Position numbers and translations under genes: made by a program. The notes beneath the pieces are model-generated. The model saw only the letters and a program-made list of their open reading frames with translations. It was not told the DNA's origin and did no database searches. This document shows positions 1-64,000 of a stretch of DNA of 64,000 bases, in pieces; position 1 is the first letter of the stretch, and each line of letters begins with the position of its first letter. Source of the DNA: a virus (taxonomy: Duplodnaviria; Heunggongvirae; Uroviricota; Caudoviricetes); the IMG/VR virus record IMGVR_UViG_3300035522_000061, positions 1-64,000 of that record. One strand, written 5' to 3'.

Positions 1-23
1 TTAATTACTAAATTATAGAGATT

Positions 24-563
24 ATGAAAAAGAATGATGTTGAGTCTTTGACTCCTGCTCAGTCTAAGAAAATTGACGAGCTCATGGCTGTCGGTATCAC
101 CGAAGAGGCTGCTGTTGGTATGGTCGTAACTATGGACAACCGTTCCTTGAATAACGAGGAGCTGGCAGTAGGAGATATCCTACATATCAAGGGTATGGCT
201 TCGGACGTATCTTCGTTCGACACTGACGACGGAGATAAAGCGTTCTTCATGAACGTCCTAACCTCCGGCAGCCGAGGCACCGTTTCCATCTCCCGACTCA
301 TCGGGACTGCTAAGCCCCAGAAAGTTTTCACTGAGGGGGCTGAGTGGTTGGATGACGTCGTTCCGGAAGCGTTCAACAAGGAAGATTATTTCTACTTAAA
401 TGAGCGTACTGTAGCGGATGCTGCAAAGGAGTTGATGCTCCTTAAGAAGGGATGGGAGAAAGACCATGCAGGCAAGACCTACACGCTGCAAATTGTGGCA
501 CGCGCGGAACGTGTTGCCTCATATGGGAAAACCTACTGGTACCTATTTAAGGTAATTGAGTAA
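24..563 (+). CDS. hypothetical protein (GC-richer gene at window edge)
   Basis: 179-aa ORF at ~50% GC versus ~30% for the rest of the window. A strong intrinsic terminator follows immediately. Confidence 0.5.
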   Translation: MKKNDVESLTPAQSKKIDELMAVGITEEAAVGMVVTMDNRSLNNEELAVGDILHIKGMASDVSSFDTDDGDKAFFMNVLTSGSRGTVSISRLIGTAKPQKVFTEGAEWLDDVVPEAFNKEDYFYLNERTVADAAKELMLLKKGWEKDHAGKTYTLQIVARAERVASYGKTYWYLFKVIE

Positions 564-858
564 AAGGGTGGACACTCCATTAGGAGTGTCTTTCCCCTTT
601 TTTATTTTGTATATTTTTTGTATGATTTATCACACAGTATTTGGTCGACTTGACCATCTGGATATATTTACCAAAACCAAAAAATACAAAATATACCCAA
701 ATTGGTACGGAAGATGTGTATTATTAGGATTCTTTACTCTTATGAAAAAGGGTAATGAGTGGGAAATTATTAGAGTGTTGCCCGCAAAGAAACCTAAATA
801 TGCATTTGATGAATGGTTAGCATCTCACAAAGAAGATTGGAGAGGTTCCTTTAGATGA
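556..858 (+). CDS. hypothetical small protein (doubtful N-terminus)
   Basis: ORF-track ORF whose 5' part overlaps the terminator hairpin. Only the C-terminal half looks protein-like. Confidence 0.2.
   Translation: MSKRVDTPLGVSFPFFILYIFCMIYHTVFGRLDHLDIFTKTKKYKIYPNWYGRCVLLGFFTLMKKGNEWEIIRVLPAKKPKYAFDEWLASHKEDWRGSFR
569..606 (+). terminator. rho-independent terminator
   Basis: Hairpin GACACTCC-ATTA-GGAGTGTC followed by TTTCCCCTTTTTTATTTT. Confidence 0.7.
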
Positions 859-863
859 TAAGA

Positions 864-900
864 GAACGGGTACACTTTTCTGTGCCCGTTTTTCTCTATT
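864..900 (+). terminator. putative rho-independent terminator
   Basis: Imperfect hairpin AACGGGTACAC...GTGCCCGTT followed by a T-rich tract. Confidence 0.45.
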
Positions 901-1028
901 TTCCATATTCCTTCATTTTTCATTTTGTAATCTAGTTTATACTATTTTACAAAAACTATCTTTGTTCTAAAAAGTAATTTTTAAATAAGTAAAAAAAATT
1001 AATTTCTGAAAACTAAATAACTAAAAAT

Positions 1029-1241
1029 ATGAAATATATTGTAAAAACAGTAAATCCGATGGCATATTTTGAAAATGCTTTCGATTCCTATGCAGAAGCA
1101 CATGATTTTGTAAAAGATCACGTAGAAAAACTTAGTAACTGTGTAAACATTAAGGATATTAAGTTTCTGGATTTAGATACCTGCATATTTAAAATAATTG
1201 GTGCAGGGCATGGGATGATTATGATTTGTGAAAAGAATTAG
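1029..1241 (+). CDS. hypothetical protein
   Basis: 70-aa ORF whose stop abuts copy 1 of the conserved intergenic element. Confidence 0.45.
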   Translation: MKYIVKTVNPMAYFENAFDSYAEAHDFVKDHVEKLSNCVNIKDIKFLDLDTCIFKIIGAGHGMIMICEKN

Positions 1242-1318
1242 GTTGAAATTCCTGGGCATAAGCCCGAAATCCTTTCTGATTGGTGCTACCTTGACGTGGT
1301 AGAGAGGCTTTAAACTGA
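1241..1318 (+). repeat. conserved ~80-nt intergenic element, copy 1 (GGTTGAAATTCC - hairpin - AAATCCTT - ACCTTGACGTGGT..GGCTT)
   Basis: One of three near-identical copies (3429, 4587). Central hairpin here is GGGC-ATAA-GCCC. TTGACG, 17 nt, TAAACT resembles a sigma70-type promoter. Confidence 0.6.
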
Positions 1319-1333
1319 AAGCACCTTTGTATA

Positions 1334-1459
1334 ATGAAAAAAAAATTTATGATTATGGATAAAAGTAATATCAAAATCAGTAAAGTCTACTTTGAAGATA
1401 GAGTAGATCACTCTAAACTAAGTAATGAAGAAGCTTTAGCTATTTATTATGCAGATTAA
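1334..1459 (+). CDS. hypothetical mini-protein (41 aa, EEALAIYYAD C-terminus)
   Basis: Small ORF not in the track. Paralogous to the 3860..3967 mini-ORF (EEALAVYYSE). Lies just downstream of element copy 1. Confidence 0.35.
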   Translation: MKKKFMIMDKSNIKISKVYFEDRVDHSKLSNEEALAIYYAD

Positions 1460-1642
1460 GAGTATCTTAAGAAGAATTTCTTAAGTGGCACTCTGGAATA
1501 GACAGAGAACTTTTCGTAAAAGCTGAATAATATGTAGGCTTACTCCTGAATTGGTAATAGGAGTTGTGACGGCATCCAATATGGGTGTATGCGTGTGAGC
1601 ATTTATCTTGCACATTTGCCTCATTAAAGATAACCCAATGGC

Positions 1643-2146
1643 ATGGGAAATACTATGGCTGGACTAAGAACCAAACCAAACCTGAATACTCTTCCTAATA
1701 TAAAGAGAACTGAGAATAACAACTCAGTTTCCATAGAGATGATTATTCCAGAAAAGGATAGCCAGTACACTTACTTCGACTACGCTGCATATTCAGATGC
1801 AGTAGTACGTGCTCATGCAGGAGTGCTTATGGAGGCACTGAACAAGCGAGCAATGAACTGCGCTAAAAAGCTGCAGGACAACATAGGCAATATTCTGTCC
1901 AATGACGGATTGGTTATTGCCTACAAGTTGGAGAGTAATAATGCTGTAAAGCATTTTTCTCTCCCTGCGTATGAAGCAATGCAGAGAGGAATTGACTACC
2001 TTCGCGAGGATCGCTATGACGATTTTCTCCGTGATTCAGCTATTCTGATTCAGGCAGTAAAGGCTATCGCTGTATACGATGAACCAGTACGTTTTAAAGA
2101 CGAATTGGTATCAATATTAATGGACGAATTACTTCGAAACAAATGA
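1643..2146 (+). CDS. hypothetical protein
   Basis: 167-aa ORF with no recognised motif. Confidence 0.5.
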   Translation: MGNTMAGLRTKPNLNTLPNIKRTENNNSVSIEMIIPEKDSQYTYFDYAAYSDAVVRAHAGVLMEALNKRAMNCAKKLQDNIGNILSNDGLVIAYKLESNNAVKHFSLPAYEAMQRGIDYLREDRYDDFLRDSAILIQAVKAIAVYDEPVRFKDELVSILMDELLRNK

Positions 2147-2328
2147 TACTTGTATGGTATTTGACACTGGCAGCTGGAATCTTTGCATTCCAGTTGTTAG
2201 TGTCTCTTTACGGAACAAAATTGTTTGGTGAAGATTTGGAGAAATTTAATCATTTTTTTACTAATCTAGTCCTGTTCTCTTGGGCATTTTTATTCCTTGG
2301 AGGCATGATAGTATATATATTATGGTGA
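2143..2328 (+). CDS. small hydrophobic membrane protein
   Basis: 61 aa with two predicted TM helices. ATGA overlap with the upstream gene. Confidence 0.4.
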   Translation: MILVWYLTLAAGIFAFQLLVSLYGTKLFGEDLEKFNHFFTNLVLFSWAFLFLGGMIVYILW

Positions 2329-2329
2329 T

Positions 2330-2626
2330 ATGAAATGGTATATCGTTAACAAGAATAACGTATGTCTAGAGATGGAAGAGGTAAGAGAACTTTCTGATAA
2401 ATTAAATTATGATGAGAGTACTATCTTCCGCCTTTGTCTCTATGTTGGGAATTCCCTGCAAAAATATTCCACTGATCGGTGGGCAGATTGTTTGCAGGAG
2501 ATTCTTAAAAGTTACACTAATAGTCACAGCTTTGAAGATTTTGTGGATTTAATAGCCACAGATGATCTCATTGCGTTCATTTTTTGGATGCGTGAACATG
2601 GCTATTATATTTTCGTGGCATCGTAA
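2330..2626 (+). CDS. hypothetical protein
   Basis: 98-aa ORF tightly packed against its neighbours. Confidence 0.45.
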   Translation: MKWYIVNKNNVCLEMEEVRELSDKLNYDESTIFRLCLYVGNSLQKYSTDRWADCLQEILKSYTNSHSFEDFVDLIATDDLIAFIFWMREHGYYIFVAS

Positions 2627-2655
2627 GGGTTATAATTGTTTTCCTCCTCGAGCGT

Positions 2656-2970
2656 ATGCTTGAGGAAGTTTTAATAAAGAAGATTATGAAGAAGATTATT
2701 TTTAGTTTAGTGTTAATGTTGTTGGGGGTTTGTAATATTAATGCAGAAGTAGTGCGTACTGGTAATACATTTACTACTACTCAAACTACTACTGCTGATA
2801 CTAAAACAGCATATTTTTGGCAAGATAAAGAAGGTAATAAATATCCAATTTATAAGTCTAAAACTGGTTCTTTATATGTAAAGAGAATTAGTAAAAAGAC
2901 TGGTAAAGAGTATAAGTATTATCTGCCTAAAGCGACACAAGATCAAATAAAGTCTCAAACTGGTTTATAA
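2656..2970 (+). CDS. secreted small protein (signal peptide)
   Basis: N-terminal hydrophobic signal (IIFSLVLMLLGVCNINA) followed by a Thr/Lys-rich mature region. Confidence 0.45.
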   Translation: MLEEVLIKKIMKKIIFSLVLMLLGVCNINAEVVRTGNTFTTTQTTTADTKTAYFWQDKEGNKYPIYKSKTGSLYVKRISKKTGKEYKYYLPKATQDQIKSQTGL

Positions 2971-3191
2971 TGGAATTTATAGAATCTGTATTGACGGTTA
3001 TTTTTACAATAATTTTTTTCATCTATTTTATCACGGGAATTATTATAATTATCCGTGCATTTATGGGTGGGAAATAAGGATACGAGAAGAGTCCTATATT
3101 AAGTTCTTCTCAGCTATTAATTTCAAATACATCAGATTCAAACTCTGTTATTTAACGCGAGTTCTGGTGTAAATATTATGTTAGGATCACA

Positions 3192-3266
3192 GTAACTTAT
3201 TTAATTAAGTTATACTTCTTAGAAGTTGTGATCATTTATTCCCGCCGTAACTTAATTAAGTTATAC
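3192..3266. promoter_or_regulatory. pair of near-identical palindromic sites GTAACTTA(TT)TAATTAAGTTATAC
   Basis: Two copies (3192-3215, 3247-3266) of a site built on the perfect palindrome AACTTAATTAAGTT. They lie in a 590-bp region with no ORF. Confidence 0.45.
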
Positions 3267-3428
3267 TGGGATTTTATACTAGCTCCTCTTTAGGATTAAG
3301 CTGGTAACTATTTGTGATGATGCAGGCTCTCATTCACTATCAAAGCGCAGTATACAAAGTGGGAAAGTTGTATTACTGTGCAAAACCTGTAGGTTGGTTT
3401 ACCCTTTAGCTCCACCTAAAAATAAACT

Positions 3429-3510
3429 GGGTTGAAATTCCCTGGGATCGTGCGCACAATATCCCTAAAATCCTTCTTATATGAGTACCTTGACGTGGTT
3501 AGAAGGCTTA
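3429..3510 (+). repeat. conserved ~80-nt intergenic element, copy 2
   Basis: Same flanks as copy 1. The central hairpin is replaced by GGGAT-CGTGCGCACAAT-ATCCC, which still pairs. Confidence 0.6.
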
Positions 3511-3560
3511 TTAACTAACACTCATAAAATAACAAGAATATCAACTTAAAAACAATAAAA

Positions 3561-3863
3561 ATGATACAATTTACAAAAGACAAAGAAATCATCTTCGAAT
3601 CAAAAGTATCTGATGTCTTAAAAGATTTAGGATACATTGGATCTGACAGAATTGTGCACATCATTATTGGTGCGTCCGAAAGATTTTGTATGGATATTGA
3701 ACCACTTTCTTGGGCAGGAGTAGTTGGTCAATTGTATAAAACCATCTATAAAGAAACCGCAACTCCAAACGAATATGCAGGTAATGCTGCAATTCTCCTT
3801 CAAGTAGTATTTGCAATCATGGATCTCGAGAGATTGGGATTCAAATTAGAAGAAGAGCCATGA
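3561..3863 (+). CDS. hypothetical protein, DWAGVVGQLY family member 1
   Basis: 100 aa. Shares the WAGVVGQLY motif with the 4030..4341 ORF. Confidence 0.5.
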   Translation: MIQFTKDKEIIFESKVSDVLKDLGYIGSDRIVHIIIGASERFCMDIEPLSWAGVVGQLYKTIYKETATPNEYAGNAAILLQVVFAIMDLERLGFKLEEEP

Positions 3864-3967
3864 AGAAAGAAGATATTAAAGTACCAGCAGAGGTTTACTC
3901 TTTAGATAGAGAAGCCCATCCTACATTAACTCAAGAGGAAGCTCTTGCAGTTTATTACAGTGAGTAA
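3860..3967 (+). CDS. hypothetical mini-protein (35 aa, EEALAVYYSE)
   Basis: Not in the track. ATGA overlap with the upstream gene. Paralog of 1334..1459. Confidence 0.35.
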   Translation: MKKEDIKVPAEVYSLDREAHPTLTQEEALAVYYSE

Positions 3968-4029
3968 GTTTCATGTGTTTCCCTCCTTTAGACAATTTGT
4001 CTATTGGGGGGTTTTAAAAGAAGAAAGCA

Positions 4030-4341
4030 ATGAAAATAAGATTCAAAAATAAGAAACATTCTTTTACTGCTCCAGAACTAATTAACATTCTCGAAGAGCA
4101 TGGATATGATAATGCAGGTTACATGGTAGATTGTATTATGCTTGCTGCTGAAAATCTATCACAATATAACATGCCCTTTGATTGGGCAGGTGTTGTTGGT
4201 CAGTTGTACCAACATGTATTTGTTAGGGATTTAGGAGCTTATCATTGGTTTGAAGATGATATTGCAGACAATCTTCAAATTGTTAAAGCGATTTATCATA
4301 TATTCATAGACGAAGGAATTTATATAGTTAAAGAGGCATGA
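4030..4341 (+). CDS. hypothetical protein, DWAGVVGQLY family member 2
   Basis: 103 aa, paralog of 3561..3863. Confidence 0.5.
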   Translation: MKIRFKNKKHSFTAPELINILEEHGYDNAGYMVDCIMLAAENLSQYNMPFDWAGVVGQLYQHVFVRDLGAYHWFEDDIADNLQIVKAIYHIFIDEGIYIVKEA

Positions 4342-4577
4342 TACAGAAGACAATTAAGCTCGATGGTTATACCGAATTAGGTGTAATGGGGCATTGGGAA
4401 CCATTTCGTCACACAAGAAAGTATAAAGTCGATATTGAACTACCTGAGTATAATCGTGGTAGTATTGATATTGATGATATACCTTTTAAAGGTGCTTGGA
4501 CTACGGTTCAAATAGACGATATTATGTCAGACTTCGAGGAAATCGAAGGAGAAGCATATTGTCGTCCAGAGGATTAA
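4338..4577 (+). CDS. hypothetical protein
   Basis: 79 aa with an ATGA overlap. Followed by element copy 3. Confidence 0.45.
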   Translation: MIQKTIKLDGYTELGVMGHWEPFRHTRKYKVDIELPEYNRGSIDIDDIPFKGAWTTVQIDDIMSDFEEIEGEAYCRPED

Positions 4578-4586
4578 ATCCTCAGA

Positions 4587-4660
4587 GGGTTGAAATTCCC
4601 GAGACTTAGGTCTCAAAATCCTTCATAATATACACTACCTTGACGAGGTATGAAGGCTTT
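4587..4660 (+). repeat. conserved ~80-nt intergenic element, copy 3
   Basis: Same flanks as copies 1 and 2. Central hairpin GAGAC-TTAG-GTCTC differs in sequence again but still pairs. Confidence 0.6.
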
Positions 4661-4801
4661 TAACAGAATGTGTATAATCCTTTTTGTAGGTTTGAGTAGA
4701 GTGAAGTATAGTAGCTCTCGGTTAAAAATCTACTATGGCAAGCAAGATCTTGAATATAATGTTGGCATTAAAATGAATCTCTAGCTAACGGAGTAAAATC
4801 T

Positions 4802-5023
4802 ATGCAATTAGGTAAGCATTCAATTTTTGAAGAGTTTGAAGTTATAGGCTTAGGAAAGATTACTATCCAAGCAAATAAAAATTATGGAATTATCGACATA
4901 GAGCCGAGAATTCCAGAGATTTTCTCTAAGTACTACGGACGTCAGATTACTGATACTAGAGTTCTTGGTGAGTTAGTAGAAGATATGTATAACACTTTAA
5001 AGTCAGTAGAAAATGAGAAGTAA
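4802..5023 (+). CDS. hypothetical protein
   Basis: 73-aa ORF. Confidence 0.4.
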   Translation: MQLGKHSIFEEFEVIGLGKITIQANKNYGIIDIEPRIPEIFSKYYGRQITDTRVLGELVEDMYNTLKSVENEK

Positions 5024-5468
5024 AGATTTCAAACCTGAAGAGCATATCGCTGATTTGAACAACCTGAAAAGAAATCTAATGTGTTTAAACAGACCTTTTA
5101 GTAGAAGTCTGTTTATAAGTGGACTCAAAGGAATTGGTCTGCCGGACAATGATGTTTTTTGGATGGCAGTGAAACGTAGCGGTATTGTACAACAGCTGAG
5201 CAGAGGCTGTTACATATTCAAGAACGATAAGCCAATACATATTAGTGTGCTGGCTAAAATTCACAAAGACTATCGTAAGATAGTCTGTGATTATAGCAAG
5301 ACTTACAGAGAAAAGCATTCCTCAAAAGAAGTTGAGAAACCTGTAGAAGCTCATGTTCAACTAGAACCTGTACATGAACTTACTGAAGAAAATGCAGTCA
5401 AACTTCTGAAAGAGCTAGGCTATATAATATATAAGCCTGAGGTTGCGATTTTCTACAAAAAATTATAA
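5013..5468 (+). CDS. hypothetical protein
   Basis: 151-aa ORF, basic and Lys-rich. Confidence 0.45.
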   Translation: MRSKDFKPEEHIADLNNLKRNLMCLNRPFSRSLFISGLKGIGLPDNDVFWMAVKRSGIVQQLSRGCYIFKNDKPIHISVLAKIHKDYRKIVCDYSKTYREKHSSKEVEKPVEAHVQLEPVHELTEENAVKLLKELGYIIYKPEVAIFYKKL

Positions 5469-5503
5469 ATGGAGTTCATTTTTTAGTTTTTAGTTGGTTT
5501 GCG

Positions 5504-5666
5504 AAGATACCACTTGTTTACAATTTTTAACATCAAAAATTTGGAATTGTGCTCAAATAGTGGTATCTTTGCATTACTTACTCAGAGAAATAAAATATAA
5601 GGTGGCACACAGCAAATTATAAAAACTTAACTTGAAATTAAGGATTATTTTGCCACCTGTTTACAA
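5504..5666. promoter_or_regulatory. inverted- and direct-repeat region upstream of the tRNA array
   Basis: Inverted repeat AAGATACCACT/AGTGGTATCTT (5504-5514 and 5559-5569). Second inverted repeat AGGTGGCA/TGCCACCT (5600-5607 and 5651-5658). Direct repeat CCAC(T/C)TGTTTACAA appears twice. Confidence 0.35.
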
Positions 5667-5724
5667 GAATACTTACAGCAATTAATATTAAAATTAAATA
5701 TCTATATAAAGTATTCTGTAAGTT

Positions 5725-5797
5725 GCAGCATTCGTCTAGTTGGTTAGGACGTCAGATTTTCATTCTGGAAACTAGAGTTCAAATCTCTAACGCTGTA
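5725..5797 (+). tRNA. tRNA-Glu (anticodon TTC)
   Basis: Acceptor GCAGCAT/ACGCTGT. Anticodon stem TCAGA/TCTGG with loop TTTTCAT. T-arm TAGAG-TTCAAAT-CTCTA. Confidence 0.5.
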
Positions 5798-5800
5798 CAA

Positions 5801-5872
5801 AGGGGTTATCGGTATTATTAATTTCTTCGGTTCTACTACTAGTCGAGTTCGACTCTCGACAACCCCTCTAAT
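5801..5872 (+). tRNA. tRNA-like gene (anticodon arm not resolved)
   Basis: Acceptor AGGGGTT/AACCCCT and T-arm TCGAG-TTCGACT-CTCGA. No clean anticodon stem could be folded by eye. Confidence 0.3.
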
Positions 5873-6045
5873 TTGTTTGTTTTTTGTCAAAGATCCATTT
5901 TATATTACTCGGTATGTGATATATAGAGTAATAGGGAGAAAGGTTAAAGTGAGTTCGATTCTCACACTCTCCCCTAATTTTTTAAATTGGCGAAACATTG
6001 TTAACACTGTTCTAACTCTATGTGAATATCGTTAGAACTTTTATC

Positions 6046-6117
6046 GCGGAATGGAGAAGTGGTATCTCGCTTGGCTCATAACCAAGAGATCGCAGGTTCG
6101 AATCCTAGCTTCCGCTA
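6046..6117 (+). tRNA. tRNA-Met/fMet (anticodon CAT)
   Basis: Acceptor GCGGAA/TTCCGC. Anticodon stem CTTGG/CCAAG with loop CTCATAA. T-loop GGTTCGAATCC. Confidence 0.5.
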
Positions 6118-7372
6118 CTATGTTTTTGTTTATGATGTTATATTGAAGTCAGCCCTATGTGAATATCGCTGATTCTATTATTTCATTATTTGTGAATTAT
6201 TTAATTAAAAGTTCTTCACCCTATGTGAATATCGTGAAGTTTTAAGGAACTAAATGGTATATGAAGGTTCGATTCCTTCTAGTTCCACACTGTATTTTGA
6301 AGATAAGTTTTAGGTTCGTGAGAATATAGAATTAGGGAATAGATTATATTTTTAGTCTATTCCCGTATTTTTAAATAGGACTTATGATGGTTCTTCGAAT
6401 GAAGAAATCGTAACTACAAGAACATCTTTTAGATGTTAAAGTCTTGTTCTAAGACGTAACTGCTTAGAGGTGTTAGCCTACACGAGGGTATAAGGGCATC
6501 AAATAATTTTATATTTATGAAAAAGCAAGAAATTGTATTAAGTGCTTACATGTTAATTATGGCAATGTTAGCATTTGTGGTGGTATTTTAAAAGTAGGTT
6601 CGATTCCTACCTTGCTACAAAAAATCTTTGTCGCCGAGTAGCACCATACCAGCCTTGTAGGGAAGGTAAACTACGTAATAAGCTTTAAATCGTGGGGATT
6701 CCTTTACTAATACTAAAGGTGCATTGCGCAATATGATAGGTATTAGGATAGTACGAAGTACTAGACAGAAAGGCAGAGATTTAAGAGGAGAGTATTATTA
6801 CTTTCCTCTTTTAAAAGATTATACTTCAAGTGTTATATATACTTTTGTTATTTTCGTAGTTACAGGTTTGTGAAAATATGTAATTATGTTTGGGAAGATA
6901 TTGGTTATTTTGTAAGTTCGAATCTTACTCTTCCCACTCCTCATAGTTTCTCCAGCTATTAAAAATTGGAGGGATCGCCATCCGCCAGAGAGTATGGAAG
7001 TTAGGTCGCTTACTGTTAAAGGCGATGGGTTTGTTTGCTAATTTTGTTAACCCGATTAAAATTTCAAATTTAGCTATACAGTAAAAATACACTTAATGTT
7101 TGAAACAAACTTTAAATAGTTCCGAGGAAACTTGTATTTTACTGTTAAAGGTATTTAGGAGTAATTAGAAACTCGCATTAATTTGGAATATTACAATTAG
7201 TGAGTGTGGGGCAGTGCCACCTAAATATACTCTTCATGTGTTTAAGTTTTTTACTATTGCCTCTGTGAAGATCCAATAGTTTTAATTTTAAAAAGTATGG
7301 AATAGTTATTAAAATGGTGTTAGGAGATAGATTCAAAACCTAAAAATTCTCTTATTATAAAAATATTAAATT

Positions 7373-7445
7373 GGGATATGGTGTAACGATTAGCACTAGA
7401 CATTTTGGATGTTTCAGATTTGGTTTGAATCCAAATATCCCAACA
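7373..7445 (+). tRNA. tRNA-Gln (anticodon TTG), tentative
   Basis: Acceptor GGGATAT/ATATCCC. Anticodon stem AGACA/TGTTT with loop TTTTGGA. Non-canonical T-loop TTTGAAT. Confidence 0.4.
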
Positions 7446-7480
7446 TTAGATTAAAAATATTAATTTTAATTTTTTAAATT

Positions 7481-7621
7481 ATGAAAAAGTTATTGTTAGT
7501 TTTTGGTGTTGCGCTTCTTATGAGTGCTTGCTGTAATGGTTCTTCTACAGAATCTAGTACTGATTCAACAGATTCCGTTGTTGTTGATTCTGTAGCAGTT
7601 GATTCAACTGTTCAACTCTAA
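7481..7621 (+). CDS. putative small lipoprotein (46 aa) inside the tRNA array
   Basis: MKKLLLVFGVALLMSAC has a lipobox Cys. The mature region is a Ser/Thr/Asp-rich repeat. The ORF is below the track threshold. Confidence 0.35.
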   Translation: MKKLLLVFGVALLMSACCNGSSTESSTDSTDSVVVDSVAVDSTVQL

Positions 7622-8428
7622 ATGGCAATTTAGCGAGTTCGATTCTCGCTTAGAGTGCAAAAAGGATAGTATTCTAGTTTAATCCTTTAGTTACCCATGA
7701 TGGGTAACGTTACTCACTACTTTTAGGTATTAAGTAAAGTTTTTCAGAAAATGCTAGATTGCCTATTTCTGAAAATGCGCTTTTTAAAACGGCAAATAAA
7801 AAGGGTAGAGTACGCCCAAGTCATTTAGTCCTGTTCCTAACCACCTTCTAAATCTGACTTGTAAATATTAAGGTTTGTAAGGTGAGGTCGTAATGAAACA
7901 CTCAAATGGTTAGTCCTTTTGATGCCTATGTTAATGTTTAGCCATCAACGAACATTACGTTTATTAATATGTTAGTGTTAAGTGTTCCCATATCTATTAA
8001 ACTCAATCCTTTATGTATATTCTAGGAACTACAAATCAGAAAGCTTTTGTGATTATAGAAAGTGGAAAAGAAATTATTTTTACTTATGATTATACAAGAG
8101 CTAACCAGTATGAAAAAATAGGAGATGCTATGAAAATGGCAGCTACTATAAATCACATATTAGGAAAATGTATAATATCAATAATAAGTGGAAATTTTGA
8201 TTGATTTTACGTTATGCTTAAATATTTTAGGCATTGCCTTAATAGCTGTAATAAGCTATCTTTTTAAAACCTCAGTTTCTAGTAATCTGTAAACTAGTGA
8301 CTTTTCGAATTTTCAACAAGAAAACTAGGGTTTAGCACAACCTAAAAGTGAACTGACCAATGTCTATTGGTAAAAGAGGTTTTATTGTATTGGTGAGGTT
8401 TCCGATATGTAGAATAAGATCTCTTAAT

Positions 8429-8495
8429 TCCTTATAGCTTAACTGGATAAAGCGCAATATAGTATTGAGTTTTGGGTTCGAATCCCAATAAGGAA
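8429..8495 (+). tRNA. tRNA-like gene (degenerate anticodon arm)
   Basis: Acceptor TCCTTAT/ATAAGGA. D-arm GCTT...AAGC. T-arm TGGG-TTCGAAT-CCCA. The anticodon arm has only a 4-bp stem and a 5-nt loop. Confidence 0.35.
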
Positions 8496-8513
8496 ACAAT
8501 AATATTTTAGATT

Positions 8514-9023
8514 ATGAAGAAGATTTTACAGATTTTAGTATTTTTTACATTAAATGGGTATGCTCAACAAGTGTCTGTTAAAGGACATGAATTTATCAAA
8601 GAGCATGAAGGATTAATTCTTACTGTTGATGCAAGAAATCAAATTGGATATGGACATCTTAATAAAAAAGGTGAATCATATAAAAGAATAACTAAAGCTA
8701 AAGCAGAGCAATTATTTGTTCAAGATATTACAGAAGTTAATAATGCTATTAGTAGGCTCTTAAAAGAACTTCCTAAAGTTAAATATACTCAAGGTTTTAT
8801 TGACGGTTTAGGAAGTTTAATTTATAATTGCGGTGAATATGGGGTAGCAAGTTCAGAATTCTATCGTAGATTATCAAATTGTAGAGTTTCTAATGGCACT
8901 TTTAATATCCAAGATTTTGAATTTACATTAGCAGCAGTGAAATCCTTAAGATGTCCAACAAAAGGACATAAGTTAAGAAGAAACAGAGAATATAAATTGA
9001 TGCGTAATGGCATCTATAATTAA
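8514..9023 (+). CDS. GH24 (T4-type) lysozyme with N-terminal signal peptide, putative endolysin
   Basis: EHEGL...TVDARNQIGYGHL matches the T4 lysozyme catalytic E...D...T(I)GYGH region. The N-terminus MKKILQILVFFTLNGYAQQ resembles a signal or SAR sequence. Confidence 0.55.
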   Translation: MKKILQILVFFTLNGYAQQVSVKGHEFIKEHEGLILTVDARNQIGYGHLNKKGESYKRITKAKAEQLFVQDITEVNNAISRLLKELPKVKYTQGFIDGLGSLIYNCGEYGVASSEFYRRLSNCRVSNGTFNIQDFEFTLAAVKSLRCPTKGHKLRRNREYKLMRNGIYN

Positions 9024-9172
9024 CATTTTAAAATTAAAGATTATGAAAAGACTCAAAAAATTCGTTAAGTGGTATTTCGAGAATGCACCTTATGCTATGA
9101 TGCCATCTGGTTTTATTCCTTACAGTATTAGTGACAATCGTCATTAATACTTTTTTGAGCTGTAAAAATTAA

Positions 9173-10768
9173 ATGATTATGTTTGACAAAAAATTAACAA
9201 ATCTCTTTGATGAGTCTATTGATGTAAAAAATCAATATGAAACAGTTTCAGAAAACGGAGCTGTAAAATATTCAACTTCTGGAAATGCTTTTATAGATAA
9301 TTTTGCTAGTATTGGTTCTTTTAGAGATCCTAGAGCATATTCTGAAGTAGCTAATGACATGGAACTTTTATGGAATGTAGATCCTTTAAAGTGTCTTAAA
9401 TTAGCAGTTTATATCCGAATGATTACAAGAGCTACTAAAAATGATGATGAAATATTAGAAGTACAAAAAGGACAAGGATTGAAAAATGAGGGCATTCTAA
9501 GAATAATCTGGATTGCAATTAATCATCCTAATACTTTTAAATCTAATATTTCTATATTTATATTAGCGGGTTCTTGGAAAGATATTTTCACAATGCTAAA
9601 TTTAGATTTACAATATCATGGTTGGAATAATCGTGTTTTAGATTGGAATTTTATGCTAGGAGTTATTCAAGCTGGATTAAGTAATAAAAATTGTACTAAT
9701 CTTGTTAGAAAATATCTTCCTACTATAAAGACTAATTCTAAAGCAACTACAATAAAATCACAAGCAGATACTATAATAGGCAGATGGATAGCTAAAAGTT
9801 TATTTAATTCTAAAGAATCTTTTAAAGAATATAGAAAACTTAAAAGTAAAGGTTCTGCTCATAAATGGCAGCAATTAATATCTAAACGATTATTTGATAA
9901 AATAGATTTTAATTCCGTTTCTGGGCGTGCTTTATCCCTTTTAGTTAATTCTAAATTTTTAGAAAATCAAAATCTTTCTAACAAATACTTAGAATGGATT
10001 AAAAATCAACCTATAGCTAAATATACTGGATATGTATTTGAACTCTTTAAACCTTGTGAAAATGTTACCCAAGTTCCAGAATATGTAAAGTACACTATTA
10101 ATGCACAATTCAAGAATTTATTGCAAGAATCTCCTTCTAAATTATTAGTTGTTAGAGATACTTCAGGTTCTATGATGAGTATGGTTCCTGGTTGTAAAGT
10201 AACTGCATTTACCATTGCTAAAGCTCTTGCATTATATTTTTCAACTGCTTTAACAGGTAAATTTAAAGATACTTATGCCGAATTTAATGATACTTGTGTT
10301 TTACACAAATGGAAAGGTTTAACTCCCGTTGATAAATATTTAAATGACACGCACTATAGCATTGGAAATACTAATTTTCAAAGTGTTATTGATTTGTTTA
10401 TTAACATGAAAATGCTTGGTTGTACATCTTTTCCAGAAGGTATTCTTTGCATTTCAGACGGGCAATTTGATAGTTGTGGTACTGTTTCTAATTTTAATAA
10501 GGCAATTGATAGACTTAGAAGAGCTGGATTTGATAAAGAATATATAGATAATTTTAAAATTATACTATGGGATATTCCAACTTGGACATCTTCTAAACCT
10601 AAGTTTGAAGATTTTGCAGATGCTCCCAATTTTTATCATTTGTCTGGATATGATCCTTCTATTATATCATTTATATTAGGAACTAAGAAGAAAAGTACTC
10701 CTAAAAACGCATTAGAATTGTTTGAATCTGCTATGGATCAAGAACTTCTTAATAGGTTAACAATATAA
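9173..10768 (+). CDS. large protein with vWA-like domain (DxSxS MIDAS motif)
   Basis: 531 aa. VVRDTSGSMMS is a MIDAS-like motif followed by an alpha/beta region. No other domain recognised. Confidence 0.4.
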   Translation: MIMFDKKLTNLFDESIDVKNQYETVSENGAVKYSTSGNAFIDNFASIGSFRDPRAYSEVANDMELLWNVDPLKCLKLAVYIRMITRATKNDDEILEVQKGQGLKNEGILRIIWIAINHPNTFKSNISIFILAGSWKDIFTMLNLDLQYHGWNNRVLDWNFMLGVIQAGLSNKNCTNLVRKYLPTIKTNSKATTIKSQADTIIGRWIAKSLFNSKESFKEYRKLKSKGSAHKWQQLISKRLFDKIDFNSVSGRALSLLVNSKFLENQNLSNKYLEWIKNQPIAKYTGYVFELFKPCENVTQVPEYVKYTINAQFKNLLQESPSKLLVVRDTSGSMMSMVPGCKVTAFTIAKALALYFSTALTGKFKDTYAEFNDTCVLHKWKGLTPVDKYLNDTHYSIGNTNFQSVIDLFINMKMLGCTSFPEGILCISDGQFDSCGTVSNFNKAIDRLRRAGFDKEYIDNFKIILWDIPTWTSSKPKFEDFADAPNFYHLSGYDPSIISFILGTKKKSTPKNALELFESAMDQELLNRLTI

Positions 10769-10826
10769 ATACAGTGGGTTTGAAAAACAAATTAGAGCGT
10801 CCCACCTTAAAAAATCAGCTTAATGT

Positions 10827-11120
10827 GTGGTTTATCCGACCTTAAGGATTTTAGATTTAAAAGATAAAAGTTTATATAAATATGAAGAATTTGAGTTTAC
10901 AGTGGATAGTGTCGATACTATTTATGAAAGAGTATTAAGAAATTTACATCTTGTTAGATGTCCACTTAGGAAGTATAATGATTTAACATATTATGATTTA
11001 GCAACTGAAATTCAATGCTATTTTAATATTATGGTAGGCCAAGATGTAATTAAAGAACTTTTAAAAGAAGGTTCGCATCATAAAGTAAAAGATTATATAC
11101 GAGAACAGATGTGGAATTAG
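10827..11120 (+). CDS. hypothetical protein
   Basis: 97-aa ORF. Confidence 0.4.
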   Translation: MVYPTLRILDLKDKSLYKYEEFEFTVDSVDTIYERVLRNLHLVRCPLRKYNDLTYYDLATEIQCYFNIMVGQDVIKELLKEGSHHKVKDYIREQMWN

Positions 11121-11422
11121 AAATATTATTTATAATTACCATGCAATACAAAACATTAACAATAGATTCTGATAGAAAGTTATGTTTAATTGATGAAGAA
11201 GAAATTCCCCTCTCTAAAAAGGAATATGAATTATTAACTTTTTTATTAGAACATCCAAATTATGTACATTCTAGGGGAACTTTGATTAAAGAAATTTGGA
11301 AAAGCCCCACATCTTTAAGAACAGTAGATACTACAATTTCTAGACTGCGGAAGAAGATAAAAGAGTATAGTTCCAATATAACAACTAGACTTGGTTTTGG
11401 ATATTGTTTTAACACAAAATAA
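11111..11422 (+). CDS. OmpR/PhoB-type winged-helix DNA-binding protein (no receiver domain)
   Basis: LSKKEYELLTFLLEHPNYVHSRGTLIKEIW...LRTVDTTISRLRKKI fits the trans_reg_C consensus. Confidence 0.55.
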   Translation: MELEILFIITMQYKTLTIDSDRKLCLIDEEEIPLSKKEYELLTFLLEHPNYVHSRGTLIKEIWKSPTSLRTVDTTISRLRKKIKEYSSNITTRLGFGYCFNTK

Positions 11423-11423
11423 T

Positions 11424-11912
11424 ATGGACATATATTACATAATAGGAATATTTTCCTATTGTACTTTTATAATACAATTTATTGCTGCCTTAGCTCTAGG
11501 AGATATTGATCTTGATATTGATCTTGATGGTAATATAGATTTTAATGTAAGTGATTTGTGTTCATTTAAAGGACTAATTCATTTCTTAATGGGTTATTCT
11601 GGGTGGATTATTTTAACAAATTCTACTACATTACTTAATAATATTATAGCTATTGCAATAGGTTTAATATTTGTAGTTATTTTATATTACATTTATAGAT
11701 TTATTTTAAAATTAAACTATGAACCTGTTTCTAAATCGGGAAAAGACTTGATAGGTACTAAGGTAACCGTTTATTTAACAATGGCAGATCCTTATAAATG
11801 TATTTGTATCGTAAATGGCTCTTGTGAAATAAATTGTATATCACGAGATCCCGTTAGTGCCGGAGACATCAGAACTATTCTTAATTATAGGGATGGTATT
11901 TATTTTATCTAA
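11424..11912 (+). CDS. NfeD-like membrane protein (membrane anchor plus C-terminal OB-fold)
   Basis: Multiple TM helices followed by a beta-rich C-terminal domain. Sits immediately upstream of flotillin, as in nfeD-floT operons. Start moved to the second Met so it does not overlap the upstream gene. Confidence 0.5.
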   Translation: MDIYYIIGIFSYCTFIIQFIAALALGDIDLDIDLDGNIDFNVSDLCSFKGLIHFLMGYSGWIILTNSTTLLNNIIAIAIGLIFVVILYYIYRFILKLNYEPVSKSGKDLIGTKVTVYLTMADPYKCICIVNGSCEINCISRDPVSAGDIRTILNYRDGIYFI

Positions 11913-11923
11913 AAAACTTTTAA

Positions 11924-13852
11924 ATGTTACAAACTAGTTTTATTGTTGCAGGAATTCTTGTAGTTCTTGTAGTGTTGACCGTAATTGGTCTAATGTCGCG
12001 TTATCGTAGATGCGCAAGTGATGAAATTCTTGTAGTATTTGGTAAAGCTGGAAAGAAAACCCAGATTAATCCAGAAACTGGCAAGAGCGAAACAGTTGTT
12101 TTGCCTTCTAAAATTATTCATGGCGGAGGTACATTTGTATTTCCGATTATTCAAGATTGGCAAAAAATGTCTTTAACTCCTATACAGATTCAAACTTCTG
12201 TAGTTGGAGTATCTAGCCAAATGATTAAAGTAACTATTCCTGTAACATTAACTACTGGTATTGGTACTACTCAGGAGCTTATGCAAAATGCTGCTAGTCG
12301 TTTCTTAAATGCTGAATTAGAAGAAATTGCTAATCAAATTAAGGATATTCTTATTGGTGAAATGCGTAGTCTTATGGCTACTATGACCATTGAAGAAATT
12401 AATGCTGATCGCGGTAAATTCTTAGGTAAAGCAAAAGAGAACATTGAAACTGAAATTAATAAAGTAGGTTTCACTATTATTAATATTAATAATGCAGATA
12501 TTTCTGATGATGCAAATTATATTAAGAATTTAGGTAAGAAAGCAGCCACTAAAGCTCAAGCTCAAGCAGAAGCAGATATTGCAGAAGAAGAAAAGAAGGG
12601 TCAAATTCAAATTGCCGAAACTAACAAGGAAAGGGAAATTGCTGTTGCTAGTGCTGAAAAAGAGCGTGCTACTCAAGTAGCTCAGACTCAGCAAGAGCAG
12701 GAAGTAAGAGTAGCTGAAATTAATCAGGATAAGCAAATTAAATTGGCAGAAGCTGAAAAGATTAAGACTACTGGAGTCGCAGAACAACAAGCTGAACAGG
12801 CTGCTAATGTAGCTAATGCTAAAACTAAAGCAATAACTGCACAAGCAGAAGCAGATGCGATTAAAGAAGCTAATGTTGCTAAAGCAGAATCTGAAGCTGA
12901 ATCAGCTAAAGCAGCTAGAAAAGCAGAAGCTATTGCGTCAGTAGCCAAGTCTAATTCAGAAGCAGAATCTGCAAAAGCAGAAGCAGAAGCTCAGAAACAA
13001 ATTAGAATTGCTAAAGCACAGCAAGAAAAAGAAGCTGAAACTCAAAAAGCAATTAATGACCAGCAAGCTAAAGTTGCAGAGTATGAATCTACTAAGAGAC
13101 AGAAAGCAGCAGAAGCTAATAAGAAAGCTGGAGTAGCAGAGCAACGCGCAACTATTGAAGTAGCACAAGCTAAAGGAGAAGCAGCCAAAGCAGAAGCAGA
13201 AGCAATAAAAGTTGCTGGTACTTCTAAAGTAGAGGCTCAAATGTCAATTGCTAAAATTGAACAAGAGAAACAAATAGAAGTAAACGAAGCTAAAGCTTTA
13301 GCAGAACAAGCTAAATTGAATGCTGAAGTTATTGTTCCAGCTGAAACTGAGAAGGAGAAAATTCGTATTGAAGCTGAAGCGATTAAACAAAAAGCTATTC
13401 TAGAAGCACAGGCAGAAGCAGAAGCTATTCGAACTAAAGCTTATGCTGAAGCAAATGCTACTCAAACTAAGTTAGAAGCAGAAGCAGAGGGTACTAAAAA
13501 GAAACTTTTAGCAGAAGCAGAGGGTAAAAGAGCTTCTTTAATGGCTGAGGCAGATAAGGTACAAGCTATTGAGATGGCTCCTGCGCTTGCTGTTAAGCAA
13601 ATGATTGAAGCTGGATTGACTCCTGAACTTGTTGTAAATTATAAAACAGTAGATCAATTAGCAGATATTGCTACAGCACAAGCTAAGATATATGAGCATA
13701 TTCAGCTTGGTCAAGTTACTGTTTATGGTGGTGAAAATACTGCTGGTAACTTTATGTCTAATATGGCTAAGAATCTCAGTCCTGCAATGGATATTCTTGG
13801 TAATTTGCCTATTGCAGATACTGTTAAGAAAGTGTTTGGAAGTACTAAATAA
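11924..13852 (+). CDS. flotillin-like SPFH/band-7 protein with long Ala/Glu/Lys-rich (EA-repeat) coiled coil
   Basis: N-terminal TM helix, SPFH domain (ILVVFGKAGKK...IPVTLTTGIG...MTIEEINADR), then ~350 aa of AEAEA/KAEAE repeats. The C-terminus resembles bacterial FloT/YqiK. Confidence 0.75.
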   Translation: MLQTSFIVAGILVVLVVLTVIGLMSRYRRCASDEILVVFGKAGKKTQINPETGKSETVVLPSKIIHGGGTFVFPIIQDWQKMSLTPIQIQTSVVGVSSQMIKVTIPVTLTTGIGTTQELMQNAASRFLNAELEEIANQIKDILIGEMRSLMATMTIEEINADRGKFLGKAKENIETEINKVGFTIININNADISDDANYIKNLGKKAATKAQAQAEADIAEEEKKGQIQIAETNKEREIAVASAEKERATQVAQTQQEQEVRVAEINQDKQIKLAEAEKIKTTGVAEQQAEQAANVANAKTKAITAQAEADAIKEANVAKAESEAESAKAARKAEAIASVAKSNSEAESAKAEAEAQKQIRIAKAQQEKEAETQKAINDQQAKVAEYESTKRQKAAEANKKAGVAEQRATIEVAQAKGEAAKAEAEAIKVAGTSKVEAQMSIAKIEQEKQIEVNEAKALAEQAKLNAEVIVPAETEKEKIRIEAEAIKQKAILEAQAEAEAIRTKAYAEANATQTKLEAEAEGTKKKLLAEAEGKRASLMAEADKVQAIEMAPALAVKQMIEAGLTPELVVNYKTVDQLADIATAQAKIYEHIQLGQVTVYGGENTAGNFMSNMAKNLSPAMDILGNLPIADTVKKVFGSTK

Positions 13853-13857
13853 TTATA

Positions 13858-13892
13858 CTGGAGGGACTTTTATAGTTCCTCCATTTTTGTTT
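13858..13892 (+). terminator. rho-independent terminator after the flotillin gene
   Basis: GGAGGGACTTTTATAGTTCCTCC followed by ATTTTTGTTT. Confidence 0.55.
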
Positions 13893-13897
13893 AAAAT

Positions 13898-14299
13898 ATG
13901 AATAAAGAATATACGATTAAAGGAGAAAATCTTCAATTAGAATATAACGAAGTAAATGGAAATCCCCAATATATTATCACTGATTTAAAACAGGAATTTC
14001 CAAGAGATATTAGTAAAGTTTCAATTTCTGCAACCGACGAAAAAAGTATTAGACTTTTTAAAGAAATTCTAGGTATCTATCAAGCATGGAAAGAAATTTG
14101 GTCAAAGTATGATAAATTTGATATTTTAACATGTGCTATTACTAAAAATCATGCTTGTGAAGTATGCAAAATTGATAGATACGATCCTTTGTTTAATTAT
14201 GCGTGGTTGAAATTTCCTACTGCTAGAATTAGAGAAGATTTTTATCAAATTTTTGAGCCAAACTTAAAGAGATTAGTATATATCTTTAACACTTTTTAA
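13898..14299 (+). CDS. hypothetical protein
   Basis: 133-aa ORF. Confidence 0.45.
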   Translation: MNKEYTIKGENLQLEYNEVNGNPQYIITDLKQEFPRDISKVSISATDEKSIRLFKEILGIYQAWKEIWSKYDKFDILTCAITKNHACEVCKIDRYDPLFNYAWLKFPTARIREDFYQIFEPNLKRLVYIFNTF

Positions 14300-14343
14300 C
14301 TTGGGGAATAAATAAATTTTTCGTAGTATTGCAATACGAAAGG

Positions 14344-14429
14344 GGCGAAATGATGAAAGTTGGTAAACATAGGGGACTTAAAATCCCCCGATCATTATGA
14401 TCTTGCGGGTTCGAGTCCCGCTTTCGCTA
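14344..14429 (+). tRNA. tRNA-Leu (anticodon TAA), type II
   Basis: Acceptor GGCGAAA/TTTCGCT. Anticodon stem GGGGA/TCCCC with loop CTTAAAA. Long variable-arm hairpin GATCAT-TATG-ATC. T-arm GCGGG-TTCGAGT-CCCGC. Preceded by the palindrome GTATTGCAATAC. Confidence 0.7.
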
Positions 14430-14454
14430 CAATATAATTTAAATTAAATAAAAA

Positions 14455-15051
14455 ATGAATTTAATAGCAACTCACAATTCAGGTACTGGAGAATCTTCTA
14501 AGAATATTCTATATAGCTTATTAATTCCATTTGCCAGAACTCAATCTAAAACATTGAGAGACCAAGTATTATCTGGATGTACCTATTTTGATATAAGAAT
14601 TAAATATGATGGGTATATGGATATTGGTAGATTTAGGGTATGTCACGGATTATGGAAGTCTAAATGTACTTTTTCAGATGCTTTAAATAGTATTTTATAC
14701 GCTTTAGGTGGTTCTGATAATGTAAATTTAATGGTGACTTATGAAGGTAAACTTCCTGAATTTATTACGGAATCTGTGTTTATAGAAGATATAAAAAATT
14801 TCGTAGATAGTTATATCAGTAGTTATGATGGATATGTTTTTGGAACATTTAATCTAACTTCTATTAATGTAAAGAAACCAGAATGGCATTCGATATGGCA
14901 AGGAGAATATTGTCCTAAATATGAACAAGGATATAAAAATTTAGATGGTTCTTCTTGGCATACTTATTTACCTATCCCTTGGTTATGGAATAAATTTTAT
15001 GGAAACCATAATTTTAAGGAGAATTCTTATGTATTTGTAGATTTTTTATAA
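14455..15051 (+). CDS. PI-PLC X-domain-like phosphodiesterase
   Basis: ATHNSGTGE, TLRDQVLSGCTYFDIRIKYD and RVCHG resemble the PLC-X catalytic signature (HNSY ... Q.L..GvRylDlR ... HG). Confidence 0.4.
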   Translation: MNLIATHNSGTGESSKNILYSLLIPFARTQSKTLRDQVLSGCTYFDIRIKYDGYMDIGRFRVCHGLWKSKCTFSDALNSILYALGGSDNVNLMVTYEGKLPEFITESVFIEDIKNFVDSYISSYDGYVFGTFNLTSINVKKPEWHSIWQGEYCPKYEQGYKNLDGSSWHTYLPIPWLWNKFYGNHNFKENSYVFVDFL

Positions 15052-15065
15052 TAATTTAAAATAAG

Positions 15066-15485
15066 ATGGATTTGACAAAAATTTTAAAAGATGCAAAAAG
15101 TGATTTATTATTGTATTCCCCATTATTCGGGGATGTTTTATTTAAAAGCATACAAAATTCCTCAACTATAATAGTTCAAACATTATCTGGAAAAGAATAC
15201 TCTTTTACTAAAGAGGGGACTATTGTAGGATTAGATGAGACCTTATGTATGTTATTTCCTTCTAAAGAAATACAATCTTGGGATAAATTTAAACTTCCTA
15301 GATGGAGAGCTGCAGAGGATCTAGAATTTTATTATTATGTAGAATCTACTGGTATAATTACAGGAGAAACTGATTCAAATGATTTATTAGATACTCTTAG
15401 ATGGAAATCTGGAAATTATTTTAAAACTAAAAAAGCAGCAAAAAGAAGTAGATTTTATAAAGTGTTTATTAAGAAATATAATTAA
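15066..15485 (+). CDS. hypothetical protein
   Basis: 139-aa ORF. Confidence 0.45.
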   Translation: MDLTKILKDAKSDLLLYSPLFGDVLFKSIQNSSTIIVQTLSGKEYSFTKEGTIVGLDETLCMLFPSKEIQSWDKFKLPRWRAAEDLEFYYYVESTGIITGETDSNDLLDTLRWKSGNYFKTKKAAKRSRFYKVFIKKYN

Positions 15486-15730
15486 TGCAATATGAAATAG
15501 TAATTTGTCAATGTGAAAATGTGGAACATCAAATATTATTTAGTTATATAGACAATATGGTATTTATGCAAATTTATTTAAAACCTGAAAAGAATATTTT
15601 AAAAAGAATTTGGATAGCTATATTATATATATTTAATTATCGTTCTAATGGGCACTTTGATGAAATTATACTAAAGAAAGAAGATTCTTCTAAATTTTAT
15701 AATATAGCTAAATATTTAGAAGATGCTTAA
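15485..15730 (+). CDS. hypothetical protein
   Basis: 81-aa ORF. Confidence 0.4.
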   Translation: MQYEIVICQCENVEHQILFSYIDNMVFMQIYLKPEKNILKRIWIAILYIFNYRSNGHFDEIILKKEDSSKFYNIAKYLEDA

Positions 15731-16136
15731 CTATAATATTTATACGGATGGTGCCTATTCCTCTTCTAGAAATCAAGGGGGAATAGGCATTGTCATTCTT
15801 AGGGGTGATAAAAAAATATTAGAATATTCTCATATGTATAGAAATACTAGTAATAATAAAATGGAATTAGGAGCCATTATACTAGCATTTAGAATGATTC
15901 ATAAACCAATTGATTCTTTAACTATTTATTCCGATTCTCAATACTGTATAGGATGTGCAATTAAAGGATGGAAACGTAAAAAGAACTTGACACTATGGAA
16001 AGAATTTGATTTACAATATGAAAGAGTTTCTAAACTTTGCTTTAATATTTCTTTTATTCATGTAAAAGGACATGCAGGTGATAAATATAATGAATTAGTA
16101 GATAAATTAGCAGTAAAAGCAAGTCAAGAGATTTAA
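15723..16136 (+). CDS. rnhA: ribonuclease HI
   Basis: YTDGAYSS, ELGAIILAF, YSDSQY and KGHAGDKYNELVDKLA match the RNase H D-E-D-H-D catalytic pattern. Confidence 0.7.
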   Translation: MLNYNIYTDGAYSSSRNQGGIGIVILRGDKKILEYSHMYRNTSNNKMELGAIILAFRMIHKPIDSLTIYSDSQYCIGCAIKGWKRKKNLTLWKEFDLQYERVSKLCFNISFIHVKGHAGDKYNELVDKLAVKASQEI

Positions 16137-16287
16137 TAACATTTTAAATTTTAAAATATATGAAGTATCGTAAAAAAGTAGAAAACTTGAAGTTGGCGCA
16201 ATCCTGGTGGGATAAGTTGCCCGAGAAAGTTAAATCTGCGACTAAGCGTCCAGGTAGTGTTAAACAACGTATTATAACAGGAAGTCG

Positions 16288-16560
16288 ATGATTATTGAAG
16301 AAAAGGATTTTAAATTAATACCAGTTAACGAATGTAGTGACAAATTTAATCTAGAACTTCTTTATATTGTAAATAAAGGTAAAAGCAATGAAAAGCAGGA
16401 ATTTAAAAATGCTGCTTACGGAATTAGATTAGACTCTGCCATTCGTAAAATTGCTAATTTTAGGATTACTAATAAATGCCCTGATATTATAGATTTGAAA
16501 ACCTATCTAAAAGAGTATCGAATTATTCTAGCAGAAATAACAAAATTATGCGTGGGATGA
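16288..16560 (+). CDS. hypothetical protein
   Basis: 90-aa ORF. Confidence 0.4.
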   Translation: MIIEEKDFKLIPVNECSDKFNLELLYIVNKGKSNEKQEFKNAAYGIRLDSAIRKIANFRITNKCPDIIDLKTYLKEYRIILAEITKLCVG

Positions 16561-17015
16561 ACCTTCGAAAATTAGTAGACTCCTTAAATTTGTTCTGCGA
16601 TTGTCTGAATTCTAGTTATGATATAAATTGTGGAGGCTGCTGTTTTTTAGCTTATGTGCTAGCTAAACATTTTGATAAAATAGGTATAAAGTATGATTTA
16701 GTTGTCTTTAATGATTCCACTAAGAATCAACAAAGTATTACTGAAGAAATTACTAATTTTCGTTCCAATACTTGTTCTCCAGATTCTATTACAGGGAGAA
16801 ATACTTGTATACATTATTGCTTGCAGGTAGATGGGATTGGAATGATAAATGCTAATAGTGATTATTGTCTTTTTAAATACGACATTAAAGGAATAAACTC
16901 TAAAAATATATGTTGGATTTATAAAACTGGTTCTTGGAATCAAATTTATGATGTAAAACATAATAAAACTGTTGATAATATACTAAAACATTTTTTTAAA
17001 GAATATGAACAATAA
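16548..17015 (+). CDS. putative papain-fold Cys/His peptidase-like protein
   Basis: NCGGCCFLAYVL is a candidate nucleophile Cys at a helix N-terminus, with a downstream CIHYCLQVDG His. No closer family assignment is possible. Confidence 0.3.
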   Translation: MRGMNLRKLVDSLNLFCDCLNSSYDINCGGCCFLAYVLAKHFDKIGIKYDLVVFNDSTKNQQSITEEITNFRSNTCSPDSITGRNTCIHYCLQVDGIGMINANSDYCLFKYDIKGINSKNICWIYKTGSWNQIYDVKHNKTVDNILKHFFKEYEQ

Positions 17016-17439
17016 CAAAAAGACAAACAAGCGCGAAGACGATCGCTGGGTTGATGTGCACAATGATGCACTTATGGTAGAATTGGGAATTAGACCTAAG
17101 GATAGAGAGCCTAGAGATAAAAGTGTCTGGACAAAAACATCTCAAGAGACTAAACTCTTAAAAAAGCTAAGACGCCAATTTAAGCATATTAATGGGCATT
17201 TTCATAATATTCCACAAAAGCATATTCCAGTATGGGGTAAGCTAATAATTTATTTGTTTAAGAATAATAAATTTAGTAAATCTACATACTCAACTAAATG
17301 TTGGCAACATGATATTCCAAATATTATTTCTTCATACACAGTTAGAAGTAAAGATTCTTTTAAAAATGTTGTAATGAAATATAGCTGGAATGGTAAAACT
17401 TATAATAGTAATGAATTTCCTTATTGGGGAGTAAAATAA
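17005..17439 (+). CDS. hypothetical basic protein
   Basis: 144 aa, Lys/Arg-rich. Confidence 0.4.
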   Translation: MNNNKKTNKREDDRWVDVHNDALMVELGIRPKDREPRDKSVWTKTSQETKLLKKLRRQFKHINGHFHNIPQKHIPVWGKLIIYLFKNNKFSKSTYSTKCWQHDIPNIISSYTVRSKDSFKNVVMKYSWNGKTYNSNEFPYWGVK

Positions 17440-18041
17440 TTTTAAATAATATGAAAGAATATATTGACGCTATTGAAAGTTCCTTTGTTGATTTTTCAGG
17501 TAAAGAACATCGTTTTGTTGTGGCTGCAATTAGCCAGGTTCTTCCTAAATACACTGATCAAGGTGAGGAATTAACTTATGAAGTAAATGAATACATTGAA
17601 GATTATGGCTGTAATGATTGTTTAAGTACAATTGTAAAAGTACTTCGTGTTGGCTTTTCGGTATGTAATCCAGAGGATGACTTCGATTTTCAGACTGGCA
17701 AGCTAAAAGCAGTTGCTCGTGCTCGTATTAATACTCCTATTCTTTATGCTAGTAGTGCTGGAGTCATTAATAATCGAGTAGTTAAGGCACTATTAATTCA
17801 GGAAGCTGAATACCTTAAAAAGAATCCCGAACTATTAATTCCAGGATATACGGAAAGGAAAAGAAGACTTGAACTACGTGAAGAAATGCTAGAGTTAAAA
17901 GATAATTTTAACAAGCTTGAAAAAGAAGTGCTTGCAGCCTTACAAGTGAATCCAAAGATTTTTGATAATGTTAAGAAGTACTTAACATGGAAAGAAAATC
18001 AAATAAAAGGTGGAAATAAGTGTCCCGCAGAGAAATTGTAA
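17424..18041 (+). CDS. hypothetical protein
   Basis: 205-aa ORF. Confidence 0.45.
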   Translation: MGSKIILNNMKEYIDAIESSFVDFSGKEHRFVVAAISQVLPKYTDQGEELTYEVNEYIEDYGCNDCLSTIVKVLRVGFSVCNPEDDFDFQTGKLKAVARARINTPILYASSAGVINNRVVKALLIQEAEYLKKNPELLIPGYTERKRRLELREEMLELKDNFNKLEKEVLAALQVNPKIFDNVKKYLTWKENQIKGGNKCPAEKL

Positions 18042-18340
18042 TAATATTTGTTGGTATAGTAATTATAATTTGTATTGTCCTTCACAAGAGGGACAATACT
18101 TTTATTGACAATACAAAAGTTATAGATTCTTTAGAAACTGAAATTAGTAAATTAGCAACTAAGAGAGACAGTATAGATGAGCGAATTGATACAATAACAA
18201 TAACAATAGAAAAAACTCATATCCAATATGAAAAAGATCGTAACACTATTATCAATAATAGTACTAGCGAAGACTATGTGTTTTTCCTCGACTACATTCA
18301 AGCTAACAAGTCGAGACTCGACAGTATCAATAACCTCTGA
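18020..18340 (+). CDS. small membrane/coiled-coil protein
   Basis: N-terminal TM helix. Overlaps the next ORF by ~110 nt in another frame. Confidence 0.35.
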   Translation: MSRREIVIIFVGIVIIICIVLHKRDNTFIDNTKVIDSLETEISKLATKRDSIDERIDTITITIEKTHIQYEKDRNTIINNSTSEDYVFFLDYIQANKSRLDSINNL

Positions 18341-18632
18341 ACAGCTTAAATATGCAAATTTAATATTTGTAGAGCATGATAAGTTATTAAAAGAAAATGA
18401 TTTATTAAATATACAAGTGCAGAATTATATTTATAAATCTAAATTTCTAGAAAAAACTGATTCTTTAAGACTACTTCAAATTAATTCTTATAAAGATATT
18501 AATGAAAGTTATGCTAAACAAGTAGAAGATTTAAATAAGAAAATTCTGAAACAAAAGAAAACTGTTACAGGATGGAAGATTGGAGGAATTACTGTTAGTG
18601 CTGGGTTACTATTATTATTACTTTTAAAGTGA
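18228..18632 (+). CDS. secreted or membrane coiled-coil protein
   Basis: Signal-like N-terminus and a C-terminal TM helix (GGITVSAGLLLLLLL). Confidence 0.35.
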   Translation: MKKIVTLLSIIVLAKTMCFSSTTFKLTSRDSTVSITSEQLKYANLIFVEHDKLLKENDLLNIQVQNYIYKSKFLEKTDSLRLLQINSYKDINESYAKQVEDLNKKILKQKKTVTGWKIGGITVSAGLLLLLLLK

Positions 18633-18795
18633 ATCCATTAAAAGTTAAGAAAGACAAATTCGGAGTAAAACTTAAATATCCTGATAGAACATGTGCTACT
18701 TGTAGAAAGTATCCATGTTTTACTGGGATAGATAAGTGTTCTAGTGATTTTGCTAAATATGGTTGTATATATTATTCTGAACCTTTAATTGAATT

Positions 18796-19101
18796 ATGAC
18801 GGTTTTAGCACAATTATTAGCAACGTATACTGACAATGGAGGATACATAACTTATGTATTTGAGAATTTAGAAGAAGATGTAGCCAAAGAAAGCAAATAC
18901 ATCATGTGTGTTAGGTACCCTAATTGGAATCACAGACCTTTGAAACTTGGAGAAGTTGGATTTCTATTCTTTATAGAAGTAATAGCTGGAAAAGATACTT
19001 GGTTTGATGGTTCTAAAAATATACCTTATAAATATGATGCTATTAGATTTGAAAAGTTTATTGAAAAACCAAAGAAATTAGATGTGGAATATGTTATGTA
19101 A
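18796..19101 (+). CDS. hypothetical protein
   Basis: 101-aa ORF. Confidence 0.4.
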   Translation: MTVLAQLLATYTDNGGYITYVFENLEEDVAKESKYIMCVRYPNWNHRPLKLGEVGFLFFIEVIAGKDTWFDGSKNIPYKYDAIRFEKFIEKPKKLDVEYVM

Positions 19102-19139
19102 GATAACAGAGAAGTATAAATATTATGAAAATTTGAATT

Positions 19140-20006
19140 ATGACAGTGATGAAAGAAAAACTAACCGAAGCTATTAACGCAAAGAATAATGATGTAAAGT
19201 CTTTTGTGTGGAAATTTGCTCGCAAGTCTGATGGTACACAACCAGAGATTAAGTTAATGGATGCAACTCCAGAACAGTTGAAAACATTCTACGCACATTG
19301 TAACTCAATGTTGTATAGTACTGATAAAAATAATCCAGGGCGTTATGTATTATTGGATATTATTAAAGAGCAACGTGATAAATGCAATATTGAATTATTC
19401 ATGCGTAAGATGGAATTGGGTAGTATAAGTGCAGATGGTAAAGGCTATCCTAAGTTTATGTATTTACAGAATATTTTGGACTTTAAGAAGAAGAATGCAG
19501 ACTATTTTGCAGAGCATGATTTTGCATCTTCTCCTATTAGTATTTTTACTGGAAAGCTTCCTAGAGAATTTGAGAATATCTCTATTGATTCTGTAATGAA
19601 TGCTTGTTTGGACCAACTAGGATTATTTAATAATAAACACATTACATTTAGCTTCATTTTAAATATGGGTGTATATCTTACCCCAGAAGAAATGAAAGAA
19701 TTCAATGAAAAGGATAGTGAAGGTAATGCTAAGAGTAAACTAGCTTTAATTAAGGAACGTCTTAATATTAAGGATTCCGTTAAGCTTACAGTAAAACCTG
19801 GAGGACTAAACTTCAGCGAATTGAGAGCTATGGTTAATCTTCGTACTAAGAAATATTCTGAACTTACTACAGAGCAACTTACAGTGCTTAGAAATAAAGT
19901 ATTGTTTAGACTTGAAAATGAAGTTACTTTCCATGTTTCTCAATGGGAAAAGAAAATAGACGAACTTGAAAAAGTAGCAAAAGTAAAGGGTGTTGTTCTA
20001 GAGTAA
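19140..20006 (+). CDS. hypothetical protein
   Basis: 288-aa ORF. Confidence 0.45.
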   Translation: MTVMKEKLTEAINAKNNDVKSFVWKFARKSDGTQPEIKLMDATPEQLKTFYAHCNSMLYSTDKNNPGRYVLLDIIKEQRDKCNIELFMRKMELGSISADGKGYPKFMYLQNILDFKKKNADYFAEHDFASSPISIFTGKLPREFENISIDSVMNACLDQLGLFNNKHITFSFILNMGVYLTPEEMKEFNEKDSEGNAKSKLALIKERLNIKDSVKLTVKPGGLNFSELRAMVNLRTKKYSELTTEQLTVLRNKVLFRLENEVTFHVSQWEKKIDELEKVAKVKGVVLE

Positions 20007-20082
20007 ATGTTTACACTTATCTTATACTGTCATAATATACCTATAGAAAATTATGCAGCTTTAATATATGTTATAGACAATT

Positions 20083-21360
20083 ATGCAGGAGTCTCTTTTT
20101 ACTAATATAAGTAGGGACGAGCGACAAGAACAAGGAAGAGTAAAATGGATTAAAAATAAATGTAGAGGAACCTTAGAATTTCCAACTGGGGTAGGTAAAA
20201 CAAGAACTGCTCTTAAATGTTTGAGTTCTGTCTTAGATAAGTACCCAGAATTAAGAATTTTAGTAGTTGTTCCTACAGATAATTTAAAATCACAGTGGAT
20301 TCCTCAATTAGATACCTGGGGATTGGGTTATAATTCTGAGGTTCAAATTATAAACACTGTTGTTAAACGAAATTGGCAAGCTGACATATTGGTATTAGAT
20401 GAATGCCATCGCTATAACTCGGATACCTTTAAAGAAATCTTCCATAAAGTAAGATATCGATATATTTTAGGACTTACAGCAACATTTGAACGTTTAGATG
20501 ATAAACATGCAATAATGGAAAAGTATTGTCCTGTTATTGATAAAATTACTACTGAGGAAGCTTTAGCTAATGGTTGGATTTCAGAATTCAAGGAATATCA
20601 AGTATTAATAGATGTAGACGATATTGATGTATATAAACAATACAACAGAGAGTTTACAGAACATTATGAGTTTTTTGGATTTGATTTTAATCTAGCTATG
20701 TCTTGTATTGGCCCGAAAGGATTTATTAATAGAGCTAAACTTAGAGATATGATGTGTCCAACTGGCACAGAAGAGCAACGTAAACAAGTATTCAAGAACA
20801 TTACTTATCACGCTACTGCTTTTATGAGAACTATTCAAAAACGAAAAGCTTTCATAAATAATCATCCTAAGAAGCTGGAACTTGCTAGAAAGATTATTAA
20901 TGCACGACCAACTGCAAAAATAATTACTTTTTCAAATAATGTAGCAATGGCTGAGGCTATAGGTCTCGGAATGGTCTACACAGGTAAAGATAGCAAGAAA
21001 AAAGGTCGTATAACATTGGAAGAATTCAATGAAATGCCCTTTGGTGTAATAAATTCGTGCGCCAAACTCAACGAAGGTGCAGATATAAAAGGTTTGTCAG
21101 TTGCTATTGTTCTTGGACGAGATTCCTCTGAAACTAAATCTGTTCAAAGAAGAGGTAGGGTCGTTAGAAAGGAAGGCGATAAGATAGCAGAGATATTTAA
21201 TTTGGTAATTGACCAAACAGTAGAAACAAAATGGTTTTCTAATTCTCACCAAACTACGGAATATATTACTATAGACGAAAAAGGTCTTGATAATGTATTA
21301 GATGGGAAAGAACCAGAACCATATGTAAAGAAAATAAAAGATTTTACATTTAGATATTAA
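20083..21360 (+). CDS. SF2 DEAH-box helicase (UvsW/RecG-like)
   Basis: Walker A FPTGVGKTRTAL, DECH box (LVLDECHRY) and motif VI QRRGRVVRK. Confidence 0.7.
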   Translation: MQESLFTNISRDERQEQGRVKWIKNKCRGTLEFPTGVGKTRTALKCLSSVLDKYPELRILVVVPTDNLKSQWIPQLDTWGLGYNSEVQIINTVVKRNWQADILVLDECHRYNSDTFKEIFHKVRYRYILGLTATFERLDDKHAIMEKYCPVIDKITTEEALANGWISEFKEYQVLIDVDDIDVYKQYNREFTEHYEFFGFDFNLAMSCIGPKGFINRAKLRDMMCPTGTEEQRKQVFKNITYHATAFMRTIQKRKAFINNHPKKLELARKIINARPTAKIITFSNNVAMAEAIGLGMVYTGKDSKKKGRITLEEFNEMPFGVINSCAKLNEGADIKGLSVAIVLGRDSSETKSVQRRGRVVRKEGDKIAEIFNLVIDQTVETKWFSNSHQTTEYITIDEKGLDNVLDGKEPEPYVKKIKDFTFRY

Positions 21361-21450
21361 CGTATGTAGTGATTCCGCTCCGAAAGGAGAATAAACATTT
21401 TACAGTTTAGAGATTGCAACTTTTTAAGTAAATATCTTTAAACTAGAAAT

Positions 21451-22071
21451 TTGAAACATTTAACTCTAAGTTTAGAAGAGGAAATAAATCTCTTGGACAA
21501 ATATAATTTAACTCCTAATGAATTCCTAATAGTTAAAGTTCTTCTATTATTGCAAGATAATGAAGAAGAAGAATTGTTTTATAATTTAATAACAACTATA
21601 AAACATATTGGGCTTGCATTGCGAGATATTCTTATTAGTTTACAAGAGAAGGGTGTAATTTTAAAAACATATAAAGTACCATCTGAAGGAACTAAATTTG
21701 ATCCTTTTGCTATTCCTATTAATAAGAATTTTGTAAAGCATTTTTATAAATGTTCTTTTGAAATAGGTAAAGAATTATTTGATAATTATCCTCAGTTCGC
21801 TACTATTAACGGTTGTGTAGTACCCCTACGTACTGTTGCTAAGAAGTTTGATTCATTAGAACAAGCTTATCTTAAATATGGTAGAGCAATTGGATTTAAT
21901 CCAGAAAAGCATGAGAAAATTATAGAATTAGTTAAATGGGCAAAAGACAATAATATCTTAAATTGTTCTTTAGCTTCATTTATAGTTAATGAAGGGTGGC
22001 ACGATTTAGAGGCTCTCAGAAATGGTAAAGATGTGGCAAATATTAATTATGATGCAGTTAGAATTTTATGA
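21451..22071 (+). CDS. hypothetical protein (upstream partner of the helicase, possible loader)
   Basis: 206 aa. ATGA-coupled to the DnaB-like gene. Confidence 0.35.
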   Translation: MKHLTLSLEEEINLLDKYNLTPNEFLIVKVLLLLQDNEEEELFYNLITTIKHIGLALRDILISLQEKGVILKTYKVPSEGTKFDPFAIPINKNFVKHFYKCSFEIGKELFDNYPQFATINGCVVPLRTVAKKFDSLEQAYLKYGRAIGFNPEKHEKIIELVKWAKDNNILNCSLASFIVNEGWHDLEALRNGKDVANINYDAVRIL

Positions 22072-22847
22072 TTGCAGAATCATTACTTCATCAGATTGAA
22101 GTAGGTAGATTAGGTAAGCAGTGGGGATACTCAATGGGTCTCCCAAAATTAGAAGAGATAATAGATGGAGTATCTAGAGGAATTTATACTTTAGTATTTA
22201 GTCCTACTGGTAGTGGTAAGAGTTCACTTGCTTTATATTCTTATGTATATAGACCATTAATGGAACATCTTGATGATGGTAATTTTAAAGTTAGTTATTT
22301 TTCATTAGAGATGAGCGCCGAAATGATCTATGCTAAGATATTAAGTATGTATATCTTTGAAACTTATGGAATAGAGTTGTCTACTGGAGAACTTCTTTCT
22401 AGAAAACGTAATTATAAATTATCTGATGATTATTATAAAATAACTCAAGAATGTTTACCTTGGTTACAGAAGGTTGAAAAGATTTTAGTTATTTATGATA
22501 AAGCATTAAATGCTAGTAGTTTATATACAATCTTAATGGCTCAACTAGAAAAAGATGGCAAGTTTGAAGAAACAGATGGTAGAAAAATATATCATCCTAG
22601 TAATGAAGAACTTACTCATTTAGTAGTTATAGACCATTTAAGTTTAGTAAGAAGGTCTAATGGACGTACTCTAAAAGAAGAAATGGATTTAATATCCTCC
22701 TATTTGGTAACATTAAGAAATATATGTAAAATTAGTCCGCTTGTAATTATGCAAGCAAATCGAAATTCTACTTCTATGGATAGAAGAAAAGAAGGATTAA
22801 ATAACTTAAGAATTGATGATACCAAAGATACTGGTGCGCCAAATTAG
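22068..22847 (+). CDS. DnaB-like replicative helicase RecA-fold domain, exon 1 (gene interrupted)
   Basis: Walker A SPTGSGKSS, Walker B HLVVIDHLS and MQANR motif. The ORF stops just before the conserved arginine-finger region, which reappears ~250 nt downstream. Confidence 0.6.
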   Translation: MIAESLLHQIEVGRLGKQWGYSMGLPKLEEIIDGVSRGIYTLVFSPTGSGKSSLALYSYVYRPLMEHLDDGNFKVSYFSLEMSAEMIYAKILSMYIFETYGIELSTGELLSRKRNYKLSDDYYKITQECLPWLQKVEKILVIYDKALNASSLYTILMAQLEKDGKFEETDGRKIYHPSNEELTHLVVIDHLSLVRRSNGRTLKEEMDLISSYLVTLRNICKISPLVIMQANRNSTSMDRRKEGLNNLRIDDTKDTGAPN

Positions 22848-23091
22848 GGCTAGACGCACCTAAAACTCCGTTAAACGGGGAAACTCCTAAATAGGACAAT
22901 CCCGTGCTAAATCCTTTAGAAATAAAGGAAAACGCCTAACGACTAGAAGTGATGCTAAACAGGTAGAGCTGTAGCTATAAAATCTTCCACGAAAGCGGGG
23001 CACTGCTTACATTTGTAAGTTAAAGAGATAGTCTGAACTATATAGTAATATATAGAAGTATAAGATAAAGAACTTATACGATAACATTATG
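22837..23091 (+). mobile_element. putative group I intron in the DnaB-like helicase gene (no homing endonuclease; boundaries +/-10 nt)
   Basis: ~255-nt GC-richer non-coding gap between two halves of one helicase. The downstream half has no ATG. Confidence 0.4.
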
Positions 23092-23398
23092 CAGCCCAGG
23101 ATTCGGAAATAATTATATCTATTTTTAATCCTCATAGAGAAAAATTAGCTAGTTATAGAGGATATGACATAAAACAGTTAGGTGCTAATTTTAGAAGTAT
23201 AACAGTTTTAAAGAATAGATATGGAGAATCTGATGTAGAAGTAGGATGTGCCTTTTATGGTGCAGTTTCAATATTTTCAGAACTTCCAAAACCAGATGAA
23301 ATTTATGATTATGCAAAGTATAAAAGTTCCGAATGGCTTTTAGCTAATAGTAAAGAAGATACAGAAGAAAAACAATCAAAACACAATTTTGTATTATA
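23085..23398 (+). CDS. DnaB-like helicase exon 2 (C-terminal segment, no start codon)
   Basis: Open frame AAQDSEIIISIFNPHRE...KNRYGESDVEVGCAFYG aligns with DnaB (IEQDADLIMFIYR...KQRNGPIGTVRLTF). It contains no Met. Confidence 0.5.
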
Positions 23399-23671
23399 AT
23401 GGCAGCGCAGACAATATTAATTTTAGGTGAAAGTGGACAAGGTAAAAGTTCTAGTTTAAGAAATTTAAATGCGGAAGAAACATTTATTATTTCTACTACT
23501 TCTAAACCTCTTCCTTGGAGAGGTTGGAAAAAGCACTTTAAGAAATGGGATCCTAAAACTAGTCCAGAGGGTAATTGGTATCAAACTTCTAAATCTTCTA
23601 ATATAATTACTATTGTTAAATATGTTAACTCTAAGAGACCGGAGATAAAGAATATCGTAGTCGATAAGTAA
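23399..23671 (+). CDS. P-loop NTPase-like small protein (possibly a truncated or interrupted gene)
   Basis: ILILGESGQGKSSS is a Walker A motif. The ORF is only 90 aa. A GIY-YIG homing endonuclease follows. Confidence 0.35.
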   Translation: MAAQTILILGESGQGKSSSLRNLNAEETFIISTTSKPLPWRGWKKHFKKWDPKTSPEGNWYQTSKSSNIITIVKYVNSKRPEIKNIVVDK

Positions 23672-23944
23672 AAATTGTCGACTTTAAATCCCGTTAATTG
23701 CTGGGACATCCTTAGAGCTTTATAAACTACAACGATGATTAGTAATAATGAACGTGAATGTTTAAAAATTATAAAGATTGGACAATCAGCAGCCAAGATT
23801 CTATATGGCGAAATAGAATAAGGTTCACAGACTATCCTTTATGGAGTAAAAATTGAAAAACAAATATTTGCTTTTTAATTTTGAAAAGCGGGAAATTTAG
23901 AGTATATTTGAAGTAAATTATTAATAATAAATTTATTTCAAAAT

Positions 23945-24871
23945 ATGCAACAAAATAATTATTCATTTTATGTTCTTAAATCGGACATATCGCCAGACGA
24001 AATTCGTTATGTAGGAGTAACTACTCAAAAATTAGATAGAAGATTTTCTCAACATAAATACTGTGCTAACCATCCAGAAAAAAGAGGATTACCTGTTCAT
24101 AAATGGATATACTCTGTATATAAAAATGGGGGCTCAGTTATTATAGAGAAAATAGACGAATGCTCAGAAGAAGCTTGGGAAGCTAGAGAGCAATACTGGA
24201 TTAGTTATTATAAAAACCTTGGACATAAATTAATGAATATTGACAAAGGAGGAAAAGGTGTAATAACTAAAGAAAAAAGAAGTATTGATTCTCTTACAAG
24301 AGCAGGAAATGCCCATAAAAAACCGATAACAGCATTTAATTTAGATGGCACTAAATATAAAGATTTTGATTCTATTACTGAAGCAGCAGCTGAATTAAAC
24401 GGATCAATAACTAATATAGATAGTGTATTAAATGGTAATTCTAAATCAGCTTGTGGTTTTATATGGAAATATAAAACAGAAGAAGAAAAAATAGATTCTT
24501 ATAAAAAAGAATCTATTGGAATTAAAATATATCAGTTTGATTTATATGGAAATTTATTAAGAGAATTTGAAAGTAAAAAGTGTGTAATTCAATTCCTTAA
24601 TAAAAATAGCCACCACGCGTTGGATAAAGCCATAAAAAATAAAACTGAATATAAAAGGTTCTTTTGGGCATTAACTGATAAAATAAATATTTCCGAGTAT
24701 GTATCTCCATTTAAATATAAGATTACTAAAAATGGAGAGGAAGTAATTCAATTAATAGAACAAAAAGAAGTTGCTGAGTATTTATGTATATCTAAATCTG
24801 CTGTTAATCAGTGGTTAAAGAAATATAACGGATCGTTTTCATGTAATAATTATATTGTTGATACAATCTAA
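23945..24871 (+). CDS. GIY-YIG homing endonuclease
   Basis: N-terminal YSFYVL...IRYVGVTTQ...R, then FSQHK and N motifs. C-terminal repeated DNA-binding modules (NUMOD/IENR-like GFIWKYK, HTH). Confidence 0.65.
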   Translation: MQQNNYSFYVLKSDISPDEIRYVGVTTQKLDRRFSQHKYCANHPEKRGLPVHKWIYSVYKNGGSVIIEKIDECSEEAWEAREQYWISYYKNLGHKLMNIDKGGKGVITKEKRSIDSLTRAGNAHKKPITAFNLDGTKYKDFDSITEAAAELNGSITNIDSVLNGNSKSACGFIWKYKTEEEKIDSYKKESIGIKIYQFDLYGNLLREFESKKCVIQFLNKNSHHALDKAIKNKTEYKRFFWALTDKINISEYVSPFKYKITKNGEEVIQLIEQKEVAEYLCISKSAVNQWLKKYNGSFSCNNYIVDTI

Positions 24872-24919
24872 ATTAAGATATAGTCGGTCTTATATTGAAA
24901 AATATAAGGTTGCACGGAT

Positions 24920-25339
24920 TTGCAATATACCATGTCTTTCGAATACATGGATCGTAGGTCTGAAACTGGATTTACTAAGTTTTCTGATATTGGTGGAGAC
25001 TTTACTGATCTTTTAAGAGTTGCAGATATTATTAGAGATGATATTAAACTTATCTTCACAGGACACAGTGAGAATGTCGGAGATGCTATGAACCCACACT
25101 GGAGTTTGAAAACAATTGGCAAAATGGTTAATGAAAAGATTACTCCAGAAGGTTTGTTTACTTATGTTTTCTACGCGATGGCTATACCAGGAGATAATAA
25201 AATGGAATATAAATTTCTTACTAATACAGATGGTGAGCATGTCGCTAAAACTCCTCTAGGAATGTTTGAAGAACAACTAATAGATAATGATGTTGCAGAG
25301 ATTATTAAGATTATAGACGCATATAACGAAGGAGAATAA
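24920..25339 (+). CDS. hypothetical protein
   Basis: 139-aa ORF that the track starts at a TTG. The frame is open upstream. Confidence 0.4.
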   Translation: MQYTMSFEYMDRRSETGFTKFSDIGGDFTDLLRVADIIRDDIKLIFTGHSENVGDAMNPHWSLKTIGKMVNEKITPEGLFTYVFYAMAIPGDNKMEYKFLTNTDGEHVAKTPLGMFEEQLIDNDVAEIIKIIDAYNEGE

Positions 25340-25899
25340 TGATAGTTGAAGAATTCACATTGACTCTTAAGTATCAAGTATCAATAAATAGTGATACTGG
25401 AGAGATGACTACAAAATGTATCAGTCGTACAATAGACAAACCAAAAACCAAAAAGAATAATGAGGATGAAAATCCACAATTAATCTTGGAGGATAACAAG
25501 TACAAACTTAATAGTGCAGCTATTGATTTAATGGGGCTTTCTCCAGATGATAAAGTTGATATTAAGTATGAAAAAAGAGGTTCTAACATGGTTCCTATTA
25601 TAGGAACTGATGAAGCCTTTGGAACAAAAGGAGGCAATCGCCTTACTAAAAGTAACACTGTAGCATGTAGGGGCAGTAAAAATGATGAACTTTCTAAGTA
25701 TGGTTCTATTTTTACTATTACCACGCATGAAAGTAAAGAGAATCTATTTGTTTTACATGGAGATTCTCAACCTGAAGAAATATCTAAAGGAGATGAAAAT
25801 ATTTCAATAGAGGATCTCGATGAAGAACTTCCTGTTGATTTATCTAGTTTAGATTTAGAAGAAGACATAAACTCATCCGATTTTTCATTTAATTTATAA
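25339..25899 (+). CDS. hypothetical acidic protein
   Basis: 186 aa with an Asp/Glu-rich C-terminus. Confidence 0.45.
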   Translation: MIVEEFTLTLKYQVSINSDTGEMTTKCISRTIDKPKTKKNNEDENPQLILEDNKYKLNSAAIDLMGLSPDDKVDIKYEKRGSNMVPIIGTDEAFGTKGGNRLTKSNTVACRGSKNDELSKYGSIFTITTHESKENLFVLHGDSQPEEISKGDENISIEDLDEELPVDLSSLDLEEDINSSDFSFNL

Positions 25900-25916
25900 T
25901 AAAAAGTAATATAATT

Positions 25917-26612
25917 ATGGCAGAATTTAATTTTGGTTCACTCGCAAACACTCAGGCAGTTTCTAATGTTCAACAACGTCTTAAACCTTGGAATATTTAT
26001 AATGTAAAGTTTACAGGTGCTCGTATTGACGTTATTCAGGGCAAGAAAGACCCTAATGCAACCTATAATATTCTTAAAGTAAGATTTGACGGTGAAGATG
26101 GATATTATGAAGAGTCTATTTTCTTCCCTAAAGAAGGAGATGACCAACGTCCTATGTACACTAGTAAGGATGGTCATGAGTATCCGGGAGCATCTTCATT
26201 TGATCGTACTATGACTTTTATTGCACAAGTAAGTGAAGTTCTTAATCCAGAAGGTTGGAAGAAATTGCAAGCAGCAAGTGTACGTTTTAAGAGTTTTGAT
26301 GATGTTGCAAAAGCTTTTATTGCAATCCTTGATAAAGTTAAAGGTAAGGAGACTAAACTTAAACTTGTAGGTAAAACCAAAGATAATCAAGTTCAAGCAG
26401 TTCTTCCTAAGTTTGTAGCTATTGATAAGCAAGGAAATAAATTTACTTGTGATAATTTTATTGGGGATAAATTGTTCTTTTCTGCATATGAGGAATCTAA
26501 GAAAGCAGAATATGAAAATGCAAAACCAACTGCAATGCCTTCTAAGCCTGCCGAAAATCTAGAGATTGATAATGCTGGTTCCGAAGACATTGATTTCTCA
26601 TCCCTTCTCTAA
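25917..26612 (+). CDS. hypothetical protein (possible ssDNA-binding protein, acidic C-terminal tail)
   Basis: 231 aa. Ends with the acidic tail EDIDFSSLL, reminiscent of SSB or gp32 tails. Sits in the replication module. Confidence 0.3.
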   Translation: MAEFNFGSLANTQAVSNVQQRLKPWNIYNVKFTGARIDVIQGKKDPNATYNILKVRFDGEDGYYEESIFFPKEGDDQRPMYTSKDGHEYPGASSFDRTMTFIAQVSEVLNPEGWKKLQAASVRFKSFDDVAKAFIAILDKVKGKETKLKLVGKTKDNQVQAVLPKFVAIDKQGNKFTCDNFIGDKLFFSAYEESKKAEYENAKPTAMPSKPAENLEIDNAGSEDIDFSSLL

Positions 26613-26686
26613 TGATTAGTTGAATTTTGGAAACTTTGGTTTTTGCTAGAAATTATATAAATTTGCATTAAAATATAATATAGTTT

Positions 26687-27697
26687 ATGAATTTCCAGTT
26701 TGAAACTAAGGTAACCAAGGAATTAATACTTTCTAGGTTTTCCGAGGAACAAATAATGGAATATTATTTACGAGTCCCTGTAAAGCATGGATTGTTTAGA
26801 TCTCCCTTAAGAAGAGATAAACAACCAACTTGTAGTTTTTATAGAAACAAATCAGGAGAATTAATTTTTAAAGATTTTGCAACTGGACAACATTTAAATA
26901 TATTTGGCATAGTTCAAAGTATGTTTGGTTGTTCCTACTATGAGGCTTTACGTATAATAGCAAATGATTTAGGAATTGTAAAGAATAGTTCTATTACTCG
27001 GAATCCTGGAAAGATTAATGAAAATCCAGTAACAATTAAAGATAAAGAGATGTCTAAAATCCAAGTTGAAGTACAAGATTTCACTGAATTAGAATTAAAA
27101 TGGTGGAAGAAGTATGGTATAACTTTGGATATTTTAAAAAGATTTGATGTTTATTCTTGTAAATATATATTTCTTAATGATCAAGTTTTTGCTAAATCCC
27201 AACAACATTGTCCTATATTTGGATATTATGGTAAGAAATATCAAGGTATGGAACTTTGGAGATGTTATTTTCCAAAAAGAACTTCTTTTAGATTTATAAC
27301 AAATTGGCCCAGTAAGAAAATACAAGGATTTGACCAACTTCCTAAAGAAGGAAAATTATTAGTAATCACAAAATCCATGAAAGACTGTATGTGCTTATAT
27401 TCTATGGGCATTACAGCTATTGCTCCTAATTCTGAAACCCAATTTATATCAGATACAGTATTGGAAAATCTAAAACAAAGATTTAAATATATTGTAGTAT
27501 TATTTGATAATGATTATACCGGAATTTCATTTATGTCTAAAATAAAAAAGAAGCATCCAGAATTAATTTATACTTGGTTGCCCAGAAAAAGTGGAGCAAA
27601 AGATATTAGTGATTATTATAAAGAAAATGGAAGAAGTAAAACATTAAATTTAATAAAGAGTTTTGTATTATGGCTAAGAAATCATAGAAAGAATTGA
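26687..27697 (+). CDS. toprim-domain protein, putative DNA primase
   Basis: Toprim Glu and DxD region (...SETQF...VVLFDNDYTGISF...GAKDISD). N-terminal CSFYRNKSGE resembles a degenerate primase zinc-binding motif. Confidence 0.45.
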   Translation: MNFQFETKVTKELILSRFSEEQIMEYYLRVPVKHGLFRSPLRRDKQPTCSFYRNKSGELIFKDFATGQHLNIFGIVQSMFGCSYYEALRIIANDLGIVKNSSITRNPGKINENPVTIKDKEMSKIQVEVQDFTELELKWWKKYGITLDILKRFDVYSCKYIFLNDQVFAKSQQHCPIFGYYGKKYQGMELWRCYFPKRTSFRFITNWPSKKIQGFDQLPKEGKLLVITKSMKDCMCLYSMGITAIAPNSETQFISDTVLENLKQRFKYIVVLFDNDYTGISFMSKIKKKHPELIYTWLPRKSGAKDISDYYKENGRSKTLNLIKSFVLWLRNHRKN

Positions 27698-28233
27698 ATA
27701 CATCGTGTAAAGCAACTTTTAAAAGTGGGACTAGTAAAGAATATTCTTCTATTGAAGAAGCTAGTTTAGAAACAGGTATTAGTATAGCATCTATTAAAAT
27801 ACGGTGTAATAAACCTGGAACTGGAGGAAAGGATAAAACTGTATTTGAATGGTTAGATCCAAAAACTGCAGCGCATTATAGAGCTAAAAAATCTAAATCT
27901 AAAGGAAAAGATTTAGAATATGAGATCGTAGAACGATTAAAATCTATAGGATATTCTGGAGTTTGTAGATCAGCAGGCGAAAGTAAGGCTTTAGATAATA
28001 ATAAAGTGGATATTGCAGATACTAACAATGAATTAGAAGTAGCAATTCAAGCTAAACACTATGCTAATTTTCCTAATTATTTTAATATTCGTTCTAGCTG
28101 TACTGATCCTAGAGAATTAGTAATGATATGGAAGAAAAGTGCTGAAGCTGGTTCTATAAGTAAAGGCACACTAGCTGTAATGGACGTTGATTTATTTTAC
28201 AAATTATTAGAGACTTATCATAAAAACAAATGA
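27694..28233 (+). CDS. hypothetical protein
   Basis: 179-aa ORF. Confidence 0.4.
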   Translation: MNTSCKATFKSGTSKEYSSIEEASLETGISIASIKIRCNKPGTGGKDKTVFEWLDPKTAAHYRAKKSKSKGKDLEYEIVERLKSIGYSGVCRSAGESKALDNNKVDIADTNNELEVAIQAKHYANFPNYFNIRSSCTDPRELVMIWKKSAEAGSISKGTLAVMDVDLFYKLLETYHKNK

Positions 28234-28445
28234 ATAAATATATAATTCCTATTTGTGATCTTGAAGAAGTATGGATTCTTACTATAATGGCACGCTCTAC
28301 ATCTGCTTGTCAAGATAAAATTATAGAAAATTTAACAGACAGGTATGATATAGAAGAATGTAATAATTATAGAGAATTTGTACAAGTTGCAGATTCTAAA
28401 TATAATATCCTTATAGGAGATATAAAAGATATAGAAGAACTATGA
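28230..28445 (+). CDS. hypothetical protein
   Basis: 71-aa ORF. Confidence 0.35.
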   Translation: MNKYIIPICDLEEVWILTIMARSTSACQDKIIENLTDRYDIEECNNYREFVQVADSKYNILIGDIKDIEEL

Positions 28446-28963
28446 ATTTAAAAGTATCTATGGATCTTGATGGCTGTCTATGTGACTTTTATGGTGCCTA
28501 TTTCTCTAGGTTCGGAAAAGCATCTAAAGACTCCGCAATAACAAAAAACGTTACAACAATACTAATTAAAGATAAAGAGTTCTGGATGAATCTTCCAGTA
28601 CTAAATACATTAAATTGGATTCCAAGACAATATACTACTGCTCGAATTATACATAAGAGTTGGACTAGAGAGTATTTGGATAACAAACAATTTCCTAAAG
28701 CACCAATCTATCAGGTTTATGGATATGGTTTAAGTAAATATGCTAAAATTAAAATGGGGGGCTGTCATCTGCATATAGATGATAGCCTTTCTGTATTTAA
28801 AGACTTAAATTCAAAAGGAATTCCATGTTTATTGCTAGATAGTCCTACTAATCAAAATTGGGGGCCTATAGGTAGAATTTATTCATTGGATGCTGATGAA
28901 ATAGAAGATTCATATTGGTTATTTAAACAAACTTTATTTCCCTATTTTAAAGAACTTCTATGA
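28442..28963 (+). CDS. HAD-superfamily 5'(3')-deoxyribonucleotidase-like protein (NT5C family)
   Basis: N-terminal VSMDLDGCLCDF matches the NT5C DMDGVLADF motif. Confidence 0.4.
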   Translation: MNLKVSMDLDGCLCDFYGAYFSRFGKASKDSAITKNVTTILIKDKEFWMNLPVLNTLNWIPRQYTTARIIHKSWTREYLDNKQFPKAPIYQVYGYGLSKYAKIKMGGCHLHIDDSLSVFKDLNSKGIPCLLLDSPTNQNWGPIGRIYSLDADEIEDSYWLFKQTLFPYFKELL

Positions 28964-29979
28964 AAATAACTCCATTATTAGATACTTTAAGACTAGAGAA
29001 AATTAGTGATGCAGAATACTTTTCTGAAAAGTATAGTAATTATATTAGTAATTCTAGATTAGGATTAATAAATCCAGAACAAGATGGTTCTGTTGAAAAG
29101 TTCTTTGAAGGATTTAAACCTATGTATAGTGCAGCATTCGATTTAGGTAGTGGGGTGCATGAACTTACATTACAAGAAAATCTCTTTGAAGTATGCTGGG
29201 ATGCAGATAAACCTACAGCTAAAATGGGAGCATTAGCAGATAGATTATATCCGATTTTTAAAGATGGAAATCTTACAGATCAAGATATACTAGAACAAGC
29301 TACTATTATAGATTATTATGGAGGACAACTATCTGAGTCTGGAATACAAAAAGTAAAAGATAAATGTGAACAATATTGGAAAGATCGACAACAATGTGAA
29401 TCTCAATATAAAGGTACTAAGGAATTATTATTTTTTGATCCTAGAAGTAGAAGTATTGTAAAGGATTGTGTAGATGCATTGGCTAAGAATATGCGAATAC
29501 AACAATTACTTCATCCTACAGGATTGTTAACGACTCCAGTATCTGAAACAGAACAAGCAATTCTATTAGATGTTGAAATTGAAATAGAAAATTGCCCTAA
29601 ATTTAAATTGAGATTAAAGTCTAAATTAGATCACTATTCAATTGATTGTGAATCTAATATCATTACTGTGAATGACGTAAAGACAATTGGTAAAGTAGTT
29701 TCTGAAATGGGAAATAATATATCTAAATTCCATTATAATAGAGAAATTGCTATGTATAGTTGGCTTTTAAGTTTATGTGCTAAAAAATTCTATAATCTAG
29801 ATAATCCTACTATAAAAGGAAATTATTTAGTAGTTTCTACTCTTCCTAAAAATTATACTAAAGTAGTTCCTATGACCAAGCAAATGTATAAAGAAGGATG
29901 GTCGGAATTTGTAAAATTACTAAAATTAGTAGCACAAACAGTGTCCGAAACACATCATGATTTTGGAATATGGATATAA
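28960..29979 (+). CDS. hypothetical protein (possible PD-(D/E)xK nuclease)
   Basis: 339 aa. A D...D/E-x-K-like arrangement (DHYSID...NDVKT) is weak evidence only. Confidence 0.25.
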   Translation: MKITPLLDTLRLEKISDAEYFSEKYSNYISNSRLGLINPEQDGSVEKFFEGFKPMYSAAFDLGSGVHELTLQENLFEVCWDADKPTAKMGALADRLYPIFKDGNLTDQDILEQATIIDYYGGQLSESGIQKVKDKCEQYWKDRQQCESQYKGTKELLFFDPRSRSIVKDCVDALAKNMRIQQLLHPTGLLTTPVSETEQAILLDVEIEIENCPKFKLRLKSKLDHYSIDCESNIITVNDVKTIGKVVSEMGNNISKFHYNREIAMYSWLLSLCAKKFYNLDNPTIKGNYLVVSTLPKNYTKVVPMTKQMYKEGWSEFVKLLKLVAQTVSETHHDFGIWI

Positions 29980-30311
29980 TAACCACACCTCCGTATGAAA
30001 CAATGCAAAGACTTTATAATACATATTTTTCTCTTAAATATTTAGGAAAAGATATTAATAGTAAATTTGCATTAATAAGTCTAGTTTGTTATATTACTGA
30101 AAAATTAAAAGAAAAGAAACCTGATTGGACACATTGGAAAACTTTATATAGTATAAATAAAGGATCTGTTCCAGAAGATTTTTTAAAAGGTTTGGCAGTA
30201 ATATGTTCTGATTTCGCATATGGATGCACTTCATTTCCAACTTTTGGAATAGAGGATAAGAAAATTCCAGCTAAAATAAAAGAGTTATTGGATTCTTATC
30301 TTCCATTTTAA
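29970..30311 (+). CDS. hypothetical protein
   Basis: 113-aa ORF. Confidence 0.4.
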   Translation: MDIITTPPYETMQRLYNTYFSLKYLGKDINSKFALISLVCYITEKLKEKKPDWTHWKTLYSINKGSVPEDFLKGLAVICSDFAYGCTSFPTFGIEDKKIPAKIKELLDSYLPF

Positions 30312-30580
30312 AGTCTATGTTACATAGGCTTTACAGTTCGTATAGATACAATCTATTAACACCTTTTAACAATTAAAATATTGATTTTATTTTTGAGTAT
30401 TTGATAATAATATTATATTTGCAAGTACTCCGATTGCTTAGAGGGGTAGAGATAAAAATGAGAAATTTTAGATTATTTTACAATTTATTCTTTTGATAAT
30501 TCGATAAAAAGTAGTAAATTTGTATATAGTTAGAATGGAGATGATAATACGAACTAATGTTTAAAAATATTTATTGAATT

Positions 30581-31138
30581 ATGGACAAAATTTTGAATTT
30601 TAAGAAGCTTGAAGTAAATGGTGCAACAAAGGAAGAGGCATTGGCAAAGGCACCTTTTGATATTATGGGTAATGCAACTCCGGCATATAAGCTATGGCGT
30701 AAGAAGCAAGTAAACGGTATTACTGAGTCTGATAAGAAGCAGTTTATGCTTGATTATCTTGCAAATAAGTCTAAGAATTGTGCTAATGTTGGTTTTTATA
30801 TTGTAGTAGAGTCAGCTGTAGCTGACACTCGTGAGCGTCCTTATCGTATTAATGATGTAAAGAATGAGAAGGGTACTCGTCATTATAAGACTGTTTATCA
30901 AATTAAGGATGCAGCTACTGGTGCTGTTCTCGCTGAAACTAATGAAACCAAGGCTAAGGCTAAGGAACTTGCTAAAGCTCTTTATACAAATGCAGAGAAT
31001 CCGTATAAGGGTAATTTGGTTTGTACTTATACTAAGCAGGTTGTTGACGGTGAACCTACTGCATTTACAGTAGATTATACTCCTTCAAAGAGTTCACAAA
31101 TGGGCACATACATTGTATTTGGTATTGAAAGAGACTAA
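30581..31138 (+). CDS. hypothetical protein with long AT-rich leader
   Basis: 185 aa. Preceded by a ~270-nt non-coding leader containing TATATTTG, a Bacteroidetes -7-like motif. Confidence 0.45.
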   Translation: MDKILNFKKLEVNGATKEEALAKAPFDIMGNATPAYKLWRKKQVNGITESDKKQFMLDYLANKSKNCANVGFYIVVESAVADTRERPYRINDVKNEKGTRHYKTVYQIKDAATGAVLAETNETKAKAKELAKALYTNAENPYKGNLVCTYTKQVVDGEPTAFTVDYTPSKSSQMGTYIVFGIERD

Positions 31139-31180
31139 TTTAAAATAAAATTAGTGATTTAATTTAAAATTGATAATTGC

Positions 31181-32485
31181 TTGACAGGGTGGTATCTTCG
31201 GGTATCACCCTATTTTTGTATATATATGAAACAAACAACATTAAAGAAATATCTGGGTATTTTAAAGAGTGTAAAGAAAAGTGGTAAAACTCTAAAACAA
31301 TATTGTGATGCACATTCTGATATGTCTTATAAATCAATAGTGCAAACAATATCTAAAATTAGAGAATTACATGAAGAAGAATCTAAAATAGTTTCAGATA
31401 TTTTGACACTTTATAGTCAGGTGACTAAACAAACACAGACAATTACTAATTGTGAAATTGAAACAGATGCAGTAGCTGAGACATCTTGTGATAGAGATGA
31501 GAATGGACATATTCAGAATTATAGGTATCAAATATTTAGAAAAAACAAAACTCCATTGTGTGGAAGATTGTCCAGAGAAGAAATGGATACTATTTATAGA
31601 TTGTATTCATATTATGGAGATTCTTTAACTCAAAGAGTTATTTCTAGATATTTTGTAGAATTATCTCTAATAGACTTTAAGAGAATTCTTCGTGCATTTA
31701 ATATTACTAAAGCTTCCTCTCCTTTCGCTCCCCATATGTTTGAAGAAAAATCCGAGGAGGAGCTAAGAGAAATACAGCTTCGTGAAAAGGAAAACAGTTT
31801 CCTTAGAAAAGCTGAAGAAGACAATATTAGAAATACGGAGAAACTTCTTAAAAAGTATGCTCAAGAAAATATAGAACTGAAAAAGAAAATAGAAAAATAT
31901 ACAGAATTTTCAATTTCAATTCCTAAAGATTTAGAGCCTTTACATTTTACAGAGAGTTCTCCCTCTACGGGATTGAACTTAAATTTATATTTATCTGATA
32001 TTCATCTAGGTGCTAAAATAAATAGTGGAGCATTGTATCAAGAAAATATAAATTATGGGTATAATGAAGCTAAACGTCGTCTAGTTACTATCTTGCATAA
32101 ATTAGAATGTTTTGAATCATTATTTGATACCATAAATGTAGTACTTTTAGGAGATAATGTTGATTGTCCTGGATTCTTTGGCAAAACTGCCAGATTAGAT
32201 CACGATATGCCAGAAAATATGGATCCTCGTGAGCAAGCTAATAGTTTTATTAAACTTATTATGTGGTTTGTGGAATCTTTGTATGTTTCCAAAATAGGTT
32301 CTAATATAAATATATATTCAGTTCCATGCGGAAATCATGGAGGAAATTTTGAGTATATGTGCAATAAGGCATTAATGGCAAGTATAAATGCTAAATTTCC
32401 AGATGCTAAAACTACTATGTGGGAAGAATTCTACGGAGTATTTAAACAAAGTGGTCATACCTTTGTCTGTGCCCATGGTAATTAA
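31181..32485 (+). CDS. calcineurin-like metallophosphoesterase (Mre11/SbcD-like), exon 1
   Basis: Motifs LSDIHLG, LLGDNVD and CGNHG. The ORF ends in VCAHGN exactly at the last phosphoesterase motif and is followed by a LAGLIDADG ORF. Confidence 0.5.
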   Translation: MTGWYLRVSPYFCIYMKQTTLKKYLGILKSVKKSGKTLKQYCDAHSDMSYKSIVQTISKIRELHEEESKIVSDILTLYSQVTKQTQTITNCEIETDAVAETSCDRDENGHIQNYRYQIFRKNKTPLCGRLSREEMDTIYRLYSYYGDSLTQRVISRYFVELSLIDFKRILRAFNITKASSPFAPHMFEEKSEEELREIQLREKENSFLRKAEEDNIRNTEKLLKKYAQENIELKKKIEKYTEFSISIPKDLEPLHFTESSPSTGLNLNLYLSDIHLGAKINSGALYQENINYGYNEAKRRLVTILHKLECFESLFDTINVVLLGDNVDCPGFFGKTARLDHDMPENMDPREQANSFIKLIMWFVESLYVSKIGSNINIYSVPCGNHGGNFEYMCNKALMASINAKFPDAKTTMWEEFYGVFKQSGHTFVCAHGN

Positions 32486-33837
32486 AATCTAAAAATTAAT
32501 TTTGTTTTATAAAACATATTTCGTATATTTATATGGAAATAGTAATTAATATATAGAAATATGAAATTTTATAAAAATTTAAATCTTGATGATCTTATTA
32601 ACTTACTTTTAAGAGGTGAAAAAACTCTTTCAGAAGTAACTAGAAATTATAAAGATACAGAACAAATAATTATAAATAGATTTAAGGAATTAGGATTTTA
32701 TAAAATAGAAAAAGGAAAGAATATAGTTTCCTGTGCTAAATATAAATATGCAGCTGATAAATATGTTGAATTGGGAGGTTTTCCTAATACAAATATTAAA
32801 GAATTAGCGTCAGAATTTAAAATTAGTGCTAATGAACTATCTGACTATATTTCTACTTATTATCCTGATATAAAAATTTTAGGAAAAGCGAATTTTAATG
32901 AATATATATTTGATTCAATTGATACTGAAGAAAAAGCGTATTGGCTAGGATTTTTATTTGCTGATGGAACTATTAGTTCTTCACCTTTAAGAAAAGAAGT
33001 TAAAACTCAATATCAAATTGAATTATCTTTATCTATCAAAGACTTGGAACATCTTGAAAAGTTTGCTAAATTTTTAGAATATAAGCAATCTTTATATAAA
33101 GATGAAATTAGGTGTAGATTAAGTGTATATTCTAAACATTTATGGAATATTTTAAATGTTAATGGCTGTACTCCTAAGAAATCATTAACTTTGAAATTTC
33201 CTAGAATTGAATTATTTAAATCTAAAGAATTGATATATCATTTTATTAGAGGATATTGGGATGGGGACGGCTGTTTAACTTGGAATGATAAAGAGCATAC
33301 TCGCCCAGAAGTTTCTGTCTTAGGAACAGATGAAATATTAAATTCTATTATTAAATTTATTTGTTCTAAAACACCTACTTTACATATTAATCACCCAGAA
33401 CAACAAAGTATTATTAAATATTTTAATTTAACTGGAAAGGACGCCTATGAAAGTATGTGCAAACTTTATAAAAATTCTACAATATATTTATCGAGAAAAT
33501 ATGAAAAATTTTTAGAATATTGCCGTCTATATGAGGAATCATATAGATAATTAGAAACCAAAATCGGGGAATACTGAGATGTTAATCCCGAGGTAATTAC
33601 AGAAATTAAAAAGTCTGTAACACCGTAACGCGTAGGACTTGAAACTTGTAAAAGAATAAAATAGTCCCAAGAGTGGTTTCCATCCCAACTGAAATAAGTG
33701 GATGAAAAGGTACGCTGAGCTATAGTGAATAGGAAACTATAGAAGTCAAGATAAAAAACTTGGCGATAACATAACTGAAAGACGACCAGTTCTGTAAAAA
33801 GGGACTTCCTCTCAACTTAGATGAAAAGTCTAAGGTA
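32486..33837 (+). mobile_element. putative group I intron carrying a LAGLIDADG homing endonuclease gene
   Basis: Homing endonuclease ORF flanked by non-coding sequence. The 290-nt stretch after the endonuclease gene is GC-richer and structured-looking. The downstream exon opens in frame without an ATG (the track start is TTG). Confidence 0.4.
32561..33550 (+). CDS. LAGLIDADG homing endonuclease
   Basis: Two LAGLIDADG motifs (LGFLFADGTI and RGYWDGDGCL). Confidence 0.7.
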   Translation: MKFYKNLNLDDLINLLLRGEKTLSEVTRNYKDTEQIIINRFKELGFYKIEKGKNIVSCAKYKYAADKYVELGGFPNTNIKELASEFKISANELSDYISTYYPDIKILGKANFNEYIFDSIDTEEKAYWLGFLFADGTISSSPLRKEVKTQYQIELSLSIKDLEHLEKFAKFLEYKQSLYKDEIRCRLSVYSKHLWNILNVNGCTPKKSLTLKFPRIELFKSKELIYHFIRGYWDGDGCLTWNDKEHTRPEVSVLGTDEILNSIIKFICSKTPTLHINHPEQQSIIKYFNLTGKDAYESMCKLYKNSTIYLSRKYEKFLEYCRLYEESYR

Positions 33838-34074
33838 TTGTTATATGAATGGCTAGATTCTAGAGGGATTACAGGTGATAATATTCATATTGTTAAAGGT
33901 GATTTGCATTCTAATAATATGAATTCTTGCAAGAAATTTACTTATCGTAATGTGTTAAGTTTATTTGGAGCATCTGATTATTCAAATTATAATTTCTCTA
34001 GAAATTCTTATGGACTTTCTTATGATTTGATAATTAATGATAATTTAATTAGTGGAACTTTTGAAAATATTTAA
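33838..34074 (+). CDS. metallophosphoesterase exon 2 (C-terminal segment)
   Basis: 78-aa ORF immediately after the intron-like element. It has a non-ATG start. Confidence 0.35.
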   Translation: MLYEWLDSRGITGDNIHIVKGDLHSNNMNSCKKFTYRNVLSLFGASDYSNYNFSRNSYGLSYDLIINDNLISGTFENI

Positions 34075-34076
34075 AA

Positions 34077-34553
34077 ATGGATAAAGAAGAATTAATTAGT
34101 AGATATTGCGAGGATTATGATAAGGTACTCAATTATGTTGATAGTTTATCTGATTTACAATTAGATTATATTTCAAATAAATGTTGGGGAGAAATTCCTG
34201 ATAATTTCGAAGATTTCACAAATTTTATAATTAGAGAAGTAAGTGGTGATGTATTATATTTTGCTTTTGAATATTTCTTTAAGGATAATAGTGGCCCTGT
34301 ATGGGATATTCTAGAAGAAAGAGGAGTTTTTTATGAATATCCTGGTCGAGATTTTGTAGAAGATTTGTATAAAGCTAACACTTATAAAGTATCACTTGAC
34401 TCCCTTATATCTTATATAAATGAGCTTCTTGAATATTATAAAGAAGATTTGGAGAAACTAGTAAAAGGTCCGATTTGTTCTTATTATTATACTAAATATC
34501 TATTAGCAGATCATCTTAATCAAACTAATGATTTTAAATTTATTGTAGAATGA
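34077..34553 (+). CDS. hypothetical protein
   Basis: 158-aa ORF. Confidence 0.4.
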   Translation: MDKEELISRYCEDYDKVLNYVDSLSDLQLDYISNKCWGEIPDNFEDFTNFIIREVSGDVLYFAFEYFFKDNSGPVWDILEERGVFYEYPGRDFVEDLYKANTYKVSLDSLISYINELLEYYKEDLEKLVKGPICSYYYTKYLLADHLNQTNDFKFIVE

Positions 34554-34990
34554 CTCATATTGAAGCTTTTGAAGACTTACTAAATTCATATTATCCTGAC
34601 TATAGAAATATTCAAAGATTTGTTAACAACTTATCTTCTGCAGAATTGAATTTAATTGAAAAGCATTTTGAATTTAGACAATTACCATATACTTATGATT
34701 TACGTAAATGGTTAATAGGATTAGTTGGGTGTGAATATTTGCCTATTATAATGGCTCAATTATATGATATAGATTCTTTTGAATTTACTAATTCTGATAT
34801 TTCGGAATATAATATTATAAGATATGATTATGAGCTTAATAGTTATATAGTACAACTAAATAATTTATTTTCTTATTTAAGTAATGTTAAACATATGGAA
34901 CAGCCTTCAGATATTATTGATAAATCTTACTTAACTAGGTTGTTAAATATAAGTACTCCTTTAAAATGGTTTGTTTATTATAATTATTAA
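34550..34990 (+). CDS. hypothetical protein
   Basis: 146-aa ORF. Confidence 0.4.
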   Translation: MTHIEAFEDLLNSYYPDYRNIQRFVNNLSSAELNLIEKHFEFRQLPYTYDLRKWLIGLVGCEYLPIIMAQLYDIDSFEFTNSDISEYNIIRYDYELNSYIVQLNNLFSYLSNVKHMEQPSDIIDKSYLTRLLNISTPLKWFVYYNY

Positions 34991-35114
34991 AATGCAGATA
35001 TTAAAAATATTTAGAAATACTTTACAAATAATGTTATTGGGAATAATCATAGGCATGATACTGTCTCTTCCTATTATGGCATTAATAATGAAAGTACCAA
35101 TTTGTACAATATAA

Positions 35115-36479
35115 ATGAAAAATATAATACTAGGAGAAGATCAAGAAAAAGCTTTTAATATGGTTAAAGACTTTGTTAATGATCATAAAGATATAGCTTG
35201 TTTATATTATGGTAGTGCTGGTACAGGTAAAAGTATATTAGTAAATTATATTATTAAGTGGTGTGAACAACAAGATATTGAATATACATTATGTGCGCCA
35301 ACGCATAAGGCAGCGTTGGTTATCTCTAGATACACAAATAGAGAAGCAATTACACTACATAAATTACTCGCGCTTTCTCCTAATCTTGACATTTTTATGT
35401 TGGATTTTCGCAATCTTATGTTTAAATGCGGCAATACTAATGGAAGTATGCCTTACAAGGGTGTTATAATTTGTGATGAATCTTCAATGATAAATGATGA
35501 TTTATATGAAGTTTTATTAACTAAAGCGCAAGAATTTAAATCTCAGATTATCTTTACGGGAGATTTTTGTCAACTTCAACCTGTAAAACAAGATTCTTTA
35601 ACTAAAATTATTCATACTAAACCTAGTATTGAATTACAAAAAATATATAGACAATCGGACAAGAGTGGACTTCTCGATGTATTACAGACTCTCAGAAAGC
35701 ATTCCATACTACGTTTCGATAATTCTATAGGTGAAGATGGAAGTCTTCTTGTAACGTCTAATATGTCTGAATTTTTAAAAGAAGCAAAAATTGAGATTGA
35801 GAAAGCTTTAAAGGAGTCAGATGTGCTAAAAACTAAAATTTTATGTTATACTAATGAAAGAGTGCAGGCGTATAATGCAGGCTTTCATAAGGCATTATTT
35901 GGAGAAGATTGTCAGTATCATAAAAATGAATTTCTTATAGGTTGTGAAAATCTAGAGTTTAATAATTTTAAGTTCTATAATTCTATGGATTATGTTATTA
36001 TAAATGAGCCAGAGAAAATAGACTTAGGCATTCCTAACTTTGGAATATTGCCAGCTATTAGATTAGAACTTTATGATTCTCTAACTAAAAGTAGTGGAAA
36101 TATTGCTATGTTGTCAAAAGATATTTCTAAAGATTATTTAGATATGTTAGCATACAAAATCGAGGAATTTAGGCAAAGTGCAATTTCAAGTAAACAAGCC
36201 GGGAATAAAGCTCAGGCAAATAAATATTGGAGAAGATATTTTGAAATGGTCGAAAGTTTTACTACTCCAATAGATTTATACGTTGACGGCCGATTGATTA
36301 GAAAGAAATCTTTTGACTATAGCTATGCTATAAGCACACATAAAGCTCAAGGTAGTACTTATGACAGTGTATTTGTCGATATTCGTAATATAAACAGTTG
36401 TAGAGATGAAGCGGTAAGAAGGCAACTCCAATATGTAGCTTTATCTAGAACTAAAAAGAATGTTCTAATTTATCAGTAG
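35115..36479 (+). CDS. SF1 helicase, Dda/RecD/Pif1-like
   Basis: Walker A YGSAGTGKS, Walker B ICDESSM, FTGDFCQLQPV and C-terminal STHKAQGSTYDSVFV. Confidence 0.7.
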   Translation: MKNIILGEDQEKAFNMVKDFVNDHKDIACLYYGSAGTGKSILVNYIIKWCEQQDIEYTLCAPTHKAALVISRYTNREAITLHKLLALSPNLDIFMLDFRNLMFKCGNTNGSMPYKGVIICDESSMINDDLYEVLLTKAQEFKSQIIFTGDFCQLQPVKQDSLTKIIHTKPSIELQKIYRQSDKSGLLDVLQTLRKHSILRFDNSIGEDGSLLVTSNMSEFLKEAKIEIEKALKESDVLKTKILCYTNERVQAYNAGFHKALFGEDCQYHKNEFLIGCENLEFNNFKFYNSMDYVIINEPEKIDLGIPNFGILPAIRLELYDSLTKSSGNIAMLSKDISKDYLDMLAYKIEEFRQSAISSKQAGNKAQANKYWRRYFEMVESFTTPIDLYVDGRLIRKKSFDYSYAISTHKAQGSTYDSVFVDIRNINSCRDEAVRRQLQYVALSRTKKNVLIYQ

Positions 36480-36684
36480 TTATGAATGATAAAAAACTTA
36501 TTAAATTTTGCAAATCTAGGGATATCCTGAATTTGTAGCTGATATTATAAAGTATTATAATATCGAAAACTACAAGCAAGCTGATATACATGTAGAAAAA
36601 AAAATAAATTTTCATCGCTGGAAAGTCATTATTAATTTAAAGACCTACATAGTCGTTGATGAAGTTGTTTGGGAAACAATATGG

Positions 36685-36873
36685 ATGGAAGGCATAGAGC
36701 AAATAAGAGAGCAAGCAGCAAAAGAAATTCCCGATAAATTCTTTGCTTATATAAATTGGGATGATTATTTGGCAGACAATAATCTACCCGATTTATCCGA
36801 TGTGTATGATTTTGACACAGATGATATTTCTGAAAGCTATAGAGGACGTTATTTTGTGAAACTCTTACCATAA
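36685..36873 (+). CDS. hypothetical acidic small protein (W/D/Y-rich family)
   Basis: 62 aa containing INWDDYLADNNLPD. Confidence 0.35.
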   Translation: MEGIEQIREQAAKEIPDKFFAYINWDDYLADNNLPDLSDVYDFDTDDISESYRGRYFVKLLP

Positions 36874-36884
36874 TCTTAAAAGAT

Positions 36885-37196
36885 ATGATACAGACAGTAG
36901 AAACTATTATTAAAAAGCTTACTAAGAATCCTACTAAATATTGGACAAGAGTTAGAAATGTAGCCTCGAATTCTAAATGCGTTGAATTTAATTATCCTAT
37001 TCATGTAAAAATAACTTTAGAAAGGATGCCGATAGATGATTTTATTTTAATTATTGAACCGGAGCACCTTCAATCTATGAATATGATTATTCTTAAAGAA
37101 GATGGTTTACGTATAAAACTCTTGATTAATGAATTAGAAGAAGCTTGTGTCCAAGGAACTAGAGAATATTTAACTAATATAATACTTAGCTTATGA
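36885..37196 (+). CDS. hypothetical protein
   Basis: 103-aa ORF. Confidence 0.4.
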   Translation: MIQTVETIIKKLTKNPTKYWTRVRNVASNSKCVEFNYPIHVKITLERMPIDDFILIIEPEHLQSMNMIILKEDGLRIKLLINELEEACVQGTREYLTNIILSL

Positions 37197-37621
37197 TTGG
37201 TGAACTTATTGATTTAGAAGCAGAAAAGAAGCATAATAAAGAAGTTCTTAATTGGTGCGATGAACACGGTTATAATAAATTTGTAGCTGCGTTAATTTTA
37301 GCTTATGATTTTGATTATACTAAAAATGATAATTTTAAAATTCTAAAATCAACTAAAAGTTTAGCGGAAATTAAATATGATAATCATATTTATAAAGTAT
37401 TTGATAATGATGAGCTTGATAATATGATAACTTCGTATCAAAGAGAAACTGAAAAGAATTGGCTGGTGCGAATTCCTGTAGAAATGCATTCTTATATTGA
37501 TTGGGATGATTATTGGGATACTCATTATCCAGATATTTATGAATTCTGTGCTGTTTATGTAGCAGTTGATGAGGATTTCTACGAAACTTTGTATATTAAA
37601 AATATTGATAATGATCGTTGA
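37193..37621 (+). CDS. hypothetical protein, paralog family A member
   Basis: VAALILAYDFD...IDWDDYWDTHYPD is similar to 37611..38042 and 39012..39437. Confidence 0.45.
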   Translation: MIGELIDLEAEKKHNKEVLNWCDEHGYNKFVAALILAYDFDYTKNDNFKILKSTKSLAEIKYDNHIYKVFDNDELDNMITSYQRETEKNWLVRIPVEMHSYIDWDDYWDTHYPDIYEFCAVYVAVDEDFYETLYIKNIDNDR

Positions 37622-38042
37622 TTGTATTGGAAGTAATGAAAAAGTCATTAAAGAATGGGTTTCAAAACATAATTTTCTAATGTCTGAAAAAATTATTGCA
37701 GTACTTTTATTTATTAGTGCTGATATTGAGGATCTTAATGCTTATGATATTTCAGAATCTTTATTAACAAATTTAATTACTGTTAAGGATCATTTCTTTA
37801 TTCGCAGTTATCGAGTACTAGATGAGCAAGAAGCTAAAAGTGCTGTTTATAATTATCAAAGTGAATTTGAAAATACTTGTACAGTACAAATCACTCCAGA
37901 TTTTCTTTCTAATTATATAACTGTAAATTGGGGAGATTTTTGGAAGGATGCGGATTTTGGACAATTAGAAGATGTTTTAGATGGGTTTTATAGAGTAATT
38001 GTTGATTGCCAGAATTATTATATACTTCCCCGTAATGGATAA
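37611..38042 (+). CDS. hypothetical protein, paralog family A member
   Basis: IIAVLLFISADIEDLNAY...VNWGDFW...LEDVLDGFYRVIVDCQNYYILP is similar to 39012..39437. Start trimmed to an internal Met to remove the overlap. Confidence 0.45.
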   Translation: MIVDCIGSNEKVIKEWVSKHNFLMSEKIIAVLLFISADIEDLNAYDISESLLTNLITVKDHFFIRSYRVLDEQEAKSAVYNYQSEFENTCTVQITPDFLSNYITVNWGDFWKDADFGQLEDVLDGFYRVIVDCQNYYILPRNG

Positions 38043-38147
38043 GAAAATTGATAATATAACTAATTCTATTTTATTAAAATGGTTAAAAGAAATCTTTTTA
38101 GAAATGGGTTTAAAAAGAGGCCCACGAATAAAATATTAAATTAAAAA

Positions 38148-38768
38148 ATGGAAACAAGATATATTTCACTAACTCTTGAGAAGGCTAAAGAGTGGTATAA
38201 TAGTGGTAATGCAACACTCAAGGAGGTAGCATTACGAGCCTTTAATAAACAAGAGCTTATAACAAAAGACTGGAAAAATATCAAAACCTTTGAAGATGCT
38301 TGCAATACCTTGAATGTTGATAGTTCATTTTTGTTAGGTGGTGCAATATCTAAGTATTGTTTCAGAAAGCATCTTTCAGCTCTCTACAAGCTTGACATCA
38401 TTAGACAAGCATTAAATAAAGGCTATAAACCTTCATTGATTGATGATAAAATTTATTACCCTTGGGTTAGGTTATGTAAGGACTACGACGATATCCAGGA
38501 TGTAATAAAAAATAGTGACTTGGAGATCTGTGGCAAGGTTAAGCTTGAGGGCACTTCTTACTATTTAGTTGGGGGTGATTATATTGTAAGTTCGGTAGGT
38601 TTAGGTAGTTTTTATGGCAGATTTGGTGCTATAGATGCTAATTTAGGGTTACTAAGGTGTGAATCACTAGAGATAGCAAAGCATATAGGTAGGTATTTCG
38701 CTAAGGAAATCTTTGACGCTGTATATGGACAATATGATAATTATGAATGGATAGAAAATGGACGATAG
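38148..38768 (+). CDS. hypothetical protein
   Basis: 206-aa ORF. Confidence 0.45.
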   Translation: METRYISLTLEKAKEWYNSGNATLKEVALRAFNKQELITKDWKNIKTFEDACNTLNVDSSFLLGGAISKYCFRKHLSALYKLDIIRQALNKGYKPSLIDDKIYYPWVRLCKDYDDIQDVIKNSDLEICGKVKLEGTSYYLVGGDYIVSSVGLGSFYGRFGAIDANLGLLRCESLEIAKHIGRYFAKEIFDAVYGQYDNYEWIENGR

Positions 38769-39015
38769 ATTAAAAAAACTTTTAATTAAAGATGGTCAAT
38801 GCCAACTTTTAATTAAAGAATTAGAATGGTTACTAGACCATCCTGATTTTTGGGATCCAGATATTAAGGAAGAATATAAACATTCTATGTTATATCTTGC
38901 CGAATATGATAAAAAAGACTGGACTAGATATTTAAAAAGACGTTTAAATTTCTATGAAAAAGAATTAGAAAATATTAATGATCAAATGAACAAATTTAAA
39001 TATTTTGAAAAATGA
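38758..39015 (+). CDS. hypothetical protein
   Basis: 85-aa ORF. Confidence 0.4.
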   Translation: MDDRLKKLLIKDGQCQLLIKELEWLLDHPDFWDPDIKEEYKHSMLYLAEYDKKDWTRYLKRRLNFYEKELENINDQMNKFKYFEK

Positions 39016-39437
39016 TTACAGACTATTTTGTTGATGAGACCGTAGCTAAAATTTATAAAGATTTTGCTAAAAAGCAAGAATTTGAGAAGCCCAATAAAGT
39101 AGTAGCTGCTTTGTTATTTATAGAAGCAGATACTGAAAATCTTGACGCTTTAAAAGTTACAGAGGAAATTCTTCCTAATATGGTAACTATAAATGACGGG
39201 CACTTAACTAGAAGCTTTCAAGTTCTTGATAGTAAAGATGCTGATGAAGTAGTATTTAACTGTATTCAGCAACTTAAAGAAGAGTATGAAGAGGCTATAG
39301 AACCTGCTAGTTTAAGACCTTATATTAAGGTTGATTGGGCTAGCTATTTTAGTGACTTTGAACTGGATCATGTTCTTGATGGTGCTTATCATTTAAATAT
39401 AGATTATAAACATTTCTATTTAACACCTTTGGATTAA
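39012..39437 (+). CDS. hypothetical protein, paralog family A member
   Basis: VVAALLFIEADTENLDAL...VDWASYF...LDHVLDGAYHLNIDYKHFYLTP. Confidence 0.45.
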   Translation: MITDYFVDETVAKIYKDFAKKQEFEKPNKVVAALLFIEADTENLDALKVTEEILPNMVTINDGHLTRSFQVLDSKDADEVVFNCIQQLKEEYEEAIEPASLRPYIKVDWASYFSDFELDHVLDGAYHLNIDYKHFYLTPLD

Positions 39438-39438
39438 A

Positions 39439-39726
39439 ATGTTAAACATAACTATAGTAGTCAATAATTCTAAAGAATCTAAAAAGTTTACAGATGCTAT
39501 CATACCTGTAAATAAAGAAAAGGAGTCTATTTATTTCACTATTTTAAATACGGAATATCACTCGGATAAAAACCGTGCTTATAAATTAAAAAGTGAATAT
39601 GGTGCTAGATTAAATCCATTTATTCTAGTTATGAAAGATGGGAATTTAAATAAACTCTTTTACAAAGAAGCTTGCGAAGACCCTATAGAAGATTTAATTA
39701 ATTACTTAAAGGATGCGAGAACTTAA
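39439..39726 (+). CDS. hypothetical protein, paralog family B (with 45470..45727)
   Basis: KLKSEYGARLNPFILVMKDG...DLINYLK versus KLKGSFGARLTPFVAIFEND...SLINYLNQ. Confidence 0.45.
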   Translation: MLNITIVVNNSKESKKFTDAIIPVNKEKESIYFTILNTEYHSDKNRAYKLKSEYGARLNPFILVMKDGNLNKLFYKEACEDPIEDLINYLKDART

Positions 39727-40105
39727 ATTTACGGATTTAATAGCAATATCTAATTTAATACCTCTTAATAATTTATGGCATTGTAATTCCATAGAATTAG
39801 CTGAGAAGGGTTTGTCTACAGAACAAATCTATAATATTCAGCATAGCTCTTGTGGTTATATAGTTATATGGAAAGATGATGGTTTTAGATTTGAAGGTTG
39901 GTGTGCTATCTTTGCTGAAGGTGTATCTCTTTACATAGATGCCGGAAGTGAATGGTATAGAACTTCTAATATAGAGTCTATTAATTGGAATTCTGAGTAT
40001 TTTACTACTCAGAATTCTAAATATTACTTTAAATTGGATAATTGTTTGCATATTGACTTAGATGAATGGGCTAAAGCCTCAATCGAAGTGCAAAATGACT
40101 TATGA
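39713..40105 (+). CDS. hypothetical protein
   Basis: 130-aa ORF. Confidence 0.4.
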   Translation: MRELKFTDLIAISNLIPLNNLWHCNSIELAEKGLSTEQIYNIQHSSCGYIVIWKDDGFRFEGWCAIFAEGVSLYIDAGSEWYRTSNIESINWNSEYFTTQNSKYYFKLDNCLHIDLDEWAKASIEVQNDL

Positions 40106-40153
40106 AGAACTTGAAGAGCAATTCTGTAAAGAGTTGCAAAAAGTAAAACCTAA

Positions 40154-40435
40154 ATGGAAAATAACTTCAGAAATATTAAAGGAGCTATAACCATGTTTGC
40201 TGTGAATAAAAAGTGGATTAGAAATCATATATACGGTAACGTAGATATTTTTGAACAGGAAAAAGGTGAGGAATGGCAAAGTGGTATTTTCTGGGCAGGT
40301 GATGCACAACATTATTCATTACTGTATATTAGTGATTATTACAATCCATTAAGAGATGTGATTGATTATTACAGAAATAATCATGAAGCATCTAAAACTA
40401 CAGAAATTTCTAATTTAAATGTTGGTTTTCTATGA
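40154..40435 (+). CDS. hypothetical protein (YYRN motif)
   Basis: 93 aa. Its C-terminal DVIDYYRNN motif is shared with the next ORF (DIINYYRNK). Confidence 0.4.
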   Translation: MENNFRNIKGAITMFAVNKKWIRNHIYGNVDIFEQEKGEEWQSGIFWAGDAQHYSLLYISDYYNPLRDVIDYYRNNHEASKTTEISNLNVGFL

Positions 40436-40704
40436 TTAATTTTAAGAGTTTAAATGGTGTAGAAGTTGTGTATGATGCACAGTATACACAAACTAAAAAT
40501 ATTGGTGAAGTGCTTGAATGTACTCAAGAACCGTATTTTATAGATGAAGACTTCTTTGAAGAGCGTGTTGATGATTACGAAGAAAACTACGCTCCATTAG
40601 TTGGTTTAGCTTGTGATGTAAGTGATAAATATACAACTGTTTATGTTGCTTCAGATGCGGAATCGTTAGTTTATGATATAATTAATTATTATAGAAATAA
40701 ATGA
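40432..40704 (+). CDS. hypothetical protein (YYRN motif)
   Basis: 90 aa with an ATGA overlap. Confidence 0.4.
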   Translation: MINFKSLNGVEVVYDAQYTQTKNIGEVLECTQEPYFIDEDFFEERVDDYEENYAPLVGLACDVSDKYTTVYVASDAESLVYDIINYYRNK

Positions 40705-40949
40705 TTTTAATAAAAATATGCGGAATCTGTTTAGTAATATATACTCTTTATTGTATGCTAAATACTGCTAATATGACATTAGAGGATTTTATGGAATTTA
40801 AAAGTAAAGACGAGGATGCAGAATATTTGCTTAAATTTCTAAAAGATAATCCTAAAATAGCGCAATCTTATGTTATATTAGTTAAAGTAGGAATACTAGT
40901 ATTATTATGTATTCCCTTTATGTGTGGAATTTATGCTTGGCTTTACTAA
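40701..40949 (+). CDS. small membrane protein
   Basis: Two predicted TM helices. Confidence 0.4.
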   Translation: MILIKICGICLVIYTLYCMLNTANMTLEDFMEFKSKDEDAEYLLKFLKDNPKIAQSYVILVKVGILVLLCIPFMCGIYAWLY

Positions 40950-40972
40950 AATATTTTTAAAAATAATAAATT

Positions 40973-41188
40973 ATGACATTATACACAGTTCAAATTATAT
41001 TTCAAGGGGATTGGACTCCTCTTCTTGTTACTACAGATAAAGAACTCGCTGAGAAAGAAATAGAACAAGTAAATAAAAATTATCTTAGTAATTCTGCAGA
41101 TAAACCAATTATAGATATTTTTGAAAGAGAAGCAGAAGACGATACAACAGTTTTTTATAATTATGATTGGTATTGTGAAGATATTTAA
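40973..41188 (+). CDS. hypothetical protein
   Basis: 71-aa ORF. Confidence 0.4.
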   Translation: MTLYTVQIIFQGDWTPLLVTTDKELAEKEIEQVNKNYLSNSADKPIIDIFEREAEDDTTVFYNYDWYCEDI

Positions 41189-41215
41189 TTCAATAATAAA
41201 TAAATTTTAGTAATT

Positions 41216-41383
41216 ATGAAAGAAACAAAATCTAACGAGAAGTATTGGTTTAAAAATTATAAACCCAACAAGAATGCTAAAGCTGTTACTTATAAAGGGA
41301 CAGAGTACCTTTCCAAAGCACAATGTATGGCTCTTGAAGGAATAACCAGAAAAGAATTGGACGAGTATCTTAAAAATGCGTAA
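41216..41383 (+). CDS. hypothetical small protein (55 aa)
   Basis: ORF below the track threshold, placed between the upstream gene and a terminator. Confidence 0.3.
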   Translation: MKETKSNEKYWFKNYKPNKNAKAVTYKGTEYLSKAQCMALEGITRKELDEYLKNA

Positions 41384-41390
41384 TTAATTT

Positions 41391-41426
41391 TAGAGGGAGC
41401 TAATAACTCCCTCTTTTTAATTTTAT
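41391..41426 (+). terminator. rho-independent terminator
   Basis: AGAGGGAGC-TAATAA-CTCCCTCT followed by TTTTTAATTTT. Confidence 0.6.
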
Positions 41427-41432
41427 AAAATA

Positions 41433-42227
41433 ATGATTTTAACTGTAAACGAACTATTAAAAGGTAAAGCCACTATCATTAAGGATAAGGAATATTTGAG
41501 TACTGAAGCATTTGTAACTCCATTTTTAGAAAGAATGTCTAAATTAACTAGTGATTTTAGAGTACAGGCTAAACTTCCAAGTCAAATAAGTCTTACAAAA
41601 GATGACGACATGAATCTTGAAGATACTGTATTTAATAGAGTATGGGTTCAAGCTGTTCTTCCAGAGGAATATTCTTTTCACAATCATCAAGAAGTAATTG
41701 GGATGGTATATGGATTAGATACTAGAAAACCAGTATTTAAAATATATCGAGGTGCTTTAAATATGGCTTGCTTAAATTTATGCGTATTTGATCCAATATT
41801 TTTAAATGTTCAAGAAATTGAACCTGAGAAGACTATTAATTATAATGTACTAAATAGTTTATTGGAATATACTTCTGATATAACAGATTGGTTAAATCAA
41901 TTAACTAATACTGAAGTAGAATATAATGAAGAATCCATAAATGAAAATCTGGGATTGTGGGTTAGAAAATCTCTTAGTTGTTCTTATGATACCGGATTTG
42001 GTAAAGTAAAATTAGCAGCTAGTACTGCAATAGATGCTTACAAATTACTTTATGAGAAAAAAGATTCTCCATATTATGTAAAACCTGGAGAAACCACAAA
42101 TATGTTTAATGTTTATAATGCTTTTACCGAGCTTATAACTAATGATGGAACTAAAGGAGAGGGATCTAAAGACATATTAAATAAATGTGAAAAGACCTTG
42201 CTGTTGAAGAATATTCTTACTCTATAA
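41433..42227 (+). CDS. hypothetical protein
   Basis: 264-aa ORF immediately upstream of nrdD. Confidence 0.45.
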   Translation: MILTVNELLKGKATIIKDKEYLSTEAFVTPFLERMSKLTSDFRVQAKLPSQISLTKDDDMNLEDTVFNRVWVQAVLPEEYSFHNHQEVIGMVYGLDTRKPVFKIYRGALNMACLNLCVFDPIFLNVQEIEPEKTINYNVLNSLLEYTSDITDWLNQLTNTEVEYNEESINENLGLWVRKSLSCSYDTGFGKVKLAASTAIDAYKLLYEKKDSPYYVKPGETTNMFNVYNAFTELITNDGTKGEGSKDILNKCEKTLLLKNILTL

Positions 42228-42287
42228 ACATTTTGTTATATGGGAATAATTGTGTATATTTATCAATTAACCCTAAAATAAATAATA

Positions 42288-43499
42288 ATGAAAGTAACAA
42301 AAAGAAACGGTGAGCCCGCTGAGTTTAATAGAAGTAAAATTGTAAATGCAGTTTCAGCAGCATTTAAAGAATGTGGGTACGAAAGTATCCCTAAAACTAT
42401 TGAGGAAATTGTAGATGAAGTCCAGATTTGGGATAATATCAGTATTGAAGATATACAAGATCAAGTTGAAGAACTTTTAATGGATTATGGATATTCAGAT
42501 GTAGCTAAAGCTTATATTCTTTATAGAGAAGAACGTAAGATGATCCGTGCTGAAAAAGATAAACTCATTAAAGGTATTAAATCTAAACTTGAAGCTTCTA
42601 ATGTAAAAAATCAAAATGCTAATATTGATGAGCATTCATTTGGTGGACGTATTGGCGAAGCAGGTAGAGTTGTAACTAAAGATTATGCTCTTAATTATTG
42701 TATGTCTGAAATGGCTAAGCATAATCATGAAAATAATGAAATATACATTCATGATTTGGATTCTTACGCTGTAGGGATGCACAACTGTTTGAGCATACCA
42801 GTAGATGACTTACTTGCTAACGGGTTTAAGCTAAAGCAAACTGATGTTAGACCTGCTAAGAGTATTAATACAGCATTTCAATTATTAGCTGTAATATTCC
42901 AAGTACAAAGTTTACAACAATTTGGTGGTGTATCTGCAACTCATTTAGATTGGACTATGGTTCCCTATGTAAGACTATCTTTTAATAAGCATTATAGAAC
43001 TGGATTGAAGTATATTGATCACATTCGTAATGAAAAATACGATCAAACAGATTTGTCTATAGAAGATAGTTTGTATAAAGAACATCCTAATTCTTATGAA
43101 TATGCTTTGGATATGACTAAACGAGAAATTCATCAAGCTGTTGAAGGTATGTATCATAATTTAAATACTCTACAAAGTAGAAGTGGTAATCAATTACCTT
43201 TTACTTCTATTAATTATGGTACTTGTACACAACCTGAAGGACGTCTTATTAGTCTAGCTTTACTTGAAGTAAGTAAGAATGGTATTGGTAGCCATCATAG
43301 CACTCCGATTTTTCCGTGCTGTATCGTTCAATTAATGAAAGGTGTTAATCGAAAACCTGGAGATCCGAATTATGATATATTCCAAGAAGCTACTAAGGTT
43401 ACGAGTCTTAGGTTATACCCTAATTATGCCAATGTAGATTGGTCTGGTAATGAAGGGTATGATATAAACGATCCTCGCACTTATTTCAGTACAATGGGT
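42288..43499 (+). CDS. nrdD: anaerobic ribonucleoside-triphosphate reductase NrdD, exon 1 (ATP cone plus N-terminal catalytic region)
   Basis: ATP-cone start MKVTKRNGEPAEFNRSKI. The ORF-track ORF runs to 43505 (...YFSTMGK*). The proposed exon ends after STMG at 43499. Confidence 0.7.
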
Positions 43500-43792
43500 A
43501 AGTGAAAACTGCAGCCCATTTAAAATCTCTTTAACCCTGCTTAAGGGGTGTTTCTATTTAAGCGTAGAAGCTAACGGTTAGGTCTTATTATATAATTGCA
43601 GTGTAAATAATAAGATGAGACCGTGCTAATGTACTTATAGTTATATTAGTACAGAATGTGTATCGACTAAGGGTGATGAGTGTAGCCCTGTAGGATCGGA
43701 GATAAGCACCGATTCCAAACAAGAGACAACTCTTTGTTGTGAAACAAGGAATGAACATATAGTCAGTTCCGATGGTGACATTGGGTAAAATG
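43500..43792 (+). mobile_element. putative group I intron in nrdD (no ORF)
   Basis: 293-nt GC-richer insert. Splicing after ...ATGGGT (U at -1) to TGTAGA... (intron ends in G) gives STMG|CRTANGW. T4 nrdD/sunY is a known intron-containing precedent. Confidence 0.5.
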
Positions 43793-44785
43793 TGTAGAAC
43801 TGCGAATGGCTGGGATATTAATGGTTTTGGTCAACTTAAAGATGGTAGAGGTAATATCTGTCCTGTTACAATCATACTTCCTACACTTGCAATGAATTCT
43901 AAACTGCAAGCTATATCTAATATGGATAATGCAGATGTAAATATCAAGGATTTAGTATGGAATAAATTTATTGAATTGTTGGATACTAAGATTCATGAAG
44001 CAAAAGATATGCTAATTGAACGATTTGATTGGATATGTAGTCAAGATGCTGCATCCGCTAAGTTTATGTATCAAAATAATGTAATGTATGGATATAAACC
44101 TGAAGAAGGTATCCGTTCAGCATTAAAACATGGTACTTTAGCTATTGGTCAATTAGGATTATCAGAAGCTTTGAGAATTATTTTCGGTAAAGACCACACT
44201 GATTCAGAAATTATGGATAAAGCTAAAGAATTAGAAGCTCTCTTTAAGAAGAGATGTAGTGAATTCAAAGAAGCTTATAAACTTAATTTTGGTGTTTACT
44301 ATACTCCTGCTGAAAATCTGTGTTATACAGCAATGCAGAAATTTAAGAAGCAATTTGGCGAAGTTCCAGGAATTACAGAACGTGAGTTCTTTACTAATAG
44401 TATGCACGTACCTGTATGGCATGAATGCACTCCATTTGAGAAAATTGAAATTGAATCACAGCTTACTGGTTTCAGTAGTGCAGGTTGTATAACTTATGTT
44501 GAATTACCTGCTTCTACTAAGCATAATCCAGAAGCTATTGAAGAGATTGTTAATTATGCAATGGATCATGATATTCCATACTTTGCCATTAATGTACCAA
44601 ATGATTCTTGTCAAGACTGTGGTTATATTGATGAATTGAATGATACTTGTCCTATGTGCGGTAGTAAAAATATCAAACGATTACGTCGTGTAACAGGCTA
44701 CCTTACCGGAGACTACAAGACGTCATTTAACGTTGGTAAGCAACAGGAGGTCGAACAACGAGTTAAACATATAAAAGAATTATAA
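43793..44785 (+). CDS. nrdD: NrdD exon 2 (glycyl-radical C-terminal half)
   Basis: Glycyl radical motif RRVTGYLTG near the C-terminus and Zn-ribbon CQDCGY...CPMCGS. The track ORF begins at 43772 inside the putative intron. Confidence 0.7.
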   Translation, partial: CRTANGWDINGFGQLKDGRGNICPVTIILPTLAMNSKLQAISNMDNADVNIKDLVWNKFIELLDTKIHEAKDMLIERFDWICSQDAASAKFMYQNNVMYGYKPEEGIRSALKHGTLAIGQLGLSEALRIIFGKDHTDSEIMDKAKELEALFKKRCSEFKEAYKLNFGVYYTPAENLCYTAMQKFKKQFGEVPGITEREFFTNSMHVPVWHECTPFEKIEIESQLTGFSSAGCITYVELPASTKHNPEAIEEIVNYAMDHDIPYFAINVPNDSCQDCGYIDELNDTCPMCGSKNIKRLRRVTGYLTGDYKTSFNVGKQQEVEQRVKHIKEL

Positions 44786-44787
44786 AA

Positions 44788-44967
44788 ATGACTAAACTTA
44801 CTTTACAGGTAGAAAATACAATTTTTTCTTGGGAAACAAATTGTAATGATTGTTCTGTTGGAGAAATATTGCAAGGATTGCATGGTTTAATGGTGGGGCA
44901 TTCATTTTGTTCTGAAACGGTGCTAAAAGGTATGCGAAATTATGTAGAAGAGAATGAACTATCTTAA
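44788..44967 (+). CDS. hypothetical small Cys-rich protein (59 aa)
   Basis: Fills the nrdD-nrdG gap. Contains CNDCS...GHSFCSE. Below the track threshold. Confidence 0.3.
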   Translation: MTKLTLQVENTIFSWETNCNDCSVGEILQGLHGLMVGHSFCSETVLKGMRNYVEENELS

Positions 44968-45466
44968 AATAACTTATCCTGATATTAATAACGGATGCGG
45001 ATGTCGAGTAACTCTTTGGGTTGCTGGGTGTCCGCATCATTGTATAGGGTGTCATAATCCAGAATCGTGGATTGAAAATAATGGAAAACCTTTTACAGAA
45101 GAAACTAAGAAGCAATTATTTAAAATTCTTGAATTACCTTATATTAAAGGTATAACATTTTCTGGTGGAGAACCTATAAAACTCGATAATTCTAAATATG
45201 CACAAGAGTTAGAAAATCTTATACTTGAGATAAGAGAAAAATTTCCAACTAAAGATATTTGGATTTACACAGGATATACAATAGAACAGATTCTTAAAAA
45301 CTTTAATTGGCATACAGTATTGTGTAATATAGATATTTTAATAGATGGGGAATTTTATTTAGAAGATAGAGATGTATCATTACCTTTTAGAGGTTCAAGC
45401 AATCAAAGAATTATAGATGTTAAAGAATCTTTAGCACAATATCATTTAGTATTAAAGAAATATTAA
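44954..45466 (+). CDS. nrdG: anaerobic ribonucleotide reductase activating protein NrdG (radical SAM)
   Basis: NGCGCRVTLWVAGCPHHCIGCHNPESW carries the CxxxCxxC radical-SAM cluster motif. Located next to nrdD. Confidence 0.8.
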   Translation: MNYLKITYPDINNGCGCRVTLWVAGCPHHCIGCHNPESWIENNGKPFTEETKKQLFKILELPYIKGITFSGGEPIKLDNSKYAQELENLILEIREKFPTKDIWIYTGYTIEQILKNFNWHTVLCNIDILIDGEFYLEDRDVSLPFRGSSNQRIIDVKESLAQYHLVLKKY

Positions 45467-45469
45467 TAT

Positions 45470-45727
45470 ATGGATATATTTATTGTTTATAATGATGAAT
45501 CTACAATAAAGAGAATAGACGGTACTTTTAAAGTATCTCCTTTCTTTCATTTTATAGATGATCAAACTAGATATGGCAAGAAGGAAGCTTGGAAATTAAA
45601 AGGTAGTTTTGGAGCTAGATTAACTCCATTTGTAGCAATATTTGAGAATGATAAACCCATTAAGGCGTTTTATTCAGAAACTGGGGAAGATGTAATTAAA
45701 TCTTTAATTAATTATTTAAATCAATGA
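45470..45727 (+). CDS. hypothetical protein, paralog family B (with 39439..39726)
   Basis: 85 aa. Possible thioredoxin-like fold without CxxC. Sits between nrdG and the phosphatase gene. Confidence 0.45.
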   Translation: MDIFIVYNDESTIKRIDGTFKVSPFFHFIDDQTRYGKKEAWKLKGSFGARLTPFVAIFENDKPIKAFYSETGEDVIKSLINYLNQ

Positions 45728-45930
45728 TAGTAGTTTTAGGAGACATACACGGCAGAACTATATGGAAGAAAATTCTAGAAATAGAGCATCCAGATAAGGT
45801 AATATTTCTTGGAGATTATGTAACTACCCATTATGGTATTTCATCAGAAACACAAATAGAAAATTTAAAAGAGATCCTAACATATAAAGAAAATAATCCT
45901 GACAAAGTAATACTTCTACGAGGAAACCAT
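45724..45930 (+). CDS. lambda-type Ser/Thr protein phosphatase (PPP family), exon 1
   Basis: GDIHGR, FLGDYV and LRGNH motifs. The track ORF continues seven codons to a stop at 45948. Confidence 0.55.
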
Positions 45931-46972
45931 AAAATTAACAAATTTTAAAAATTTTTAATTGGCAATCTGAGGTAATCATATTATATTTGTAATAATAAAA
46001 TTCAAATATATATGAGTACTAGAAAATACTATTTTAATGAAAATTATTTTAATGAGTTAAAAACTCATGAACAAGCATATATATTAGGCTTTATATATGC
46101 AGATGGGTATAATCGAGAAGATTGTCTAGAATTAGATCAATTAGGTGAAAGAATTGATATATTAGAAAAAATTAATAAAGCATTAAATTCCGAATATCCT
46201 ATAAAGAGTTACAGTCCCAATATTTATAGACTTACTTTTAATAGTGTAAAATTATGTTCCGATTTGATAAAACTAGGAGCAATCCGCAATAAATCTTTAA
46301 CTCTTACTTTTCCAACTTTTATTCCTATTGAATTAATGTCTTCTTTTATTTTAGGATATTTTGACGGGGATGGTTGTGTTTGGAACGGTAAACGTAAAGT
46401 AATGACTGTAAAAAATGAAAAGAAGCCTGGAGAATATAGAAATAGAATAGTTCATAATGTAAAATTTACTTTTACTGGCAATTCTGAATTTATAAGTTCT
46501 TTACAGGATTTTTTAATTCAACAGGGTATTGTTTCTAAAAAAACTAAATTAAATTTTAGTAAAGCGAAGAATCCTAACACTCCTACGTGTGATAAAGTTT
46601 GCACAATGGAATATTCTGGTAGAAAACAAATGCGAAATTTGTATGAATATATGTATTCTAAATCACCTATTTGGTGTAATGAAAAAAAATTAAAATTTGA
46701 ACAAATATTTTGTGCGTCTAAGGAGAAATCCTTAGAGGACACCTCGTTAATTGCTGGAACGTCTGAGATGATAATCAGCAGCCAAGCTTCAGATAATATA
46801 TCTGTTGAAGGTTCATCGACTATCCCTGAAATGGGAGTAGAATCAAGTGATTCGAAATGCGAGGCTCCTAACTCTGTAAAAGAGAAGGATGAAGATATAG
46901 TCAGTTCTGCAACAAAATGAAGTTGCAGCGTTAAAATTGGGATTAATTTAACGAATTAATCTAAACAAAAAG
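45931..46972 (+). mobile_element. putative group I intron with LAGLIDADG homing endonuclease inside the phosphatase gene
   Basis: Splicing after ...AACCAT (U at -1) to GATAATCAAGAA... (intron ends in G at 46972) joins RGNH|DNQELGYSW, recreating the GNHD/E motif. The downstream frame is open from 46973 with no ATG. Confidence 0.5.
46012..46920 (+). CDS. LAGLIDADG homing endonuclease
   Basis: LGFIYADGY and LGYFDGDGCV motifs. Ser/Glu-rich C-terminal tail. Confidence 0.7.
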   Translation: MSTRKYYFNENYFNELKTHEQAYILGFIYADGYNREDCLELDQLGERIDILEKINKALNSEYPIKSYSPNIYRLTFNSVKLCSDLIKLGAIRNKSLTLTFPTFIPIELMSSFILGYFDGDGCVWNGKRKVMTVKNEKKPGEYRNRIVHNVKFTFTGNSEFISSLQDFLIQQGIVSKKTKLNFSKAKNPNTPTCDKVCTMEYSGRKQMRNLYEYMYSKSPIWCNEKKLKFEQIFCASKEKSLEDTSLIAGTSEMIISSQASDNISVEGSSTIPEMGVESSDSKCEAPNSVKEKDEDIVSSATK

Positions 46973-47449
46973 GATAATCAAGAACTTGGATATAGTTGGG
47001 GTGAATGTTCTGGATATGATTCATATGTAGCTAAACATATGACTGCTATGAAGGATAGATTTCTAGAAGATACTCAATGGATACATATTGAAAATAATAT
47101 AATCTTTTCACATGCTGGAGTTTCTAAGGTTTGGTTAGAACAAAGTGCTAAAGTTAAGCTAGAGGATGTTAATAAATTACCCCCTTCAGAAATATTTGGA
47201 TTTATTCCTGATAATCGCTATGATTTCTGTGGAGAATCAGTAACACAATCTATTACTTGGATTCGACCCACTAAGTTAATATCATGTAATATAGATGGAT
47301 ATGATCAAGTAATTGGTCATAGTCCTGTAGAAGAAATTACAAGCATGGTAGCAGATAATGGACAATTAATTTATGCGTGTGATTGTCTCGAAAACAAACA
47401 GTATTTAGTTATTGATAATAATAAATTTATTCCTAAAAGTATTTTATAA
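46973..47449 (+). CDS. Ser/Thr protein phosphatase exon 2
   Basis: IFSHAGV (HGG-type motif) and VIGHSP (final GH motif). The first Met is at 47039 but the frame opens at 46973. Confidence 0.55.
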   Translation, partial: DNQELGYSWGECSGYDSYVAKHMTAMKDRFLEDTQWIHIENNIIFSHAGVSKVWLEQSAKVKLEDVNKLPPSEIFGFIPDNRYDFCGESVTQSITWIRPTKLISCNIDGYDQVIGHSPVEEITSMVADNGQLIYACDCLENKQYLVIDNNKFIPKSIL

Positions 47450-47451
47450 TT

Positions 47452-47961
47452 ATGACAACAGTAAATGTAATTAATATTTCAAATAATAATCTTCCTAAGT
47501 ATGAAACTTCTCAATCAGCTGGTATGGATGTACGTGCTGATTTTAGTAGAATAACTCCTCAAAATCCTATTAAGCTTTATGGGGAGGGAGAGATAATTTT
47601 TAAAGGAGATGCGCATAAAATGACTATGTTAAGACTAGAACCTGGTTCTAGAGCATTAATTCCAACTGGTTTATTTACTGCTATTCCCGAAGGTTATGAA
47701 ATACAAGTAAGACCTCGTTCTGGGCTATCTTTAAAAGAAGGACTCACGTGTGCTAACTGCGTGGGGACTGTGGACAGCGATTATCGTAGCGAAATAGGTG
47801 TTATATTAATAAATCTAGGTACTGAAACTGCTTGGATTGAAGACGGTGAAAGAATAGCACAATTTGTACTAAATAAAGTAGAACAAATTAATTGGAATCA
47901 AGTAGATTCTCTAGATGAAACTTCTCGTAAAGGAGGTTTTGGACATACTGGAACTAAGTAA
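47452..47961 (+). CDS. dut: dUTPase (trimeric dUTP diphosphatase)
   Basis: RPRSGL and GTVDSDYRSEIGVILINLG (GxxDxDYRG motif 3), with an Arg/Gly-rich C-terminal motif 5. Confidence 0.75.
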   Translation: MTTVNVINISNNNLPKYETSQSAGMDVRADFSRITPQNPIKLYGEGEIIFKGDAHKMTMLRLEPGSRALIPTGLFTAIPEGYEIQVRPRSGLSLKEGLTCANCVGTVDSDYRSEIGVILINLGTETAWIEDGERIAQFVLNKVEQINWNQVDSLDETSRKGGFGHTGTK

Positions 47962-47962
47962 T

Positions 47963-48166
47963 ATGACAGCAGAAGATTTCTTTTACCAATTTATACATTC
48001 TACTGGTCAACATTTTAATTCTAAAGATAAAGATTATATACTTGATACTATTAGTTTTTATCTTAGAGATGAAGATGTTGAAAATTATTTATTAGAATGT
48101 ATAATTGCTAACCATAATTTTAAGTATCATAAAGTAAATAAAAATATTAAAAGTTACGATTGGTGA
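47963..48166 (+). CDS. hypothetical protein
   Basis: Start set at the Met right after the dut stop; the track ORF begins at 47915. Confidence 0.4.
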   Translation: MTAEDFFYQFIHSTGQHFNSKDKDYILDTISFYLRDEDVENYLLECIIANHNFKYHKVNKNIKSYDW

Positions 48167-48465
48167 TAACTAAAGAAGAATTAAAAAGTTTACTAGAAAC
48201 ACATACAGAACTAGTAAATGAATTGGATAAAATTTCTGATACTCTTAATATCTGTATATATGAGAATAAAGCAGTAGATGCCGCTTTAAAAATATTTGAT
48301 AAAGCCTTAAAAGTAATATTTAATGATGAAGGTTTAGATACTTTATATTGGTGGCTTTATGAAAAGAAAGAAAATCCAGATCTAAAAATGTGGTGTGATG
48401 GAGAAGAATTACCTACAGAAACTATAGATGATATATGGGAATTAATAGAAGACTGTCGTAAATAA
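48160..48465 (+). CDS. hypothetical acidic protein
   Basis: 101-aa ORF. Confidence 0.4.
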   Translation: MVITKEELKSLLETHTELVNELDKISDTLNICIYENKAVDAALKIFDKALKVIFNDEGLDTLYWWLYEKKENPDLKMWCDGEELPTETIDDIWELIEDCRK

Positions 48466-49668
48466 ATGCTTAAGAAATATCTTTTAGGAAAATCTTCTAC
48501 TGGTAAATTCAGATATGCGGTAGTAGAATGTAGTGAGGAATGGGAAGATACTGGATATGTTATCCAAAGAAGCTATGGTCAGGTTCGGGGAAAGAATACT
48601 CTTTCCCCAGCCATTGTAGTTTCTCAAACTAAACAGAAAAGAAATTGGAAAGAACAATATACTTTACAATTTAATTCTGAAGTAAAGAAATTCTTGGATA
48701 AAGGATATAAAGAAGTAGAAAAACATCCTAACGAGTATACTGATGAAGAATTAAATGAAATATATGGAGATGTTAAAACTAGAGGAGATGGTATAATTAA
48801 GCCTATGCTAGCCAAGCAAGCAGATAAAGTGTCTGCCAAAACTTTTGATAAAGACTATTATGGGTCGCGAAAAGTAAATGGAGTTAGATGTTTAATTTAT
48901 TATAAAGATGGTAAAATTCAAACAGCTTCCAGAGGTGCTGTAAATTATAATATAGCTATTATTCATATTATTCAGCATCCTTTGGTAGAAGAATTCTTTA
49001 AAAATCATCCAGAAGCTATTTTAGATGGAGAAATCTTTAAAATGGGATACACTCTTAATAAAATTAGTGGTATATGTAGAAGCCAATCTACTGTAAATGA
49101 TGGTAAAGATTTAGAGTTTTATTGGTACGATATAGTCGATCTGGAGAAGCCTTTTACTGAAAGGTACAAACTTATGCAAGAGTGGTCAAAAGAGCTCCAG
49201 CTGTCTGAATTTGACCCATATAGGCATTATTCTGAGGACATACTGCATATCCAATTTTTACCACAAGTAGAAATTACAGGATATGATAATATGAAAAAAT
49301 TACATGATTCCTATGTAGCAGAAGGATGGGAGGGCTTAGTTATACGATTAGCTTCTTCTACTTATAAACCAGGAGCCAGAGGAAATGATTGGATCAAAAT
49401 AAAATGCTATTTTGATGATACTTATAAAGTTATAGGATATGAACTTGGTCTTAGAGGTTCTGAAGATATGGTATTTATTTGTGAAATGAAAGATGGTAAA
49501 ACTTTTAAAGCTTCTCCAATGGGATCTAGAGAAATTAAACAAGAATATGTAGATAATTTTGAAGAAAAATATAAAAATCAATTAGGAGATTGTAAATATT
49601 TTGAAATATCCCCATACGGTATTCCTCAGCAACCTAAATTTATAGCATTTCGTTGGGATTTAAACTAA
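48466..49668 (+). CDS. ATP-dependent DNA ligase
   Basis: Motif I KVNGVRCL (KxDG variant), EGLVIRL (motif IV) and DWIKIK (motif V). OB-fold C-terminus. Confidence 0.75.
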   Translation: MLKKYLLGKSSTGKFRYAVVECSEEWEDTGYVIQRSYGQVRGKNTLSPAIVVSQTKQKRNWKEQYTLQFNSEVKKFLDKGYKEVEKHPNEYTDEELNEIYGDVKTRGDGIIKPMLAKQADKVSAKTFDKDYYGSRKVNGVRCLIYYKDGKIQTASRGAVNYNIAIIHIIQHPLVEEFFKNHPEAILDGEIFKMGYTLNKISGICRSQSTVNDGKDLEFYWYDIVDLEKPFTERYKLMQEWSKELQLSEFDPYRHYSEDILHIQFLPQVEITGYDNMKKLHDSYVAEGWEGLVIRLASSTYKPGARGNDWIKIKCYFDDTYKVIGYELGLRGSEDMVFICEMKDGKTFKASPMGSREIKQEYVDNFEEKYKNQLGDCKYFEISPYGIPQQPKFIAFRWDLN

Positions 49669-49833
49669 TATTATTATTTATAAAAATTTTATTTGATGGA
49701 TAATTAAAAATTCAATATCTTTACACATGAAGAGTAATAATGTATTAAATAAAATATTATGAATAAAGAAGAAAAATTAGTTAAATTTTTGTAGAAGGCT
49801 AATGAAAAGTTTCCACAATTTGATTATTCAAAA

Positions 49834-50562
49834 GTGGAGCCTTTTTCAAATCAGGAAAAAAATTATGTTACGATTGTTTGTAAAGATCATGGTGAGTTTA
49901 GAACTACCCCAAGAACATTTTTAGATGGAAAATATGGATGTCCTACCTGTGCTAGATTTTTAAAAGGGAGAAATAGTAAAAGTGATTTAAATAATATTGT
50001 TACAAATTCTTTACCAGATATGTTAATTATTGAATCTCCCATAATTGTATTAAAAGAAAAAATTATAGGAACAGTTTACTGTTTTATAAATACTATTAAT
50101 AATAAATTATATATAGGAGAAACAGTAAAATCTAATTATGAGGAACGTTTCAGTGAGCATAGAAATAAAGCAGAAAAAGGTAATAATTATTTTTACAAAG
50201 CTATAAGAAAGTATGGCTGGGATAAATTTGATAAAGTAATATTGTTTCAAACAGACGTTCTAGATAATACGCCGGAGAACAAAAAATTATTGAATGATAT
50301 TGTTAACGAAAAAGAAATATATTATATTAATAAATATAAAACTTCTGATCATAAATTTGGTTATAATTTAACTAATGGAGGTGATGGAATTGTTGGCTAT
50401 AAGCATTCAGAAAAAACTCTAAAAACTTTATCAGAAACTCATTCTGGAGAAAAACATTGGAAATATGGCAAAAATAATTATGGAGGTTGCGCAATTTTAC
50501 AATTTGATCTTGATTTTAATTTAATTAAAGAATGGGACAGTATGAAAGAAATAGAGCGTTAG
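49834..50562 (+). CDS. GIY-YIG homing endonuclease (N-terminal part)
   Basis: VYCFINTINNKLYIGETV...YEERFSEHRN is a GIY-YIG module. C-terminal NUMOD-like repeats. Ends at an in-frame TAG immediately before the next ORF. Confidence 0.6.
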   Translation: MEPFSNQEKNYVTIVCKDHGEFRTTPRTFLDGKYGCPTCARFLKGRNSKSDLNNIVTNSLPDMLIIESPIIVLKEKIIGTVYCFINTINNKLYIGETVKSNYEERFSEHRNKAEKGNNYFYKAIRKYGWDKFDKVILFQTDVLDNTPENKKLLNDIVNEKEIYYINKYKTSDHKFGYNLTNGGDGIVGYKHSEKTLKTLSETHSGEKHWKYGKNNYGGCAILQFDLDFNLIKEWDSMKEIER

Positions 50563-50952
50563 ATGGATTATAAAAGTAATAATATATCTAGATGTTGTAA
50601 TAATAAAATAGATACTTATAAAGGTTACATATGGGTTAAGAAAGATTTATATTATGAAGGGTACCTACAAAAATATAAATCTAGGGCAAAATGTAAATCA
50701 AATGATAAATCCGTATTGCAATACGATTTTCTCGGAAATTTTATATCTAAATATATTAGTTGTGCTGAAGCCGGAAAAGCACTTGGTAAAATTACAGTAA
50801 GTAGTGCTGCCTCAGGTAGAGATGCTCAATTATATGGTTACATTTGGATATACGAAACAGATTTTTCAGAAAAATTACTCACCGAAAAATTAGAAAAAGT
50901 AAAAAGTACTAAAAAATATAAAACCTTTATGGAACAGATTAATAATTGTTAA
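50563..50952 (+). CDS. homing-endonuclease DNA-binding repeats (probable C-terminal continuation of 49834..50562)
   Basis: Repeats KGYIWVKKD and YGYIWIYETDF resemble NUMOD/IENR modules of GIY-YIG enzymes. Starts 1 nt after the upstream TAG. Confidence 0.45.
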   Translation: MDYKSNNISRCCNNKIDTYKGYIWVKKDLYYEGYLQKYKSRAKCKSNDKSVLQYDFLGNFISKYISCAEAGKALGKITVSSAASGRDAQLYGYIWIYETDFSEKLLTEKLEKVKSTKKYKTFMEQINNC

Positions 50953-50968
50953 ATAGCCATTAGAGACT

Positions 50969-51226
50969 ATGAATGAGATTTTAATAAAGAAATATGAAAA
51001 GTTAATTGACAATTTAAATTTAGAAAAAGTAGTTCTGGCAAGTGCTCTTGAAAATAATAATATTATTACTTTAAATATTATGGGAGGATTGCACGGAAAA
51101 GGAACTTGGACACTGTATATTAAACAGTTAGAGACTATTATTAAAAAGTTTGATAATTCATATGTCATTTCTTTAGATTACGATGAAGAAATTGATATAT
51201 GGAATTTAATTTTAGGTATTAAATGA
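50969..51226 (+). CDS. hypothetical protein
   Basis: 85-aa ORF. Confidence 0.4.
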   Translation: MNEILIKKYEKLIDNLNLEKVVLASALENNNIITLNIMGGLHGKGTWTLYIKQLETIIKKFDNSYVISLDYDEEIDIWNLILGIK

Positions 51227-51525
51227 TAATTCCTAGTAAATTTATTATACATGGGCACACTGTTACTGTAAATATAGTAGAGTTTTGTGATGACCCAGGT
51301 GAATTTGGGTGCTATAATTCAGTTCTAGAGGAAATTACAATTGCTACTAAAGTACTTGAAGGTACTAAGGCGATAGAACTTAAACAATATCAAATAGAGC
51401 ATACATTCGTTCACGAACTTCTGCATTGCTTTCAATTTCATATAAGAGGTTCCTACGATGAAAGCGAAGCTCAATCTTATGCTGGATTATTTTTAGAATT
51501 TTTAAATACCAAAGAAAATGTTTGA
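51223..51525 (+). CDS. hypothetical protein with HExxH motif (possible small zinc metallopeptidase fold)
   Basis: FVHELLHCFQFH motif. Confidence 0.3.
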   Translation: MIIPSKFIIHGHTVTVNIVEFCDDPGEFGCYNSVLEEITIATKVLEGTKAIELKQYQIEHTFVHELLHCFQFHIRGSYDESEAQSYAGLFLEFLNTKENV

Positions 51526-52036
51526 TTTTGCACAAGCTTATACCCATCTTTTATGGGGTCATAGAGTATCTCTGACTTTAAATAATATTAAAAGAATATA
51601 TTATCGTACAGCAGATGGAGATATTATGTGTATTCCTAATAATAAAAAACATTTAGAATATAAAGTAAAATCTTTTAAAATTGATGCCATATCTTCTTAT
51701 GAATGGGATCTGGAGAAAGATAATAAATTTCTTATTACTACTAAATTGAATGGAGATGATCGATTTAGTCTGCATTATGCCGGATTTTCGGATTCGGAAA
51801 TGACCGAAGAAGAACTTACTGATAAATTAAATCTTTACCCAGACGAATTTTTAGAAGACTCTCATGAAGAATATGAAATGTATGAAGATTTAGAAGATGA
51901 CGATTACGGAGTTGATATTATTGTTACCAAATTAACTCCTCAAGAATTAGAGGATTGCGATTATATGACTTGGTTTGATCATTTAAGTGCTTACGATCTG
52001 GATAACTTAACTTTTATAAGAGTTAATATTGGATAA
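51518..52036 (+). CDS. hypothetical acidic protein
   Basis: 172 aa with a Glu/Asp-rich middle region. Confidence 0.4.
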   Translation: MFDFAQAYTHLLWGHRVSLTLNNIKRIYYRTADGDIMCIPNNKKHLEYKVKSFKIDAISSYEWDLEKDNKFLITTKLNGDDRFSLHYAGFSDSEMTEEELTDKLNLYPDEFLEDSHEEYEMYEDLEDDDYGVDIIVTKLTPQELEDCDYMTWFDHLSAYDLDNLTFIRVNIG

Positions 52037-52220
52037 ACATGAAGAAAAAGAATTTTGTAACATTACAAAAGCATCGACAAGTTAAGAAACATTTAAAAAG
52101 AAAACAAGTAAATTCGATAAAATCAATAATGAATAATTTAGATTTTATTATGGCACAATATTCATTGAAAAATGTTCTTTCGTATTAAACCCAGACTCAC
52201 TTATTTAAATTTCTGGTAAA

Positions 52221-53078
52221 ATGAAGAGCTTTAAAATTTCACAATTAATAACTGATAGACAAGATGCATCCTTGGGATTATATTTCAAGGATGTATCTAA
52301 GCAGTCTATGATAAATGCAGATAAAGAAGTAAGTCTTGCCAAACGTATAAAGCAAGGAGATAAGGAGGCTTTACAGGAATTAGTAAATGCCAATTTAAGA
52401 TTTGCAATTTCAGTTGCCAAACAATATCAAAATAAAGGACTACCTTTAGTAGATTTAATACAAGAGGCTAATATTGGTTTAATAAAAGCAGCCCAAAGTT
52501 ATGATGAAACTAGAGGATTTAGATTTATTTCTTATGCGGTTTGGTGGATAAGACAATCTATTATGCACGCTATATCGGATCAATGTAGAACAATACGTGT
52601 TCCGATGAATCAAATTGCTAATGTTAATAAAATAAATAAAGTAACTGCTAAATTTGAACAAGAGCATATTAGAAAACCCTCTCCAGAAGAATTAGAGGAC
52701 TTGCTAGATATTCCTGTTTATGATATTAATTTGGCAACAGCATCTTTTAATAGGTCTGTATCATTAGATACTCCTTTTAGTATGGATGAAGACGCAGGAA
52801 GTCTAGTAGATATTATTCCTAATGAAAATGCAGAATCTACAGATTCCTCTTTAATAAAAGACGGAATATCTAAAGAATTGGAAGTAGTTTTATCTAAATT
52901 ATCTTATAGAGAGCGAGATGTTCTTAGAATGTCTTATGGTTTAGGTATGCAAGCTATGCAACATGAAGAAATAGCTAGTAGATTTGGTATAGGATGTGAA
53001 AGAGTTCGTCAAATTCAACATGAAGCTATTAAAAAAATTAGAGATAGATATAGTGATTTATTAAAAGAATTATTATGA
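52221..53078 (+). CDS. sigma-70 family RNA polymerase sigma factor (regions 1.2, 2, 3 and 4)
   Basis: DLIQEANIGLIKA...FISYAVWWIRQSI (regions 2.2-2.4). Region 4 RMSYGL...EEIASRFGIGCERVRQIQHEAIKKIR. Confidence 0.8.
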   Translation: MKSFKISQLITDRQDASLGLYFKDVSKQSMINADKEVSLAKRIKQGDKEALQELVNANLRFAISVAKQYQNKGLPLVDLIQEANIGLIKAAQSYDETRGFRFISYAVWWIRQSIMHAISDQCRTIRVPMNQIANVNKINKVTAKFEQEHIRKPSPEELEDLLDIPVYDINLATASFNRSVSLDTPFSMDEDAGSLVDIIPNENAESTDSSLIKDGISKELEVVLSKLSYRERDVLRMSYGLGMQAMQHEEIASRFGIGCERVRQIQHEAIKKIRDRYSDLLKELL

Positions 53079-53154
53079 TTAAAACTATATTAGCATTCCG
53101 AGAATCCCGAGGAAGAGAAATCGAAACTGCACCTTTAGAAGTATTTCAATTAAA

Positions 53155-54444
53155 ATGATTTATTTAGTAAGTAAAGATAAAAAACTATATTCTCCAGAAA
53201 GATATAGAGAAGTAGACTTTAAGGAGGCTATGGATATTTTATATCCTTTAAAAGAGGTACAATTAGATACAGAAACTAAAGGATTAGATTGTTTTACGAA
53301 GGAATTACTTACTTTGCAATTAGGGTGTACTGAAAATCAAGTTGTATTTGATTGGAGAACTATAAGTCCTTCTGAAAAGTCTATTTTAAAAGAATATCTA
53401 GAGTCTGATAGAGTGTTCTTGGGGCATAATATAATGTTTGATTTAACCTTTTTATATAAACAAAATATTTGGCCCAATCATGTTTATGATACTATGGTAG
53501 TAGAACAATTAATATATTTAGGGTATCCTAGAGTATTAGCTACCGAAATAGTACAGACATATGGAATTAAACCTTCTTGTTATGAATATATTGCTCCCGA
53601 CGAAAAAACTAAAGAACATTGGGAATTATCTTATTCTTTACGAGCTACTGCAAAAAGAAGACTTGGAGTAGATATTGACAAAACTGTTCGAGGAAAAATT
53701 ATAAATGAAGGTTTAACAGAAGATGTTGTAGTATATGCTGCTGGGGATGTAATGTGGCTAGAGCCTATAAAAGAAAAGCAACTAGAAGAATTATCTACTC
53801 AAGATCTTTTAAAGGCTGCAGAATTTGAATGTGAATTTATTAAATTTTTAGCATATGTAAAATTCTGTGGAGTTCATTTGGATATTTCTAAATGGAAAGA
53901 AAAAATGAAAAATGATCAAGCTTCTTTAAGAGAAGCTGAGTCACAATTAAATAAATTTGTTATAGATTTAGATGCTAAAGAATATTTATATAGATATGCT
54001 AAAAATAAAAAAGAAAAAGAAAAATTAGTAGCATTAGGATTTATTCGATTTCCCGAAAAAGATGATTCTATGGAGTGTTACAGATATAAAATAAAAGGAA
54101 AATTTGTATCTATAAATTTACAATTATCCTTATTTGAAGAATGTAATGACATAGGGCCACAATGCACTATAAATTGGAGTAGTTCTACTCAAGTTATAAA
54201 ATTATTTGAACTTCTTGGGATACAAGTTACAACTTTTGATAAAAAGACTAAAAAAGAAAAGAAGTCCATTAATGCTACGTTAATTAGTTCTCAAGTTGAT
54301 AAATTTCCTATTCTTGCTATATTTTTAAAGTATCAAGCCGCCTCAAAAGTTGTATCTACTTATGGTCAAAACTGGTTAGACGCTATTAATCCAGTAACTG
54401 GAAGAATTCATGTTGATCTACATTCTATTGGAACAGATACAGGT
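53155..54444 (+). CDS. family A DNA polymerase, exon 1 (3'-5' exonuclease plus N-terminal polymerase part)
   Basis: Exo I QLDTETKGLD, Exo II HNIMFDL and Exo III YAAGDV. Ends ...VTGRIHVDLHSIGTDTG. The track ORF stops at 54459. Confidence 0.7.
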
Positions 54445-55515
54445 GAAAAATTTCCATAAATTACAATTTTTCTATTAATTTTATTTCTAAGGTATTAACT
54501 ATTTTAATCTGTCCTAAATAATTATTATATTTGCATATAATAAATTTAAATTAAATATATGTATTATGATTAAAAAATGGACTGAGTAGGAAATAGAAAA
54601 TTTAGTATCTGAGTATAACTCAGGTAAAGATACTGGAGAATTAGCAGTTATGTTTAATTGTTCTAAGTATCAAATTAGAAATAAATTAAAAGATAAGGGG
54701 ATTGTTTTAAGAAAAACTGCCCTTAATCGAACTTATAAATCGAAAGCTATTGTTCCGTTACAAGCATGGACAGATAAAATAGGCAGTCCAGAATTTGACT
54801 ATTTTATTGGAATACTAGCCTCGGATGGTTGTATTGTTGATACTTGTACAGCTTTAGAAGTTAAAGATTTAGAATTAATAGAAAATTATAATAAATTTTT
54901 AGGTTTTCGATGTAATATTAATTCAAGAAAATCTAAAGTTAATGGCAATGTCTATTATAATATTAAGTATAAAAATAAAGAAATAGTTAACTTTTTATCT
55001 GAATATGGTATAGTGCCAAGAAAATCTAACATACTAATGCTTCCATATATAAATTGGAATATATTATTAGGAATTTTTGATGGAGATGGTAGTATTACTA
55101 AAGATAAAAGATATGAGTGCTGTTTTAAATTTACTATTACTTCTGGAAGTATTAATTTTATTAATCAAGTTAAGAAGTTTTTAGAAAAAGAGAATATCTC
55201 TCCAAATATACAAGAATATAATACAGATAGTGGACATTGGTATAATATATATGTAACTAAAGGTGAACATATATATAAAATATATTGTAATTTATATAAA
55301 GACTCCTCTTTCTTTCTGTCTAGAAAGAAAGAAAAATTCGGCCCCTTAGTAGAGAAATTTGCTAAGTGTAACTCCGTAAATTCAGTTAATGGGAGGGAAA
55401 ACCAGAAGACTGAGCCAAGCCTTAATATTGAGGAAGGTGCAGAGACTAGAAACGGAGAACCTAAGTAATAAGTAATTGTTATAAGGTTGAGGTATAGTCC
55501 GGCATGGAAATGTTG
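54445..55515 (+). mobile_element. putative group I intron with LAGLIDADG homing endonuclease splitting the DNA polymerase gene
   Basis: Splicing after ...GATACAGGT (U at -1) to CGAGTATCTAGT... (intron ends in G) yields GTDTG|RVSSGGG..NLP, restoring the Pol I TGR(L)SS...QNIP motif. Confidence 0.5.
54650..55468 (+). CDS. LAGLIDADG homing endonuclease
   Basis: IGILASDGCI and LGIFDGDGSI motifs. Confidence 0.7.
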   Translation: MFNCSKYQIRNKLKDKGIVLRKTALNRTYKSKAIVPLQAWTDKIGSPEFDYFIGILASDGCIVDTCTALEVKDLELIENYNKFLGFRCNINSRKSKVNGNVYYNIKYKNKEIVNFLSEYGIVPRKSNILMLPYINWNILLGIFDGDGSITKDKRYECCFKFTITSGSINFINQVKKFLEKENISPNIQEYNTDSGHWYNIYVTKGEHIYKIYCNLYKDSSFFLSRKKEKFGPLVEKFAKCNSVNSVNGRENQKTEPSLNIEEGAETRNGEPK

Positions 55516-56448
55516 CGAGTATCTAGTGGTGGTGGTCAGTATAAATTAAACCAACAGAATTTACCACATGATAAAATAACTAGAGCATGTTTTACTTCAG
55601 AAAAAGGTAATAAATGGATTTCTTGTGATTACCAAAGTCAAGAAAGTAGAATTATTGCATCTGTTTCTAAAGATAAAGCTATGGTAGAATTATTTGAATC
55701 TGGATGTGGAGATGTTCATAGTTTGGTTGCCTATATGTCTTATCCTAATATAATTCCCAGAGACACTAAAATAGAAGATATAAATGAACTATATCACGAT
55801 CAAAGACAGGATGCAAAAGGAATTGAGTTTTCAGTTAATTATGGCGGGGATGCTAAAACTATAGCTAATAATAAAGGTATTCCGTTGCGAGCTGCAGAAA
55901 AGATATATTCTGATTTTATGAGGGGTTTTCCAGGAGTAGCTCAATATCAAGAGTATTGTAGGCAAAATGTAATGGAAAAAGGATATATCTTAATGAACTC
56001 TATACTAAAGCATAGAGCCCATATTTATGATGCAGATTGGATTATACAAATGCATGAGAAATGTAAAGATCCTGAATATTGGCAATATTATCAAGAAATG
56101 AAAATAGAATCTCCACATTGTGACACTGTTAGAAATGTTAGTCATTATCTTAGTCGGAAATCAGACTGTGAAAAGCAATCCATAAACTACAGAATACAAA
56201 ATCGTGGGGCCTGCGCTTTCAAATTATCTGCAATTAAACTATTTAATTGGATAAAAGATAATAATTTACTTAATGTAGTCAAAATATGTGTAGTAGCACA
56301 TGATGAATTTAATCTAGAGTGCCCAGAAGATATGGCAGAATATATTGGAGATATATTAGTCAAATGTATGATTGCAGGAGGAAAACCTTTTTGTCCGAAT
56401 GTATTTTTAGGAGCTGATAAAACTATAAGTGATCACTGGATTCATTAA
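55516..56448 (+). CDS. family A DNA polymerase, exon 2 (palm and fingers: motifs A, B and C)
   Basis: Motif A DYQSQESRI, motif B RQDAKGIEFSVNYGG and motif C VVAHDEF. The track ORF starts at 55504. Confidence 0.7.
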   Translation, partial: RVSSGGGQYKLNQQNLPHDKITRACFTSEKGNKWISCDYQSQESRIIASVSKDKAMVELFESGCGDVHSLVAYMSYPNIIPRDTKIEDINELYHDQRQDAKGIEFSVNYGGDAKTIANNKGIPLRAAEKIYSDFMRGFPGVAQYQEYCRQNVMEKGYILMNSILKHRAHIYDADWIIQMHEKCKDPEYWQYYQEMKIESPHCDTVRNVSHYLSRKSDCEKQSINYRIQNRGACAFKLSAIKLFNWIKDNNLLNVVKICVVAHDEFNLECPEDMAEYIGDILVKCMIAGGKPFCPNVFLGADKTISDHWIH

Positions 56449-56683
56449 AAATTTATGTTAGCAAATCTTTTAATTATCTTTTTTATTATTATATTTATAA
56501 GTAGTATAATATTTTGGTTGATAATAATTTTCAGTAATATATGGTAGGATTGTTATCCGGGTATATAATCGTAGCTTTACTTATAACGGGAGATCTTCTT
56601 TATAGTATATATAAAGGAGAATATCTTCAGTCTATAGGAACTTTCATTACAATATTAGTTTTATATATTTTAATAATTTTAAT

Positions 56684-57235
56684 GTGCTTAACATGAAATA
56701 TACAATTGATAATCATACTTATGAAATAGATTTTAAACGCTGGGGAAATTCACTTTTCTCCTATATAAAGAATGGTTTATTTTTTAGTAGAAATATTTTA
56801 TCCATACTTATTAGTCATCCTACTGTATTCTACCTTGAAGAGCGTTCTGGATTTAAATTCAGTGTTTTATCTTTTATAGAAAGACTTGGATATAAGGATT
56901 CTCCTTATGAGGCTATCCTACAGGAATGGTATAAGGATTTTGAATTATACTTAGAAAATGAAATTCTAGATCGCACTAAAATTAAAATTGGCGATACAGT
57001 AGTTGTAAAACCTATACATAGTAGTGATACGTTTGATTACATAGGTAAAGTTACTAAAGTAGATTCTGAATCTAACTCGGTGCAAGTTGAAACCGCTTGG
57101 AATGAAATTGGAGAGGGTCAGATGCTCTATTTATGGTATAATGTAGAAAGACTTCAAAAAATTCCTAAATATTGGACTAGAGAAGATATTATATTTAATA
57201 ATGTAAAAAATATAGAGACTGAAAATGGCTACTAA
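56684..57235 (+). CDS. hypothetical protein
   Basis: 183-aa ORF. Confidence 0.45.
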   Translation: MLNMKYTIDNHTYEIDFKRWGNSLFSYIKNGLFFSRNILSILISHPTVFYLEERSGFKFSVLSFIERLGYKDSPYEAILQEWYKDFELYLENEILDRTKIKIGDTVVVKPIHSSDTFDYIGKVTKVDSESNSVQVETAWNEIGEGQMLYLWYNVERLQKIPKYWTREDIIFNNVKNIETENGY

Positions 57236-57878
57236 TAAGCAATGGGCAGAATTAGAGGTAATTAAAGCTATTACATATAATAAATCAACTGATGCACATG
57301 CAGAAGATATTTATAAAATGGTTTTAAACGCATATGAAGAAATAACCGATAGCTTTATAATCGGCCCTTCTAGTTTTACAAAAGTTAGAATGGTTAATAT
57401 ATTGCGGCGGCTATTACTGCATTTACCATTAAGCCCTATTACAGAATCGGATTTTTGTGAGGATGATAAATTTATATCTCCTAGAGATGGTATAAAGTTT
57501 GAAACTCCCTGCATTAGAGATTATCCCGTAACTAAATATGAGTATGAGGATGGTACTATAGAATACGAAGATTTTAAAAGAGCTATTTGTGTAAATATAT
57601 CATATCCTGAAATAGAAGAACCTATAAATTCAGTATTTAGGGATTGGTTAAATAAAAACTTTCCAATAACTTTACCCTATTTACCAAAGGTTGAAAAGTA
57701 TAGACTTTATATTCAAAAGTTTGATTATGCTGGTAAAGAATATGAACGAATATGTAGAATTATTACTCCAGAATTTGAATTAATCACCCCAGATTATGTG
57801 TGTAGTGCACGGGATTATCTGGGACATATGGAAAGAATATCTAAATTTGATTTCTTAGAGGCTTGGCGCAAATCTTAA
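57225..57878 (+). CDS. hypothetical protein
   Basis: 217-aa ORF. Confidence 0.45.
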   Translation: MATNKQWAELEVIKAITYNKSTDAHAEDIYKMVLNAYEEITDSFIIGPSSFTKVRMVNILRRLLLHLPLSPITESDFCEDDKFISPRDGIKFETPCIRDYPVTKYEYEDGTIEYEDFKRAICVNISYPEIEEPINSVFRDWLNKNFPITLPYLPKVEKYRLYIQKFDYAGKEYERICRIITPEFELITPDYVCSARDYLGHMERISKFDFLEAWRKS

Positions 57879-58113
57879 GGTTTTAAATGAATATTATTTA
57901 CCTACTACAACAATTTAACAAAACATAAAAATGAACTTAAATAATTGTGATTTATTTGTTCCTGTTAATGACCCAAAAGGAATATTAATGACTAAAGAAG
58001 GTTTCTTAGAGAATTGTTTCTTTGTGGATAGTTCAATATTACAAAGCGAGTATGGTAATAAGGCTTACTTTGCAAGAGTTACATGGTTACAAGAACATAA
58101 AATAATTTAAATT

Positions 58114-58518
58114 ATGATTGATTTTCAGAATAAATATGAAGGTTTAGAGGTTGAAAAGGTAATAGCTCAATATACCCAACCTGGAGATTGCTGTGAAGAT
58201 GATGATAATTGGCAAACCATTCAATTAGAAACTGAAAATAATGGAGTATCTCCTTTTATAAGAATAAGTTTGCCAGAAGGAGGTCACTGGTCTATTGATG
58301 GTATATCGGATATAAAAAGAATACTTGATGATTTCAGCCAAAAGGTTAACTACAAAGAATCTTTTGTAGATGAACCGAAGTTAAAGGAAATAATTAAAGG
58401 TATAGAAGACTTGCTGCAAGAAGTGGTGGATAATGACAGTGCTACCCATAAACTTACTGATGAATCTATGCTTAATTATATGTGTAAAAAATTAGCAGAA
58501 CTAATTGATGGAAAGTAA
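58114..58518 (+). CDS. hypothetical acidic protein
   Basis: 134-aa ORF. Confidence 0.4.
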   Translation: MIDFQNKYEGLEVEKVIAQYTQPGDCCEDDDNWQTIQLETENNGVSPFIRISLPEGGHWSIDGISDIKRILDDFSQKVNYKESFVDEPKLKEIIKGIEDLLQEVVDNDSATHKLTDESMLNYMCKKLAELIDGK

Positions 58519-58687
58519 AATTTATTTAACGGTAGCACAATTGGATGCAATTATTAAGCTTCATAAACAATTTCCTGATAAAGGTATTACTGTGGCAGAC
58601 AAATTACTACCTGGAGTAGGAGCTATCACTACAGCTTCTGTGGACGATGACAAAGATTATGATATAACTGATATAGACTCATTTTAA
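58505..58687 (+). CDS. hypothetical protein
   Basis: 60-aa ORF. Confidence 0.3.
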   Translation: MMESKIYLTVAQLDAIIKLHKQFPDKGITVADKLLPGVGAITTASVDDDKDYDITDIDSF

Positions 58688-58689
58688 TT

Positions 58690-58935
58690 ATGTTATTTAC
58701 TAAAAAAGAAGTAATCACTAAGGTTAGGGATTTAATTAGTACTATTATTTATCAAGAATACAAAGAGGCTGCTTTAGAAGCACTTGATTTAATTATAGAT
58801 ATTCAGGATGCTGATTATCCATTACCTACAGAAATTCCAGATTGGAATATAGATCCAGAATTACTTAAAGATGTAAAACCTCAAAGTATCGGAGATGATA
58901 TAGAAGCACAACGTAAAATGGAAATTAAATTTTAA
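58690..58935 (+). CDS. hypothetical protein
   Basis: 81-aa ORF. Confidence 0.35.
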   Translation: MLFTKKEVITKVRDLISTIIYQEYKEAALEALDLIIDIQDADYPLPTEIPDWNIDPELLKDVKPQSIGDDIEAQRKMEIKF

Positions 58936-58937
58936 TT

Positions 58938-59165
58938 ATGTATAAAGGAATTCAAATAGATTTAACTATGTCTAGAACTCTGTATTTTGAGCAAAACGAA
59001 GGAGAATCTGATGAAGAATTTTTAGAAAGATATAAACAAGATATTCAAACTCCTAAGAATGTAATAAATACTTTAATGAAATTTTTACAATCTAGAGGTA
59101 TTAGTATATCTGGAACTGATTTAGAGGGATGGGAAGTTAAAAATCAAGAATATAAAGTAGTATGA
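58938..59165 (+). CDS. hypothetical protein
   Basis: 75-aa ORF. Confidence 0.35.
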   Translation: MYKGIQIDLTMSRTLYFEQNEGESDEEFLERYKQDIQTPKNVINTLMKFLQSRGISISGTDLEGWEVKNQEYKVV

Positions 59166-59380
59166 ATAGATTTTTAATAACAGTTAATGATGATTTACAT
59201 ATTCTAGCCTATGGAAATAATATTGTAGATCAAATTAAAAACGATGAAAAGTTTTGGGATATACTAGTAAACGAATATGATATAAATGACGGGACGATTA
59301 CTGTTGCAAAAATATCTGAAAAAAGGTATCAGAAAGATACTGCGTATTATGACAGTCTTAAAGTTATCATCTATGGCTAA
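59162..59380 (+). CDS. hypothetical protein
   Basis: 72 aa with an ATGA overlap. Confidence 0.35.
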   Translation: MNRFLITVNDDLHILAYGNNIVDQIKNDEKFWDILVNEYDINDGTITVAKISEKRYQKDTAYYDSLKVIIYG

Positions 59381-59678
59381 TATATGTTATAATAAAATGT
59401 ACTTTGAGTGCCCTCAAAAGGACTTTAATAAATGGTCTGAAATATTTAAAAATATAGATGTTGACTTTATCTCAGCTACAGAAAATCCTTATGGATGGAT
59501 AGAAGCAGAATTTGAATCACCTTGGGATTTTCCAGATAAAGTATTTAAAGAAATTATGCCTAATGGAATAAAGGATATTTACTTTAGATGTCTATCAGAA
59601 GAACCTGGATTTGATTACTTTGCCTGTAATGTCTATAAAAATGGTTATTGGCAGAAAGAACAATATTTTGAGGTATAA
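59371..59678 (+). CDS. hypothetical protein
   Basis: Start set at an internal Met overlapping the upstream stop; the track starts at 59286. Confidence 0.4.
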
Positions 59679-59695
59679 ATTAAAATTGAATTATT

Positions 59696-59956
59696 ATGAA
59701 ATCTGAAATTATAGTTGACTATTCTATCCTTGTTTATACATCCGCAAGTATTGATTTAGCTAAATTGGTTGATAGAATAACGAAAGAATTAAACAAAAAT
59801 GGTACAGAAATAAGTAAAAAATCTATTATAAGTGAACTCGATAATAATGGTGATTTTTATTTAGCTGAAATTATAGAGAATTATTATGATATATCGGATG
59901 ATGATTACTGTAATATTATTGATACCATTGTGAACTCTTTAAAAGAATACTTATGA
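59696..59956 (+). CDS. hypothetical protein
   Basis: 86-aa ORF. Confidence 0.35.
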   Translation: MKSEIIVDYSILVYTSASIDLAKLVDRITKELNKNGTEISKKSIISELDNNGDFYLAEIIENYYDISDDDYCNIIDTIVNSLKEYL

Positions 59957-60192
59957 AAATATGCGTTGATCAAAAAGAAACTATCTGGAATACTACCAAA
60001 ATTAATATTATAGGAAAATGCTCAGTTGAAGATCTTAAAAAGATTGCAGAAAATTGTAAAACTATTTATGATTTAGAAATGGCTTTGTATAAATTAGATA
60101 TTGATTTTGAAGTTGTAAATTCAGAGTATTTGTTTGATACCGCAGAAGTTTATGATAAAGGATATTCTTTTGAAGTAAGAGCTATTATATAA
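59953..60192 (+). CDS. hypothetical protein
   Basis: 79-aa ORF. Confidence 0.35.
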   Translation: MKICVDQKETIWNTTKINIIGKCSVEDLKKIAENCKTIYDLEMALYKLDIDFEVVNSEYLFDTAEVYDKGYSFEVRAII

Positions 60193-60435
60193 AAATGGAT
60201 ACTGTATTGTTTCTTTTAGGATGTTTATTTGGAATGGTGGTACTTCCACTAATTGTAGTAATAATATTTTTAATTAAAGGTTGGTAATGATAATATTTTG
60301 GGCAGTAGTTTATGCTGCATTACGATATTTTCGGTATGTGAATATAGACGACTATAGAAAGAAAACTGCCGATTGGTTAGAATTTATGGTGTTATTTTGT
60401 TTAATTTTGGACATTTTGAAACTTTTTAATTTAGT

Positions 60436-60810
60436 ATGAAAGAATCTGATTATTATCCAGCAGGGGCGTGGAATGACCCAGATGCTCCTTATAATTGGCA
60501 TGAGCAACCTGAAATAGAACTTGAGGTTACAGTATCTTTAACTATTAGTAAAACTGTTAAAGTATGGGTAAATGATTATGAAACTAGTATAGAGGAGGAT
60601 CCAGACGATAATACTGTGCATACATATTATGACTTTAGTAATTGTAATTTAGAGGAATATGTTCAGGAACAAATAGAACTACCTCATGAATTAGCAAAGG
60701 ATTTAGAAAATAATCATTTAACTGAACGTGAAAAACGCTCAAAAATACAAGATTGTAAAGATTGGACTGTTGATGATGTTTGTTGTGTATTAGAAGACTA
60801 TAATGTATGA
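60436..60810 (+). CDS. hypothetical acidic protein
   Basis: 124 aa. ATGA-coupled to thyX. Confidence 0.4.
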   Translation: MKESDYYPAGAWNDPDAPYNWHEQPEIELEVTVSLTISKTVKVWVNDYETSIEEDPDDNTVHTYYDFSNCNLEEYVQEQIELPHELAKDLENNHLTEREKRSKIQDCKDWTVDDVCCVLEDYNV

Positions 60811-61640
60811 AATTAATTAATCAAGACTATAAAATTATGGAAATTCCCAAGAGTGTAAAAGACTCTTGGGATATTATTGAGGCAGCTACAAGAACATGTT
60901 ATCAATCTGAGCGTAGGGACAATTCTGAAACATCTGAAGAGTGGTGCCGTAGAGTTCTTCTTAGAAATGAAAACCCAGAAGCTAATCATGGTGCAATGTT
61001 AGAACATGGAACTATATATTTAGAAGTACCTATTTTTATAGTTGAACATCCTACTTGGAATTCTTTAATAAATAATCCTTATACTAGAGTATTTATGGAT
61101 TCTAAAAACTGTTATATAACCACTAATTTAAGAGTATTATATGAAAATTGGTGGGAAGATGTATTGGATTATGCAGTATGCCCAAGTGAATTACATTGTA
61201 AAAGATACACAGTATGTATGAATACTTCTTTACAGGTATATAAAGAATTAACTAGACATAGAGCATTTAGTTTTGCTATAGAAAGTACTAGATACTGCAA
61301 TTATAGTACTAATAAATTTAACAAATCTATTAAATATATAGAACCTTGTTGGGCAATAGAAGAAGAAATTCCTGAAATATATAAAGATTTTGAAACTCTT
61401 GAAGCTATTTATTTTAAATGGATTGATAAAGGTTGGAAGCCTCAAGAAGCTGCCACTTTTATACCTCAAGGAATAAAAGCTCAAGTATGGATGACAGGAT
61501 TTGAAGATGATTGGCAACATTTATTTAAATTGAGAACTAAAATAGCTTTAACAGGAAAACCTCATCCTCAGATGCTAGAAATAATAACTCCAATCTACGA
61601 AGATTTTGTTAAATTAGGATATATTGAAAGGTTAGAATAA
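60807..61640 (+). CDS. thyX: flavin-dependent thymidylate synthase ThyX
   Basis: ThyX signature RHRAFSFAIESTR (RHR...S.R). Confidence 0.8.
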   Translation: MKLINQDYKIMEIPKSVKDSWDIIEAATRTCYQSERRDNSETSEEWCRRVLLRNENPEANHGAMLEHGTIYLEVPIFIVEHPTWNSLINNPYTRVFMDSKNCYITTNLRVLYENWWEDVLDYAVCPSELHCKRYTVCMNTSLQVYKELTRHRAFSFAIESTRYCNYSTNKFNKSIKYIEPCWAIEEEIPEIYKDFETLEAIYFKWIDKGWKPQEAATFIPQGIKAQVWMTGFEDDWQHLFKLRTKIALTGKPHPQMLEIITPIYEDFVKLGYIERLE

Positions 61641-61670
61641 TGTAGTGTAATAATTGTCCTTTAAAGAAAA

Positions 61671-61976
61671 TTGATTATGAAAACTTTTAATGTTATTTTA
61701 TACGACTTTAATGCTCGTAAATTTATTCCTTATGATGTTATTCCATATTTAGTAAAGTGTTATAAAGAAGCTCGAAAGAAGCCAAATACTCCTGAAGAAT
61801 TTAGAAAATTTATTGAAGGTTGGTCGCAGTATAGATGGTGGTCACGTTGTGAATATGAAATAATTTTATCTGATTGGCCTAATTCTAAAGATGAGAAAAA
61901 AGTAGATGTACATTGGCAAGTTATGCTAAATATTGATTTAATAACGAACCTAGTAATAGAATCAATAAATGAGTAA
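61671..61976 (+). CDS. hypothetical protein
   Basis: 101-aa ORF. Confidence 0.4.
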   Translation: MIMKTFNVILYDFNARKFIPYDVIPYLVKCYKEARKKPNTPEEFRKFIEGWSQYRWWSRCEYEIILSDWPNSKDEKKVDVHWQVMLNIDLITNLVIESINE

Positions 61977-62514
61977 ATATATAGAATATTTAATATATAA
62001 TCCTTTTAAGACTTGGTGGAAAGCTAGAAAGTATTTTAAGCGTCCTAAAATATCTTTTCATTTCTTCTGGAAACTTTCTCAAAATTGCCCAATAGCATAT
62101 ACTAAGAATGTTGGTAAAATATTAGATATATATATTGACGATGTTCTTTGGAAAGATAAATATAACAGTCCTAGGCATGAAAGAGATCCTTTTATATGGG
62201 TATGCTTCTTTAAACAATTCGGATTCTCTATTAATTTTGATATATATTATAGAAATGAATTTGGAGAACGAGTAGTTGGAAATATGTATTATTGGGAATA
62301 TATGCTGGATTATCTTTATTATCATCACACTTTAACATGTTTTCCAGTATGGGAAGGTAATTCAAAACTATATAAATATATATTTGAATTTAAGAATACT
62401 GAAGGTGGCTCTAAGGATGTGCTATCCCCATGTAAATATATTGTCCCAAGTGTTGCAATGTCTTTAAATAAAGAAGGCATCAAACAATTAAAAAAGGAAT
62501 TAAAAAATGCTTAA
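61969..62514 (+). CDS. hypothetical protein
   Basis: 181-aa ORF, Trp/Tyr-rich. Confidence 0.4.
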   Translation: MSKYIEYLIYNPFKTWWKARKYFKRPKISFHFFWKLSQNCPIAYTKNVGKILDIYIDDVLWKDKYNSPRHERDPFIWVCFFKQFGFSINFDIYYRNEFGERVVGNMYYWEYMLDYLYYHHTLTCFPVWEGNSKLYKYIFEFKNTEGGSKDVLSPCKYIVPSVAMSLNKEGIKQLKKELKNA

Positions 62515-62516
62515 AT

Positions 62517-63107
62517 TTGATGAAAAATATATTCTTTACATCAGATACACACTTCTATCATACAAACATTATTAAGTATTGTAATAGACCGTTTTCTTCT
62601 GTTGAGGAAATGAATCAAAAATTAATTGAAAATTGGAATAATACAGTATCTGAGCATGATACTATATTTCATTTAGGAGATTTTATGTTTAAAAAAAATT
62701 GGGAAGAAATACTTTCTCAATTAAATGGACATATTCATCTTATATTAGGAAATCATGATTGTACCACATTTAAAAATAAATATAGACAATATTTTGATTC
62801 TGTGCAGGAACAACTTACAATTAAAGTTGAGGATATCAAATTAATATTAACTCATTTTCCGTTACTCTGTTATCATGGATCAACTGAAAATGAAAGTAAT
62901 ATCTGGAATATTCATGGGCATGTCCATTTGTGTAAAAACAATAATGGAAATTATGAAAGAATAAAATTAACGTGTCCAACTCAATATGATGTAGGAGTAG
63001 ATTTTAATAATTATACTCCTATTTCTTTTAATAATTTGAAACATATTATAAATACCCAGATAAAGAATAATATAAATCAAACATATTGGATTAATGAAAA
63101 TTTGTGA
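62517..63107 (+). CDS. calcineurin-like metallophosphoesterase
   Basis: TSDTHFYH, HLGDF, LGNHD and GHVH motifs. Confidence 0.6.
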   Translation: MMKNIFFTSDTHFYHTNIIKYCNRPFSSVEEMNQKLIENWNNTVSEHDTIFHLGDFMFKKNWEEILSQLNGHIHLILGNHDCTTFKNKYRQYFDSVQEQLTIKVEDIKLILTHFPLLCYHGSTENESNIWNIHGHVHLCKNNNGNYERIKLTCPTQYDVGVDFNNYTPISFNNLKHIINTQIKNNINQTYWINENL

Positions 63108-63306
63108 TACAAGATCTTGTACAATATTATCACCAGATGAATCTTGTGAATTAGGAGTATTTTATGAAGATGGAAAGTTATATGCTGGATATATTTCTAA
63201 TTCTGGAGCAAATAAAGAATGGTCTATTGATTATAATGAGGATTGTTCATTTGATGATAATTTAGAAATGTTGTATGATGAAATACTTAATAAAAGTGAG
63301 TTTTGA
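63094..63306 (+). CDS. hypothetical protein
   Basis: 70-aa ORF. Confidence 0.35.
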   Translation: MKICDTRSCTILSPDESCELGVFYEDGKLYAGYISNSGANKEWSIDYNEDCSFDDNLEMLYDEILNKSEF

Positions 63307-63508
63307 CGAAGGTAAACACTGGTATCAATTACAGTGGGAAAATATGGATTTTACCCAGTTTGATAGAATTAAAGGATTAAAAGACGTAACGACAATAGAT
63401 GGATTACAGAATTTAGTTAAAAAGAATTATCCTAATGTAAATCTTACTTGGACTCTTTTAGATAAAGTAAATACTATACGAAAAAAGAAAACACGAAATG
63501 GAAAATAA
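63275..63508 (+). CDS. hypothetical protein (start uncertain)
   Basis: Overlaps the upstream ORF by 32 nt. An internal Met is a possible start. Confidence 0.3.
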   Translation: MMKYLIKVSFDEGKHWYQLQWENMDFTQFDRIKGLKDVTTIDGLQNLVKKNYPNVNLTWTLLDKVNTIRKKKTRNGK

Positions 63509-63809
63509 TAATTTTATAAAACAATCGTCTCCAGTTGCTGAATTTGAAGCTATAACTAAAGAAATGCTAGAAGTATTTAAAAGAAAAAATCACGATTATG
63601 GAAATTCTTTTGAAATTTCACTAGATAAGTTTGGAATTATTGCGGCAGTAGTAAGACTTGGAGATAAAATGAATCGTATAGAATCTTTAAGTACTAAAAA
63701 ACAACAAGTAAATGATGAATCTATAAAAGATACATTACAAGATATGGCAAATTATGCTATAATGACTATAATGTGGTTAAATAATTCTGTAAAGAAAAAA
63801 GATCTATAA
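63498..63809 (+). CDS. hypothetical protein (HDYG motif)
   Basis: 103-aa ORF. Last + strand gene before the convergent terminators. Confidence 0.4.
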   Translation: MENNNFIKQSSPVAEFEAITKEMLEVFKRKNHDYGNSFEISLDKFGIIAAVVRLGDKMNRIESLSTKKQQVNDESIKDTLQDMANYAIMTIMWLNNSVKKKDL

Positions 63810-63822
63810 TATAAAAGGGGTT

Positions 63823-63858
63823 AGTTTGGCGATTGCCAGGCTAACCCCCTTATTTTTT
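63823..63858 (+). terminator. rho-independent terminator
   Basis: AAGGGGTTAG...CTAACCCCCTT stem followed by ATTTTTT. Confidence 0.75.
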
Positions 63859-63859
63859 A

Positions 63860-63898
63860 AGCCGATGACTTTATCTAAGTTGTCGGCTTATTTTTTCT
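63860..63898. terminator. second rho-independent terminator (convergent or bidirectional)
   Basis: AAGCCGATGAC...GTTGTCGGCTT stem followed by ATTTTTTC. A probable - strand gene end lies downstream. Confidence 0.6.
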
Positions 63899-63944
63899 TT
63901 TCTGCTTTATAAGTATCTTGAAATGATTTTAACACGGCTATATT

Positions 63945-64000
63945 CTAAACCGCCATATCGGTCGCAGCTTTTTCACCTAACGAAACTTTCAATAAATCAG
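63945..64000 (-). CDS. 3' end of a minus-strand gene continuing beyond the window (GC-richer)
   Basis: Open frame on the reverse strand (...GEKAATDMAV*) with a stop at 63945-63947. GC content rises sharply here. Confidence 0.3.
   Translation of the reverse strand, partial: DLLKVSLGEKAATDMAV

Follow-up and report, generated by a model that had tools for sequence, protein, structure and literature searches.

Both crAss-like phages and the polymerase genes of phages are well-documented hosts of mobile introns that carry endonuclease genes. In crAss-like phages, group I introns are found together with reassignment of TAG or TGA in the late genes (Yutin et al. 2021, Nat Commun, PMC7886860), and the phage described here belongs to the same assemblage of ~150-kb gut viruses. 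The introns of that survey were recognised by their protein domains, with MCP, PolB, primase, ATP_43b and TerL as hosts; its passages on introns give no ribozyme structure, guide, subgroup or TG/R site in PolA (PMC7886860; a slash within a sequence marks an insertion or splice point throughout). Group I introns in family-A polymerase genes have been described in SPO1, Bastille and the Bastillevirinae, and Pf-WMP3, and several of them splice both in vitro and in vivo (PMC11878797, PMC3428280, PMC3984707). The intron of the T7-like cyanophage Pf-WMP3 is of group IA2 and encodes an HNH nicking enzyme (PMC3428280), and the intron ORFs of Bastillevirinae are mostly HNH, with one LAGLIDADG reported (PMC11878797).

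Unlike the introns of SPO1, Bastille and Pf-WMP3, the element that we describe has an IC3-like core, lacks extra helices between P7 and P8, and encodes a LAGLIDADG protein. IC3 introns of bacterial tRNA genes sit in anticodon loops and are mostly devoid of ORFs. Those of Azoarcus tRNA-Ile and cyanobacterial tRNA-Leu appear to share with our element a compact core, a guide directly 5′ of P2, a 3-bp P1, and GAAA as the L2 tetraloop, for which P8 has a CCUAAG/UAUGG receptor (here the slash separates the two receptor halves). They presumably also share the near-identical stretch GAGCCAAGC...GAAGGUG(C/U)AGAGACUAGA...ACCUAAG. In contrast to the tRNA introns, the host gene here codes for a protein, the P1 loop is 900 nt long, and the endonuclease gene reads into the core. 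The LAGLIDADG-like endonucleases of Staphylococcus Twortvirinae and of the crAss-like phage cr6_1 are distant homologues (25-29% identity over 74-85% of the length). Annotated as intron encoded, they separate the two halves of a split gene for replication or recombination, but the host genes differ, being a RecA/UvsX-like gene and an ATPase gene.

We analysed a 64-kb stretch of phage DNA, hereafter the window, in which, to judge from the sequence, a mobile group I intron with a LAGLIDADG gene very probably interrupts polA (Table 1). As had been proposed in a preliminary description of this DNA, the family-A polymerase is encoded by two ORFs with a LAGLIDADG ORF between them, and the ORFs and Pfam domains were found as described. 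Exon 1 matched DNA_pol_A_exo1 (7e-15) and positions 29-119 of the DNA_pol_A profile, and exon 2 matched the later part of that profile with an E value of 1e-34. Exon 1 ends in ...GAT ACA GGT, with T at base 54444, and exon 2 opens with R431, so that the insert separates the G codon of the conserved TGR(V)SS segment from its R codon. When 54444 is joined to 55516, the frame is kept and the product is a family-A polymerase of 740 aa, reading ...HSIGTDTG/RVSSGGGQYKLNQQNLP, with GATACAGGT/CGAGTATCTAG as the predicted exon junction of the spliced mRNA.

In tblastn searches, residues 1-740 of this product matched the uninterrupted PolA of crAss001, IAS virus, cr112_1 and others, in one piece each. 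The product was also collinear with IMG/VR loci L001-L006, L010 and L012, and the L001 polymerase runs uninterrupted across the junction position (GTDTGRVSSGGGPYKLNLQQLP), where the two sequences are identical. An alignment of the spliced product with PolA homologues, suggested earlier as a check, had no gap across DTG/RVSS: this held against many uninterrupted homologues at 58-73% identity, and in the alignment with full-length homologues (n = 10, 62-73% identity), in which R431 was invariant. The anatomy of the locus and its exact junction are established in this way, and the earlier joining of ...GGT to CGAGTA is precisely what restores collinearity with uninterrupted polymerases. The exon-1 ORF, including its intron-encoded EKFP tail, was identical in 13-16 assembled contigs from several samples, which fits a viable phage.

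Table 1. Features of the interrupted polymerase gene, the intron and its ribozyme (positions in the window)
Feature	Position	Strand	Description
polA exon 1	53155..54444	+	Codons 1-430; 3′-5′ exonuclease domain and N-terminal part of polymerase domain
Exon-1 ORF	53155-54459	+	434 aa; DNA_pol_A_exo1 and N-terminal DNA_pol_A
P1 5′ strand, exon GGU	54442..54444	+	Pairs with GCC 55341-55343; U54444 in U·G wobble, cleavage site
Group I intron	54445..55515	+	1,071 nt; first base after U54444 to terminal G55515
TAA closing the exon-1 frame	54457..54459	+	Four codons inside the intron; tail EKFP*
TATATTTG, candidate Bacteroidota-type -7 promoter element	54526..54533	+	32 nt upstream of endonuclease ATG; weak lead
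LAGLIDADG homing endonuclease gene	54566..55468	+	300 codons with TAG 54587-54589 as sense
In-frame TAG, codon 8 of endonuclease ORF	54587..54589	+	Phage reads TAG as sense in window-flanking genes
Standard-code endonuclease ORF	54650-55468	+	272 aa; Pfam LAGLIDADG_3 6e-13
Internal guide sequence 5′-AUUCG/GCC-3′	55336..55343	+	GCC with GGU of 5′ exon (P1); AUUCG with CGAGU of 3′ exon (P10)
P2 hairpin	55346..55365	+	8 bp, GAAA tetraloop 55354-55357; compensatory changes in 6/8 pairs; 100% of cells paired; MFE agrees
P3 domain	55372..55457	+	P3 55372-76/55453-57; compensatory changes in 4/5 pairs; Rfam alignment, MFE fold
P4	55382-87/55408-13	+	Enclosed by P3
P5	55390-93/55402-05	+	Enclosed by P3
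P6/P6a	55414-15/55437-38 and 55420-23/55430-33	+	Enclosed by P3
P7 5′ strand	55444-48	+	GACUA; enclosed by P3
P7 3′ strand	55495..55499	+	UAGUC; pseudoknot with P3; invariant 9/9; Rfam consensus AUAGUC
P8	55458..55488	+	55458-61/55485-88, 55466-71/55476-81; loop GUAA; compensatory changes in 7/10 pairs
P9 hairpin	55501..55515	+	55501-05/55510-14, loop GGAA, then terminal G55515; compensatory changes in 3/5 pairs
Exon-2 ORF	55504-56448	+	314 aa; DNA_pol_A profile positions 127-379
polA exon 2	55516..56448	+	Codons 431-740; motifs A, B, C; starts CGA GTA TCT

The ribozyme core, from P2 to P9, makes up the last 185 nt of the intron. The Rfam group I search of 54445-55515 that had been suggested yielded a match to Intron_gpI (RF00028) at 55312-55516, reaching the proposed 3′ splice site (E 2.6e-9), though its 43.1 bits lie under the gathering score of 50 bits. 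In this match the model forces P1 and P2 onto the ORF, the true 5′ strand of P1 being ~900 nt away. The match came from a scan confined to the intron region and was absent from a scan of the whole window in E-value mode with default-like filters.

We drew the P2-P9 structure by hand on an alignment of nine copies, that of the window and eight from other crAss-like polymerase genes. Pairing was kept in 97% of the cells, with changes on both sides in 24 of the 49 pairs. None of 500 shuffles did as well, and sliding the 3′ partner by 1-3 columns left 27-42% paired, establishing a conserved and covarying RNA structure. The minimum free energy (MFE) fold of 55332-55515 independently gave P2, P3, P4, P5, P6 and P8 (z = -2.8). 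One hairpin recurrent in the relatives, CUUUCUUUCU-GUCU-AGAAAGAAAG (55309-55332), was discarded as a ribozyme helix, since it encodes FFLxRKK and sits in the P1 loop.

The subgroups suggested beforehand, IA2 or IB, did not suit this core: IA2 needs the helices P7.1 and P7.2, and none occur between P7 and P8 here. The spacer from P7 to the 3′ strand of P3 consists of GAAA (55449-55452) only, and P8 begins at the next base after that strand. L2 is GAAA in all copies, and CCUAAG (55460-65) within P8 corresponds to the 5′ half of the 11-nt GAAA-tetraloop receptor; the other P8 strand reads UAAGG in the window versus the UAUGG receptor half in several relatives. By the absence of extra helices between P7 and P8, the L2 GAAA with CCUAAG in P8, and the 3-bp exon pairing, the core appears to resemble compact IC3 tRNA introns, in a comparison with those of Azoarcus and Anabaena.

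The preliminary description had also called for a U at the 5′ splice site and a terminal G, and both the U54444·G55341 wobble, followed by two G-C pairs in P1, and G55515 were found. In all nine family members the exon ...GGU lies opposite a GCC guide, and each has a G directly before the downstream exon. The guide bases 5′ of GCC covary with the 3′ exon (CGA with UCG, CAA with UUG, AGG with UCU in a pairing table of six family members), forming a P10 of 5 bp in the window. The U·G wobble, P10 and the terminal G are kept with covariation in five other copies too. Other guide candidates lay near the 5′ end of the intron, namely UCUGUCC (54508-54514) and a hairpin with arms GAAAAAUU and AAUUUUUC; they offered no U·G pair and were not conserved in L023 or L028. 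GCC at 55341-55343 was chosen because it is invariant and accounts for both exons.

We infer from this architecture that the RNA splices catalytically. In the folded pre-mRNA, the guide just 5′ of P2 would pair with the last three bases of exon 1 to form P1, and a guanosine bound in P7 would attack after U54444. The guide would next pair with exon 2 over its first five bases, and the freed 3′-OH of exon 1 would attack after G55515, yielding an mRNA for the intact polymerase. The P1 loop would consist of the ~900 nt that separate the guide from the 5′ splice site and would hold the endonuclease gene. Like other LAGLIDADG enzymes encoded by introns, the endonuclease would cut intron-less polymerase alleles near GGT/CGA during co-infection, and repair of the cut allele would copy the intron in, a process known as homing. 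The predicted intron-less target is GGAACAGATACAGGT/CGAGTATCTAGTGG, with GGAACAGATACAGGTCGAGTATCTAGTGG as its synthetic form.

The endonuclease contains two LAGLIDADG motifs, FIGILASDG (54803-54829) and LLGIFDGDG (55064-55090), and scored 49.3 bits against Pfam LAGLIDADG_3 (cutoff 22.5); residues 5-258 matched the endonuclease family phrog_4645 (2e-30). Its residues 2-300 are 56% identical to the intact enzyme of the same-site intron of L023, and its identity to the enzyme encoded by the second-site intron in L018 is 42%. Homology to intact relatives runs upstream past ATG 54650 to ATG 54566, across an in-frame TAG, and the ORF probably starts at 54566. With this TAG the enzyme may be inactive. 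In L023 and L018, too, the endonuclease ATG is preceded at 24-27 nt by the motif TAnnTTTG seen upstream of the gene here, but this motif showed no enrichment in the window, occurring 100 times against 99 expected.

The reading frame of the endonuclease runs through the guide and P2-P7, and its TAA (55466-68) lies in P8. The gene does have its own start and stop in a frame other than that of the exons, as had been noted, but the description of it as flanked by untranslated sequence did not hold, since its last ~130 nt are ribozyme core. Because of this overlap, translation could hamper folding of the ribozyme, which counts against the intron reading.

The late genes that flank the window on either side read TAG as sense, with 14-32 TAGs in each large ORF, and the standard code applies to the replication block within the window. 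In-frame TAGs joining coding pieces in the window are confined to two homing endonuclease genes: codon 8 of the LAGLIDADG ORF, and one codon in a GIY-YIG gene. An amber suppressor tRNA was sought in the window and in ~8-10 kb beyond each end, and none was detected. In-frame stops in the endonuclease homologues of the fetched loci were mixed (TGA 5, TAG 4, TAA 4). It is conceivable, although we find it rather doubtful, that the switch in genetic code gates expression of the homing endonucleases, with full enzyme made only once TAG is decoded. As the ORF crosses the ribozyme core, an early TAG would halt ribosomes after 7 codons while the suppressor is absent. Under such gating the intron would be left free to fold, and the polymerase mRNA would be spliced before the suppressor is present.

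A search of deposited phage genomes with the nucleotide sequence of the polymerase region and the intron, in near and distant modes, gave no match, and relatives were found solely by protein-guided and pattern scans. Homologous introns occupy the same G/R site of crAss-like PolA in L023 and L028, that of L023 scoring 54 bits with Rfam, above the gathering score. At a second site of the gene (DYSG/QES), introns were found in L018, L022, L023, L027, L029 and L030, so that the family is established at both sites. The presence of what appears to be one element at two sites of one gene (TG/R and SG/Q) documents ectopic spread, and the region encoding TGRxSS...NLQxLP is an insertion hotspot. The endonuclease is decayed in the L028 intron, and ORF-less derivatives occur in L022, L023 and L027; intact, decayed and ORF-less copies are the pattern expected of a homing cycle. 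Strains with 77 differences over 9,305 flanking positions carry the intron without any change. Scanning a metagenome collection with the junction 20-mer GATACAGGTCGAGTATCTAG for an intron-less allele or cDNA, including an allele of the same phage species, returned none; the single match was fortuitous: it fell within a bacterial surface-protein gene that is unrelated and shows no resemblance to the window. Among uninterrupted polymerases, the closest reached 73% identity.

The two polymerase ORFs might instead be translated apart and form a two-subunit enzyme, with a free-standing LAGLIDADG gene between them, as in some T4-like phages. Exon 1 indeed has its own stop (54457), exon 2 is preceded by an in-frame ATG (55504) at a distance of four codons, public gene calls list three separate genes at the locus, and the annotation of the related record cr116_1 shows an endonuclease besides two polymerase CDSs. 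However, such a split polymerase would leave unexplained why a covarying group I core ends exactly at the junction and why its guide pairs with both exons. The break would fall between G and the invariant R431, within a contiguous conserved segment, and the ATG at 55504 lies inside P9, making this arrangement highly improbable. Even less credible, with practically no chance of being correct, is an intein, which would be translated in frame with the polymerase and would then splice itself out of the protein. The insert length is divisible by three, both exons share a frame, and LAGLIDADG_3 domains are common in inteins. Nevertheless, the sequence refutes it: read in the exon frame, the insert meets 62 stops, of which the first comes only four codons in, its LAGLIDADG ORF is in another frame, Pfam finds no Hint or intein splicing domain, and the insert contains a ribozyme core. 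The preliminary description was thus right to argue against an intein.

It may also be that the intron has decayed, splicing inefficiently or needing a protein cofactor or maturase, so that the polymerase would be impaired or would require help from either a host factor or the LAGLIDADG protein. A maturase role is known for some LAGLIDADG proteins (review PMC3984707). The Rfam score below threshold, the altered receptor half in P8, the in-frame TAG of the endonuclease, and the weakness of P1 in the window all point in this direction; P1 has 3 bp with the exon and continues poorly into the intron, where G+1 and A+2 face G55340 and C55339 without pairing, which also counts against the intron reading itself. 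Exon pairing of 3 bp is nevertheless normal in compact IC3 ribozymes such as the Azoarcus intron, which argues against decay. Moreover, all core helices are intact in the window sequence, the phage occurs in many contigs from several samples with the intron constant between strains, and the replication block holds no other polymerase. We consider decay improbable, and favor a presumably mobile group I intron in polA.

As endonuclease-bearing introns of this kind are well known, the finding is real but ordinary, and the intron family and its two sites leave the current understanding of phage introns unchanged. For annotation, the phage and its relatives would be credited with one spliced 740-aa polymerase rather than two fragments plus an endonuclease. 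The family adds to crAss-like phages a structurally defined set of introns with an IC3-like core, a GCC guide at GGU/, and a P1 loop that carries a LAGLIDADG gene. The association of TAG with the endonuclease genes could matter more, as a testable link between stop-codon reassignment and the control of selfish elements.

The polymerase gene was recovered as the preliminary description had read it, as two polA ORFs around a LAGLIDADG ORF, all three pointing the same way and with Pfam domains that agree (see table). Removal of the insert fuses GAT ACA GGT in frame to CGA GTA TCT and gives a 740-aa product whose junction (slash) reads HSIGTDTG/RVSSGGGQYKLNQQNLP, so the borders proposed earlier were exact to the base. 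Alignment of this product to PolA homologs, suggested at the same time, was colinear over residues 1-740 and gapless at the junction. tblastn returned it as a single piece, at ~42% identity, against intact DNA polymerase I genes including those of Bacteroides phage crAss001, IAS virus and cr112_1, which identifies the phage as crAss-like. Polymerase genes without interruption were present in IMG/VR loci L001-L006, L010 and L012, and L001 reads GTDTGRVSSGGGPYKLNLQQLP uninterrupted over the junction position. A search of 5.8 billion proteins gave many full-length homologues at 58-73% identity, and in a 10-sequence alignment R431, with which exon 2 begins, was invariant, with zero gaps at the junction. 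The same protein search returned a 100% identity match to the 434-aa exon-1 ORF with its intron-encoded tail EKFP, recorded on 13-16 contigs (longest, 153,638 nt), so that interruption of polA is the usual condition of this phage, which is present in several samples. The related record cr116_1 is still annotated publicly as two polymerase CDSs plus an endonuclease. A complete sigma-70 family gene lies directly upstream of polA.

Positions of the features of the window discussed in the text
Feature	Position	Strand	Description
tRNA-like gene	8428-8496	+	Rfam 50.9 bits; uncalled by ARAGORN
Helicase, upstream part	22068-22847		ORF; its TAG stop lies inside the helicase intron
Helicase intron	22798-23055	+	ORF-less, ~258 nt, borders approximate; Rfam Intron_gpI 70.3 bits, E 8.6e-16
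GIY-YIG/NUMOD-type endonuclease gene	23945-24871	+	308 aa; intact, stop-free
GIY-YIG/NUMOD endonuclease gene	49795-50952	+	Split by TAG 50560-50562 into 256 + 130 codons
Sigma-70 family gene	52221-53078	+	Pfam regions r1_2, r2, r3, r4 (public gene call)
polA 5' ORF	53155-54459	+	434 aa; Pfam 3'-5' exonuclease domain and first quarter of DNA_pol_A
polA insert	54445-55515		1,071 nt; T at 54444, G at 55515
Endonuclease ORF	54650-55468	+	272 aa; Pfam LAGLIDADG_3, 6e-13
Intron_gpI match	55312-55516		43.1 bits, E 2.6e-9
Guide GCC	55341-55343		
polA 3' ORF	55504-56448	+	314 aa; remainder of DNA_pol_A, profile positions 127-379

At gathering thresholds, Rfam gave no match at the insert. The group I search proposed in the preliminary description, limited here to 54300-55700, did yield an Intron_gpI match that terminates at the proposed 3' splice site, with a score under the family cutoff of 50 bits, because the model is forced to put P1/P2 on the nearby ORF, the true P1 5' strand lying ~900 nt upstream. 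Comparison of related sequences provides stronger evidence for an intron than Rfam does. An 18-nt core piece, GGTGCAGAGACTAGAAAC, is present in 14 IMG/VR contigs, nearly all of them crAss-like phage polymerase genes. Intron copies occupy the same G/R site in three sequences (the window, L028, and L023, also fetched as L032, whose intron scores 54 bits with Rfam) and a second site, DYSG/QES in motif A, in six (L018, L022, L023, L027, L029 and L030). We drew the P2-P9 structure by hand on an alignment of these nine sequences. Standard pairs fill 97% of its 438 cells, and both-sided changes occur in 24 of the 49 pairs; none of 500 shuffles matched either the pairing or the compensatory value, and moving the 3' partners by 1-3 columns lowered pairing to 27-42%. 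P3 shows compensatory change (CUCCG/CGGAG in the window, CUCUG/CAGAG in L023, CCUCG/CGAGG in L027, UUCCG/CGGAA in L028), and P7 (GACUA/UAGUC) is unchanged across copies. A thermodynamic fold of 55332-55515 gave P2, P3, P4, P5, P6 and P8 independently (z = -2.8).

The 5' exon ends in GGU, and GCC lies directly 5' of P2, in all nine copies. Their pairing places the canonical U.G wobble at the cleavage site; in L027 and L028, an exon end GGGU is matched by a GCCC guide. Upstream of GCC, five adjoining bases form P10 with the start of the 3' exon and covary with it: AUUCG with CGAGU in the window, (A)UUUG with CAAG(A) in the second-site copies, and UUCU with AGGA in L028. G is the last intron base before the exon in every copy. 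The U at the 5' splice site, which forms U.G with the guide, and the terminal G (G55515), both cited earlier as expected of group I splicing, are conserved in the copies. The weakest element of the window intron is P1, which has three exon pairs only and extends poorly on the intron side. A short P1 of this kind is typical of compact IC3 introns such as the Azoarcus ribozyme.

Taken together, the data confirm the initial observation and support its interpretation as a group I intron. An intein was excluded by the different frame of the ORF, already invoked against it, and also by 62 exon-frame stops and the absence of a Hint domain. A split polymerase, made as two polypeptides with a free-standing endonuclease gene between the halves, would break the enzyme inside TGRxSS, separating G from the invariant R. 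It also leaves unexplained why a ribozyme with covarying helices should stop at the junction and base-pair to both exons, which argues against it. The group I intron is unlikely to be decayed or cofactor dependent. Every helix is intact, and the 1,071 nt are identical in strain variants L039 and L041, whose flanks carry 77 differences from the window in 9,305 positions. These variants show a single difference from the window across 3 kb (52605-55631); this low divergence around the intron could reflect its recent spread with co-conversion of exon 1, or plain local recombination.

Subgroup IA2, one of those suggested initially, does not fit the core: the P7-P3' gap is 4 nt and P3' directly adjoins P8, so that P7.1/P7.2 are absent. 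L2 is GAAA in all copies, and P8 has CCUAAG, with UAUGG on the opposite strand in several relatives, forming the classical 11-nt GAAA receptor; the window differs from these relatives in having UAAGG. We take the core stretch GAGCCAAGC...GAAGGUGCAGAGACUAGA...ACCUAAG to be closely similar to bacterial tRNA IC3 introns. A motif scan found such a stretch in >119 IMG/VR contigs, so phages often carry this type of core.

In phage family-A polymerase genes, group I introns that carry a homing endonuclease gene have been known since SPO1; they are frequent in Bastillevirinae and also occur in a T7-like cyanophage (PMC11878797, PMC3428280, PMC3984707). For crAss-like phages, the sections of Yutin et al. 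(PMC7886860) consulted name MCP, PolB, primase, ATP_43b and TerL as intron hosts, with introns recognised via protein domains. The kind of element is therefore already known, and the novelty is limited to details; relative to those sections, the PolA TG/R site, the ribozyme structure and the guide appear to be new.

Another group I intron of the window splits a DnaB/RecA-type replicative helicase gene, whose downstream part runs in another frame to ~23399; an intact endonuclease gene lies ~0.9 kb downstream of this intron. In the related crAss-like phages L019, L022, L023 and L024, polA is in up to five pieces, with 3-4 Rfam group I introns per gene, and two introns of L023 flank a ~21-nt mini-exon (about 5221-5241) coding RLSSSNP. 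Insertions occur at at least three positions of the TGRxSS...NLQQLP region among these phages, and in L013 one follows KLNLQ.

The endonuclease ORF of the polA intron lies between the P1 5' strand and the guide, in the P1 loop. It has two LAGLIDADG motifs (FIGILASDG and LLGIFDGDG) and matches phrog_4645 'endonuclease' (2e-30); the best solved-structure match, archaeal putative homing endonuclease 2dch, is weak (E 0.011). Its frame runs on via the guide, P2, P3, P4-P6, P7 and P3' to a TAA at 55466-68 in P8, and the conserved C-terminal tail CNSVNSVN..KTEPS..EEGAETRNGEPK is a translation of the ribozyme core. As L028 keeps the RNA while the frame is lost, the constraint on the core acts on RNA. 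Intron ORFs that reach into core sequences are under tight expression control (review PMC3984707).

Both the PHROG match and the similarity to the L023 and L018 enzymes reach beyond ATG 54650 on its 5' side, as far as ATG 54566, across one in-frame TAG (54587-89) preceded by MIKKWTE and followed by EIENLVSEYNSG. Flanking sequence of this phage was retrieved; L156 and the window overlap by 10,563 bases, with 2 differences. On the + strand of the upstream 5.8 kb (L156 1-5813), ORFs of 499, 1,052 and 157 codons exist only with TAG as sense (17, 28 and 3 in-frame TAGs), as do ORFs of 979, 796 and >1,538 codons (18, 14 and 32 TAGs) on the - strand of the downstream 10 kb (L159 10400-20312); the standard code gives only fragments of <=241 aa. 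The phage thus reassigns TAG in presumably late genes, as the sections consulted of PMC7886860 describe for many crAss-like phages. The window is a standard-code replication block in which TAG terminates only 2-4 of 79 long ORFs. Its sole TAG joining two sizeable coding pieces falls within a conserved DNA-binding module of the GIY-YIG/NUMOD endonuclease gene downstream of a DNA ligase gene; with the TAG of the LAGLIDADG gene, in-frame TAGs of the window thus occur in homing endonuclease genes only. A search of the 64-kb window and the fetched flanks gave no suppressor tRNA. One tRNA-like gene has normal-looking acceptor, D and T arms and an anticodon arm of just 13 nt (CAAUA-UAG-UAUUG), 4 nt under standard; it was rejected as an obvious amber suppressor, as a CUA anticodon is absent.

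Both TAG-containing endonuclease genes may be fresh pseudogenes, or the LAGLIDADG protein may begin at 54650. The TAGs may also be decoded, tying endonuclease synthesis to the phase of suppressor action, although we consider such gating by a code switch unlikely. In the distant LAGLIDADG homologues of two other viral contigs, L102 (1741-2427) and L070 (357-1109), the in-frame stops, three and one respectively, are all TGA, and these genes may be translated under TGA reassignment.

The window endonuclease shares 56% identity with the intact enzyme of the L023 same-site intron and 42% with that of the L018 second-site intron. The L028 copy is disrupted, and the introns of L022, L023 (second site) and L027 are ORF-less (264-324 nt), retaining the ORF 3' end only. 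Judged from these sequences, the intact, disrupted and ORF-less copies would represent the stages expected in a homing cycle.
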